Positions 1-45,116 of a DNA stretch of 45,116 bases are shown here, piece by piece. Position 1 is the first letter of the stretch, and each line of letters starts with the position of its first letter. This DNA comes from a virus. The notes below the pieces were generated by a model. The model did not search any database. It worked only from the letters and a program-made list of their open reading frames with translations, and was not told the origin of the DNA. Location of the stretch: IMG/VR virus record IMGVR_UViG_3300021431_000034, positions 1 through 45,116 of that record, one strand, 5' to 3'. The translations under genes were made by a program, and so were the position numbers.

Positions 1-127
1 ACCGCCCAATATAGCAACCGTGTACTGGGAAGATGCTTTGTTCTGATAGAAATTATCACCAACAGGAAGTGAACTGTTTCCATTGACTTCAGAAGCAATG
101 AACAACCAGTCAAAGTCTTCACTGTAT
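1..127. repeat. Terminal redundancy, copy 1 (= 44990..45116)
   Basis: An exact 127-bp direct repeat at the two window ends. This length is typical of a k-mer overlap in a circular assembly. Confidence 0.95.
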
Positions 128-1659
128 GCAAAAGCGGAAACATAACCATTTCCACCTGCAATGGTGATTCCTGCATCCTGATATGCACCATCTTTCTTGG
201 AATCTGCAAAGGTGTGGTCTGCAATATAGACAGAACCTTCACCATAGTTGTAGATGTTGATTCCATCAATCCACTTCCAAATGTTTCCATAGGGATTTTC
301 TTCACCACGATAGGAAACAACAGTCCAACCATCAGTGGTTGTGGCAACACCAGTTGCATTTCCAAGACTGGAAGTGAAACCAGTGATTTCAGACATGTTG
401 GATGCACCATCATCAGTCTTGTTTGTGACACCAACACCAATTGCAGACTGCATGTTGAAGGTTGCATATTCCACAAGGAAAAGAAGTTCAGTTGCAGTTG
501 CTGCCTGAACCGTCAACTGTGTCCAACCTGTTCCACGCTTTGCAGCAATGGTTCTGAATCCGCTTCTTGTTGCACCACTCTGTGTCAGTCCTGAAGTAGG
601 TTTTGCACCTGCAATGGATGCAAGAAGGTCATTTGCCCAATCAACAGTCTGTGCGTCATTGATGTTGTATGCAGAAGCAGATGTGTCAAAGGTGCTTCCT
701 TCATAAGCACCAATATAAATCTTGTCCATTTCCACACCGTTTCTGACAAAAGCAGGATGAACCTTGAAACCTGATTTCTTGGTTGCAGATACATAATATC
801 TGCCCTTTCTCATGTGGACACCCTTTTCACCTTCACGCTTTTCAGTCAGAACAGGAACAACCTTGTAATAGAATTTAGGCTGTTCAACCATGACCTGCAC
901 CTTTGTTCCAACTGGATAGGTGACTTCATCAATGGTGATTGCCTGTGTCAAAGCACCTGTTTCAGAATAGCCTGCATCACCATAATAGGCAACCACAACA
1001 CCTGCATCAGTGACATTGCACCTTTTACGCTTCCAGGGGTCAAGGTCATCAAAAGATGCACCAGGGGTCAAGGAAGCTGCACCTGCAAGCCTTGTGAATT
1101 TCTTGTTTACAAAATCCACTTCAACACCATAGATGTCATCTTCAGTGTAACCAATGTATGCCTGAAGGTCATCAATCTGATTCTGTAAATCTTGAATGTC
1201 ACCGATAGTTGCAACAGCAGCAGGGTCAACAGTGACTGTGACACTGGATGCATTCTGAACAGTGGTGACAAGTTTCAGGAAGCAACCACTTGTGGACACA
1301 CCATTGTAAGGTGGCATCCAACCAGGTGTGGAAGCACCACATGCAGCATATACAATTTCACCTTCATCAGGGTCTTTTGCATGAAGTGCAATGGTTCTGA
1401 TGTAATAACCAGTAGAAAGGGAACTGTTTGTGACAGCACCTTCAACCTGCACCGCTGCATTGCTTGTCTTTGTTACCTTGGAAATTCCTGTGGTCTGCTT
1501 TACACCACCAAGGGAAGTCATTGCAAGAATCTGTGCATCAGTGTATGCAGTTTCAGACAGGGAAATTTTGGTGAACTCAATGTTCGCTGTTCCTGCCATC
1601 ATCTTTGCAATCAATGCCTGTCCTTTGTTGGTGATGACCATTGTTCTAAACTCTGCCAT
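1..1659 (-). CDS. Tail fiber / receptor-binding protein, the DGR target. This is the 5' 1659 nt of a 1776-nt ORF that wraps the junction and stops at 44873 (591 aa in total).
   Basis: I hand-translated the minus frame from ATG 1659..1657 (RBS GAAAGGCGG upstream) down to base 1 and found no stop. It joins in frame to ORF 44873..45094 through the 127-bp overlap. The N-terminus MAEFRTMVITNKGQALIAKMMAG resembles the P2 gpH-type tail-fibre collar. The C-terminal third carries NPYGNIWKWIDG and GGHWTNGADAG, which are CLec/FGE-like motifs. The gene is absent from the ORF track because it runs off the window edge. Confidence 0.85.
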   Translation of the reverse strand, partial: MAEFRTMVITNKGQALIAKMMAGTANIEFTKISLSETAYTDAQILAMTSLGGVKQTTGISKVTKTSNAAVQVEGAVTNSSLSTGYYIRTIALHAKDPDEGEIVYAACGASTPGWMPPYNGVSTSGCFLKLVTTVQNASSVTVTVDPAAVATIGDIQDLQNQIDDLQAYIGYTEDDIYGVEVDFVNKKFTRLAGAASLTPGASFDDLDPWKRKRCNVTDAGVVVAYYGDAGYSETGALTQAITIDEVTYPVGTKVQVMVEQPKFYYKVVPVLTEKREGEKGVHMRKGRYYVSATKKSGFKVHPAFVRNGVEMDKIYIGAYEGSTFDTSASAYNINDAQTVDWANDLLASIAGAKPTSGLTQSGATRSGFRTIAAKRGTGWTQLTVQAATATELLFLVEYATFNMQSAIGVGVTNKTDDGASNMSEITGFTSSLGNATGVATTTDGWTVVSYRGEENPYGNIWKWIDGINIYNYGEGSVYIADHTFADSKKDGAYQDAGITIAGGNGYVSAFAYSEDFDWLFIASEVNGNSSLPVGDNFYQNKASSQYTVAILGG

Positions 1660-1680
1660 TTTCGTTTTACCGCCTTTCTT

Positions 1681-2466
1681 TTATATGATTTCTGTGTATG
1701 CGATACCAAAACCAGTATTGGAAGCAGAATCCAACTGGATTGTACCCTTGAATGTGTCACTGACTTCAATCTGTTCTGTCATCTGATGTGCAACAAATGC
1801 ACCTGCTTCAGCTTCAGAACCAAAGATTTCACCCTGGAAGGAATCTGTCAGCATGATTTCACAAGTGCCTGAACCACTTGCAGCAGCACCTGCATCAGCA
1901 TTGAATGTCCAGTTCACCTGGTAGGAATCAGTCAGATTGAACAGGTTTGCAAATGCAAGACCTGTGGCAACAAAAGCTGTTCCTGACATCAGATATTCCA
2001 GGACATTGTTTGCAATGATTTCAATGTTTGCAGGTGGCATATATCCAAGAATGTTTTCCAGTTCATCAACCTGACCATACACATCAAGGTGTGTGGTCAG
2101 TTCCAACAGATAATTGTTCCAATCTTCATTCAGGTCAAAGTCATCACCACAAAGGGTCTGCAACTTCTGCAAGAACACCTTCCAGGTGTAAGGAACAACA
2201 TCATTCCATCTGATAAGCACCCTTGAAATTCTTGACTGAAGGGTGTCTTCAGATGTTGGTGTGATTTTCAGGATTCTTTCAAACCTTGCAATTCCGACTT
2301 CATCACAACTGATGATGTACTGATTATCTTTGATTCTTTGTGTTTCTTCCCAAGTCAGCTTGAATTCAGGATTTTCAGCAGACATAATCTGCTGCATTTC
2401 TCTGTATTCCTGGATGAACTGTGGAAGATATGCAATCAAGTTGACATCTTTGGAATAGTTAGCCAT
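1681..2466 (-). CDS. Baseplate/tail protein, XkdU / DUF2313 (YmfQ)-like
   Basis: The N-terminus has YLPQFIQEYREMQQIMSAENPEF, and the gene sits directly after the baseplate J gene. Confidence 0.7.
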   Translation of the reverse strand: MANYSKDVNLIAYLPQFIQEYREMQQIMSAENPEFKLTWEETQRIKDNQYIISCDEVGIARFERILKITPTSEDTLQSRISRVLIRWNDVVPYTWKVFLQKLQTLCGDDFDLNEDWNNYLLELTTHLDVYGQVDELENILGYMPPANIEIIANNVLEYLMSGTAFVATGLAFANLFNLTDSYQVNWTFNADAGAAASGSGTCEIMLTDSFQGEIFGSEAEAGAFVAHQMTEQIEVSDTFKGTIQLDSASNTGFGIAYTEII

Positions 2467-3523
2467 TTGTTATCACCCCCAAAACAGGGATTTCATAAGC
2501 ACCAAGTGCAAGGTTTGAAGTTGTTCCATTTATCTTGGTGTTTGACACATCAATGACACCCTGGATGTTCAGGATTCTTGTTTCAATCTGACTGATTCTG
2601 ACAACTGAAGCACTTTCATTTGCCCATGCAGTTCTGATTTCAAGAAGGTATGCTTCCATTGCAGCTTCAATCTGTGCTTTCAATCCTGTCCAGGTATAAC
2701 CTTCTTGGAAGGTGATGTGTGTGCTGATGTTGATTGTCACATTGTCAGCAGTTCTGACTGTCACTGTGTGTCCAATTGGTGCTATTCCGTAACCTTGCCC
2801 CTGTGGGTCAGGGTCAATTGCTTCCTGGACTGTATTGACCAGTGTGGAAGATGCTTTGGAATATTCACTGTTCAGAATTGTCAGCAGGACTGTTCCACCA
2901 CCATTCCAAACAGGTGTGACTTTGGTTGAACCAACACCGCTGATTGCATTGGTCTTTTCAATGTAGTCAGCAACATTTCCACCATAAGGTTTGGTGTCAA
3001 AAGTGTTGAAATATCTTTCCCTGATGGATTCATCAGATTCTTCATCTTCACCAGGAATCAGAAGTTCTGTGATTTCAATGCTTTCCAGTCCGTCAATGTA
3101 GTTTATAGGAATCAGGTTTCCAAAATACTGATTACCCTGGACACCTGCTTCTTCACACTGAACAATGTATTCACCATCCTGAACCTTGGATGTGATGACA
3201 TAGTTCAAATCATTCAGTGAAAACCTTGCACCAATTTCAAGTTCCAGTGTGGATGGTGTGCTTTCCGCTTTCAGGGATGCATTGCTTGCAGGATAGGGTG
3301 TGATTCCCCTTTCTGCTGCCCTTCTGATTAGATATTCCCTTGATGCAGTTTCTGCAAAGGTGTCACGAAGCAACTGGTCAAACTGAAGATACAAGTCCAC
3401 AAGTTCAACAGCAGCAGGTGCAAGTGCATCATAGATGATTGAACCTTCCCTTTTGTCCATAGTTTCAGGAACTCTGTCAAGCATCCTTTGAAGGATGATT
3501 TCAAATGTTACATCTTCATACAT
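2459..3523 (-). CDS. Baseplate J-like protein (XkdT-like)
   Basis: MYEDVTFEIILQRMLDRVPETMDKREGSIIYDALAPAAVEL is a typical baseplate J N-terminus. It sits in the syntenic position. Confidence 0.85.
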   Translation of the reverse strand: MYEDVTFEIILQRMLDRVPETMDKREGSIIYDALAPAAVELVDLYLQFDQLLRDTFAETASREYLIRRAAERGITPYPASNASLKAESTPSTLELEIGARFSLNDLNYVITSKVQDGEYIVQCEEAGVQGNQYFGNLIPINYIDGLESIEITELLIPGEDEESDESIRERYFNTFDTKPYGGNVADYIEKTNAISGVGSTKVTPVWNGGGTVLLTILNSEYSKASSTLVNTVQEAIDPDPQGQGYGIAPIGHTVTVRTADNVTINISTHITFQEGYTWTGLKAQIEAAMEAYLLEIRTAWANESASVVRISQIETRILNIQGVIDVSNTKINGTTSNLALGAYEIPVLGVITNG

Positions 3524-3524
3524 G

Positions 3525-3929
3525 TTATAAATTCACCGCCCTTTCTGCTTGAACATCACCAAAGATGGTGTGAACTGTAAATGTTGCAAGGACAACACCT
3601 TTCTGTGGAAAAGTGAAGTCAAAATCTGTGACTGAATTGATTCTGTCATCCTGAACCAGTGCTTCAGTGATTCTGTCAATCAGTTCAGCACAAACAAAGG
3701 AAACAGGTTCACCATAAAGGTCTTTCAGTTCAATTCCATAGTTCCAGGAATATATGATGTAGTCATATCTTTCTGTGTTCAGGATTTTGAAAACCACCTG
3801 TTTCATTGCTTCCTTTTCATCCACTGTTCCAATGATGGTCTTCCTGTCAAAGTCCATCCTATAATTCAGTGAAGGTTGCTGTTCAATTTCAATATCAGTT
3901 GACAGAATAGTGTTTGTTGAAGGAATCAT
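3525..3929 (-). CDS. Baseplate protein, XkdS / DUF2634-like
   Basis: The size (134 aa), its position between the XkdR-like and baseplate J genes, and the NYRMDF..IIG motif support the call. Confidence 0.65.
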   Translation of the reverse strand: MIPSTNTILSTDIEIEQQPSLNYRMDFDRKTIIGTVDEKEAMKQVVFKILNTERYDYIIYSWNYGIELKDLYGEPVSFVCAELIDRITEALVQDDRINSVTDFDFTFPQKGVVLATFTVHTIFGDVQAERAVNL

Positions 3930-4339
3930 GCTTTCACCACCCTATCCAACACAAGATATTCCTGACCGCCTTTTTTCCGCATCAGAACCACCTTGTCACC
4001 TTTTGCAAGGGCATTGTGAACAGTCACCTGAATCTTTCCGATTGCATGAACATGACTGGTTGTTGGTATTGGTGCAGTTCCACCGCTTTCAGGGTCACCT
4101 GTGTAATAATAATTTTTTGTGTTTCCTGCTGTGATGTAGGTCTTGAAGTCTGTGACATTCCTGGTCAAGACCAACTGTGCAGCAGTCAGTTCCATTTTCT
4201 GTTCCACCAAAATCTTCAGTGGACTTGCAGAAGTCACTGTTCCATAGCAAAAATCAGAATCCTGACCTGCTTCAACAGCTTCTTTTGCAATCTTCTTGAT
4301 TAGTTCCACAAGGTTATTTGCATCAAGCAACAAATTCAC
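3926..4339 (-). CDS. Tail/baseplate protein, XkdR / DUF2577-like
   Basis: 137 aa. It has the FCYGTVTSASPLKI..LTAAQLVL pattern typical of DUF2577 and is syntenic. Confidence 0.65.
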   Translation of the reverse strand: MNLLLDANNLVELIKKIAKEAVEAGQDSDFCYGTVTSASPLKILVEQKMELTAAQLVLTRNVTDFKTYITAGNTKNYYYTGDPESGGTAPIPTTSHVHAIGKIQVTVHNALAKGDKVVLMRKKGGQEYLVLDRVVKA

Positions 4340-5300
4340 CCCCTCTTAAAGTCAAAGTCATCAAGTGTTGTGATTCCTTGAATTCATGCTTGCATTTTTC
4401 CACAAGCATCAGATTCTTCACTTGAATGTCACCAAGGTTCAGCATCACAACCACCATTGAACCTGCCCTGACACGAACATCACCAAGGGCATTCTTGACT
4501 GACAGATTCCTGGTCTTTGCATTATAAAGGTCAAGAAGGGCATCTGCTTTTGCCTGACCATTTTCACCTTCCTTCAGTGTGTCATAATACTGAAGGACAC
4601 CCCATTGATTGATGTTTTCACCATGCTGTGCAATGTAAACTTCCCTTTTTCCAGTCTTTTCATTGTCAAAGGTAAGTTTCACCCTGTTGTATGTTTCATC
4701 ATCAATACTGGATGTGTAGTCAAAGTTTTCACCTGTTTCTTCATCAATCAGAAGGTTCAACCGCATTTCATCCAACCCCTTCAGGGTCAGCTTTCCAAAA
4801 TCATCATAAAGAACATACATGTATTTCATGTTTTGGACTGTCAGGTCAAGTGCATTTCCAATCATGTCAAACAGGGAAGTGTTGCTTTCCACCCTGGATG
4901 CAATCTTGAACTGTGTGTCTTCAATAGTTCCAATGTTCATCTGAAAGTCTGCTGCAACCATCTTGATGAATTCAGAAGCAGTCTTGTTTGTGTAAACATA
5001 GGTGTCTTTGTTCTTCAAATACCGCAATTGGTCATAAGCTGTGACCTGAATCCTTTGTTCCTTGTCACGCTTCTTCTTGAACACAAAACCATAGAACACA
5101 CCCTTTCCATTGACCTTCATCCTGACTGCATCCCCTTCAGTGAAGTTGATGACTGAATCTTTCACCAGTTTGAAGGTCAATTGTCCAGGTGCATTCTTTC
5201 TTTCTGTTGACCAGGTGATTCCTTCTTCAACAGCAGGTTGATACACCTTGTTTCCATGCTGAATCAAAAGTTCAACATCCAATTTCAAAAGAATCACCAC
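4323..5300 (-). CDS. Tail protein, XkdQ / late-control-D-like
   Basis: 325 aa. It lies between the LysM protein and the XkdR-like gene, as in PBSX-type tails. Confidence 0.65.
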   Translation of the reverse strand: MVILLKLDVELLIQHGNKVYQPAVEEGITWSTERKNAPGQLTFKLVKDSVINFTEGDAVRMKVNGKGVFYGFVFKKKRDKEQRIQVTAYDQLRYLKNKDTYVYTNKTASEFIKMVAADFQMNIGTIEDTQFKIASRVESNTSLFDMIGNALDLTVQNMKYMYVLYDDFGKLTLKGLDEMRLNLLIDEETGENFDYTSSIDDETYNRVKLTFDNEKTGKREVYIAQHGENINQWGVLQYYDTLKEGENGQAKADALLDLYNAKTRNLSVKNALGDVRVRAGSMVVVMLNLGDIQVKNLMLVEKCKHEFKESQHLMTLTLRGGEFVA

Positions 5301-5307
5301 CTTTCTG

Positions 5308-6009
5308 TTATGCAGGAATAGTCAAGACCTGTCCTGCATATATCATGCAATAGGTCACACCGCCTTTTGTGTAAGGCTTGCCACATACATTTGTGTTTGC
5401 ATTGTAGATTTTTTCCCATTGTGACCCATTTCCATAGAATTTCTTTGCTATTGACCACAAGCAATCACCGCTTTTCACTGTGTAAGTCTTGTTTTCACTC
5501 TTTGGTGCAGGACTGCTTTCTGTCTGTCTTGGTGGTGCAGGTGGTGCAATCTTTGGTTTACTGGATGCAAAGGTGATGTTGCAGGTCTTTGTTCCATAAT
5601 CTCTGTACTGCTTCAGCTTGACAGAAACCTTGATGTCAAAACCTTCCTTTGCATTGTCAGTTGGTTTGTAGTCTTCCAGTGACACCTTCATGTTGGTGTC
5701 AAAAATCATCTTTCCATCAGGAAACCTTCTGATGACCTTGAACTTGAACGGTTCTTGACTGGTCTTCAGGTTTTCAAGGTAGTCCAGGAAATAGTTTGCT
5801 TTCTTGAACCCTGACTTGTACACCGCAAAAGGATATTTCACATTAGGAAGAAGCAGGTCAAAACTGATTTCAGTCAGACCTGCTTTCTTCAGAATGTTGA
5901 TTTCACCTTCATTGATTAAAACCAAGGTTTTGTTCTTGTTGCTGATTTTCAATTGCAGCTTGTCAGGTGCAATTGGACAAAGCATTTTATCTAAATAAAC
6001 ATCATACAT
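5308..6009 (-). CDS. LysM-domain tail protein (XkdP-like)
   Basis: The C-terminal LysM motif is YTVKSGDCLWSIAKKFYGNGSQWEKIYNAN...GQVLTIPA. The gene follows the tape measure gene. Confidence 0.8.
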   Translation of the reverse strand: MYDVYLDKMLCPIAPDKLQLKISNKNKTLVLINEGEINILKKAGLTEISFDLLLPNVKYPFAVYKSGFKKANYFLDYLENLKTSQEPFKFKVIRRFPDGKMIFDTNMKVSLEDYKPTDNAKEGFDIKVSVKLKQYRDYGTKTCNITFASSKPKIAPPAPPRQTESSPAPKSENKTYTVKSGDCLWSIAKKFYGNGSQWEKIYNANTNVCGKPYTKGGVTYCMIYAGQVLTIPA

Positions 6010-8876
6010 TATACATGCACCCCTTCCGCTGCAACTTCCATTGCTTCCTGAACACCGCTTGCAAGGTAGTCAATCATTCCATCAAGGTCAACATCACTGT
6101 TCACTGTGTTATTGTTTGTCATATCCACATGAATTTCAGCAGTGGTGAACCTGTTGATGACATCCCTTTCAGCAATGTCACGAAGGTATTTCAAATCTTC
6201 ATCTGTGATGTCCAGTGCATCAGCAGTTCTTGCAGTGTTGCCTGCTGTGTCAGCAATATTGGAAGGAATCTGACTTCCGTCATATCCTGCCATATCATAA
6301 CCGCCACCAAGCAGGTCATTCATTGCACCGCCTACATCAAGACCACCAAAGAAGTCTGAAACTTTACCTGCTACACCGTCACCCCATTCAGCACCTGCAC
6401 TGAATGCATCAGATGCCCAACCATCCTGGAAGGTGTCAAATGTATTAAACCCTTCAGAAAAAGCACCACCCATGTCTGCATAGTCAGTTCTGTATTGATA
6501 GGTGGACATTCCTTCTGCAAAAGCATCTGCAAGACTGACAAAATCTTCCCTGGAATCATAAGCAGCAGCACTTTGCTGTGCATATTCAGCAGCAGCACTT
6601 GTTATACCTGAATAATCAAATTCCACAAAGGGAAGTGCATTCAGTGCTTCTGCAATACCTGCAATGACATTCAGGATGTCAGAAAGAAGTCCATACCACC
6701 AACCAGTGACACTTGCAATGACATTGTGGAATGCAATTCCAATGTTTTCACACACTGCACCGATTGCAGACCATATTCCAAGTGCTATGTTTGCCACAAG
6801 CATTCCAAAATTCTGAAATGCTATACCAATGTTTGTGATTCCTGCCTTTATCCAGTTGAACACACCAATTGCAATGTTTGCTATGGACAGGGCAACATTC
6901 TTGAAGAATGCACCCACTGTGAAAATACCGCCCATGATGACACCAAAAGCAGTATTTGCAACACCTGTGGTGTTTGCAATCCACTGACACACTGCAATAA
7001 TCAGTGCAATCAGAACAATGATTGCAAGAATTATCCAAGTGATAGGACAAGCTGCAAGTGCAGCATTCAGACCCCACTGTGCAGCGGTTTCTGCAAAGGT
7101 TGCCCCTGTTGCCATCATTTGTGCAGCACCCTTTATTGCTTCAGATGCAGCCATGATTCCATTGATGACATTCACCGCTGTGGACACCGCAAGGTAAAGA
7201 CCAAGTGCAGTGACAATTCCCATGATGATTGGTTCAATGACTGACCAGTTTTCCTGGAAGAACGCTGCAACCTGACCTGCAAATTCCATGATGTCAAGAA
7301 GCATGATTGCCATGACTGACAATCCATCCATGACACCAACCAACATCTGCTGAAATTCAGCATTGTTTGCAAGCTGATTTATTTTGTCCAAAACAGGTTG
7401 GAAACGCATCAAAGCAGTGTTTGTCATAGCTGTCCACACCTGATTCCAGGTTCTTGGCATCTGACCAAACTTTTCATTGATGTCATCAGCAGAAGCAAAG
7501 ATTGCTGCCTTGACAATATCCGCTGACAACTGTCCTTCCTGTGCCATTGCACGAATCTGACCAATAGGAACATCCATATAGTCTGCAATGGACTGAATCA
7601 GGTTAGGTGCTTGTTCAAAGATGGAATTCAGTTCATCACCACGAAGAACACCGCTTCCTAAAGCCTGTGACAACTGAAGCATTGCATTTGATGCTTCAGC
7701 AGTTGAAGCACCTGCAATGGTCATCTGTTTCTGAATCAGGTTTGCAAAAGCAACCACTTCTTCCTGACTGGAAAAAGCATCCCTTGCATTATTACCAAAC
7801 TTTGCAACAACAGTTGCCATGTCACCAAAAGAACCCCTTGCATCCTGTGCAGCAGAATACACAAGATTCACCAGGTCATCTGTCTTCATGACAGTTCCGT
7901 TGATTTCATTGAATGCTTCATTCATCATGTTCAGTCTTGCAGTGGTCATTGTCAGTTCATCTGACATGTCCAGTGCTTTCTTGACAGTCTGAATGGAAAC
8001 ATAAGCAGTGATGACACCTTTGATGGTGTTCATCAGGTCATTGGACTGGTTCACACCTTGCTGAATAGCCTGATTGAACTGCCCCTGTTCGTTTGTATTA
8101 TCCCTGATATATCTTTCTGTATTTCCAACAGTTCTTGACAACTGCAAGTAAGCAGCATTTGCCCTTTCAGCATCCATATTGTCCAATGCTGAATTCAGTT
8201 CATTCTGTGCATCCACTGCCTGTGCAAGTTGTGACCGCAACTGTTCAATTTCATTGTTCACTTCATCAGTTCTTAAAGAAACAGGTGTGCTGTTCAATGC
8301 CTGGATTCTTGTCTGAACTTGCTGAATCCGCTGAACCATGTTCTGAAGGTCTTGTGTTGCACCGTCAGGAAGGATGTCCATTCCACTTGTAGTCTGCTGA
8401 ATCCTTTGCTGATTCTGAACCATTGTGTTCATCATCTGATTAGCAGAATTCAGTTCCTGTTCAAATCTTTCCACACCAGTGTTTGTGAAGACATCCAGGT
8501 TGTCAGATTCCCAATTGACAGGAACTGTGACAGGTTCAGGGTCAGGAATTATCGGTTGTGGAACAACAGGTTCAACAGGAAGTTGAACTGGTTCAGGTTG
8601 TGCCTGTGGTGCAGACTGTACTGGTTCAGCCTGAACAGCAGGTGACAAAGGTGTATTGTTCGCATTTTGAATAGCAGATTGCAGATTGTTCACCTGGTCA
8701 ACAGCTTCTTCAATTGCCTGTCTTGCATTGTCAATGGAAGCTGTGTCCATTCCTGCATCCATTGCAGAATTCATTGCTGCAAAAGCATGAACTGAAGCCT
8801 GAAGTGCTGAAACAATCATGTTCAATGGTTGTGTTGCCCTGTCATAGACTTCAATTGAAGTTGCAATGCTTGCCAT
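6009..8876 (-). CDS. Tail tape measure protein (TP901-family core)
   Basis: 955 aa. It has a coiled-coil Q/N-rich N-terminus and a core reading ASNAMLQLSQALGSGVLRGDELNSIFEQAPNLIQ. Hydrophobic glycine-rich segments are present, and it lies downstream of the chaperone. Confidence 0.9.
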   Translation of the reverse strand: MASIATSIEVYDRATQPLNMIVSALQASVHAFAAMNSAMDAGMDTASIDNARQAIEEAVDQVNNLQSAIQNANNTPLSPAVQAEPVQSAPQAQPEPVQLPVEPVVPQPIIPDPEPVTVPVNWESDNLDVFTNTGVERFEQELNSANQMMNTMVQNQQRIQQTTSGMDILPDGATQDLQNMVQRIQQVQTRIQALNSTPVSLRTDEVNNEIEQLRSQLAQAVDAQNELNSALDNMDAERANAAYLQLSRTVGNTERYIRDNTNEQGQFNQAIQQGVNQSNDLMNTIKGVITAYVSIQTVKKALDMSDELTMTTARLNMMNEAFNEINGTVMKTDDLVNLVYSAAQDARGSFGDMATVVAKFGNNARDAFSSQEEVVAFANLIQKQMTIAGASTAEASNAMLQLSQALGSGVLRGDELNSIFEQAPNLIQSIADYMDVPIGQIRAMAQEGQLSADIVKAAIFASADDINEKFGQMPRTWNQVWTAMTNTALMRFQPVLDKINQLANNAEFQQMLVGVMDGLSVMAIMLLDIMEFAGQVAAFFQENWSVIEPIIMGIVTALGLYLAVSTAVNVINGIMAASEAIKGAAQMMATGATFAETAAQWGLNAALAACPITWIILAIIVLIALIIAVCQWIANTTGVANTAFGVIMGGIFTVGAFFKNVALSIANIAIGVFNWIKAGITNIGIAFQNFGMLVANIALGIWSAIGAVCENIGIAFHNVIASVTGWWYGLLSDILNVIAGIAEALNALPFVEFDYSGITSAAAEYAQQSAAAYDSREDFVSLADAFAEGMSTYQYRTDYADMGGAFSEGFNTFDTFQDGWASDAFSAGAEWGDGVAGKVSDFFGGLDVGGAMNDLLGGGYDMAGYDGSQIPSNIADTAGNTARTADALDITDEDLKYLRDIAERDVINRFTTAEIHVDMTNNNTVNSDVDLDGMIDYLASGVQEAMEVAAEGVHV

Positions 8877-8905
8877 TCATTTTCACCTGCCTTTCTTTCA
8901 AAATG

Positions 8906-8943
8906 ATAGGGTGTGAACTGTCTGTGAACTGTTCACACCCTAT
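8906..8943 (-). other. Perfect 13-bp stem-loop between the chaperone frameshift ORF and the tape measure gene
   Basis: ATAGGGTGTGAAC (8906-8918) pairs with GTTCACACCCTAT (8931-8943) across a 12-nt loop. On the minus strand it is followed by CATTTTGAAAG and then the TMP RBS. Confidence 0.6.
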
Positions 8944-8947
8944 TGAA

Positions 8948-9136
8948 CTATTTCTTTTTACGCTTTATTTTCTTTGCTTCTTCTTTTTCATTCTGTATTC
9001 TGATGTCACAAGAAGCAATGATGAACGCTTTTTCACATTCATCCATTTCTGCAAACACTGAAGGAAGTATGTGAAGTTTCTGCAATGCAAAGTGTGCATA
9101 GTTTGCTTCAGCATCCCCTTCAGTGATTAGTTTTTT
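8948..9136 (-). CDS. -1 frameshift extension of the tail assembly chaperone (gpG/GT-like, 62 codons)
   Basis: After the slippery A_AAA_AAC site, the -1 frame stays open: KKLITEGDAEANYAHFALQKLHILPSVFAEMDECEKAFIIASCDIRIQNEKEEAKKIKRKKK, ending at TAG (8950..8948). Confidence 0.65.
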   Translation of the reverse strand, partial: KKLITEGDAEANYAHFALQKLHILPSVFAEMDECEKAFIIASCDIRIQNEKEEAKKIKRKKK

Positions 9137-9558
9137 GCTTCATCCACCTTGTCTTCAAGGGTAGTGGTGAAACCATTGTAATTCTGAACAAAGGTTGCAA
9201 AGTCCTGATATTCACCAGGGTCATCAACCATTGCCTGAAGAAGGTCTTCAGGGGTCATCACACCATAGCTGTCCTGAAGTTCCTTGTCATAAAGGTTCGG
9301 TTCAACGATACAAGCACAAAGCATCTTGCAAAGATACTTGGAAGTGTTCAGTTTCGGTCTGAACATGTTCGGCTTGCCCTTGATAGGAACTTCAATCATG
9401 CATTCATCCCTGATTGCTTCATTGTCCTTGGTGGAAAGTGGTTTGATAGACCAAAGAAGCGGTTCACCTTTTTCATCAACCAGGGATTTTGTTGCAGCAT
9501 AGGTTGTGTTCTCTTTCTGAATTTTGTTCTTCTTCATGAATCTTGTAAACTGTGACAT
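9127..9558 (-). CDS. Tail assembly chaperone (XkdN-like)
   Basis: 143 aa. It lies between the tube and tape measure genes and ends ...DEAKN* on a slippery heptamer. Confidence 0.75.
   Translation of the reverse strand: MSQFTRFMKKNKIQKENTTYAATKSLVDEKGEPLLWSIKPLSTKDNEAIRDECMIEVPIKGKPNMFRPKLNTSKYLCKMLCACIVEPNLYDKELQDSYGVMTPEDLLQAMVDDPGEYQDFATFVQNYNGFTTTLEDKVDEAKN
9130..9136 (-). promoter_or_regulatory. Candidate -1 programmed ribosomal frameshift heptamer A_AAA_AAC
   Basis: The minus strand reads GCA AAA AAC TAA. The heptamer is in the X_XXY_YYZ register and sits immediately before the stop. Confidence 0.6.
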
Positions 9559-9589
9559 GGTTTTGCACCATCCTTTCTTTTTAATAATC

Positions 9590-9638
9590 TTAAAACCAAA
9601 ATAAAACCCCTTGCTTCACTTTTGATGAAACAAGGGGT
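9590..9638 (-). terminator. Rho-independent terminator after the tail tube gene
   Basis: The minus strand reads ACCCCTTGTTTCA-TCAAAAG-TGAAGCAAGGGGT, a 13-bp stem with one G-U pair. It is followed by TTTTATTTTGGTTTT. Confidence 0.8.
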
Positions 9639-9649
9639 CAATTGTCCTT

Positions 9650-10123
9650 TTACTTCATACCATTAAGCAGGTTGAAGGTTTCAGGCATCTTGAAGTCTTC
9701 AAAAGTGAAGTCCATATCTTCATCAAGGTATTCACCATCAGCATCAAACTTTGCCAGGATTCCACCATCAATGTTGCATCCAAGGAAAACAACTGTCTGT
9801 CTTCCTGCATCAGAAGTGGGGTCTTCATTGGTGACCTGAATTTCAAAATACACATCTTCACCAGTGTCCTTGTAGTGCTGCATCATCTGTCTGAAGATGG
9901 ATGAATTGTAATGGAAAGTTGCAGAACCTGTTCCCTTCCAACCAGTTGACTTGTTACCCATTCCAGTCTTTCCAAGAATGGGAATTTCAGTCTTGGTTCT
10001 TTCAAAGTTTGCTTCAAAATTGATTGCCTGCATGAAGTTGTATCTGTTGTTTCCAACAGTGACAAAGCATTCAGCAAGTTTTGCAGATAAAGCATCCTTT
10101 GCTTTCATTGTGATATTGTTCAT
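9650..10123 (-). CDS. Tail tube protein (XkdM-like)
   Basis: 157 aa, directly after the sheath gene, with motif ECFVTVGNNRYNFMQAINFEANFERTKTEIPILG. Confidence 0.8.
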   Translation of the reverse strand: MNNITMKAKDALSAKLAECFVTVGNNRYNFMQAINFEANFERTKTEIPILGKTGMGNKSTGWKGTGSATFHYNSSIFRQMMQHYKDTGEDVYFEIQVTNEDPTSDAGRQTVVFLGCNIDGGILAKFDADGEYLDEDMDFTFEDFKMPETFNLLNGMK

Positions 10124-10145
10124 TGCTTTTCACCTGTCCTTTCTT

Positions 10146-11450
10146 TTACTGAATGGTCACTGTCATGTACAGTTTTTCCATTGCATTCACAACAGTCACT
10201 GCATCAGACACAACAACAGCTTTCTTGGTTTCACCCTGGGCAACCGTCACATCAGTGTCAGCGAAGTCTTCAATTGCCCTGATTGCCTGAAGATTCATGT
10301 GATGCTGAACAATGTCAGACCAAAGACTGATTCTTCCTGCATTGTCATTGGGAACAACCCCAAGATACTTGGTGTTGAAAAGAACCGCAATGTCATTTGC
10401 AATTTGGTCAATCACTCTGATGGTCTGATTGTCCTTGAAGATGTCACCCTTGGTGTCAGAAGTAGTCACAAGGGAATTGATGTCCGAAAGCACACGAACA
10501 TCATCACCGACCTGATGAAGGGTGAATTCACCTGCCTTGATAGCAGCTTCAAGCTGTGACTGTGTATAGTCCACATTCACTTCAAATTCACCATCATATC
10601 TGTGATTCAGTGCAGAAGCATTGACAGCAGTTCCTGCCACAATACCAGTCACCCAATAAACAAGGGAAGCTGCATCAGAACCATCAGAAACAGTGTTCTT
10701 GACATTGACAACACCTTCATAATCAGCAGCCTTGTTATATACAACCACCTGGAACTTCTTGCCCATTTCATCACGAAGACGCTTGCAATAGTTCACATAA
10801 AGACCCTTGATGGAATCAGTGGAAGATACACAACCAAGTGCATTGAAGGACTTTGCTTCCAGTTTATCCAGGAAAGCCTGATGTGCAGCACCGTCAACAG
10901 CACTGTTTGTTCCACCTGCAAGTGCAGTTCCTGCTGTTGCAGCAAGTGTTGCAGTGCTGTCAAAGTCAACCCAATCATTAGAAACAAGACCAGTTGCATC
11001 AGCAACAGTCTGAACATCCATGATAGTTGAACCAAGCACTGTGGACACATCCCACTTGGTGTTGTCATCAGCATTCTTTGCAATGACAATCTTCAGGTCA
11101 TTGCCCCTTGTGCCTGCATACTTTGCAGTTGCAAAGGTATTGGAAGCCTTGACACCCCCACCATTCAGTCTGTAACAAAGAAGGGTGTTGATGTTTGCGA
11201 AAAGGTCACGAAGACCCTTCAGACTTTCATGGTCATAAGAATAACCGAAAATCTTCAAACTGTTCTTCTGAAAATCACCACTGGTGACTTCAAAGATACT
11301 TCCAGTCACACCCCAATTCAGTTCAACACCAATTGCAGCAATTCCCCTGTCCGAAAGTGTAGCACTTGCAGCAGCAAGGGAAACAAAATTGATGTAAGCA
11401 CCAGGAAGCACCTTGTTCTGTGCAGTAAAAGTTCCACCGCCTAAAGCCAT
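10146..11450 (-). CDS. Contractile tail sheath protein (XkdK-like)
   Basis: 434 aa. The N-terminus MALGGGTFTAQNKVLPGAYINFVS is characteristic of phage sheath proteins. Confidence 0.9.
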   Translation of the reverse strand: MALGGGTFTAQNKVLPGAYINFVSLAAASATLSDRGIAAIGVELNWGVTGSIFEVTSGDFQKNSLKIFGYSYDHESLKGLRDLFANINTLLCYRLNGGGVKASNTFATAKYAGTRGNDLKIVIAKNADDNTKWDVSTVLGSTIMDVQTVADATGLVSNDWVDFDSTATLAATAGTALAGGTNSAVDGAAHQAFLDKLEAKSFNALGCVSSTDSIKGLYVNYCKRLRDEMGKKFQVVVYNKAADYEGVVNVKNTVSDGSDAASLVYWVTGIVAGTAVNASALNHRYDGEFEVNVDYTQSQLEAAIKAGEFTLHQVGDDVRVLSDINSLVTTSDTKGDIFKDNQTIRVIDQIANDIAVLFNTKYLGVVPNDNAGRISLWSDIVQHHMNLQAIRAIEDFADTDVTVAQGETKKAVVVSDAVTVVNAMEKLYMTVTIQ

Positions 11451-11451
11451 T

Positions 11452-11658
11452 TTATTTCACCTGTCCTTTCATAAAATTGTTGTAAAGGTCATCCACTTCA
11501 GCAGCGGAATATTCCTTGTTGTCTTCAAGGATTGCACCAAGTGCATCCCTTCTGTACTCATTTGATTTTGCAGCAAGGATTGCAGCCTTGGAAAAAACAT
11601 CAGTCTGAACTTCCTTGACTTCATCCTGCTTCACAACTTCAGCTTCTTTCTTTGCCAT
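11452..11658 (-). CDS. Hypothetical small structural-module protein
   Basis: 68 aa. It is tightly packed between the tail-completion gene and the sheath gene. Confidence 0.5.
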   Translation of the reverse strand: MAKKEAEVVKQDEVKEVQTDVFSKAAILAAKSNEYRRDALGAILEDNKEYSAAEVDDLYNNFMKGQVK

Positions 11659-11664
11659 TGTTCA

Positions 11665-12099
11665 TCATCCTTTCACGCTTGTTTCATGTTCCAAGGTTTC
11701 CATTTCAGGTTCACCTTCCACTTCTTTGACCACAAACATGTCATAGTTTACAAAGAAGGAAAGCACACCATCATTCATTTCACCATTCATCTGTGTTCCC
11801 CTGGTCACATCACCATCAACAGTGATGTATTCCAAGCAATCCATCAGTCTTTCCTGAACATCAAAGGATTCAGACTTTGCATCATCCTTGGACTGTGGAA
11901 AGTAGTGGATGCAGAATAAATTGGTTCTGTAATACCTTTTACCAAGAAACTGTTTTGTTGATGGTTTTACAAGCACCACTGTGAAACATGGTTCTGTCAG
12001 ATTCTGCTGAACATCTTCAGTGTAGATTTCATAAGCATCACCAAATTCAGTGTTCAGTGCTTCACATATTCCATCAATAATCTTGTTCAGTGTTATCAT
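11665..12099 (-). CDS. Tail completion / terminator-like protein (XkdJ position)
   Basis: 144 aa. The call rests on synteny only. Confidence 0.45.
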   Translation of the reverse strand: MITLNKIIDGICEALNTEFGDAYEIYTEDVQQNLTEPCFTVVLVKPSTKQFLGKRYYRTNLFCIHYFPQSKDDAKSESFDVQERLMDCLEYITVDGDVTRGTQMNGEMNDGVLSFFVNYDMFVVKEVEGEPEMETLEHETSVKG

Positions 12100-12557
12100 T
12101 TGAATGCTTCACCCAACTTTCTTTCCAACTTTTTTTCAAGAACACCAGGTGCAGCTTCCTGAACTTCCTGACTTGAAATGGTCAACATGAACTTTCCTTC
12201 AACCCATCCTTTGTGGTTTCTTGTCCTGTGTCCAAATTCAACATAGGATGCATATTCAACTGGATTGACAATTTCAATGGTGAAACTGTCACCACTATGT
12301 GTCACATTCAAGCTATTCACATAGGTCATGACACCTTGCTGTTTTTCTGCTGTCCAACCCCTTCTTAAAGTTCCACCAACCCTGTCAGGGTAAACACCAA
12401 CTGGTGTCCTTTTGATGACTTTTGTCAGAAGTCTTGCAGCAAGTTCCTTTGCACATGCTTCCATGAATAACTGCACCTGGTCTTCATCAAGTACAGTTTC
12501 CACTTTATCCACAAATTTCTGAAGTTCCGAAAAATCCACCTTTCCCATTCTTGCCAT
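12096..12557 (-). CDS. HK97 gp10-family head-tail joining protein
   Basis: Motifs: RTPVGVYPDRVGGTLRRGW...YASYVEFGHRT. Confidence 0.8.
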   Translation of the reverse strand: MARMGKVDFSELQKFVDKVETVLDEDQVQLFMEACAKELAARLLTKVIKRTPVGVYPDRVGGTLRRGWTAEKQQGVMTYVNSLNVTHSGDSFTIEIVNPVEYASYVEFGHRTRNHKGWVEGKFMLTISSQEVQEAAPGVLEKKLERKLGEAFK

Positions 12558-12571
12558 TCACATTCACCGCC

Positions 12572-12952
12572 TTATGACCATTCCCTGAACAAGTCAAGAA
12601 CAATTTCCTGATGTGTGTCATACATTGCAGGAATTCCACTTTGCTGATAGTCAGTGGTCACATTATTCTGTGTCACTGTTATCTTTGAACCTGGTGCAAT
12701 CCTGACATCAGGTGAAATGAACAAGACTGTGACTTGAACAACCGCTGAAGCTGCATTGTCTGACTGACTTGTGTCTGTGATGTTCCTGAATGACAACCTG
12801 CAAGGTTCATCTTCCAAAACCACCACATCCTGAAAACCTGTTGATTTATTCGTCTTTTGGACTTTCTGATGTTCAGTGACTGTGCATGTTCCTTCATACA
12901 GTGATTCAAGTGCTTTCCTTGCCTTTTTCACCACTTTAGTTTGCGATAACAT
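12572..12952 (-). CDS. Head-tail adaptor / head closure protein
   Basis: 126 aa. The call rests on position and size in an SPP1 gp15/16-like arrangement. Confidence 0.5.
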   Translation of the reverse strand: MLSQTKVVKKARKALESLYEGTCTVTEHQKVQKTNKSTGFQDVVVLEDEPCRLSFRNITDTSQSDNAASAVVQVTVLFISPDVRIAPGSKITVTQNNVTTDYQQSGIPAMYDTHQEIVLDLFREWS

Positions 12953-13374
12953 ACTTCATCACCTGCACCTTCTGTCCTTAAATAGTTCACAAAAGCAGTG
13001 AACTTTTCATCATCAGATACACCACTTCCAAACTGGACTGTGGTGTCACCTTCTTTTATCTGTGTCACTGCACCATCAAGGTCAAGTGCTTCCAGTTCCA
13101 GTTTTCCAGTGCTTTTCAGTGAAAAAAGGAATTCACCACACACCCTGTCAACCGCAACATAGAAAAGTCCTTCAGGAACAGTCAGTGTGTTGCATGAATT
13201 CATGATGTGGGTGTTCACCTTCTGAATGCAGAAAGCAATCATCCATTCATCTTCACTGGTCACTGTATAACCAAAAGCTGAAAGTCTGTTCAGAACCGCT
13301 TCAACAAACGATTCTGAACTTTTGACTTCCAGTTTTTCAATGATGGTCAGTATTGCAGCAATGATTTCATCCAT
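12928..13374 (-). CDS. Head-tail connector (gp6-like DNA packaging protein)
   Basis: 148 aa. It lies directly after the capsid gene and has an acidic helical N-terminus. Confidence 0.55.
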   Translation of the reverse strand: MDEIIAAILTIIEKLEVKSSESFVEAVLNRLSAFGYTVTSEDEWMIAFCIQKVNTHIMNSCNTLTVPEGLFYVAVDRVCGEFLFSLKSTGKLELEALDLDGAVTQIKEGDTTVQFGSGVSDDEKFTAFVNYLRTEGAGDEVCYRKLKW

Positions 13375-13397
13375 GCAACATCACCACCCTTCCATGA

Positions 13398-14603
13398 TTA
13401 ACCCTTGGAAACCACCTTGCAAAGTGCAATTGCCTTGTGAGGAATAGCGGTCACACCATCATTGATGATGTTCCAGTTCGTACCATCTGCAAGGTGTGCA
13501 TTGGATGCCGAAGCAGTAAGTCCAACAGGCTTTTCAAAGGAAATGCCATCAACACCGCAAATGTAACGGTCACGAACATAAAGGGTGTCCTGACCACCAT
13601 TGGTCTTGGGGTCACGGCTCATTTCATAAGGAACAGCATCACCAATGTCATCCAGGATGATAGAACCATCACCAAGGATATAAGTGGTGTAAGAAGTGTC
13701 AGATGCAGTCACTTCATAATAAGTGCCAATATCAGACACATCAGGGTTTGCAACAGGTGTGTACACATAGTTAGGGGAAGAACCGCTTCTTGTGTAGTAG
13801 GTCTTGTCAGGGTCAAGTGCTACATCAGAAGTCTTTCCATAAGCAGTAGGAATCTGACCAGTAGGCATTGTGTCATCAATCAGAACAAGTCTGCCATTCC
13901 AAGTTGCAAGGGCAAGTTCCCTTTCAATTCCATCCTTGTCAGTCTGTGTCATGAACTTCAGAAGTTTCATGTTCTCAAGGTTGGTTGCAACTTCACTGTG
14001 CATGATGACAAGTTTGAAGATGTTCTTGTTGTCACCACAAGCCTTCTGAATTGCCTTGTTAAGAGTAGCAGCACCAACAACCTGGTCATCTGCACTTGCT
14101 TCACCAGTGATGTCATAGACATGCTTTGAAAGGAATTCAGCAGCAGCATTTGCAGCAACTGTTCCACCAACAGTGTTCATGCTGAATACACCCTGAAGGA
14201 TTGCAAGAAGCATGTTCTGCTTAACTTCCATCTTGTAGTCAGCAATCTGTGCAGCAACATTGTCCATGAAGTCAACACCTGCTGTGATGTTCTTGCTGAA
14301 ACTTCTTTCAGTCCAAGAATCCATTCTGCTTGCAACAACAAAACCCTGTTCATAGGTAGTTGTATTAGTAGACTGAATGTTGGTTGCACCATCATTGTTC
14401 TGACTGGTGCTTCCGCTGATTCTTCCGAAGTAAGGAATTCTTGCATATAAAGAACCAGTCTGATTGTTCAGTGCAGCCCTTGCCTGCTCATTAGTGCCAA
14501 CAGCACCACTCTTTGCAAGCTCATTCTTTGTGACATTCGGAATTCTTTTTACATAAGCACCAAATGCCTGTGGATTGAAACTTTTAGAATCAAATTTTGC
14601 CAT
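13398..14603 (-). CDS. Major capsid protein
   Basis: 401 aa. It follows the scaffold gene, has a strong RBS, and starts MAKFDSKSFNPQAFGAYVKRIP. Confidence 0.8.
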   Translation of the reverse strand: MAKFDSKSFNPQAFGAYVKRIPNVTKNELAKSGAVGTNEQARAALNNQTGSLYARIPYFGRISGSTSQNNDGATNIQSTNTTTYEQGFVVASRMDSWTERSFSKNITAGVDFMDNVAAQIADYKMEVKQNMLLAILQGVFSMNTVGGTVAANAAAEFLSKHVYDITGEASADDQVVGAATLNKAIQKACGDNKNIFKLVIMHSEVATNLENMKLLKFMTQTDKDGIERELALATWNGRLVLIDDTMPTGQIPTAYGKTSDVALDPDKTYYTRSGSSPNYVYTPVANPDVSDIGTYYEVTASDTSYTTYILGDGSIILDDIGDAVPYEMSRDPKTNGGQDTLYVRDRYICGVDGISFEKPVGLTASASNAHLADGTNWNIINDGVTAIPHKAIALCKVVSKG

Positions 14604-14639
14604 GATTATTCACCTTTACCTTTCATAATATTTTGATTT

Positions 14640-15245
14640 TTAATCAATCTTGGCATCAGGATGTTCAACCATGTATGCAGCAAGTTCAGAATAGGTCATC
14701 TTGGATGTATCAACACCCTGGTCACCTTCATCATTTCCTGCTTCACCTGGTTTTGCACCCTTCATCTGTTTCTTGGAATCCTTTGCTTCAAACAGGTAGT
14801 CATCTGATTTCTGCAATGCTGCAATCTGTTCAGCAAGACCCTTGATTGTTCCATCTTCCTGAAGTTCAGCCTTGTCCAAGTCCTTCAGAAGTGCCTTGAC
14901 AGCAGTGTTGTTCTTTGCCTTTGCAGATGCAAGTGCTGCATCCACCGCTGCATCAACCTTCAACTGTCTGACTTCTGCTGCATGTTCTTCATCCTTCTTC
15001 TTGTTGTCTGCCTGAAGCGTTTCAATCTGTTTCTTCAGTGCTTCAACATCACCAGTGGAATTCTTCAGGGTTTCAAGCTGTGAATCCCTGTCACGAACAT
15101 CCAGTTCCAACTTCTTCTTTTCGTTGTTGACTTCATCAAACCTTGCCTTTGGAATGTAACCTTTCAGTTCTTCCAGGGAAGCTGTTTCCAACTTCTTTGC
15201 AGTTTCTTCATCAACTCCAAGTTTCACAAATTCATCCTTTTTCAT
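14640..15245 (-). CDS. Scaffolding protein (phage GP20-like)
   Basis: A charged coiled coil starting MKKDEFVKLGVDEETAKKLE. The likely start is ATG 15245 behind AAAGGATGG; the track start at 15272 has no RBS. Confidence 0.75.
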   Translation of the reverse strand: MKKDEFVKLGVDEETAKKLETASLEELKGYIPKARFDEVNNEKKKLELDVRDRDSQLETLKNSTGDVEALKKQIETLQADNKKKDEEHAAEVRQLKVDAAVDAALASAKAKNNTAVKALLKDLDKAELQEDGTIKGLAEQIAALQKSDDYLFEAKDSKKQMKGAKPGEAGNDEGDQGVDTSKMTYSELAAYMVEHPDAKID

Positions 15246-15340
15246 GGTTTTGTACCATCCTTTCATAAACATTTGTTGCCTGGTTCAGTCCAGTTTCTTA
15301 TGTCTTGTTCTTTTTCGTCAGCAATACCAAAATGACGATA

Positions 15341-15387
15341 TATAAAAAGCAGCACCACCGACCATTTCAGGTCAATGACACTGCTTC
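15341..15387 (-). terminator. Rho-independent terminator after the MuF gene and the 49-aa ORF
   Basis: The minus strand reads AAGCAGTGTCATTGACC-TGAAAT-GGTCGGTGGTGCTGCTT, a 17-bp stem that includes G-U pairs. It runs into TTTTTATATAT. Confidence 0.75.
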
Positions 15388-15412
15388 TTAACAAGATATT
15401 CAGTTGTGAAGG

Positions 15413-15562
15413 TCAGTCTTCTGTGCTGTCCTTCTGTGATTGCTTCATGTATTCAGCAAATTCCTTTTTCAATTCTTCAGGTGCATCTTCTGTCAGATGC
15501 CAGTTGTCAGGTTCAGGAACAAAATATGGACTGTTCCAAAATGTAGGCATTGCCTGTGACAT
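15413..15562 (-). CDS. Small acidic ORF (49 aa), translationally coupled to the MuF-toxin gene
   Basis: ATG 15562 lies 1 nt after the upstream TGA (TGACATG), with RBS GAAAGGCGGTGA. The product is MSQAMPTFWNSPYFVPEPDNWHLTEDAPEELKKEFAEYMKQSQKDSTED. It is below the track's size cut-off. Confidence 0.5.
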   Translation of the reverse strand: MSQAMPTFWNSPYFVPEPDNWHLTEDAPEELKKEFAEYMKQSQKDSTED

Positions 15563-15563
15563 G

Positions 15564-17402
15564 TCAATCACCGCCTTTCAATTTTTCCAATGCTTCAGCA
15601 AGCATTTCTTCAAGTTGTCTTCCAAATTCCTGTGCAACAGGTCTTGGATTGTCTGAACACATATATTCAGAAAAGCATTCAGCAAACCATTCCATAGCAT
15701 CTTTTGTTGCATATCCGCTGACCTGCTTTCCAATGTCCGATATTTTGAACCCACATGCCTTCATGACCTTGGGTCTTAAATATGCAGAAACAGCTTTTGG
15801 TTTCCAACCATTCAGTCCTGCTGCATAGCAAGTGTATGTCAGGAAGTCATCAATTGCATGTCCTATTTCATGCATCACAATTGAATCCCCTGTTGCACAA
15901 CCCACTGGATGAAAACCTGCTTTGACATCACCTTGAAGACTTTTCAGCAACTTTTCATTGTTTCCAAAGAATTGTGTGTTCACTGTAATTCCACCATGTC
16001 CAAGACCAACCATGCAGTTTGCATATACAGTTCCATCCAGTTTTGCTGAATTGACTGCATTCAACTGACCCTGAAGACCAGGAAACTTCTGCATGACCTT
16101 TTCATAAGGTCTGTACACTGATTTTGCAGATTCCACATCCACACCATCAAGATTCATTCCATCAATTGACTTGATGACCTTTCCTTCAGGTGTCTTCATT
16201 TCATAGAACCATTCACCATGTGACTTGAACAAATCAGTAACATCTTCAGTGGTCTGACAATCATCAATGGTCTTTGGTGCTTCAGGTCTTGCAGAATCTG
16301 CTTCTGTCTTCACTTTACCATCAGGTGCAGCAGGTTTCAAGTTTTCAGTGTGACCTTCAACCATTGAATCCTTCCATTCCTGATAGGTCATGTTGTCAGG
16401 TACATAGTAGGTTTTACCATCTTCACCCCTTGCTGCCCTTTGTCCACCATAGTTGTCTTCAAAATATGGTGCTGTGACAGACCTGCAATTGGGATGAAAA
16501 GGTGGTGCAGTCACACCTGGTTCATAGTCAGTCATAGGGAAGTGCTTTCCATCCATTTCCTGACAGATTTCAGATGTGTGACTGTCCAGTGTTGCCACAA
16601 CTTCAAATTCTTCCACATCCAAGTCATTGAATGCTTCTTCTTGTGACACACTGTGGAAATATGCCTGTTCAGTCATCACCAGTCTTGATGCAGCAGCTTT
16701 GGCATTCTTGACCTTGCCATCCACAAACTTCTGCATGTGCCTGATTGCTTCATCAGGTGCTTTTCCCTGAACAAGTGTCCTTGTCAGTTCCTGATGCAGG
16801 TCACCAATCATCTGTTGCTTTCTTGACCATATCCTGTCAGAAAAGTTCTTTCCATCTGTTGACCAAGGTTTCTTGACCACCTTGTCAAGTTCCCTTTCAT
16901 CAATCTGACCGATTTCCCAACCAACATTGAAGCCTTTCTGAACTTCAAAGATGCTGTGATAGTAGTCTTCAGTGAAAACTTTCCTTGCCATTCTGTCAAC
17001 AGCATCCAGTTCATTCCCAAAAGCAACTTCAAGTGCCTGTTGTGAACGAAGCTGAAGTGCTTCCAGTCTTGAAATATGGAATCTTGCAGAAGCATTTTCA
17101 AGCTGCTTCATCCATTTTCCATCCAGTGCATTCTGCTGACCATATTTGATGTATTCCTGAACATCCCATTTCAATTCAGCAAGTTCCCTTGTGGTCAACA
17201 GTCTTCTTGCTTCAGCAAGGGTCACACCATTGTTGTCTGCAAAACGCTGATACCAAACTTCAATCTGTGCCTGAATGCTTCTTTGTGCCTGTGTGAATGC
17301 AGGTTCAACTTCCATATAGGTCTGCTGACCATAGGAATGTGACATCTGTTCAAGCTGTTCAAATCGTTTCTTCCAGTATGCAGATGACCTTTTCTTTGCC
17401 AT
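15564..17402 (-). CDS. Head morphogenesis protein (SPP1 gp7 / Mu F family) with a C-terminal lethal-factor-like zinc metalloprotease domain
   Basis: The MuF core reads VATLDSHTSEICQEMDGKHFPM..PPFHPNCRSVTAPY. The C-terminus has MHEIGHAIDD and, about 60 aa later, MEWFAECF. Compare anthrax LF HEFGHAVD and EFFAEAF. Confidence 0.8.
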   Translation of the reverse strand: MAKKRSSAYWKKRFEQLEQMSHSYGQQTYMEVEPAFTQAQRSIQAQIEVWYQRFADNNGVTLAEARRLLTTRELAELKWDVQEYIKYGQQNALDGKWMKQLENASARFHISRLEALQLRSQQALEVAFGNELDAVDRMARKVFTEDYYHSIFEVQKGFNVGWEIGQIDERELDKVVKKPWSTDGKNFSDRIWSRKQQMIGDLHQELTRTLVQGKAPDEAIRHMQKFVDGKVKNAKAAASRLVMTEQAYFHSVSQEEAFNDLDVEEFEVVATLDSHTSEICQEMDGKHFPMTDYEPGVTAPPFHPNCRSVTAPYFEDNYGGQRAARGEDGKTYYVPDNMTYQEWKDSMVEGHTENLKPAAPDGKVKTEADSARPEAPKTIDDCQTTEDVTDLFKSHGEWFYEMKTPEGKVIKSIDGMNLDGVDVESAKSVYRPYEKVMQKFPGLQGQLNAVNSAKLDGTVYANCMVGLGHGGITVNTQFFGNNEKLLKSLQGDVKAGFHPVGCATGDSIVMHEIGHAIDDFLTYTCYAAGLNGWKPKAVSAYLRPKVMKACGFKISDIGKQVSGYATKDAMEWFAECFSEYMCSDNPRPVAQEFGRQLEEMLAEALEKLKGGD

Positions 17403-18922
17403 TATTCATCACCTGCACCTTCTTTTCCACCTTCCTGACCAGTTTCATCAGGATTCTGACCGCCTTGGTTCTGAACCATTGGATTGAAACCAAATTCCTG
17501 AATCTTTTCTTCCTTTTCAGCCTTGATTCTTTCCAGTTCTGCCTGTGGGTCATCCACCCAAGGATGCATGGACACAACAGTTTCATCAGAAAGGATTCCA
17601 ACAGACTTGGAAACATTGTCAATGACTTCACCTTCATTCAGAAGCATATCCCTGTTGAAGATGACATCCACATCTGTCATTTCATAGTCACCTGCACCGA
17701 TATTTGCAAGGTGATTGTCCACAAACCAAAGCAGGTCTTCAAAGGAAGCCTGATATTCAGTTTCCATGCTGTTTGCATCCAGGTCAATGTCTGAATACAT
17801 GGACTGAATGTTCATCTGATTAGGATTTCCTGCAAGTCTGTCATCCTTTGCATCATATCCCATTGCATTTTCAATGATTGCTTTTTTGAAGATTTCCAGG
17901 ATTGCCTTGTAATTTTCAGAATTGACTTCCACCTGCAAGGTCTTCAGGTCACCACCTGAACCATCAACAGTTCTGACCTTGACAGCACCATACTGTGCAA
18001 GGTTCTTTCTGAATTCACCAAGGTTTTCACCGTCATAATTCATCAGAACCAAGATGGTGTTTCTGGTGTCTTCTTCCATGCTGTTTTGGAAGTTCGATTC
18101 AATCAGGTTCAGTCCATCCTGCAAGGACTTCACCATTTTAATCAAGGGAATTTCCTTGCTGTTATATTTGAAAGGAATCAGTGGAATCCTTGTCCAGTTG
18201 AATCCATCTTCAGTTCCATCTTCATTGACCACTGTGATGTAGTTCTGAAAGAACGGTTCACAAGGTTGCAGTGTACCGCCTGAAGACAGTTCAAAATAAT
18301 TGATTCCTTTGTCATCATAGACTTCAACCTTTTCAACAACCTTTTCAGTGTGTCCTTCATAGACAATCACTTCATAAATCCTGATTGCATAGTCCAGTTG
18401 TGTATGTTCTGAATCATGCCAACCAGGAATGACTTCAAAAGGTTTGATTCTTTTGAAAGACAGTTCACCCTTTTCATTGTAGTAAACGAACATCCAACCA
18501 ATCCCACAATTCAAAGAATCTTCACCAACTGCTTTCAGAAGTCTTTGGAACTTCTTATTCAGAATCAGCTTCAACTGCTTTGCATAATTGTCATCATCAG
18601 ACTGGAAGGTCAGTGGTTGTCCAAGTAAATAGTTCACCTTTTGGTCAACCATCTTCTTGTATTGGTTATCAACAATTCTGTTGTTTGGAAGATTCTTGAC
18701 TTCTGTCAGTTCCCCATCTTCACCAATGACTGTTCTGACCCTTGAAAGGATGTCATGTTTGCCTGCATAGTATTTTTCACCATCAAGCATTTCTTTTCTT
18801 CTCTGTGAAACCTTGAAATGATTGATTTCATTCACAATGTACTGTTCATCTGTGATTCTGTCTTTTCCTATTGTGACAGCCTGTGCAATTCTTGCAGCTT
18901 CACTTAAAAGAAAATCAAACAC
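17402..18922 (-). CDS. Portal protein (SPP1 gp6-like)
   Basis: 506 aa. It lies between terL and MuF and has an acidic C-terminus. Confidence 0.85.
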   Translation of the reverse strand: MFDFLLSEAARIAQAVTIGKDRITDEQYIVNEINHFKVSQRRKEMLDGEKYYAGKHDILSRVRTVIGEDGELTEVKNLPNNRIVDNQYKKMVDQKVNYLLGQPLTFQSDDDNYAKQLKLILNKKFQRLLKAVGEDSLNCGIGWMFVYYNEKGELSFKRIKPFEVIPGWHDSEHTQLDYAIRIYEVIVYEGHTEKVVEKVEVYDDKGINYFELSSGGTLQPCEPFFQNYITVVNEDGTEDGFNWTRIPLIPFKYNSKEIPLIKMVKSLQDGLNLIESNFQNSMEEDTRNTILVLMNYDGENLGEFRKNLAQYGAVKVRTVDGSGGDLKTLQVEVNSENYKAILEIFKKAIIENAMGYDAKDDRLAGNPNQMNIQSMYSDIDLDANSMETEYQASFEDLLWFVDNHLANIGAGDYEMTDVDVIFNRDMLLNEGEVIDNVSKSVGILSDETVVSMHPWVDDPQAELERIKAEKEEKIQEFGFNPMVQNQGGQNPDETGQEGGKEGAGDE

Positions 18923-18952
18923 ATTTTTTCACCTTCCTTTCCTTCAGAATTT

Positions 18953-19321
18953 TTATAGTGCATCAGCTTCTTCAAATGCCTGAAGCATTTTGGGGAACTG
19001 AAAAGCAATCCAATCAACAATTTCTTCATTGCATCCCCACGATTCAGCACCAAGTCCTGATTCAAACAGGAATGCATGAACCAGTTCATGTCTGATGACC
19101 TGTTTTCTGTATGTTTCCAGGTCAGCAACAGAATCTGAAGTCTTTATCAAAGTATCAATGACACAAGTTTTGATTGTATGGTCACAATAACCATCTGCCT
19201 TGTCCAGGCAAGGGTCTTTTGACCTGTCACCATCAATGATTGCATAGGGAACACCAAGAACTTCCACTGTCTTGACCTGTTCAAGAATCATCTTGTCTTC
19301 TTCAGTCATCACCCTTTCCAC
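18953..19321 (-). CDS. Small putative zinc metallopeptidase (HExxH)
   Basis: 122 aa with the motif RHELVHAFLFESGLGAESW. It uses a GTG start behind GAAAGGCGGTGA. Confidence 0.5.
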   Translation of the reverse strand: MERVMTEEDKMILEQVKTVEVLGVPYAIIDGDRSKDPCLDKADGYCDHTIKTCVIDTLIKTSDSVADLETYRKQVIRHELVHAFLFESGLGAESWGCNEEIVDWIAFQFPKMLQAFEEADAL

Positions 19322-19359
19322 TTATGTCACCGCCTTTCAAATTATTGCTTTATATGCTC

Positions 19360-19393
19360 AAAGCAGCAGAAAACCACCGCTTCCTGCTGCTTT
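19360..19393. other. 10-bp stem-loop in the terL to metallopeptidase intergenic gap
   Basis: AAAGCAGCAG (19360-69) pairs with CTGCTGCTTT (19384-93) across a 14-nt loop. The T-tract is weak on the coding (minus) strand. Confidence 0.4.
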
Positions 19394-19415
19394 TGTCACT
19401 TGCTTGTCACTAACA

Positions 19416-20720
19416 TCAAGCAAAACTGAATGTTTCACCCTTGATGAAGTCTTCCAGTGCATACCGCATTGCATCCATCAGGTGATTGAAGTCATCTATT
19501 GGAACATTCAGCTTCTTTCCAAACTTGTCCACATCCCAAGTGTAATTGCTGATTTCAGTCAGGAAGTTCACACACCTTGGATGTATGACAATGTGGAAGT
19601 CCTGAACATACTGGATGCCATTGTTGATGCTGTCTTTTCCTTTTCGTGCTGCATGGATGTGTGACAATCCAAGGTCACGAAGTTCAGCAATAGACTTTGG
19701 TTCAGCAGAATCTGCTGTGATTTTCTCTTTCACAAAACCCATTGACTGAATGTTCCTGAAGATTGCACTGTTCACAAGTCCTGTCTGATACATTTCATCA
19801 AACACATAGATGGTCTTGTTCTTCAGGTCAACCATTCCACACCATAGTGCAGAAGGGTCATTGGTATATCCGAAGTCAAGACCAAATGCAGACTTGATTC
19901 CTGGAATCCGCTTGATGTCATCCAGGTTGAATGCTTTTTCTTCCCAATTTTCAAAGATAAGACCTTCAACAATTCCCCAATTTCCAAGACCTGCAACCTG
20001 GTATCTTCTTGGATTATTGACCTTCATCCTTTCAAAGACCTTCAGGTCAGCTTCATCCAACCATTCATTGCAGGTGTAGTTGGTTGTCAGTGCAAGGATT
20101 TCACCATCATCTGACAAAGGATTCTGTCTTGGTTTATAAATCGGTTTCCCTTCAGAATCTGTTCCAACCAAATCATCAAAGAACCTGTGCTTCATCCAGT
20201 GATGTTCATTCCAGGGATTGAATGTCAGTGTTATCTGCTTGAACAGACCACCTTCAACAGAACCCCTGATTGATTCATCAAGCATGTCAAAGTCAGATTC
20301 CTTCATGACTTCATACGCTTCTTCAATCCACATCCAACAAAGTGAACCAACATCCACTGTGATTGATGTGACTTTCAAGGGGTCATCCAATCCCCTGAAA
20401 TATATCTTCTGACCTGTGGGAATATAGGTCATTTCAAGTGGTGATTCCTTCACATCCCAATGTGCATCCACACCAAGTCTGTGAATTGCCCATTTCAGTT
20501 CAGTGAAGCAGGAATCCTTCAAGGTTCTGAAGGTTTTCCTGACAACCAGTGTGTTTGCACCAGGATGTTTCATCATGTTATAGATGAACCATAGTGCAGT
20601 GGTCTTGGACTTCTTGGAAGCACGACTTCCTTTGACAACTCTGTATCTGCCTTTGAAGTTCCAAAACAGTTTATAGCCTTTACCAATGCAATTAGGAAGA
20701 AAGATTTCTTTTTTCTTCAT
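19416..20720 (-). CDS. terL: Terminase large subunit (PBSX / Terminase_3-like)
   Basis: 434 aa. The Walker A-like motif is VVKGSRASKKSKTTAL, and the gene position fits. Confidence 0.9.
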   Translation of the reverse strand: MKKKEIFLPNCIGKGYKLFWNFKGRYRVVKGSRASKKSKTTALWFIYNMMKHPGANTLVVRKTFRTLKDSCFTELKWAIHRLGVDAHWDVKESPLEMTYIPTGQKIYFRGLDDPLKVTSITVDVGSLCWMWIEEAYEVMKESDFDMLDESIRGSVEGGLFKQITLTFNPWNEHHWMKHRFFDDLVGTDSEGKPIYKPRQNPLSDDGEILALTTNYTCNEWLDEADLKVFERMKVNNPRRYQVAGLGNWGIVEGLIFENWEEKAFNLDDIKRIPGIKSAFGLDFGYTNDPSALWCGMVDLKNKTIYVFDEMYQTGLVNSAIFRNIQSMGFVKEKITADSAEPKSIAELRDLGLSHIHAARKGKDSINNGIQYVQDFHIVIHPRCVNFLTEISNYTWDVDKFGKKLNVPIDDFNHLMDAMRYALEDFIKGETFSFA

Positions 20721-20923
20721 TCAAAGGTCACCCCTTCCTGAAGTCTTGGACACTTTCTTTCCTTGCATCTGTGGGTCTTCATCAATCCCCTGGTCAAAAC
20801 ACCTTTATGCCAATGACAGACTGCAACAGGATAAAATGTGAAGTTCCCATCAATGCATTCATATTCAAATTTGCATCTTCTTTGTCCTTTGTGGTTTGGA
20901 TGGTGTTTCTTCTTTCTTGTCAT
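20717..20923 (-). CDS. Small basic Cys/His-rich protein between terS and terL
   Basis: 68 aa, MTRKKKHHPNHKGQRRCKFEYEC...CHWH...HRCKERKC. The start overlaps the terS stop (TAATG), and the stop overlaps the terL start. Confidence 0.5.
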   Translation of the reverse strand: MTRKKKHHPNHKGQRRCKFEYECIDGNFTFYPVAVCHWHKGVLTRGLMKTHRCKERKCPRLQEGVTFE

Positions 20924-21357
20924 TAGTCTTCCAGTTGGTCTTCACCGCTGATGATGACTGGAACAGCACCTTCAAGGTTCACTTTGTCTGTGAACAGTCC
21001 ATAACGCTTTCCAAGTAGTTCAGCAGCTTTCAACCTTTCCTTTTCATCAGGTGCTTTCAACATTCGTCTTGCATCTGAACAACCGTCACCAGTTCCTTCC
21101 ACAACCACAATTTCAGATTCTGATTCCCCACGAACAACAGAAGTCAGGTATCGCATGACTTCTTCAGCAGAAGCAATGGTTTTGTCCTGCATCTTTGCAA
21201 GCAGTTCATCAATATAATTTTTGATGTCAGGTTTTGACAGGATTTCAGCACCAGTCTGTCTTGCTGTCTTTTCACTGTAACCTGCCCTGATTGCTGCTTG
21301 TGTAGCATTACAATCAACCAAATATTCTTCACAAAACCGTTTCTGTTTATTGGTCAT
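20923..21357 (-). CDS. terS: Terminase small subunit (Terminase_2 / P27-like)
   Basis: MTNKQKRFCEEYLVDCNATQAAIRAGYSEKTARQTGAEILSKP. ATG 21357 sits behind GAAAGGAAGTGAAGGA; the track start at 21435 is unlikely. Confidence 0.85.
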   Translation of the reverse strand: MTNKQKRFCEEYLVDCNATQAAIRAGYSEKTARQTGAEILSKPDIKNYIDELLAKMQDKTIASAEEVMRYLTSVVRGESESEIVVVEGTGDGCSDARRMLKAPDEKERLKAAELLGKRYGLFTDKVNLEGAVPVIISGEDQLED

Positions 21358-21450
21358 GCATCCTTCACTTCCTTTCTTCAGAATCATAAAGAAAATCACC
21401 AGGACAAAGCATCCTGGTGATTCATTTTCACACATACTATATTAGCACAT

Positions 21451-21879
21451 TCAAAGGTGGGAAAGGGTGGGATGTTTTAACCTGAAGTCTTCAAGTGCAT
21501 CCCTGTGTAATTCCTTCACATAATCAAAGGAATAATTCATTTCAACTGCAATCAGTTCATAGGACTTGATTTCAACATACCTTTTGAACAACACATTGAT
21601 GTATCTGTCATCATGCAGTTCCTGAATTTCACCTATGATTCTATGTCTGACTTGTTCAAGATGCAGAATCTGTTCCTGAACTTCCTGTTCAAGTGTCATA
21701 TACTGGATGACAAGACTTTCAAGTTTGGAATCCGTCATGGATGTCTGAACCTTGTCTTTGTCATACCTGATTGCACCTGCACCACTTGCAGCTTCTTTCA
21801 AATATTCAATTTGTTCTTCTTTCTGTTTTATCTTGGTTTCAAGCATTTTTATCTGCTGAAGATATTTCTGTGCATTCAC
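21451..21879 (-). CDS. Late transcriptional regulator, ArpU / DUF1492 (sigma-70 region-4-like)
   Basis: The C-terminus reads RYINVLFKRYVEIKSYELIAVEMNYSFDYVKELHRDALEDF. It lies directly upstream of terS. The likely start is GTG 21879, 5 nt after GAAAGAAGGTGA. Confidence 0.65.
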   Translation of the reverse strand: MNAQKYLQQIKMLETKIKQKEEQIEYLKEAASGAGAIRYDKDKVQTSMTDSKLESLVIQYMTLEQEVQEQILHLEQVRHRIIGEIQELHDDRYINVLFKRYVEIKSYELIAVEMNYSFDYVKELHRDALEDFRLKHPTLSHL

Positions 21880-21904
21880 TGGAATCACCTTCTTTCTGTT
21901 TTAT

Positions 21905-22201
21905 CGGTTCAAGGTGCGGTTCAAGGTGAAGCACATGTTTTAGGGTCACCTTGAACCGCTTCAAATCCTTGATTTTACTTGCTTTTGAGTGGGTCAAGGT
22001 TCAAGGTTCAAGGTGATGTCTATATATTTATTATATTTTTTACTATATACTTAATTTCACATAGTATGATTTTCTATATAATAAATAGAAAATACCTTGA
22101 ACCGCTTGAACCGATAACCTTTGAACCCTTTGTTTACAAGGGTTTGAAGCGGTTCAAGGTAAACAATTTCACCTTGAACCGACCTTGAACCACCTTGAAC
22201 C
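21905..22201. repeat. Iteron element R1: about 13 copies of GGTTCAAGGT / ACCTTGAACC flanking a 75-bp AT-rich core
   Basis: Forward copies start at 21906, 21918, 21998, 22005 and 22151. Reverse copies start at 21948, 22094, 22171, 22182 and 22192, plus degenerate copies. The AT core spans 22019-22093. The element is homologous to R2 in inverted orientation. Confidence 0.9.
22030..22060 (-). promoter_or_regulatory. Candidate outward (late-operon-facing) promoter inside the R1 core
   Basis: On the minus strand, GTGAAA (22060-22055) is followed by a 19-nt spacer and TATAAT (22035-22030). The same boxes are conserved in R2. Confidence 0.35.
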
Positions 22202-22207
22202 CTGTCA

Positions 22208-22360
22208 CTATTCCTGTTTTACCTGTGACAGCAGGAACTTGAACATCAGAATCCAGTCTTCCTTGCTGATTGCCCTTTCATTAGCACCTTCAGCAATTGC
22301 CTGACACATCTTCAACTTCTGTTTGTCATCTGACTGTTTCCACTTTTCAACATCTATCAT
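22208..22360 (-). CDS. Small ORF (50 aa) at the end of the early operon
   Basis: ATG 22360 lies behind AAAGGGGTG. The product is MIDVEKWKQSDDKQKLKMCQAIAEGANERAISKEDWILMFKFLLSQVKQE. Confidence 0.35.
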   Translation of the reverse strand: MIDVEKWKQSDDKQKLKMCQAIAEGANERAISKEDWILMFKFLLSQVKQE

Positions 22361-22363
22361 GAT

Positions 22364-22945
22364 TTACACCCCTTTCACCTTGCTTGCATACATGTCTGCT
22401 GTGTGTGTCCATAACACTGTTTCATATTTCCTGATTGCTGCATCATACTGATTCCACCTGTCTGTTTCATAAGCACCCATGTGAAAACTGATGCAGAAGA
22501 TTTCTTCTTCAGTCAAGGTCATGAACTGTGACAGAAGCATCACCGACTTGTCACCATGCCCTGAAAGAATTCTGTCAGGATTCTTCCCCCACTTGGGATT
22601 CTTGGAAATAGGTGAACCAGTTCCCATGACAACCACATCTTCAGCATTTTCATCAATGTAGTCATCCAGTTTGCAAAGGTCATGGAACATTCCAACCACA
22701 AAAGGTGACCTTTCATCTTTCCACTGGATGTCAAACCGCTTTGTCATGTCCACCAAGACATCCATCACTTCAAAGGAATGGTCAAACAGACCGCCTGTGT
22801 AATTCCCATGATGACTGATTGCAGCAGGCTTCACAAAGAATCCCTGTTCAACCAACCACCGCTTGAATTCAGATGACACCCATCTTCCCATTGCATCATC
22901 AAACATTTTCAGTCTGTCTTTATCATTCAGCATTTTCTTCACCAT
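22364..22945 (-). CDS. HD-domain phosphohydrolase
   Basis: Motifs: HHGNYTGGLFDHS ... GMFHDLCK. Confidence 0.75.
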   Translation of the reverse strand: MVKKMLNDKDRLKMFDDAMGRWVSSEFKRWLVEQGFFVKPAAISHHGNYTGGLFDHSFEVMDVLVDMTKRFDIQWKDERSPFVVGMFHDLCKLDDYIDENAEDVVVMGTGSPISKNPKWGKNPDRILSGHGDKSVMLLSQFMTLTEEEIFCISFHMGAYETDRWNQYDAAIRKYETVLWTHTADMYASKVKGV

Positions 22946-23195
22946 CCTTTTTGTCTTCCTGGAAGAACACCATGCTTTCTGTTGTCAGAAGCACTGGTGG
23001 AACAATCTGACCTTGTATGTACAGATAAACCTTCCCTGTTTCCTGAACCTGTTTGATTTCTTCAGGTGTCAGTTCCCAACAGCTTTCAACACCTTCTTCA
23101 TGGTTGTCCACATTGGTGTACTTGGTGACAGGAAGGTCATTGCATCCTTCAAGGGTGTACACTGCATTGGTTGTTTCAGTTCTGACTGGTTTCAT
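22923..23195 (-). CDS. Hypothetical protein
   Basis: The likely start is MKPVRTETTNAVYTLEG (ATG 23195). I recognise no family. Confidence 0.5.
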   Translation of the reverse strand: MKPVRTETTNAVYTLEGCNDLPVTKYTNVDNHEEGVESCWELTPEEIKQVQETGKVYLYIQGQIVPPVLLTTESMVFFQEDKKDGEENAE

Positions 23196-23901
23196 CCTGT
23201 TCACCTTCTTCCTGCAAGAATACTTCACCTGCTTTGCACACCTGGATGTCATCAAAGATGACTGGAATCAGTTTCTTCATGTCCTGAAGCAGCGGAACAG
23301 CAACTTCAAGCATCTGTGGATGTGGTGTTCCAGTGATTCCTGCTGCACGAAGTTTGAAGAACCACCGCCATTCACGAAGATTGCATGTCATGTTGACTTC
23401 TGTCTTCAGACTGTTGGGAAGGACTGACCTTGCTTCCTGTGGTGTGTGACCTATGTCAAGCATGTCAAAGTATGCCTTTTCTGCTGACTTCATCTGTTCC
23501 TTCCATACCTTGAAACCAGGTGTTCCATAGTTCAGGAAGAAGGGAAGGATGAAGGTGATTTCACCACCAAAGTCATCCTTGGAATAATTGCAATACCTGG
23601 TGGATTCCTGTGCAAAGGATGCAACCCTGTGTCTGACCAGTTCATGTGACACACCCCTGTCACACACAAACTTCACTGTAACAGACACATGTTCAAGCAT
23701 TGCTTCATGACCGCTTTTAATCAGACCCCTGACCATCTTTTCAGCAGTTCCTTCTGCAATCTTTCCTTCTGACTTGTAACAAGTCCTTGCAACAGCTTCA
23801 ATCTTCCGAAGCACCTTCTGACCGTCAAAATCCAAATAAATCTGTGTGTAAGGTTTAATTGCCTGCATTTTCTTCACCAATCCTTTCCAATGTTCTTTCA
23901 A
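23176..23901 (-). CDS. thyX: FAD-dependent thymidylate synthase ThyX
   Basis: It carries the ThyX signature RHRVASFAQESTRY. The start is uncertain (23901 or 23868). Confidence 0.85.
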   Translation of the reverse strand: MKEHWKGLVKKMQAIKPYTQIYLDFDGQKVLRKIEAVARTCYKSEGKIAEGTAEKMVRGLIKSGHEAMLEHVSVTVKFVCDRGVSHELVRHRVASFAQESTRYCNYSKDDFGGEITFILPFFLNYGTPGFKVWKEQMKSAEKAYFDMLDIGHTPQEARSVLPNSLKTEVNMTCNLREWRWFFKLRAAGITGTPHPQMLEVAVPLLQDMKKLIPVIFDDIQVCKAGEVFLQEEGEQDETSQN

Positions 23902-24376
23902 TCTTCTGATTTTCTATTTCCTGAACTTCCTGGTCACATCCAAGAAGGAAGATGACCTGATTCAGAACCAACCTGACATCTGCAAGTTCTTCCACAAGGT
24001 TGTGTTCCAAATCTCTGATTTTCAAACTGTCTGCAACAGGTTGTCCACATCCATGAACCCTGTTCATCTTGCAGATTGCCTGTGTCAGTTCAGCCATTTC
24101 TTCAATCAACTGGTTCTTCTGACCTTCCAGTCCATAATGATTTGCAATCTGAAACCTTCTGTCTGTGAATTCCAGTTCTGACTGTTTTGCTTCATACCAT
24201 GCAGCCTTGTCCAAATCTTCCTGACCATTCTTCAGGTCATGTCTGTATTTGTACTTGTATGCATTCAGTTCACAAAATGCTTGAACTTTTTCTGAACCAA
24301 ACCTTTCAAGCATTTCCACAATGCATTCCTTTCTTCCAGGTGCATTGTAGTGTGCAGGATGATTGACTGCTTCCAC
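23855..24376 (-). CDS. DUF3310-like N-terminal domain fused to a MazG-like nucleotide pyrophosphohydrolase
   Basis: The N-terminus reads NHPAHYN...ECI...FCELNAYKYKYRH..K...DLDKAAWY. The C-terminus has EEMAEL..A and EELADV helices. The start is GTG. Confidence 0.65.
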   Translation of the reverse strand: MEAVNHPAHYNAPGRKECIVEMLERFGSEKVQAFCELNAYKYKYRHDLKNGQEDLDKAAWYEAKQSELEFTDRRFQIANHYGLEGQKNQLIEEMAELTQAICKMNRVHGCGQPVADSLKIRDLEHNLVEELADVRLVLNQVIFLLGCDQEVQEIENQKIERTLERIGEENAGN

Positions 24377-24430
24377 GATACATCACCAACCTTTCTGTTT
24401 GTTTTTAAGATACTATATTGTTAAAAAAAT

Positions 24431-25762
24431 TTAGCATGAACCACCATCAGCACCATGAAATGCACCAACAGGATATTTCCAATCATTCACAAAGACATCA
24501 TCTTCAGTGAATTGACCTGTCAGGATGCTGTTCAATGCTTGCTTGTCATCCTTGACCACACATGAAGGTGTGCATCCAACAAAGGATTCCAAGTCTTGTT
24601 TATTGTCCAGGGTGAATCCAAGAATTCTTTCATCCTGCTTCAGTGCTTCCCATTCTTCAGGGAATAGTTCTTTGATTCCTGCAAACAACCTTGGTGTGCT
24701 GAAGATGCAAGTCATGCAAGAACACCGATTCCATCCGATTCTATAACAAGGGTGTGGATTCAATTTGTGCCTTTTCAGCAGTTCCCAAACATCTTTTTCA
24801 GTGTAGTCAATGCAGCACCGCCACTGATGGACTATTCTGTGGGAACGCTTTTCAGCATTGGTTCTGTGAATTTCCATTTCATTGTATTTTGCCCTTCCTG
24901 CTGATTCACCCCTTCTTTCACCTGAAACAATCAGAATCTTCTTGTCTGACCTGGTATTTTCCAGGTTGCTTGTCACACTGTCCTGGACTGCTGCTTTCAG
25001 GTTTCCGCTGCACCATCTTCCTTGGTGTGTTCCACCTTTTGCAGGAAACTTCAACCTTTTCCCACCAAGCTGTTCCAGTTCATGAAGACTGTCCAAATTG
25101 GACACCACACTGTCTGCAACACATATTTTCAGGTATGCAGAACACCATCTTCTTGACAGGTCAGGTGACTTTGCAGGAAACTTCATTCTATATCCGTATT
25201 CCTTCAGCAGTTCTTCCATTTCTTCTGTTGCCTGTTCTTTGATTTCTTTGCATTTCAGATAGTTGTTGGAAGGTTTGCATTGCTTCACTTCACCTGTGTC
25301 AGGGTCAATCCATTCAATAGGTTCTGATGCACCGATTCTGTACAGTTCCCCAAAGAAACCATTCACACGATATGAAACACGAAGGGTCACATCAAATGCT
25401 TTTGCAACCGCTTCAACATAGTTCCTGGTGCATTTCCAATCCATTGTTCTTGAAGGGTGTCCACCATCTATGTCATGATGCCAAAGTTCAATTTTTTCCT
25501 TTGGAACACCAAGTTCAAGCAGCTTCAGAAAACATGCTGTTGAATCCTTTCCACCGCTGAACAGAACCACAATCAGGTCATATTCTTCCAAGGGAAGCAG
25601 TTCAGGAAGAAAGATTTTCTTGAAATGTTCTGAATCATTCCTTCCAGGAACAGTTGGTTTCAGCCTGATTCCTTGTCCATAAATAGGTGAATCCTGCTTT
25701 CCATGAATGACTGGTGTGTCCTGTGTGCAGTCAGAATCCTTCAAAAATATTCCGTTTTCCAT
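24431..25762 (-). CDS. PAPS-reductase / PP-loop ATP-pyrophosphatase family protein with an internally duplicated insert
   Basis: The PP-loop is VLFSGGKDST, and SGERRGESAGR is also present. The tandem repeats are RMKFPAKSPDLSRRWCSAYLKICVADSVVSNL and RLKFPAKGGTHQGRWCSGNLKAAVQDSVTSNL. A Cys cluster reads CYRIGWNRCSCMTC. Confidence 0.7.
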   Translation of the reverse strand: MENGIFLKDSDCTQDTPVIHGKQDSPIYGQGIRLKPTVPGRNDSEHFKKIFLPELLPLEEYDLIVVLFSGGKDSTACFLKLLELGVPKEKIELWHHDIDGGHPSRTMDWKCTRNYVEAVAKAFDVTLRVSYRVNGFFGELYRIGASEPIEWIDPDTGEVKQCKPSNNYLKCKEIKEQATEEMEELLKEYGYRMKFPAKSPDLSRRWCSAYLKICVADSVVSNLDSLHELEQLGGKRLKFPAKGGTHQGRWCSGNLKAAVQDSVTSNLENTRSDKKILIVSGERRGESAGRAKYNEMEIHRTNAEKRSHRIVHQWRCCIDYTEKDVWELLKRHKLNPHPCYRIGWNRCSCMTCIFSTPRLFAGIKELFPEEWEALKQDERILGFTLDNKQDLESFVGCTPSCVVKDDKQALNSILTGQFTEDDVFVNDWKYPVGAFHGADGGSC

Positions 25763-27669
25763 CAGTTTTCACCTTCTTTCATGAAAATTCTGTACTTTTT
25801 CCCCTGAATTTTCTTGTCTTTTATGGTAAAACCATAGTATTTCTTGACCTGTTTTGAAAATTCGCCTGCTGACATAGGGGTCAGGTTGCTTGCAATGCAG
25901 TATTCCTGATATTGCTTGTACACATTGTTTGTTGGTTCGTTTTCAATCCTGATGTCTTCATCCCTTTCTGCTTCATGGAAGAAACCAAGAACAGGATTGT
26001 TTGTTTCTTCAAATTCTTCCAGTTCACGCTGCATTTCTTCAGATGTGGTGAACTTTCTTTCTGCAAGCAGTCTTTTCAGTGCTGCAAGACCAAGCTGAAT
26101 CATATATTCCATTGATTCCTGACTTTTCAGACTGTCACCAATAAAAGGTTTGAAGTTTGGGTCTTTGTCATCAAAATGTGCATGAAAGGGAACAATGACA
26201 AGTCTTCTTAAAACTGCACTTGAATCCCTTCCTTTTCCTATCCTTGGAATGTTGTTTGCACTGAATATCAACTTCACATAAGGTTCAAAATCAAACTTTG
26301 GTTGCCCTTTCTGTTCAGCATCAATGGTTTCACCTGTGACAATCTTCTTGAAGGATGCTGCATCAGTGACAAATTCATCTGAAATGTCATCACCAATGTT
26401 TGCAAGTTTTCCAAACAGCATGACTGTTGAAAATCTGTCATCCAGTTTCTTTAGGTCAAGCACTGACAGGTTCTTTCTTCCAAGCATGGTCTTCAGCATA
26501 TTCAGGAAGGTGGACTTTCCATTGCTTCCTGCACCAGTCAGGATGAACGCTTTTCCAAGTTCATTCCTTCTGAACATGCAATAACCAATCATTTCTTCAA
26601 GCAGTGACCTGATTTCCTTGTCATGACAGGAAATGTTGTCCATCACTTCATCAGTCAGTTCATAGTATGCATTAGGGTTATAATCCCAAGGGATGATGTT
26701 TGTGATGATGTGGTCAGGTGTGAAGGAAACAAAGCTGTCATCCTGAAGGTTCAGCAGTCCATTCCTGAATGCAATCATCCTTGCATCTGCTGTTGGTGTG
26801 TTTTCCCTGATTAGAATGTCCAAGTATGCCATGACTTCACTTCTTTTTGCCTTGTTTAGCTGTGGAAGATGCTGAATCATAGCAGATTCAATTTCACTTT
26901 GCCCTGGAACATATATCCCTTCTTTGTAAATGTGCAACTGGTTGTTGATTCTGATGATGTGATGGTTATTCTTCAGGAACACTGCAAACTTGTCAAACAG
27001 GAAGGTTGTTCCCTTGAAAAAGACAGGTTTTGCAAATGCTTCATCACGAAGAATCACTTCCAGTTCTTCAGGTGCAAGCGGTTCTTTCAAGACAAATTCA
27101 TTGGTTAGTCTGATTGATTCCCTTGCTTCTTCAACTGAAAAGTCATGTGCCTGAAGTGTCAGGATGTAATTGAACAGTGCCTGATTCCTTCCATCACCAG
27201 TTTCCATTCCAATGAAGTCTGCTGTGGTCTTGACAGGAAGCAGCCACTTTGGAAGGTCTTGTGCTTCTTCCTTCTTTCCAGTAGTGTCATATAAAATCGG
27301 TCTTTCTTTCCCATCAAACTTCAAGACTGAATATGAATTCCGCTTTCCAATCTTGATGTCTGCTGTGATTCCAACCGCAAGTGTTGCATGTGTCCTGTTG
27401 GAATTGACCAAATCAGGATTGTTGAATAAGAAGTGCTTTCCCCTGGTTGTTTTGTAAACTCTGCAACAAAGCTGTTTTTCCTTTACAATGTTGAACAGCA
27501 TTTCAGACTGTTCAAAATCATCCACATCCACCAGGATTGTTTTTTCAGACAAGATTCCTGCAAATTCAGGAAGTTCTTTGACTTCAGCATAAGACTTGAA
27601 AGATGTTCTTCCCTTAAACTTTTCTATGCACTTCTTATTCTGTGTAAGGACATAGCCTTTGAAAAACAT
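25762..27669 (-). CDS. DNA primase-helicase (Prim-Pol N-terminus plus P4/D5-type SF3 helicase)
   Basis: ILVDVDD and RGKHFLF are Prim-Pol motifs. The Walker A motif is ILTGAGSNGKSTFLNML. Confidence 0.85.
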   Translation of the reverse strand: MFFKGYVLTQNKKCIEKFKGRTSFKSYAEVKELPEFAGILSEKTILVDVDDFEQSEMLFNIVKEKQLCCRVYKTTRGKHFLFNNPDLVNSNRTHATLAVGITADIKIGKRNSYSVLKFDGKERPILYDTTGKKEEAQDLPKWLLPVKTTADFIGMETGDGRNQALFNYILTLQAHDFSVEEARESIRLTNEFVLKEPLAPEELEVILRDEAFAKPVFFKGTTFLFDKFAVFLKNNHHIIRINNQLHIYKEGIYVPGQSEIESAMIQHLPQLNKAKRSEVMAYLDILIRENTPTADARMIAFRNGLLNLQDDSFVSFTPDHIITNIIPWDYNPNAYYELTDEVMDNISCHDKEIRSLLEEMIGYCMFRRNELGKAFILTGAGSNGKSTFLNMLKTMLGRKNLSVLDLKKLDDRFSTVMLFGKLANIGDDISDEFVTDAASFKKIVTGETIDAEQKGQPKFDFEPYVKLIFSANNIPRIGKGRDSSAVLRRLVIVPFHAHFDDKDPNFKPFIGDSLKSQESMEYMIQLGLAALKRLLAERKFTTSEEMQRELEEFEETNNPVLGFFHEAERDEDIRIENEPTNNVYKQYQEYCIASNLTPMSAGEFSKQVKKYYGFTIKDKKIQGKKYRIFMKEGEN

Positions 27670-27675
27670 CTTTCA

Positions 27676-28191
27676 TCACTTCCTTTGCTTTAATATTTCC
27701 AAGTTCTGCTTGTACCTTTCAATCTTCTTGGATGCTTCTTCAAACTTCCTGACATACTCTTTGCACTTTGCTTCTGTATTCCGCAAGTGTGATTTTGCAG
27801 CTTTCAGTTCTTCCTTTGCTTTCTTCAGGATTGCTGCAAGGTCTTTCTTCCTTTGACCTTTTGCGTTTTTTTTGTCTTCCTGAATCCTTTCAACCATTCT
27901 TTCATACTGTGTGACCTTTCCTTCCAGTTCAGGGATGTGTTCTTTGGTTTCCTGATAGAATTTAGGCATCAGCTTTTTATATTCTTCAGTTTCAGCAATT
28001 CCCCTGGTACAGTGGTCTTCAATCTGACTGATGACCTTTTCCTGTTCATCCCAATAGCACAAAGCAATCACTTTCTTCAGAAGGAAGTTCAGGTCTTTAC
28101 TGCTGCAAGGAAAGAAGTTTTCAGCATTCAAGGTCATGCATCCATGTCCACCATCAGTCTGATATTTGATTTCAATTGTTTCATGTTCCAT
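27676..28191 (-). CDS. Hypothetical coiled-coil protein
   Basis: 171 aa with a Lys/Glu-rich C-terminal half. It lies between the polymerase and primase genes. Confidence 0.5.
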   Translation of the reverse strand: MEHETIEIKYQTDGGHGCMTLNAENFFPCSSKDLNFLLKKVIALCYWDEQEKVISQIEDHCTRGIAETEEYKKLMPKFYQETKEHIPELEGKVTQYERMVERIQEDKKNAKGQRKKDLAAILKKAKEELKAAKSHLRNTEAKCKEYVRKFEEASKKIERYKQNLEILKQRK

Positions 28192-29943
28192 TCACATCAC
28201 CCCAAATCCTTTCAACCTTTCCTGTGCAGTGTCCACATACCACTGTTTGTTCAGCTTTGCAGGACACTTGACACCATTCACTTCATCATTGAACAGGAAG
28301 CAATGGTCAGGACTGTTTGCAATCTTTTCAGGTCTTCCTGTTCTGATGCTGACCTTCTGCACACCTGCATCTGCTGAACTGTTGGAAGCAAACACCCTGA
28401 TGCACTTTTCCTTGATTTTTTTATTTCCATGAAGGATGCAGTCATACAAGGATGTTATTTTTGCGACCATCTGAAAAGGTTTCAGTTCATCACATCCAAA
28501 GATGGTTGTTTCAATGGGTGTTCCATGCACCATGTATTCTGTCAGTGCCTTGTTGATAATAGGGAAGTCACCATTGTCCAGGTTGGACAGTTCCTTCACA
28601 TAAGCACCTTTTGACTTGTAGTGTCCATCTTCAGCAATGACAATGTAATTGTTGACATCCTTCTGAAACACTTCTCTGTATTCGTCAAATTCAAGCTGCA
28701 AACCAGTTCTTTGTTCCCATTCAAAAGCAACATCATCCACCCAATCAAACCATTCATCTTCATTCAGTCCATCAGGCATCTTCACCAGGACACCATCTGT
28801 GTTTGACTGGATGATTTCACACCTGGATTCCAAGTGTTCAATCAGGTCAAGCAGAAGTAGTTGTCCATAGACACACACCCTGTTTGCTTGAAGTGGGTCA
28901 TACAGTGCATTGTTCTTGTCCTTCATGACACCATAGGTGGAATTCAAGACAATCTTCAGAACCGCCTGCAAAGGGTCTTTTTTCTTCTTCAGTTCCAGTC
29001 TTTGATGATAGATGTCCACAAACTTCTGTGGGTCTGCAATATTCCTTGAATGCAGGTTGTACTTAATCATCAAAGAAGGATAAAGTGAAGCAACATCCAT
29101 GTTCAGGAAATATCCCCTTGCATGATAATGTTCCCTTGCACCATGCACACCGCCCCAAGCAAATGTGTGTGGAACACCTGCAACCATTGTTTCCAGTTTG
29201 TTCTGCTGTGCTTTCTTTCTGCCTGGAACAATGATGTAATACTTTCTGTTTTCAGGGTCTTTGTACCAGTCCACCACATTTGTGTATTTCCTGATGTTCA
29301 TAGTGGATGGAAAATCAATGTCAAATTCATCACCCCTGTCAGGAACTTTGGTTGCATTCAGGATGATTGCTGAAAGTTGTGGTTTTGTCTTTGACAGAAG
29401 GTTCAAGTCAAGTCCTTGACCCGCACATGCAAGTTTCACAAGACCCATCCTTCCATCAAATTCTTCTTTCCGCTGAAGGAAGATTTCAATGGTCTGTTCC
29501 ACATCATGTCTGCAATACTTGACTGTTTCATCCAGTTCTTCCTGTGTCAGCTTCCTGTCAATATCAAATGGAACACTGGATTCCTTGATGTTGTTTCCCA
29601 TTGAACCTTCAAACCACTTCAAACCCCTGTCAAGGTTCAGCATCACATCATAGTTGATAAGTGGTACATTCCGAAGAAGGGAACTGAACTTCCATCCAGG
29701 ATTGTTTTTCACAATGATGAAGTCATTGATTCTTTTAGGGTCAAAACCACAAAGGATTCCTTTCAGGATGTACTGGTCATAGTGCAGTGAATTGAAACCA
29801 ACCCAAATGTCATTGATGTGTGCTTTGTGAATCGCTTCCAGTGCAGCCTGGTCATTGATGATGACATGTTCTTTCTTTTCCGTCATGTCAATGATTACAA
29901 CTAACCAGTCATACTTGAAGACTTCAAAGTCATAAAAAAGCAT
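28192..29943 (-). CDS. Family-B DNA polymerase with 3'-5' exonuclease
   Basis: Exonuclease motifs: YDFEV, NSLHYDQYIL and YCRHDVEQT. Polymerase motifs: DVASLYPS, KIVLNSTYG and SNTDGV. Confidence 0.85.
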   Translation of the reverse strand: MLFYDFEVFKYDWLVVIIDMTEKKEHVIINDQAALEAIHKAHINDIWVGFNSLHYDQYILKGILCGFDPKRINDFIIVKNNPGWKFSSLLRNVPLINYDVMLNLDRGLKWFEGSMGNNIKESSVPFDIDRKLTQEELDETVKYCRHDVEQTIEIFLQRKEEFDGRMGLVKLACAGQGLDLNLLSKTKPQLSAIILNATKVPDRGDEFDIDFPSTMNIRKYTNVVDWYKDPENRKYYIIVPGRKKAQQNKLETMVAGVPHTFAWGGVHGAREHYHARGYFLNMDVASLYPSLMIKYNLHSRNIADPQKFVDIYHQRLELKKKKDPLQAVLKIVLNSTYGVMKDKNNALYDPLQANRVCVYGQLLLLDLIEHLESRCEIIQSNTDGVLVKMPDGLNEDEWFDWVDDVAFEWEQRTGLQLEFDEYREVFQKDVNNYIVIAEDGHYKSKGAYVKELSNLDNGDFPIINKALTEYMVHGTPIETTIFGCDELKPFQMVAKITSLYDCILHGNKKIKEKCIRVFASNSSADAGVQKVSIRTGRPEKIANSPDHCFLFNDEVNGVKCPAKLNKQWYVDTAQERLKGFGVM

Positions 29944-29987
29944 CTTTCAATTCACATCCTTTCTGTTCATTGTCTGCTTTCAAGATA

Positions 29988-30019
29988 CAGTGTGGTCAAA
30001 AAAATTTCTGACCACACTG
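29988..30019 (-). other. Perfect 11-bp hairpin immediately upstream of a GTATCTTGAAAGC box, ahead of the polymerase gene
   Basis: CAGTGTGGTCA (29988-98) pairs with TGACCACACTG (30009-19) across a 10-nt loop. No U-tract follows on the minus strand. Confidence 0.5.
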
Positions 30020-30034
30020 CACTTGATGCAGGAA

Positions 30035-30520
30035 TTATTCAAGCACAAACACTTCTGTGATTTCAAAGGTGTTGAACCCTTTGTTGTTCTTGCCATACTT
30101 CAGTGCATATTCAAAGTTGTCAGTGATTGCTTCCTGAATGTCCATGATAAGGTTTGCATACTGCTTGTAGGTCTTGAACTCAATAACAGGTGCATCATCC
30201 AGTTCAGCAGTCATTGCACGAAGCAGTTCATTCACAATGTGAACCTGGAATCCCTGTGTGATGACCTGGTTCATGAAAATCATGCTTCCCTTGAATTCAC
30301 CATCAGAAACAATCTTGAACCAAATGCTGACCATAGGGTCACCTGCCTTGGATGCTTTCAGTTCCATCTGCTGAACACTGACTTCATAGTCACCAGGTTC
30401 AACATCCTTGTATGTACGATTTGCACCGTCTTTTGCAGCCTGTTCCACATCCGCTGCAAGTCCTTCTGTGTCAATGCTTTTATCCCACTTGTCAAATAAA
30501 TCTGCCATGTCTTTCACCAT
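30035..30520 (-). CDS. DUF669-like protein (putative phage ssDNA-binding protein)
   Basis: GDYEVSVQQMELKASKAGDPMVSIWFKIVSDGEFKGSMIF matches the DUF669 pattern. It is adjacent to an AAA_24/Sak4-like ATPase gene. Confidence 0.6.
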   Translation of the reverse strand: MVKDMADLFDKWDKSIDTEGLAADVEQAAKDGANRTYKDVEPGDYEVSVQQMELKASKAGDPMVSIWFKIVSDGEFKGSMIFMNQVITQGFQVHIVNELLRAMTAELDDAPVIEFKTYKQYANLIMDIQEAITDNFEYALKYGKNNKGFNTFEITEVFVLE

Positions 30521-30569
30521 GTCCTTTCATAAAATAATTAGTTTGTGGTTATATCTGAAGACTGAAGGA

Positions 30570-32375
30570 TTATTCAGTTCTTCTTTTCCTTGTTCTTGTC
30601 CTGGGCTTTGCAGGTTCTTCCTGACCAATCACTTCACCAGTGTTCGGTTCAACAGATTCCTGTGCAGCTTTCATTTCAGCATCTTCTGCTTCAGCCTGTG
30701 CAGTTTCCTTTGCAAGTGCTTCTTCAGCATCAAGCGGTTTGTCAGGAACTGCATCTTCAACAGGTGGATTCATCACTTCTTCACCGACAATTGCACCTGT
30801 TCCCTTGTCCACTTCAGCAACTTCTGCTTTCTTGGTGCTTCTGCTTCTTGCAGGTGCTTTGGAAGTGGTCTGATGCATGGACTGTGCAGCAGCTTCATTT
30901 GCTTCAGCATAGACATCCAGGAATGCATCATAGTCCAAAGGAATTTCATCTGTCTTGGTCAGAAGTCTTCCACCACCAAAGATGACTTCATTGGTCTTGA
31001 AGGACAGTGTTCTGATTTCCCCATCTGCAACAACCCTTGCAACAATGTCCACCATTCCTGCAACCTTGTTTGCTGTCTTTTCCTGAAGGTTCGGTTTGAT
31101 TGCAGTCACCTTGTCACCACCCTTCTTGGTGATGTCCTTGGTGGTGTCTTCATGACTAATCAGAATGATGTTTTCATAGTCAAGACCCATCAACCGCTTC
31201 AGTGTGGACAGGAATTCAGTTCTGACTTTATCCCATGCCCTGAAGGAATCATCACTTTCATGTGTAATTCCCATCTGTTCATACATGTACAGTCTGCACT
31301 GTTCATAGGTGTCTTCAAGAAGGTCAACCACAATGGTCTTGAAGGTGTTGTCTTTCTTTTCCAGTTCGCTGATGACATCCTTGAACACTTCCCATCCCTT
31401 TGTTCTTTTGGTCATCCTTCCGACCACTTCAACCTGGTCTTTGATAGGAATGTAAGGTGCATCCACAAACTTGATGTTTCCATCAGTGTTCAGCATCAAA
31501 GGGTCAGGGAACTTGTTTGCAAAGGTGGTCTTTCCGCTGAAGGGTGAACCATACAACCAAATGACCTTCTTCTGCACCTGCTCAATGTTTCTTCTTTCAT
31601 TTTTCGGTAAAATCATAAAATTCCATCCTTTCTGACAATAGTCATTGTATTCACAATATCTGCATAACCAACTTTGATTCTGTGGAAAATCTGTTGCTTC
31701 AGTCATGTGCTTCACCTGAAACAACCAGTCAAGGACTTTTCCCTGGTCATATTCCACTTCAACCAGTTTTGGTTCAGCATTCCTGCATTCTTCCTGAATC
31801 CTGTTTCTGAAGTCTTGCAAGGATTCATCTTTCTTCTGCTTGCTGTTCACTTTGGGAACACACAAGTAAATCAATTTCCTGATTTTCTTTCCTGGATTCA
31901 GCTTTTCATAAAAATACTTGTAAAGGTGAATCTGCACACTTTCTTTGTAGTGACTGACATTGTTTGAATACTTAAAATCATAAATGTCATACACACCAGG
32001 AAGTTCCTGATATTCACCACCAAGTCTTGTATCTGATGTGACTGGTGCAAGCAGGTCAATGAATCCTTTGAAGTCATCATCTGAAATTTCCACTTCATTG
32101 AACCCTTTTGGAATCAGTGCAGCAGCCTTTGGAATCATCTGTTCCAGTTTGATTGCTTCATTCACATGTGCATCTGTGATGACAGGGAACTGCATGAAGT
32201 ATTCATGAATAGCTGCTTCAACATTCTTTTCCAGTCCAGTGTGCAGTGCTGTTCCAAGAAACAGGGCATTGTCAGGATTGTCTGCTTTGATTGTTTCCAG
32301 GTGTTCTATATACCGCAACCGATATTTGAAAGGACACCCTTCAAAGCATTCCACCCTTGAATGTGACACCTGCAT
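30570..32375 (-). CDS. Fusion of a Cas4/RecB-like PD-(D/E)XK nuclease and an AAA_24 (Sak4-like) ATPase, with an acidic low-complexity tail
   Basis: Nuclease part: an N-terminal Cys (CFEGCPFKY), GFIDLL, DIYDFKYS, QIHLYKY and a C-terminal CRYCEYNDYC. ATPase part: the Walker A motif LYGSPFSGKTTFA. Confidence 0.75.
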   Translation of the reverse strand: MQVSHSRVECFEGCPFKYRLRYIEHLETIKADNPDNALFLGTALHTGLEKNVEAAIHEYFMQFPVITDAHVNEAIKLEQMIPKAAALIPKGFNEVEISDDDFKGFIDLLAPVTSDTRLGGEYQELPGVYDIYDFKYSNNVSHYKESVQIHLYKYFYEKLNPGKKIRKLIYLCVPKVNSKQKKDESLQDFRNRIQEECRNAEPKLVEVEYDQGKVLDWLFQVKHMTEATDFPQNQSWLCRYCEYNDYCQKGWNFMILPKNERRNIEQVQKKVIWLYGSPFSGKTTFANKFPDPLMLNTDGNIKFVDAPYIPIKDQVEVVGRMTKRTKGWEVFKDVISELEKKDNTFKTIVVDLLEDTYEQCRLYMYEQMGITHESDDSFRAWDKVRTEFLSTLKRLMGLDYENIILISHEDTTKDITKKGGDKVTAIKPNLQEKTANKVAGMVDIVARVVADGEIRTLSFKTNEVIFGGGRLLTKTDEIPLDYDAFLDVYAEANEAAAQSMHQTTSKAPARSRSTKKAEVAEVDKGTGAIVGEEVMNPPVEDAVPDKPLDAEEALAKETAQAEAEDAEMKAAQESVEPNTGEVIGQEEPAKPRTRTRKRRTE

Positions 32376-32378
32376 ATT

Positions 32379-32729
32379 TCAACACCACCTTCCTTTCAGT
32401 TCTTCATAAATCCTTTCAGCATCTGTGAAACCTTTTTCCTGCATGATGCTGACCATTTCCTTGAAACTGTCAAAGTCTTGTGGATAAAGAAGAATTGCAA
32501 TTCCACCTGCTTTGTCAATTTCCTTCAGGGTGTGCAACTGAATTTCAGTTGCCTTTCCTTTGGATGCTTTCAGTTCCAGTCCAACAAAGTGACCTTCCAC
32601 ACATGCAAGGATGTCAGGAACACCTGCTTTTGTGAACGCTGCACCGCCCCAATACTTAACAAACCATGCACCCTGGTCTTTCAAGTATTTCTTCACCCTG
32701 TTTTCAAAATTCTTTTCTTCTGCCATCAA
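32379..32729 (-). CDS. VRR-NUC domain nuclease
   Basis: Motif: GVPDILACVEGHFVGLELKASKGKATEIQ. Confidence 0.8.
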   Translation of the reverse strand: MMAEEKNFENRVKKYLKDQGAWFVKYWGGAAFTKAGVPDILACVEGHFVGLELKASKGKATEIQLHTLKEIDKAGGIAILLYPQDFDSFKEMVSIMQEKGFTDAERIYEELKGRWC

Positions 32730-32743
32730 TCACCACCTTCCTT

Positions 32744-32947
32744 TCATGCATTTGCACCATCCTTCCTTCTGATTTCCATGTATTCCTTATATGGAAGACC
32801 CATTGAATCAGCAGCAATGTGAAGGGCATTCTTCTTTGTTCCAAATGTTCCCCTTTCAGACATCACTGGACAATTGGGAAAACCAACCTGGTGTGCATAC
32901 CATCTGTTTGAACCTTTTTCCTTGCTGACTGTATATGTTAGTTTCAT
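32744..32947 (-). CDS. Hypothetical protein (67 aa)
   Basis: ATG 32947 overlaps the HNH stop (ATGA) and sits behind GGAAAGGAAAAGGTG. Confidence 0.5.
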   Translation of the reverse strand: MKLTYTVSKEKGSNRWYAHQVGFPNCPVMSERGTFGTKKNALHIAADSMGLPYKEYMEIRRKDGANA

Positions 32948-33312
32948 GCACCTTTTCCTTTCCGCTTTCTTTTGCATAGACCTGTGTTCCATGCATGTTG
33001 CACATTTTCCTGTTGTGTGACCCATTCAAGCTGACTTGCCCTGCAATCATGCTTCTTGCCTTTCTTGTGGTTCACAACAACCTTTGTTTCAGGGTCAGGA
33101 TTGTCAACAAACGCTTCTGCAACCAAGATGTGAAGCCTGCAACACCTTCCATCCAGTTTCACCCTTAAATAACCCTTTCCGTCATCATAAGGTTGAAGCA
33201 AATTTCCTGTCAGAATGTTCTTGACCTTTCCCATGCTGCTGACCATATAGGAAGGATGTTCTGTGATGATTTTCCATCTTTCACGCAATAACACCCCCCC
33301 TTTACTTGACAT
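32944..33312 (-). CDS. HNH homing endonuclease (NUMOD4 plus HNH_3)
   Basis: ERWKIITEHPSYMVSSMGKVKN is NUMOD4-like, and VNHKKGKKHDCRASQLEWVTQQEN is HNH. The start is uncertain (33339, 33312 or a downstream TTG). Confidence 0.8.
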   Translation of the reverse strand: MSSKGGVLLRERWKIITEHPSYMVSSMGKVKNILTGNLLQPYDDGKGYLRVKLDGRCCRLHILVAEAFVDNPDPETKVVVNHKKGKKHDCRASQLEWVTQQENVQHAWNTGLCKRKRKGKGA

Positions 33313-33667
33313 CAAACCTGATGGATGCTTTCTTTGCACCTGTGGTCTTGGGATAGTCCTTCAGAAGGTCTGCATACAATTCAGGTTCTTCCTTTTCCAT
33401 TTTGGCAAGGTCAACTGTCTGACTTCCTTCAGAACCTGCAACCCTGATGATTTTCAGGAACTGATTGTCAACAGACTTGATTCCATATTCATCCATGACC
33501 TTTCCAAGCTGTTCCTTGAACTTCTTTTCATCCGCTTCCAGTTTCTTCTTTGCCTTGACCGCTTCTGCAAGGTTCTGCATCACTGACAAATACTGTTCTT
33601 CAAACACCTGCAATTCAGCTTCTGTGAACTGCTTCTTTTCATCCAACATTGCAATTTCAGTTGTCAT
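33302..33667 (-). CDS. Hypothetical coiled-coil protein (possibly Gp157-like)
   Basis: ATG 33667 sits behind GAAAGGACAGGTGA. The product is a charged helical protein; family assignment is weak. Confidence 0.45.
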   Translation of the reverse strand: MTTEIAMLDEKKQFTEAELQVFEEQYLSVMQNLAEAVKAKKKLEADEKKFKEQLGKVMDEYGIKSVDNQFLKIIRVAGSEGSQTVDLAKMEKEEPELYADLLKDYPKTTGAKKASIRFDVK

Positions 33668-34436
33668 TTTCTTCACCTGTCCTTTCTTGGTTGATATATT
33701 CTTGAAATTCTGCTTGTCTTGCAGTTATTTCTTCACTGTATGGTGTGGAATGCACACCGCCTGACCAAAGTTTCATTGCAGCCGATTCACCCAAGTTATA
33801 GGACATCAGAACCATGTGTGTATTTCCATTGAATTCTTCAAACAGTTGGTTCAGGACATATATTCCACATCTGATGTTCTGTTCTTCATCCAAGAAGTCT
33901 GTCACACCAAGGTTTTCTGACAGCCACTGGTGATTGCTTTGGTTTATCTGCATCAGACCATAGTCATGTGTTTCACTGACCACTTCAGGTCTGAAGGAAG
34001 ATTCATGGTCAATGATTGCCATGACCAGTGTCCAATCAATGTTGTATGCCCTGGACAGTATGAACACAAATTCCTGAAGGTCTGCATCCATTGGAACATT
34101 CAGTGGTATGAATTCAGCTTCTTCAAACAGACTGTCATTCCTTGTCCATTCAAACACTGTGGTCTGACCTGAAACTGTGTTGTTTCCTGCACCATACATT
34201 GAATTCAGAATGACTTCTGTTTCATCCGCTGAAATGGTGATTCTGTTCATCTGCTTTGAATCATGGTTGTGAACTATGATTCCAGTGATGATGCTTCCAA
34301 GGATTGCACCAAGAAGGAAGCAGATTCCCATTGTCAGGAAAAACTTTTTCACATACTTGTTTGACTTCCTGTTGACCCTGATGCCTGAACCATCCCTGAT
34401 GACCTTTCTTCCATAGTTCCTTTCATTCTGTTCCAT
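33657..34436 (-). CDS. Membrane-anchored lytic transglycosylase (SLT domain)
   Basis: An N-terminal TM segment (FFLTMGICFLLGAILGSIITGIIV) is followed by AIIDHESSFRP...YGLMQIN...YNLG. The likely start is MEQNERNYG (34436). Confidence 0.8.
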   Translation of the reverse strand: MEQNERNYGRKVIRDGSGIRVNRKSNKYVKKFFLTMGICFLLGAILGSIITGIIVHNHDSKQMNRITISADETEVILNSMYGAGNNTVSGQTTVFEWTRNDSLFEEAEFIPLNVPMDADLQEFVFILSRAYNIDWTLVMAIIDHESSFRPEVVSETHDYGLMQINQSNHQWLSENLGVTDFLDEEQNIRCGIYVLNQLFEEFNGNTHMVLMSYNLGESAAMKLWSGGVHSTPYSEEITARQAEFQEYINQERTGEENDN

Positions 34437-34656
34437 TTTCATCATCCCTTTCTTCATAACACACATTTATAATCACTGTTGACAACCCCATCATCACAAA
34501 ACCTGAAATGATGTATGGGATATATGGTCTTATGCTGAAATATTCACCCATTTCATCTGCAAGGTCTGATGCACCTGCTGTTCCAAGAAGAAGGAAGAAA
34601 CCAATCAGGAACAGAAGACCTGCAACCGCTTCAGCACCCTTTTTCAAATAGTTCAT
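34423..34656 (-). CDS. Small two-TM membrane protein
   Basis: 77 aa. The hydrophobic segments are AVAGLLFLIGFFLLLGTAG and IPYIISGFVMMGLSTVII. The RBS is GAGAAAGGAC. Confidence 0.55.
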   Translation of the reverse strand: MNYLKKGAEAVAGLLFLIGFFLLLGTAGASDLADEMGEYFSIRPYIPYIISGFVMMGLSTVIINVCYEERDDENGTE

Positions 34657-35992
34657 CTGTATAGTCCTTTCTCATTTCAAGCACCTTCTTGATGTTCACT
34701 TCAATACTGTTCTTCACTGTCATTGTGTAGTAGAAACAAGGTTTGTTCTGACCAATCCTGTGAATCCGCTTCTTTGACTGTTCAAATAGTTCTGACATCA
34801 GTGGAAGGGTAAAATATATGATTTTGTTTGCTTTCTGAAGATTCAGACCCATGCTTCCTGCTTGATACTGAATCAGGGTGATGGAATTGTCCTGGTCTTC
34901 ATAAGCTGATAAATCTTTGTTGTGACCGTTTACTTCTGACACTGGTCTTTCCAGTTCTGCTGCAATCTGTTTCAACTGATACAGTTCTTCATTGAAGTTA
35001 TAGAAAACAATCAGTCTGTCCTGTGTACTTTCAACCAAGTCTTTGAATGCTTGCAGCTTGTCCTTTGAATACATCCCACAAAGCTGTCTTTCATAAAGCA
35101 TTTGTGTCAACTTGGTATCACCAACCAGTTCAATCCCATCAGCAGTGGTGACAATCCTGTCCTTCTTGAACTTTCTGTATTCCTTTGAACTGTTCACTGA
35201 AATGTCAATGAAAGTCTGTTCAGGAAGGTCAAAGCATTCTTCTGTTTTCATAAAGACCGCCCCATGTTCACGAAGTTTTGACTTCAGTCTGTCTGTGTTC
35301 TTGTAGGGGTCATCTTTATCCACTATTTTCAGTGGTACACCACCAACTTCAATGGTTTTCCAGTTCACATATTGCCTTTGATACAGTTGGAAGCTGATGT
35401 TCCATCCAAGCAGATGAATCTGTGTCCAAAGGTTTTCATATTTCCCTGATGTAGGTGTTCCTGACAGCAGAATCACATTCTTTGGATTCATCTTCAGGAT
35501 GAACTTGCTTCTTTTCGCTTTCTCATTCTGAATGATGGAAGATTCATCAAGCATCAGTGTAAAGTTTTCAAGGTGCAAAAGGTCAGGTCTTCTGAATACC
35601 AGGTCATAATTGATAAAACCTATGTATTGACAAGGGTCAGGATTTTCCTGAAGATACGGTTCACAAGGTTCACCCCTGAAGTCTTCATGCATTTCCATGT
35701 ATTCTTCCCAACTATTCACAACCTTCATGAATCTTTCCAGTTGCTTCTTATTGGTCAGGTCATACAGTTCAATGCAATATGGATGTTCTGAATAATGTTC
35801 CTTGAAGTGGTCAATCCAGTCTTGAACCTTGGATTTCTGACAAACAACCAAGTTGAAGTTCTTTCCAAGATTCATCATCTTTTCACCACCAACAAAGGTT
35901 TTTCCAAGACCCATGTCCAAGTAGTAAGCAACTTTGTTCTGACCTTCAGTGTCTTCCAGTGCTTTCACCTGGTGTGGGAATAGTTGCATCAA
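34631..35992 (-). CDS. SNF2-family DNA helicase
   Basis: Motifs: MGLGKT, MLDESSIIQN (DExx), LLSGTP, QAGSMGLNLQ and RIHRIGQ. Confidence 0.9.
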   Translation of the reverse strand: MMQLFPHQVKALEDTEGQNKVAYYLDMGLGKTFVGGEKMMNLGKNFNLVVCQKSKVQDWIDHFKEHYSEHPYCIELYDLTNKKQLERFMKVVNSWEEYMEMHEDFRGEPCEPYLQENPDPCQYIGFINYDLVFRRPDLLHLENFTLMLDESSIIQNEKAKRSKFILKMNPKNVILLSGTPTSGKYENLWTQIHLLGWNISFQLYQRQYVNWKTIEVGGVPLKIVDKDDPYKNTDRLKSKLREHGAVFMKTEECFDLPEQTFIDISVNSSKEYRKFKKDRIVTTADGIELVGDTKLTQMLYERQLCGMYSKDKLQAFKDLVESTQDRLIVFYNFNEELYQLKQIAAELERPVSEVNGHNKDLSAYEDQDNSITLIQYQAGSMGLNLQKANKIIYFTLPLMSELFEQSKKRIHRIGQNKPCFYYTMTVKNSIEVNIKKVLEMRKDYTDELFEKGC

Positions 35993-36396
35993 ATCACCAT
36001 CCCTTCACCTATGTATTCGGTCAGCTTCTTTGGACTGATGTGATAAGACCACACTGTCTTGTTCTTTGCTGCAAAACCAAATGGTGCTGTTCCCATCTGA
36101 AGTGCAACCCTGACAAACTGTTCTGACTTTCCAAGCATCTTTGCAGCCTGTTCAACACTGACATTCTTCAGACCTGTGCTTGAATGGTCAGATGCAGGAA
36201 CTTCACTGTTCAACCATTCCACTGTGCAGTCCAGGAAGTCAGCAATGGACTTCTGAACTTCAGGTCTTGGGATTGACCTTCCTGATAAATACTGACTGAC
36301 AGAAGACTTTCCCTTGCCGATTGCAGCAGCAAGTTCTTTCTGTGAAACCTGTCTTTCAGTCATTGCCTGATTCAATCTTTCTGCAAAACTGTTCAT
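35989..36396 (-). CDS. XRE-family HTH DNA-binding protein with a second C-terminal DNA-binding-like region
   Basis: MNSFAERLNQAMTERQVSQKELAAAIGKGKSSVSQYLSG. ATG 36396 sits behind AAAGGATGG. Confidence 0.75.
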   Translation of the reverse strand: MNSFAERLNQAMTERQVSQKELAAAIGKGKSSVSQYLSGRSIPRPEVQKSIADFLDCTVEWLNSEVPASDHSSTGLKNVSVEQAAKMLGKSEQFVRVALQMGTAPFGFAAKNKTVWSYHISPKKLTEYIGEGMVI

Positions 36397-36404
36397 ACTG
36401 AACA

Positions 36405-36447
36405 CCATCCTTTCTGCAAAATGTACGCTTTTAAGATACAACCGAAG
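36405..36447 (-). promoter_or_regulatory. Duplicated leader element (copy 2 of the 37911-37950 sequence)
   Basis: The plus strand reads CCATCCTTTCTGCAAAATGTACGCTTTTAAGATACAA here and CCATCCTTTCAAATGTACGCTTTCAAGATACAA at 37911. Each copy ends at the RBS of a minus-strand gene. Confidence 0.6.
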
Positions 36448-36649
36448 TAAAAAAAATTGCATCCACTTCATCAGAATTCAAGTTGTATCTTTCTTTGATT
36501 CGCTGAATTTCACCCTGTGTGAATTCAGCACCACCAGTTTCATTGATTTTGGCATTGAACCGCTGAACACTGATTCCAATTGCTTTTGCAAGGATTTCCT
36601 GTGTGTCACCGTTTCCATGCATGATTCCAACTAACTTCTGCTTGTTCAT
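36431..36649 (-). CDS. Cro-like small HTH protein
   Basis: MNKQKLVGIMHGNGDTQEILAKAIGISVQRFNAKINE. ATG 36649 sits behind GAAAGGAAGGTG. Confidence 0.65.
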   Translation of the reverse strand: MNKQKLVGIMHGNGDTQEILAKAIGISVQRFNAKINETGGAEFTQGEIQRIKERYNLNSDEVDAIFFTSVVS

Positions 36650-36669
36650 TTCAGCACCTTCCTTTCTAT

Positions 36670-37905
36670 TTATGCAGCAGACAAGACCTTGCATCTTGTC
36701 AAAACTGTCTGCTTCACACCCCTAAATTCATCATATTCTTTGACAGTTCCAATCAGCTTTGAAACATTGTCCAGGTCTTTTGCTGTCTTCCACATGTACA
36801 CATTGCCCTTGGTATCAACAATCTTGTAAAGATAGGTGACACTGGTGTTGTAACCGTCAAAGCAGTTTGTCCAAGAAGTCACACAAGCGACTGATTCAAC
36901 ATCAATGGTGATTCTTTGACCAACTTCACCCATCCACTGTGACTTTCTTTCTGCTTTCCGCTTTGCTTCCTTTTCAGCTTGTTCTGCTTTCCAGGCAAGT
37001 TCCCTGTTGTATGTGGGGAACAGGGAAACAAGAAGACCAAACTTGGAATAGTCAACTGCTTCAAGACTGGTGACAACCTTCAGGTTGTGCATGTAGTCAT
37101 TGGATGCTTCCTGACCTTCAATCCATGCAAGGGCATCATCAACCGCCTTGTGTGCTTCAGCAGAATCAGCATTGAATCCAACCATGTCCATTTCATCCTG
37201 GATTTCTCTGATAAGGTCTTTATGCATGAACCTTGTTCTTCCTGTGCCAACTTCAAAGAACCTGGTCATCTTGTCCTTGGTGCTGTCAGGATTCCAATTT
37301 CCCCAAGCATCAACAGTCTTTGCATAACCAAAGTGTCTGATGGTTTCAGCAGCATACAGAAGGATGTCCTTGGTGTCAAAGAAGCACACATGCCATCCAC
37401 CAAAGGAAACAGGTGCTTCAACTGCTTCTTCAAAGACATCATGCATGGATGCATACAGACTTGCAGCTTCAGCAGACATTCCATGTGTGAAGTCCATCAA
37501 GCAGGATTTTCCAACCTGTTTGAAGTCACCAGTGACCATGTTCTTGATGATGAAGGTGTCCTTCCTGCTTCTGTGAACATTGCAGTGTTCACAATAGGGG
37601 TCACTGCATCTGTATCTTTCAGGGATTTCCACATCAGTCATTGCCTTGCTGAAGATGTTCCCCTTGGAAGTGTGTTCAACAGAAGCAACAAATTCCCAAT
37701 CATTGACCTTTGCAGTTCCTTCAGCTTCAACCAGGATGAATCTGAACTTCTGAACAGTTCCATCAGGACATTTGACTTCCTTCAGTTCTTCACCGACCTG
37801 TTCAAAGTGGAAGTCACATCCAAACTTCTTGCACTTGTTCTGAATCCTGGTGATTTTCTTCATCAGGTCTTCCATCCGACCTTCATATATTGAATATCTT
37901 TCCAT
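36670..37905 (-). CDS. Hypothetical protein (411 aa), the first gene of the early operon
   Basis: ATG 37905 (MERYSIYEG) lies 5 nt after AAAGGATGGG. It has a Cys cluster, RYRCSDPYCEHCNVH. I recognise no family. Confidence 0.6.
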   Translation of the reverse strand: MERYSIYEGRMEDLMKKITRIQNKCKKFGCDFHFEQVGEELKEVKCPDGTVQKFRFILVEAEGTAKVNDWEFVASVEHTSKGNIFSKAMTDVEIPERYRCSDPYCEHCNVHRSRKDTFIIKNMVTGDFKQVGKSCLMDFTHGMSAEAASLYASMHDVFEEAVEAPVSFGGWHVCFFDTKDILLYAAETIRHFGYAKTVDAWGNWNPDSTKDKMTRFFEVGTGRTRFMHKDLIREIQDEMDMVGFNADSAEAHKAVDDALAWIEGQEASNDYMHNLKVVTSLEAVDYSKFGLLVSLFPTYNRELAWKAEQAEKEAKRKAERKSQWMGEVGQRITIDVESVACVTSWTNCFDGYNTSVTYLYKIVDTKGNVYMWKTAKDLDNVSKLIGTVKEYDEFRGVKQTVLTRCKVLSAA

Positions 37906-37947
37906 CTGACCCATCCTTTCAAATGTACGCTTTCAAGATACAAGACC

Positions 37948-37976
37948 ATTCTAATCACTTGCCTGTATCTTGTCAA
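37948..37976 (-). promoter_or_regulatory. Early promoter P_E (sigma-A consensus)
   Basis: On the minus strand, TTGACA (37976-71) is followed by a 17-nt spacer and TAGAAT (37953-48). Operator half-sites GTATCTTG lie in the spacer and just downstream. Confidence 0.75.
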
Positions 37977-38016
37977 GACCTTTTTTCAAATTTTCAAGAT
38001 ATTTTTTCAAGTAAGA

Positions 38017-38045
38017 TTGAAAAATACACTTGAATATGTTAATAT
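38017..38045 (+). promoter_or_regulatory. Repressor promoter (divergent from P_E)
   Basis: TTGAAA (38017-22) is followed by a 17-nt spacer containing an extended TGT, then TAATAT (38040-45). The RBS GAAAGGGATGGTGA precedes ATG 38101. Confidence 0.75.
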
Positions 38046-38066
38046 TCAAGATACAGTGTATCTTGA
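38046..38066. promoter_or_regulatory. Palindromic operator TCAAGATAC-AGT-GTATCTTGA
   Basis: A perfect 9-bp inverted repeat abuts the -10 of the repressor promoter. Further half-sites lie at 37933-41, 37965-72 and 37994-38002. Confidence 0.75.
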
Positions 38067-38100
38067 TAACACTACTATCTGAAAGGGATGGTGACCATCT

Positions 38101-38496
38101 ATGACAATGGGTGAATATATTAAATTGTTACGAAAAAACCATGACCTGACACAAGAAGAACTTGGTCAAAGGCTGCATCCAACTGTCAACAGGGCTGCAA
38201 TCAACAAATGGGAAACTGGACAGGTAGAAAACATCAAAAGGTCATATATTGAACAGATGTCAAAACTATTCCATGTCAGACCATGTGAACTGATGTGTTT
38301 TGACCAGGAACAGCAGATTTCAGAAGATGTCATTGCAATTGAACAGGTGCAGAAGCGGTTTGGAAAAGATGCTGTCAGGTTGCTTGAACTGTTCACTAAA
38401 CTGAATGAACTTGGAAAAGAAAAAGCATTGGAAGACCTGGATGACCTGACCAATCTTCCAAAGTACACTGAATCGGTTCAAGATGGTTCAAAGTAA
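38101..38496 (+). CDS. XRE-family (CI-like) repressor
   Basis: MGEYIKLLRKNHDLTQEELGQRLHPTVNRAAINKWETGQ. It is divergent from the early operon. Confidence 0.85.
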   Translation: MTMGEYIKLLRKNHDLTQEELGQRLHPTVNRAAINKWETGQVENIKRSYIEQMSKLFHVRPCELMCFDQEQQISEDVIAIEQVQKRFGKDAVRLLELFTKLNELGKEKALEDLDDLTNLPKYTESVQDGSK

Positions 38497-38769
38497 GTTC
38501 AAGGTAAACCAAAGCACCTTGAACCGCCTGAAACCCTTTATTTTCCTATTGTTACAAGGTTATCGGTTCAAGCGGTTCAAGGTACTATGAATTTCTTTTA
38601 TATAAAAATGTAGTATGTGAAATAACATATACTATAAAAATATAATAAATATATAAGGATTACCTTGAACCTTGAACCGATAGCACCCAAAACCCCAATA
38701 AAATCAAGGGTTTGAAGCGGTTCAAGGTGGATGAAAAAGAACCAATTCACCTTGAACTGACCTTGAACC
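38475..38769. repeat. Iteron element R2: an inverted homologue of R1, with about 11 GGTTCAAGGT / ACCTTGAACC copies around a 78-bp AT-rich core
   Basis: Forward copies start at 38475, 38485 and 38496 (these three degenerate), 38565, 38574 and 38719. Reverse copies start at 38516, 38662, 38669, 38749 and 38760. The AT core spans 38584-38661. The first three copies encode the last residues of the repressor. Confidence 0.9.
38617..38646 (+). promoter_or_regulatory. Candidate outward (integrase-facing) promoter inside the R2 core
   Basis: GTGAAA (38617-22) is followed by an 18-nt spacer and TATAAT (38641-46). It is a mirror image of the R1 candidate. Confidence 0.35.
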
Positions 38770-38789
38770 TTTAGAAAGAAGGTGGACAG

Positions 38790-39071
38790 ATGGAACTGAA
38801 TGCTTTGGAACAAGAATTCTTTCAGGTGTTCCAGGATAGATTGACCCCTGAAGAAAGAAGTCAGCTTGTTTTGAAAAGACTTTCCAATGGTGCAATAGAA
38901 CCATACATCAGGCATTATCCACTTGGAAAAGTCAAACTGACTGGAAGAAAACACTGGATGCAAATATTCAAAACTGTGATGAAAGTAGAACTTTTTGAAG
39001 GAAACCTTCAAGAAATGATTGAAAAACAAGAAGAAACAATCAAGTATTTGCGGAAATACTGCAAGAAATAG
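38790..39071 (+). CDS. Hypothetical protein upstream of the integrase (possible recombination directionality factor; speculative)
   Basis: 93 aa with RBS AGAAAGAAGGTGG. I recognise no motif. Confidence 0.55.
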   Translation: MELNALEQEFFQVFQDRLTPEERSQLVLKRLSNGAIEPYIRHYPLGKVKLTGRKHWMQIFKTVMKVELFEGNLQEMIEKQEETIKYLRKYCKK

Positions 39072-39206
39072 AAAAAGACCTTCACCTGCTGCAACAGATG
39101 AAGGTCAGAAAGCAACCACTTCAGGATGGAAGAAATGGTCACTGAATCAATAAAATATTATAGCATTTCTTCCTTCCAAATTCAATGGAAAGGAAGGTGA
39201 CAGACT

Positions 39207-40262
39207 GTGAAAAATCCAAATGGTTATGGGTCAGTTGCAAAGCTGTCAGGAAACAGAAGGAAACCATTTTGGGTCAGGAAGACAGTTGGATGGAATGAAA
39301 AAGGTCATCCCATCTATGAAACAATAGGATATACCGCAACCAGGGAAGAAGGGAACATGTTGCTTGCATCCTATAACAAGAACCCTTGGGATGTGGACAG
39401 GGCAAAAATCACCCTTCAGGAACTGTTTGACCTATGGTTGGAAAAGAAAGCACCTAAACTTGGAAAAGCAAACCAAAGCAGTCTGAAGTCTGCATTCAAT
39501 CACATCAGGAAGTATTCTGATATGAGATACAAAGAAATAAGGTCATACCACATGCAGGATTGCATTGATTTCTGTGGAAAAGGTTATTCCACCCAAGCTG
39601 CAATCAAGAACCTGTGGGGTCACCTGGACAGGTTTGCACTGGAACTGGATGTCATCACAAGGATGTATTCAGAACTTCTGACATCAGACCCAATTCCCCA
39701 AACTTCAAGGGAAAGGTTCACTGATGCAGAAATAAAGAAAGTGTGGAAAGTTTATGGTGAATACCAGGAAGGAAAAGACTTTGGTTCTGTTCCTGTGGAA
39801 TGGATTGACACTGTTCTGATTTTCCTTTATTCAGGATTCAGAATCAGTGAACTGCTGACACTGAAGACAGACAATGTTGACCTGGATGCAGGAACATTCA
39901 AAGGTGGTGTGAAGACCAAAGCAGGAAAGAACAGGATTGTTCCTATTCATTCAAAGATTGTTCCCCTGGTTGAACACCGCCTGGATGCAGACAGTGAATT
40001 CTTCATCAATGTGAATGGTGACCAGGTATCACAAACCACATACAGAACATACTGGAATGACCTGATGCAGTTCCTTCACATAGAAAAGACACCGCATGAA
40101 TGCAGACACACATTTGAATCCATCTTGGATTCTAAAGGTGCAAACAGGAAGTGCATTGACCTGATGATGGGTCATGTTTCAAAGGATGTTGGAAACAGGG
40201 TGTACAATCATAAAACACTGGAAGAACTGAAGACTGCAATTGAACTTTTGAAAGTGAACTAA
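39207..40262 (+). CDS. int: Tyrosine recombinase / phage integrase
   Basis: The N-terminus NGYGSVAKLSGNRRKPFWVRK is arm-binding-like. The C-terminus reads HECRHTFES...LMMGHVSKDVGNRVYNH (R..H-x-x-R..Y). It uses a GTG start behind AAGGAAGGTGA. Confidence 0.9.
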   Translation: MKNPNGYGSVAKLSGNRRKPFWVRKTVGWNEKGHPIYETIGYTATREEGNMLLASYNKNPWDVDRAKITLQELFDLWLEKKAPKLGKANQSSLKSAFNHIRKYSDMRYKEIRSYHMQDCIDFCGKGYSTQAAIKNLWGHLDRFALELDVITRMYSELLTSDPIPQTSRERFTDAEIKKVWKVYGEYQEGKDFGSVPVEWIDTVLIFLYSGFRISELLTLKTDNVDLDAGTFKGGVKTKAGKNRIVPIHSKIVPLVEHRLDADSEFFINVNGDQVSQTTYRTYWNDLMQFLHIEKTPHECRHTFESILDSKGANRKCIDLMMGHVSKDVGNRVYNHKTLEELKTAIELLKVN

Positions 40263-40283
40263 TGACAGGTTAGTGACAAAAAA

Positions 40284-40318
40284 GACCCCAAACCTTGAAA
40301 AATCAATGGTTTGGGGTC
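40284..40318. terminator. Bidirectional terminator (strong for the minus-strand lysis operon, weaker for int)
   Basis: GACCCCAAACC (40284-94) pairs with GGTTTGGGGTC (40308-18). On the minus strand it is followed directly by TTTTTTGTC; on the plus strand by AATTCGTTTTT. Confidence 0.8.
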
Positions 40319-40442
40319 AATTCGTTTTTATTATACCATAAATTTGTTCACTTTTTCAATCCTGAAAGTCCAGTGTTTTCAAGGTTTCTGTGAACAGTTC
40401 ACTGCTGTCAGACCCCTGAAAATCACACCCATTAGTGACAAA

Positions 40443-40577
40443 TTAGTGACTTGATTTCTTGCAGTCATAGACACAATCAGAACAGTCACCGTCACAATCA
40501 CTTCTATCCCAATTGACCAGGGCATGAATCCAAATTATAGGTAAAACAATTATTAGAATAGCAAGAACAATGTTCAT
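40443..40577 (-). CDS. Small membrane peptide with a Cys/Asp-rich tail (44 aa)
   Basis: ATG 40577 lies 1 nt after the lysin stop (TGACATG). The product is MNIVLAILIIVLPIIWIHALVNWDRSDCDGDCSDCVYDCKKSSH. Confidence 0.35.
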   Translation of the reverse strand: MNIVLAILIIVLPIIWIHALVNWDRSDCDGDCSDCVYDCKKSSH

Positions 40578-40578
40578 G

Positions 40579-42045
40579 TCATCCTTCTTTGATGAAAGCA
40601 TCAGGGAATCCTGCTGCCTGAACTTTCTTCAGAAGTGCATCAGCATTTTCCTTCTTGCTGAAAGCACCGACCTGAACAAAGTATTTTGCATCTGCTTTCT
40701 GTTCCTTGTGGAACTGGTCAAAGTATTTCTGACCAAATGCTGCCCTTTTCGCCTGAACCGCTGCACCCTGGTCAGCAGGTCTTTCATAGATGGTCAGAAC
40801 AGCAGTGGATGCTTCAGTAACATTGGTTGCAGATTTCAGTGTTGCAAGCATGGAAGCATAGTTTGCACTGATTTCCTTCTTCAGGAATTCAAGCTGCATG
40901 TCAAGGTTTCCAATGGATGCTTTCTTGCTGTCAGCATATTCAAGCAGTGCCTGTTTTCTTGACCAATATGTCCACTGTGCAAGACCATAACCTGCTGAAT
41001 CCTTGACAAAATTATCATAGGTTTCATTGTCCACCCTGGAAGTGTACTGTGCATCATTCATTCCAAGTGACTTTTCAAAGGTGTTCTGAAGGTTGTTTGC
41101 AATCAGTGCAGATTCTGCAAACAGATTTCCCATCAGACCTGCAACACCATAATCATTCCCAATGAAGGAAGACAGGAAGTTCCACACCTTTTCAGGGTCA
41201 GCTTCAGTGGTTGCAGGTGCTTCAATCACTTTGATGGACTTCAGGGTGTCCTGCTGTGCAGCAGTTCCCTGAATGGTGCAATAGGAAGGATTTTCAAGAT
41301 AAATCCAACCTGCACCGCTTTTCAGCTTGCCCCAACCATCTTTGACTTCCACAATGGTGAAGATTCCCTTTCCAGTGAACTTTCCAGTCAGGTTGTTTCC
41401 CATGCCTGCTGAAGTTCTGATGTTCAGGTCATCAATCAGCACCTGAACAGTGAAAGGACAGGAAGGAAGACTGCTGACAGTCTGTGCAGGTGCTTCAGCA
41501 GAACCACCAAGTCTTGCAGTCACCTTGGATGCAAGGTCACCCATTCTTGCATACATCCAATCACCAGGACAGGACTTGTTTGCAAACCATCTGTGAACCG
41601 TCAGAAGCATTTCATCAGATGCAGGTTTATATGCAAGGGTCTTGGTCTTGTCACCAAACCAAAGCAGCTTCTTCTTTCCGTTTCGCTTGCAGATGTCCAC
41701 ACAAAGTTCAATCAGCTTCTGATACACATTATCTTTGAAAGCATAAGGTGCAGTTGCATCAGATGCACATTCAATGGTGATTGCCCTTTGGTCATTAGCA
41801 CTGGAAGAAGTACACCAGGAACGGTTCTTTTCTTCCACATACATTCCAACCCTTCCATCAGCACCAATTCCATAGTTGCAGGATGCCTGTCTTGAAGTTG
41901 GAAGGAAGATGTTTCCAAGTGTTTCAACAGAACACTGACCCACCACACAATGTGGTGTGATGATGTCAATGCTTTTGGTTCTCTGACCGCTGTGGTTAGG
42001 TGACAGTTTTGTATATGATACAAGTGGACTGTTTGTATATGCCAT
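40579..42045 (-). CDS. Multidomain endolysin: Amidase_2 (PGRP), an SH3-like domain, a phage tail-lysozyme-like domain and a SPOR domain
   Basis: Amidase: IITPHCVVGQ...NYGIGADGRVG...RSWCTSS...AITIE. SH3: GIFTIVEVKDGWGKLKSGAGWIYL. Lysozyme-like: GVAGLMGNLFAES...YGLAQWT. SPOR: YFVQVGAFSKKENADALLKKVQAAGFPDAFI. Confidence 0.85.
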   Translation of the reverse strand: MAYTNSPLVSYTKLSPNHSGQRTKSIDIITPHCVVGQCSVETLGNIFLPTSRQASCNYGIGADGRVGMYVEEKNRSWCTSSSANDQRAITIECASDATAPYAFKDNVYQKLIELCVDICKRNGKKKLLWFGDKTKTLAYKPASDEMLLTVHRWFANKSCPGDWMYARMGDLASKVTARLGGSAEAPAQTVSSLPSCPFTVQVLIDDLNIRTSAGMGNNLTGKFTGKGIFTIVEVKDGWGKLKSGAGWIYLENPSYCTIQGTAAQQDTLKSIKVIEAPATTEADPEKVWNFLSSFIGNDYGVAGLMGNLFAESALIANNLQNTFEKSLGMNDAQYTSRVDNETYDNFVKDSAGYGLAQWTYWSRKQALLEYADSKKASIGNLDMQLEFLKKEISANYASMLATLKSATNVTEASTAVLTIYERPADQGAAVQAKRAAFGQKYFDQFHKEQKADAKYFVQVGAFSKKENADALLKKVQAAGFPDAFIKEG

Positions 42046-42137
42046 TATTCTTCACCTTCTTCCTTTCCGTTTGTCAGTTCATCAAGTGCTTCAGCACAAA
42101 GTTCAGATTCATCAGTGATGATTTTTTCTTCATCCAT
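42045..42137 (-). CDS. Tiny acidic ORF (30 aa) coupled to the endolysin start
   Basis: ATG 42137 sits behind AAGAAGGGGTGA, and its TAA overlaps the lysin ATG (TAATG). The product is MDEEKIITDESELCAEALDELTNGKEEGEE. It may only be a leader. Confidence 0.25.
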   Translation of the reverse strand: MDEEKIITDESELCAEALDELTNGKEEGEE

Positions 42138-42142
42138 AGCAT

Positions 42143-42406
42143 TCACCCCTTCTTTTTCGGTTCAATATAGGTCATTGCAAGGTCACTGTCACTGATTCCA
42201 TGTGTGGTGGGGTCTGTGACAATTCCAAGGATGGAAAGAACCACAAAGACCGCATTCACAACCACAATCAGTCTGTTTCCAAGTTCACCAAGGTCAATGG
42301 TGTAACCAAAGACTGCTGCAACTGCCTGAATGAGCAGAAGAACAGCAGGAATGATTGCAAGCCAAAAGTTTTTGTTCTTGATTCTAACTTTCCAGTTGAT
42401 GTTCAT
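42143..42406 (-). CDS. Holin (phi-LC3 / SPP1-holin-like)
   Basis: MNINWKVRIKNKNFWLAIIPAVLLLIQAVAAVFG...LGIVTDPTTHGISDS. ATG 42406 sits behind GAAAGGAACAGGTGA. Confidence 0.75.
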   Translation of the reverse strand: MNINWKVRIKNKNFWLAIIPAVLLLIQAVAAVFGYTIDLGELGNRLIVVVNAVFVVLSILGIVTDPTTHGISDSDLAMTYIEPKKKG

Positions 42407-42428
42407 TTTGTTCACCTGTTCCTTTCTG

Positions 42429-42758
42429 TCAGTCTGTATTGATTGGAAGTTTCCTGACATCTTCCATGATTTTTTCAGCAGTGCCATTTCCACCAAGTGC
42501 CTTGTATGGTGCATAAAGGTATTTGTTCAGGTTTTCATATTCATCTTCAGTCATTGAACCTTTTGCAAGGTATTCTTTGCCTAAACAAATGATTCTGTCA
42601 TGTCCAAGTCCAAGAAGCATCTTGCTTTGATGGTCAAGAACTTCTTCTTTCTTGTCCTTCTTCTTGTCCTTTCTCTGTACAAGATACAAAATCAATGCCC
42701 AAAGACCCTGTGAAGCAAACACCGCTGTGAATATTGCAATCAGCAATCCATCATTCAT
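42429..42758 (-). CDS. Single-TM membrane protein of the lysis cassette (possible second holin or holin partner)
   Basis: An N-terminal TM segment (LLIAIFTAVFASQGLWALILYLV) is followed by a basic stretch and then GHDRI...YKALGGNG. Confidence 0.5.
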   Translation of the reverse strand: MNDGLLIAIFTAVFASQGLWALILYLVQRKDKKKDKKEEVLDHQSKMLLGLGHDRIICLGKEYLAKGSMTEDEYENLNKYLYAPYKALGGNGTAEKIMEDVRKLPINTD

Positions 42759-42788
42759 TTTGTTTTCACCTTCCTTTCCGCTTGCATG

Positions 42789-42829
42789 TTAAAAGCACCT
42801 GACAAGGTATTTCACCAAGTCAGGTGCTT
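42789..42829 (-). terminator. Stem-loop terminator candidate after the mini-protein pair
   Basis: On the minus strand, AAGCACCTGAC and GTCAGGTGCTT form an 11-bp stem with a 15-nt loop. TTTTAAC follows. Confidence 0.5.
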
Positions 42830-42839
42830 CATTTGATTG

Positions 42840-42968
42840 TTATTCCTGTGCAAGTTCAGGAAGGTCAAGGTCAATCAGAACCTGCTTCACCTGTTCCCTG
42901 ATTCTTTCAGGAACATCATTGATGGTTTTGACACCCTTGATGATAAGTGTTGCATAAACAACTGCCAT
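42840..42968 (-). CDS. Mini-protein (42 aa), paralogue B
   Basis: MAVVYATLIIKGVKTINDVPERIREQVKQVLIDLDLPELAQE. The RBS is GGAAAGGATGTGG. Confidence 0.6.
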   Translation of the reverse strand: MAVVYATLIIKGVKTINDVPERIREQVKQVLIDLDLPELAQE

Positions 42969-43018
42969 TTTTTCCACATCCTTTCCTAAAATGATTTTAA
43001 GTATGAGATAAAGAAACA

Positions 43019-43150
43019 TCAGGCTTCACCTTCAGTTCCAACCCATCCCCTGTCCTGAAGAATCTTGATGACATCCGCTTTCAGCTTCTTGGGAACATCA
43101 TCAATGGTCTTGATTCCCTTCATGATTAAATCTGCATAAACTGCTGCCAT
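43019..43150 (-). CDS. Mini-protein (43 aa), paralogue A
   Basis: MAAVYADLIMKGIKTIDDVPKKLKADVIKILQDRGWVGTEGEA. The RBS is GAAAGGACAGGTGA. Confidence 0.6.
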   Translation of the reverse strand: MAAVYADLIMKGIKTIDDVPKKLKADVIKILQDRGWVGTEGEA

Positions 43151-43171
43151 AGTTGTTCACCTGTCCTTTCC

Positions 43172-43438
43172 TTAACCTAACATTTCATAGACATCACAAA
43201 GTGCAATCTGTGTGTCAGTCATCTGCTGTTCAAGGGATGCATTCTTGTCATCAATCATCTTGATGTATTCATCCTTGTCATACTGCACCAGGTTGTATTC
43301 AAAACCAGTGAATCCTTCCTGGTCATCAGTTCCTGCTTCAGAAACCGCCTGGATGTCAGATGCAATCCACACACTGAATTCATCAATGACCTTTTCTTCA
43401 GGTCTGACTGTGCTTCTTGTCTTTCCATAATCTTTCAT
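43172..43438 (-). CDS. Acidic 88-aa protein translationally coupled to the DGR reverse transcriptase
   Basis: Its ATG 43438 overlaps the RT stop (ATGA). The C-terminus LEQQMTDTQIALCDVYEML recalls small proteins found after tail-fibre genes. Confidence 0.6.
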   Translation of the reverse strand: MKDYGKTRSTVRPEEKVIDEFSVWIASDIQAVSEAGTDDQEGFTGFEYNLVQYDKDEYIKMIDDKNASLEQQMTDTQIALCDVYEMLG

Positions 43439-44505
43439 GTGACTTTACCGCCTTTCTTGTTTTTGATGTTGAATTCATAGTATGCATCTGCATACTTCTG
43501 AACTGGTGCAATGTACTTCTGTGACAACCTATAACTATCACAATGAATCAACCATCCCTTATAGGAATTGATGGAACACCATTCTGAATAGGTCAAAGGT
43601 TTTCCTTCCAACCTGTGCCTGTTCACATTGGTCAGCTTCTTTTTCATCTGCTTGCAGGTGGTCTTCCTTAACAGCTTATAGTTCAAGAAAATTCTATAAC
43701 CCACATAGTCAACACCCCTGACATAGGAAGGAAATATTTGCCAGTTTCCTTTGATTTTAAGTTTCAGGTTCACTTTGAAGTATTCCCTGATGTCTGCAAG
43801 CAATCTGTGCAATTCTTCCTTGGTTTCACCGAAAATCACAATGTCATCCATGTATCTGAAATAGTGCTTCACATGTTTGACTTCTTTTATCCAGTGGTCA
43901 AATGCTGACAGATAGAAATTCCCTGAATACTGTGAAATATAGTTCCCAATAGGAATTCCAGTGTCACCTGGTGTGGAATCAATGATTTCATCCAATAACC
44001 AAAGCAGGTCATCATCCTTGAACAGTTTTCTGTATTTAGTTTTCAGAATGTCATGATTGATGGAAGGATAATATTTCTTTGCATCAATCTTCAAACAATA
44101 CTGACAACCAGGAACATCAGTCTGCATTGCCTTTTCCACCTTGTGCAAACACTTGTGGATTCCCCTTTCAGGGATTGCAGAATAGGTGTCATCAGTGAAG
44201 GTCTTCAGCAGAATTGGTTCAATGACCTGTAAGATTGCCCACTGACATATTCTGTCAGGGAAATAGGGCAACTTATAAATCAGTCTTTCCTTTCCACTGT
44301 CCTTCTTGATGAAGGTTTCATATTCTGATGTTTGATAGGTTTTATTGATTAGCATGTCCTGAAGCATCTTCAGATACTTGTCAGGGTCTTCATCAATCAT
44401 CTTGACTTCCTTGTACCAACCTTTTCCTTTCTTTGCATTCTTGTGTGCAAGTTTCAGGTTGTCCATGTCATAGATTCTTGAATATAAATTTCCATACCGC
44501 TTCAT
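43435..44505 (-). CDS. DGR-type reverse transcriptase
   Basis: It has the YMDD box (FRYMDDIVIFG) and the DGR-characteristic IGNYISQ motif (PIGNYISQYSGNFYL). It sits 161 nt downstream of a template repeat. Confidence 0.92.
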   Translation of the reverse strand: MKRYGNLYSRIYDMDNLKLAHKNAKKGKGWYKEVKMIDEDPDKYLKMLQDMLINKTYQTSEYETFIKKDSGKERLIYKLPYFPDRICQWAILQVIEPILLKTFTDDTYSAIPERGIHKCLHKVEKAMQTDVPGCQYCLKIDAKKYYPSINHDILKTKYRKLFKDDDLLWLLDEIIDSTPGDTGIPIGNYISQYSGNFYLSAFDHWIKEVKHVKHYFRYMDDIVIFGETKEELHRLLADIREYFKVNLKLKIKGNWQIFPSYVRGVDYVGYRIFLNYKLLRKTTCKQMKKKLTNVNRHRLEGKPLTYSEWCSINSYKGWLIHCDSYRLSQKYIAPVQKYADAYYEFNIKNKKGGKVT

Positions 44506-44622
44506 TTTGTATGCACATTTGAATGGTCAAATCTTCAAGAAAATAAAGATTTTCTTTACCAATACAACCTTTCATTCTTTTTCTGTTTTGGCAAGTGCCA
44601 GGGCAATATTGTTCACATGTAA

Positions 44623-44654
44623 GAAGCAGGACATCATTTCTGACATCCTGCTTC
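44623..44654 (-). other. Hairpin in the TR-RT spacer
   Basis: GAAGCAGGA (44623-31) pairs with TCCTGCTTC (44646-54). The loop contains the direct repeat GATGTC. Confidence 0.5.
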
Positions 44655-44666
44655 CTGTTTTTAATA

Positions 44667-44785
44667 TGCATTTAGTAAGTGACTGCTGATATTCCGATTA
44701 CGATTCGACACTGCATTATTCACATTCCAATAGAAACTGCCTGCATTAGCACCATTATTCCAATTACTGCCTAATTTAGCAACTG
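44667..44785 (-). repeat. DGR template repeat (TR), 119 bp
   Basis: It aligns without gaps to VR at an offset of 224 nt. It has 39 adenines on the coding strand. In the VR frame it would encode VAKLGSNWNNGANAGSFYWNVNNAVSNRNRNISSHLLNA, with 11 AAT Asn codons. Confidence 0.9.
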
Positions 44786-44872
44786 GTGTTTACTGACTTT
44801 TTCAATGGTTTGTGATTCTGACAGTTTGAAAACAATCAGCACAAATTGCCCATAATAATCTTTTTAAGTTCC

Positions 44873-45116
44873 TTATGCAGCAGATGCAGGTGCATACAGC
44901 AAGCGACCGCCGACATACCGATAACGAGCCGACACCGCATTAATCACATACCAATCGAAACCGCCCGCATCAGCACCATTAGTCCAATGACCGCCCAATA
45001 TAGCAACCGTGTACTGGGAAGATGCTTTGTTCTGATAGAAATTATCACCAACAGGAAGTGAACTGTTTCCATTGACTTCAGAAGCAATGAACAACCAGTC
45101 AAAGTCTTCACTGTAT
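44873..45116 (-). CDS. 3' end of the DGR target tail fiber gene (continues from 1659..1 via the circular junction)
   Basis: ...EDFDWLFIASEVNGNSSLPVGDNFYQNKASSQYTVAILGGHWTNGADAGGFDWYVINAVSARYRYVGGRLLYAPASAA*. The stop is TAA at 44875..44873. The track start at 45094 is an internal TTG. Confidence 0.85.
   Translation of the reverse strand, partial: YSEDFDWLFIASEVNGNSSLPVGDNFYQNKASSQYTVAILGGHWTNGADAGGFDWYVINAVSARYRYVGGRLLYAPASAA
44891..45009 (-). repeat. DGR variable repeat (VR), 119 bp; its first 20 bp are also present at 1..20
   Basis: There are 24 mismatches to TR. 23 are at TR-adenine positions (seen as T on the plus strand) and one is not (TR 44732 a versus VR 44956 c). VR ends 5 codons before the stop. 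Confidence 0.9.
44990..45116. repeat. Terminal redundancy, copy 2 (= 1..127)
   Basis: An exact copy of the first 127 bases of the window. Confidence 0.95.

Follow-up and report, generated by a model that had tools for sequence, protein, structure and literature searches.

A probable second origin-type cassette, inverted and predicted to be bound by the phage primase-helicase, beside the integrase gene of a temperate phage of Clostridia

Why does a temperate phage carry, between its repressor and integrase genes, an array of short repeats around an AT-rich centre, and carry the array again in the opposite orientation at the other border of its early region? The question is raised by the window, the whole stretch of DNA analysed (45,116 nt), the ends of which overlap by 127 nt (1–127 equals 44990–45116), so that the assembly is circular and the genome measures about 44,989 bp. 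The source is a temperate phage of Clostridia of about 45 kb, with the gene content of a siphovirus-like temperate phage of Firmicutes. Among genomes, it is most closely related to prophages and MAG contigs of Ruminococcus and other Clostridia, and no close deposited phage was found by megablast of window positions 21000–45116 against a phage collection. A long early operon occupies the minus strand from 37914 down to 22208 and codes for an SNF2 protein, an SLT domain protein, an HNH protein, an Hjc-like resolvase, a PD-(D/E)XK plus AAA_24 protein, a DUF669 protein, a family-B DNA polymerase, a D5/P4-type primase-helicase, a PAPS-reductase-like protein, a DUF3310-MazG protein, ThyX and an HD-like protein. 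It is followed on the same strand by genes for an ArpU-like regulator, the small terminase (terS, Terminase_2 family) and terL, and by the late genes, while the plus strand carries the genes for an XRE repressor, orf93 and a tyrosine integrase (int). The two arrays, R1 and R2, bracket 16.3 kb as inverted repeats at both borders of the early region (Table 1). R1 starts 3.6 kb downstream of the helicase gene and R2 lies 10.8 kb upstream of it, and a same-strand gene begins about 20–35 nt past the end of each. The answer developed here is that R2 is probably a second, inverted origin-type cassette, for which the sequence evidence predicts the phage primase-helicase as the binding protein.

Table 1. 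Coordinates of R1, R2 and the genes discussed, in window positions.
Feature	Position	Strand	Remark
ArpU-like / sigma-region-4-like late regulator	21451..21888	-	phrog_36; first gene downstream of R1
R1, partner cassette, opposite orientation	21906..22201	-	core 22015-22093; between early operon and ArpU-like/terS late genes
P4-family / SaPI PriRep-like SF3 primase-helicase, 635 aa	25762..27669	-	putative iteron binder
XRE-family (CI-like) repressor candidate	38101..38496	+	stop codon inside first R2 iterons
R2, probable complete second origin-type cassette, first to last iteron	38475..38769	+
R2 outer left iterons, three degenerate direct copies GGTTCAAGAT, GGTTCAAAGT, AGTTCAAGGT	38475..38505	+
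R2 inverted iteron ACCTTGAACC and auxiliary motif (reverse complement of AATAAAGGGTTTCAGGC)	38516..38542	-
R2 inner left iterons GGTTCAAGC GGTTCAAGGT, toward core	38565..38583	+	part of R1-identical 29-mer
R2 AT-rich core, 86% A+T, putative DNA-unwinding element	38584..38661	+	TTCTTTTATATA 38593-38604; palindrome GTATGTGAAATAACATATAC 38613-38632; TATAAAAATATAATAAATATATA box, TATAAT 38641-38646
R2 inner right iterons ACCTTGAACCTTGAACC, 7-nt register	38662..38678	-	polarity opposite to inner left
R2 auxiliary motif AATCAAGGGTTTGAAGC and iteron GGTTCAAGGTG	38702..38729	+
R2 outer right iterons ACCTTGAACT, 1-nt spacer (G), ACCTTGAACC	38749..38769	-	20 nt upstream of orf93 start
orf93, no assigned function	38790..39071	+	first gene downstream of R2
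Tyrosine integrase	39207..40262	+

In the sequence-only reading, R2 had been described as an inverted second copy of the iteron element R1, and this has been borne out by self-blastn, by the repeat arms and by the order of segments in a MAFFT alignment. Comparison of the window with itself on both strands gives significant inverted homology, R2 (38475–38769) matching the reverse complement of R1 (21906–22201) with 76.6% identity over 299 nt (E = 8e-55), and a repeat search returns two pairs of inverted arms, 21919–22040/38636–38757 (122 nt, 77%) and 22037–22126/38551–38640 (90 nt, 79%). In direct orientation the blastn match of R2 to the window is much weaker (68%, E = 7e-18), and is explained by the fact that each element is itself pseudo-palindromic. 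It had also been stated that iterons and core boxes are conserved while the spacers have diverged; indeed, the alignment shows diverged spacers between identical motif blocks and an identical 29-mer, AAGGTTATCGGTTCAAGCGGTTCAAGGTA. The exact iteron GGTTCAAGG occurs 16 times in the genome, 10 times in R1 and 6 times in R2, and nowhere else, and with up to one mismatch it gives 57 matches vs 12.9 +/- 3.7 in shuffled sequences. Altogether R2 holds 11 iterons (6 exact) and R1 holds 13 (10 exact and 3 near-exact). Both elements follow one order, with outer iterons, an inverted iteron together with the auxiliary motif AATCAAGGRTTTSAAGC (one per arm of the element), two inner iterons and a core of about 78 nt, followed by the mirror image; the inner iteron pairs, GGTTCAAGCGGTTCAAGGT (+) and ACCTTGAACCTTGAACC (-), stand on either side of this 78-nt core, which is 86% A+T. 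The inverted iteron with its auxiliary motif at 38516–38542 and the corresponding block at 38702–38729 are the left and right arms of a 30-nt inverted repeat internal to R2. The three tandem copies previously noted at the left edge of R2 are present, but degenerate. The suggestion that these iterons double as the end of the repressor holds in part: the ORF does end in ...TESVQDGSK* over the first two iterons, which read as its last 7 codons, but the overlap is incidental, because in the closest relatives the ORF terminates with ..KYSE* or ..KYSV* immediately ahead of the iterons, and only the window phage reads on for 7 further codons. The cores of R1 and R2 are the two least stable 80-mers genome-wide (-77.8 and -78.7 kcal/mol), both about 7 sd below the genome mean of -105.7 kcal/mol (sd 4.0). 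No match to Rfam was found in R1 or R2.

The arrangement is not restricted to the window phage. A first scan of the collection for GGTTCAAGG-N(0-30)-GGTTCAAGG returned mostly noise, in large part coding tandem repeats, with true relatives at about 9 of 120 loci. Subsequently, 80 viral loci were fetched around helicase homologues of 57–87% identity, and a cassette of the same architecture was found at the R1 position in nearly all of those that reach the early/late border. An int-proximal cassette (within 1.5 kb of int) is present in 32 of the 44 SNF2-anchored loci in which int lies upstream of the early region, and no such cassette was detectable in the other 12. These int-proximal cassettes carry lineage-specific iterons, such as TGGTACA, AGTGTAA, GGTAACA, TACTACA and others. 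Integrated prophages keep the inverted pair: in Sporomusa acidovorans DSM 3132 the two copies are separated by 14 kb and share 97.4% identity over 342 nt, and the prophage of Falcatimonas sp. MSJ-15 contains an inverted pair with a different iteron, AAGTGTAA, in 12 copies each. The position of R2 beside int, with short repeats around an AT-rich centre, raises the alternative that it is the attP or a set of integrase arm sites, or that R1 and R2, as inverted repeats bracketing 16.3 kb, are the targets of an invertase flipping the early region, and the gene order of two relatives (L273/L274) is the one expected from an inversion. This alternative is very improbable. Prophages integrated in Ihubacter, C. 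asparagiforme, Sporomusa and Falcatimonas have the cassette unbroken in their interior, chromosomal prophages (L279, L281, L284 and L301) having it between int and repressor, and being unsplit within integrated prophages it is not attP; phages with TG-type iterons have an integrase that is 90–91% identical; a scan of the proteins revealed no invertase gene among those covered; and orientation and gene order are the same in all 10 places of the window phage listed from the 23 contigs read. A 28.3-kb contig ending inside R2, the length of which matches the R2-to-R1 arc, was considered as a sign of flipping and set aside, since it fits an assembly break at shared k-mers.

The earlier proposal that selection has acted on protein-binding sites, as opposed to a fresh duplication, is upheld by the recurrence of both copies in relatives, by iterons that change together and by the lower number of variants within them: among near-identical population variants of the window phage, 2 of 97 iteron sites vary vs 23 of 266 other sites (Fisher p=0.033). 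In close relatives, each cassette groups with its positional counterpart (R1 with R1, R2 with R2), and the partner within the same genome is the closest sequence only at larger distances (the window phage and L129) and in Sporomusa. This signal of concerted evolution is mixed, and therefore the claim is limited to an episodic homogenisation of the two copies, as judged from their sequences. The cassette stands directly 3' of the helicase gene in two related loci (L179/L180) and in Paenibacillus phage Wanderer, as it does in the SaPIs. Wanderer is the nearest cultured relative, with the same replication module and a helicase 50% identical, and it has one cassette only; the duplication is therefore a feature of the clade and no requirement of the initiator.

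The identity of the binding protein is suggested by the way in which the iterons change between phages. Among about 40 related phages, the flanks of the TTCAAG core vary, with GG, TG, AT or AA at the 5' side and GT, AT or TT at the 3' side. The motif class is best predicted by the 60 C-terminal residues of the helicase (AUC 0.865), followed by the upstream gene (0.753), the rest of the helicase (0.643), terS (0.615) and the ArpU-like protein (0.558). Across all 641 columns of the helicase alignment, the 5' dinucleotide is best predicted by residue 620 (AMI 0.95, the next column reaching 0.48), with K paired to GG, R to TG in three separate lineages, W to AT, and T or V to AA; for the 3' dinucleotide the best helicase columns are K609 and G602. 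Moreover, helicases of the AT and GG classes, otherwise 93–99% identical, are separated by exactly 6 fixed differences, all of them at residues 612–621. The R2-type copies, read together with the helicase of the same locus, give the pairings K620/GG in 11 of 11 cases, R620/TG in 1 of 1 and G602 plus K609/GT in 5 of 5, while phages with T or V at residue 620 have no fixed 5' flank in their R2-type cassettes. The evidence thus points to the C-terminal domain of the primase-helicase as the candidate iteron binder. The co-variation could partly reflect linkage within the replication module, although an account by linkage only is disfavoured because the co-varying patch is localised and the R620/TG pairing is convergent.

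Other proteins of the phage were considered for this role and rejected. The ArpU-like protein is 96% identical across different motifs and 15% identical within one motif; the XRE repressor is 91% identical in the TG-type phage L203 and only 46% in the GG-type phage L124; HTH160 has no relation to the motif; and the identity of terS falls to 14% within one motif class. The case of terS bears on a further reading, in which R1 and R2 would be packaging (pac/cos) sites for the small terminase. R1 lies about 470 nt upstream of terS, and in pac sites of the SPP1 type terS-binding boxes are placed around a cleavage site. Such a role is nevertheless extremely improbable, given the divergence of terS behind a single iteron and its AUC, the location of R2 beside int and 17 kb from terS, and the fact that the motif tracks the helicase domain.

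The primase-helicase belongs to a family of known initiators. It matches SaPI5 PriRep5 (PDB 7OLA) over residues 245–612 (E=1.8e-44, phmmer against PDB), the TIGR01613 model 'primase, P4 family' with 207 bits (cut-off 108.7), the Pfam families D5_N, DUF5906 and Pox_D5, and phrog_864 (E=3.7e-202). Its C-terminal winged helix comprises approximately residues 580–631 (nt ~25777–25932). The AlphaFold model of this domain was poor when built from the single C-terminal sequence (pLDDT 55) and reached a pLDDT of 80 with 36 homologues; in the latter, a winged helix is predicted with its recognition helix at 601–612 and its beta-hairpin wing at 614–631. G602 and K609 fall in the modelled recognition helix and K620 near the modelled wing tip. 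The top Foldseek matches, with weak E-values of 0.05–0.4, are the RFX DNA-binding domain and the winged helix of Orc1/Cdc6 on origin DNA.

The cores themselves are asymmetric. About 40 distinct cassettes share a layout of left iterons, TTCTTATATA, a phage-specific palindrome, a cTAAAAA(A)TAA..TATAAT-like box and right iterons, where the palindrome is GTATGTGAAATAACATATAC in the window phage, AATCATTAAATTTTAATGATT in many relatives and GCAATATTGC in L129. The TAAAAA..TATAAT-like box is conserved and always oriented away from the early region, towards the gene that follows (ArpU-like or orf93/int); a function in transcription, in addition to firing or in its place, is thereby hinted at. This orientation is compatible with the outward promoters that had been proposed from a GTGAAA-18/19-TATAAT pair in both elements. 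The pair does exist, with a spacing of 18 nt in R2 (38617–38646) and 19 nt in R1, but its GTGAAA lies in the non-conserved palindrome. It is unlikely that the cassettes are mainly outward promoters with operator arrays, R1 serving the late regulator gene and R2 serving orf93-int. The short distance from each cassette to a same-strand gene, the GTGAAA-18-TATAAT of R2, the conserved outward box and a relative (L316) in which the cassette directly abuts int are all in keeping with such promoters. However, the number of promoter-like matches is no higher than expected by chance (6 found vs 3.7 +/- 2.0 in shuffles), R1 was not called in a scan for consensus promoters, the '-35' falls inside a palindrome that is not conserved, the iteron type is independent of the XRE, HTH160 and ArpU-like proteins, and the repressor's own operators are another palindrome, TTCAAGATACA/TGTATCTTGA, in the switch at 37915–38100. 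The candidate regulators under that arrangement would be the initiator itself, the XRE repressor and the ArpU-like factor. Two related assignments have been rejected: the iterons are not operators of the repressor, as neither TTCAAGATACA/TGTATCTTGA nor the core palindrome matches them, and the core palindrome, which differs from TTCAAGATACA/TGTATCTTGA, is not an operator of the switch.

An origin-type cassette would accommodate these results in the following way. The helicase would be expressed early, and its winged helices would bind the iterons on both arms of a cassette; the bound helicase would oligomerise, the AT core would melt and helicase hexamers would self-load, after which the phage primase domain would prime and the family-B polymerase would extend. 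It is likely that R2 either fires itself or, once bound, acts on forks arriving from R1, in which case R2 may be to R1 what oriR of phage SPP1 is to oriL. Homology, architecture, motif exclusivity, lowest duplex stability, the conservation of both copies and the co-variation with the helicase have been observed or computed, and from them we infer binding, melting and firing. The inverted orientation would be the one tolerated by a recombination-proficient phage, since recombination between direct copies would remove the early region.

It is rather unlikely, by comparison, that R2 binds the helicase and yet does not fire, acting as a looping partner like crr, as an incA-like array for titration or handcuffing, or as a roadblock for forks. 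R2 is the poorer copy, with 6 exact iterons vs 10 in R1, and the same holds in relatives, as would suit a site of this kind. Phage P4, the initiator of which is of the same family (TIGR01613), offers a parallel: it reportedly needs a second iteron region, and its alpha protein is said to have a C-terminal winged-helix origin-binding domain and to bind two separated iteron regions. The crr of P4, however, consists of two 120-bp direct repeats in tandem and does not copy ori, initiation being known at ori only, whereas R2 reproduces R1 once, inverted and co-linear, AT core included. In iteron plasmids (P1 incC/incA, F incB/incC), two initiator-iteron arrays likewise flank the replication gene or genes and the second can titrate or handcuff the initiator, but there the initiators are RepA/RepE winged-helix dimers, the control arrays have no unwinding core and the repeats are direct. 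Wanderer and the SaPIs manage with one origin, which also fits a silent R2. On the other side, R2 has kept the full origin anatomy, an equally unstable AT core and the same conserved core boxes, which argues against a pure titration site, as this would not need them. The roadblock version finds a precedent in SPP1, where oriR has been proposed to be a fork barrier bound by gp38 (PMC6316719).

The reading of R2 as an origin-type cassette is closest to what has been described in the SaPIs, the origins of which contain 6–12 short iterons interrupted by an AT-rich centre, two or more of them on either side and in opposite directions, and the Rep of which recognises the iterons through a C-terminal winged helix (PMC9371898). 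The window phage shares with them a homologous initiator (7OLA) and iterons of opposite polarity around an AT centre, and the specificity of each SaPI element matches its own Rep, as predicted here. Three differences exist. A SaPI has one origin directly 3' of rep, whereas the window phage has two inverted cassettes, both away from the helicase gene; the iterons of the window phage, at about 10 nt, are longer, and consist of a conserved 6-nt core (TTCAAG) between variable flanks (GGTTCAAGGT here); and the window element is a complete temperate phage that encodes a family-B polymerase of its own. As for the existence of two sites, the 44-kb genome of SPP1 has two initiator-bound origin regions, separated by about 13 kb, with repeats and an AT-rich unwinding element, and its second origin has been proposed to stall forks and lead to recombination-dependent concatemer synthesis by means of phage recombination proteins (PMC6316719). 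The two phages are alike in having two distant origin-like regions (~13–17 kb) in a circularised genome of ~44–45 kb, and the window phage also encodes an Hjc-like resolvase, the PD-(D/E)XK plus AAA_24 protein and a DUF669 protein. The SPP1 initiator, gp38, is unrelated, though, and works with a DnaB-type helicase and a loader; no Pfam match to a DnaB-, loader- or gp38-type family was obtained among the early-region proteins scanned, and the helicase of the window phage is of the SF3 type. In addition, SPP1 is a virulent phage with its oriL within gene 38, and its two copies have not been described as inverted duplicates over their full length on either side of the early region. The resemblance to SPP1 is thus functional and not homologous.

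A more elaborate possibility, to be regarded as speculative and quite unlikely, is that the two copies form a device and are not redundant, coupling replication, late transcription and excision through one DNA-binding domain. The initiator at the second copy would then switch the genome to concatemer-producing replication. Alternatively, the trigger might be recombination between the inverted copies during theta replication (a fork flip of the Futcher type), with the participation of the phage resolvase and of the nuclease and annealing genes. In the same device, occupancy of the cores by the initiator, or their unwinding, would time the outward promoters, from R1 towards the late regulator and from R2 towards orf93-int.

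The individual parts of this system are of known kind, and the inverted pairing has been kept by many related prophages from gut and anaerobic bacteria. The analysis gives a probable function, and names a candidate binder, for a conspicuous non-coding element of widespread uncultured temperate phages of gut and rumen Clostridia. It also predicts a code for the winged-helix origin-binding domain, in which the wing-tip residue would read the 5' flank of the iteron (K for GG, R for TG, W for AT); such a recognition code could serve to predict the compatibility of replicons and to design orthogonal pairs of origin and initiator. Dual origin-type sites, documented before in SPP1 and P4, would be a conserved design in another family of initiators. 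Two-copy prophages reside in cultured hosts, Sporomusa acidovorans DSM 3132 and Falcatimonas sp. MSJ-15, so that experiments are feasible. Finally, one of the cassettes is situated 1.6 kb from the prophage end, and its firing in situ would amplify the neighbouring host DNA.

Every arm of the two inverted origin-type cassettes, R1 and R2, holds a single copy of an auxiliary motif, AATCAAGGRTTTSAAGC. This motif, which is conserved in part among relatives whose iterons belong to other classes, may represent a degenerate iteron or else be bound by a second factor. The loci L273 (11052-12491) and L274 (12659-14103), from a more remote lineage whose helicase is 45% identical to that of the window phage, have the order helicase (plus strand), cassette and integrase (plus strand), which is the junction expected from an inversion between R1 and R2. 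L327, a metagenome contig of 28,308 nt from the same phage as the window, terminates within the inner right iterons of R2 and has the length of the R2-to-R1 outer arc; therefore, its assembly was apparently interrupted at each of the two cassettes.

In many relatives, a unit of about 15 nt containing ACAGCGGT is repeated 7-18 times in tandem, always in the same direction, between the homologues of HTH160 and SNF2, and many IMG/VR contigs end at this array. The window is without the ACAGCGGT array, and its HTH160 and SNF2 genes abut at that place. At its termini, the window carries an exact direct repeat of 127 nt (1-127 and 44990-45116), most simply explained as the overlap from circular assembly and therefore uninformative on the physical ends of the genome. 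A diversity-generating retroelement with all its components is found on the minus strand (43435-45116). Its template and variable repeats, of 98 nt each, differ at 19 positions, 18 of them template adenines, and a tail-fibre-like gene spanning the circular junction has the variable repeat at its 3' end.

The genetic switch contains divergent promoter-like sites, TTGACA-17-TAGAAT (minus strand) and TTGAAA-17-TAATAT (plus strand), and palindromic operators of the form TTCAAGATACA-G-TGTATCTTGA. The operator half-site, which has the TTCAAG hexamer in common with the iterons but otherwise differs from them, is found again upstream of two internal early genes, at 29979-29989 and 36430-36440. In the interval upstream of the integrase gene, int, a strong hairpin has the score of a minus-strand transcription terminator; together with the promoter-like site on that strand, it suggests that a short transcript, antisense or convergent, arises there.

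Coordinates of the features in the window and in related loci or contigs (L-numbers)
Feature	Sequence	Position	Strand	Remark
Auxiliary motif AATCAAGGRTTTSAAGC	window	21958-21974, 22134-22150, 38526-38542, 38702-38718		mirror orientation
Genetic switch	window	37915-38100		between repressor and early operon
Strong hairpin	window	39077-39106		13 pairs; between orf93 and int
Promoter-like site	window	39185-39157	minus	TTGAAT-17-TATAAT with TG
Reverse transcriptase of retroelement	window	43435-44505	minus	
RT-17 RNA of retroelement	window	44507-44605	minus	Rfam
Template repeat	window	44667-44764	minus	
Variable repeat	window	44891-44988	minus	
ACAGCGGT tandem array	L174; L284; L142	1759-2021; 9387-9619; 888-1120		also in many others
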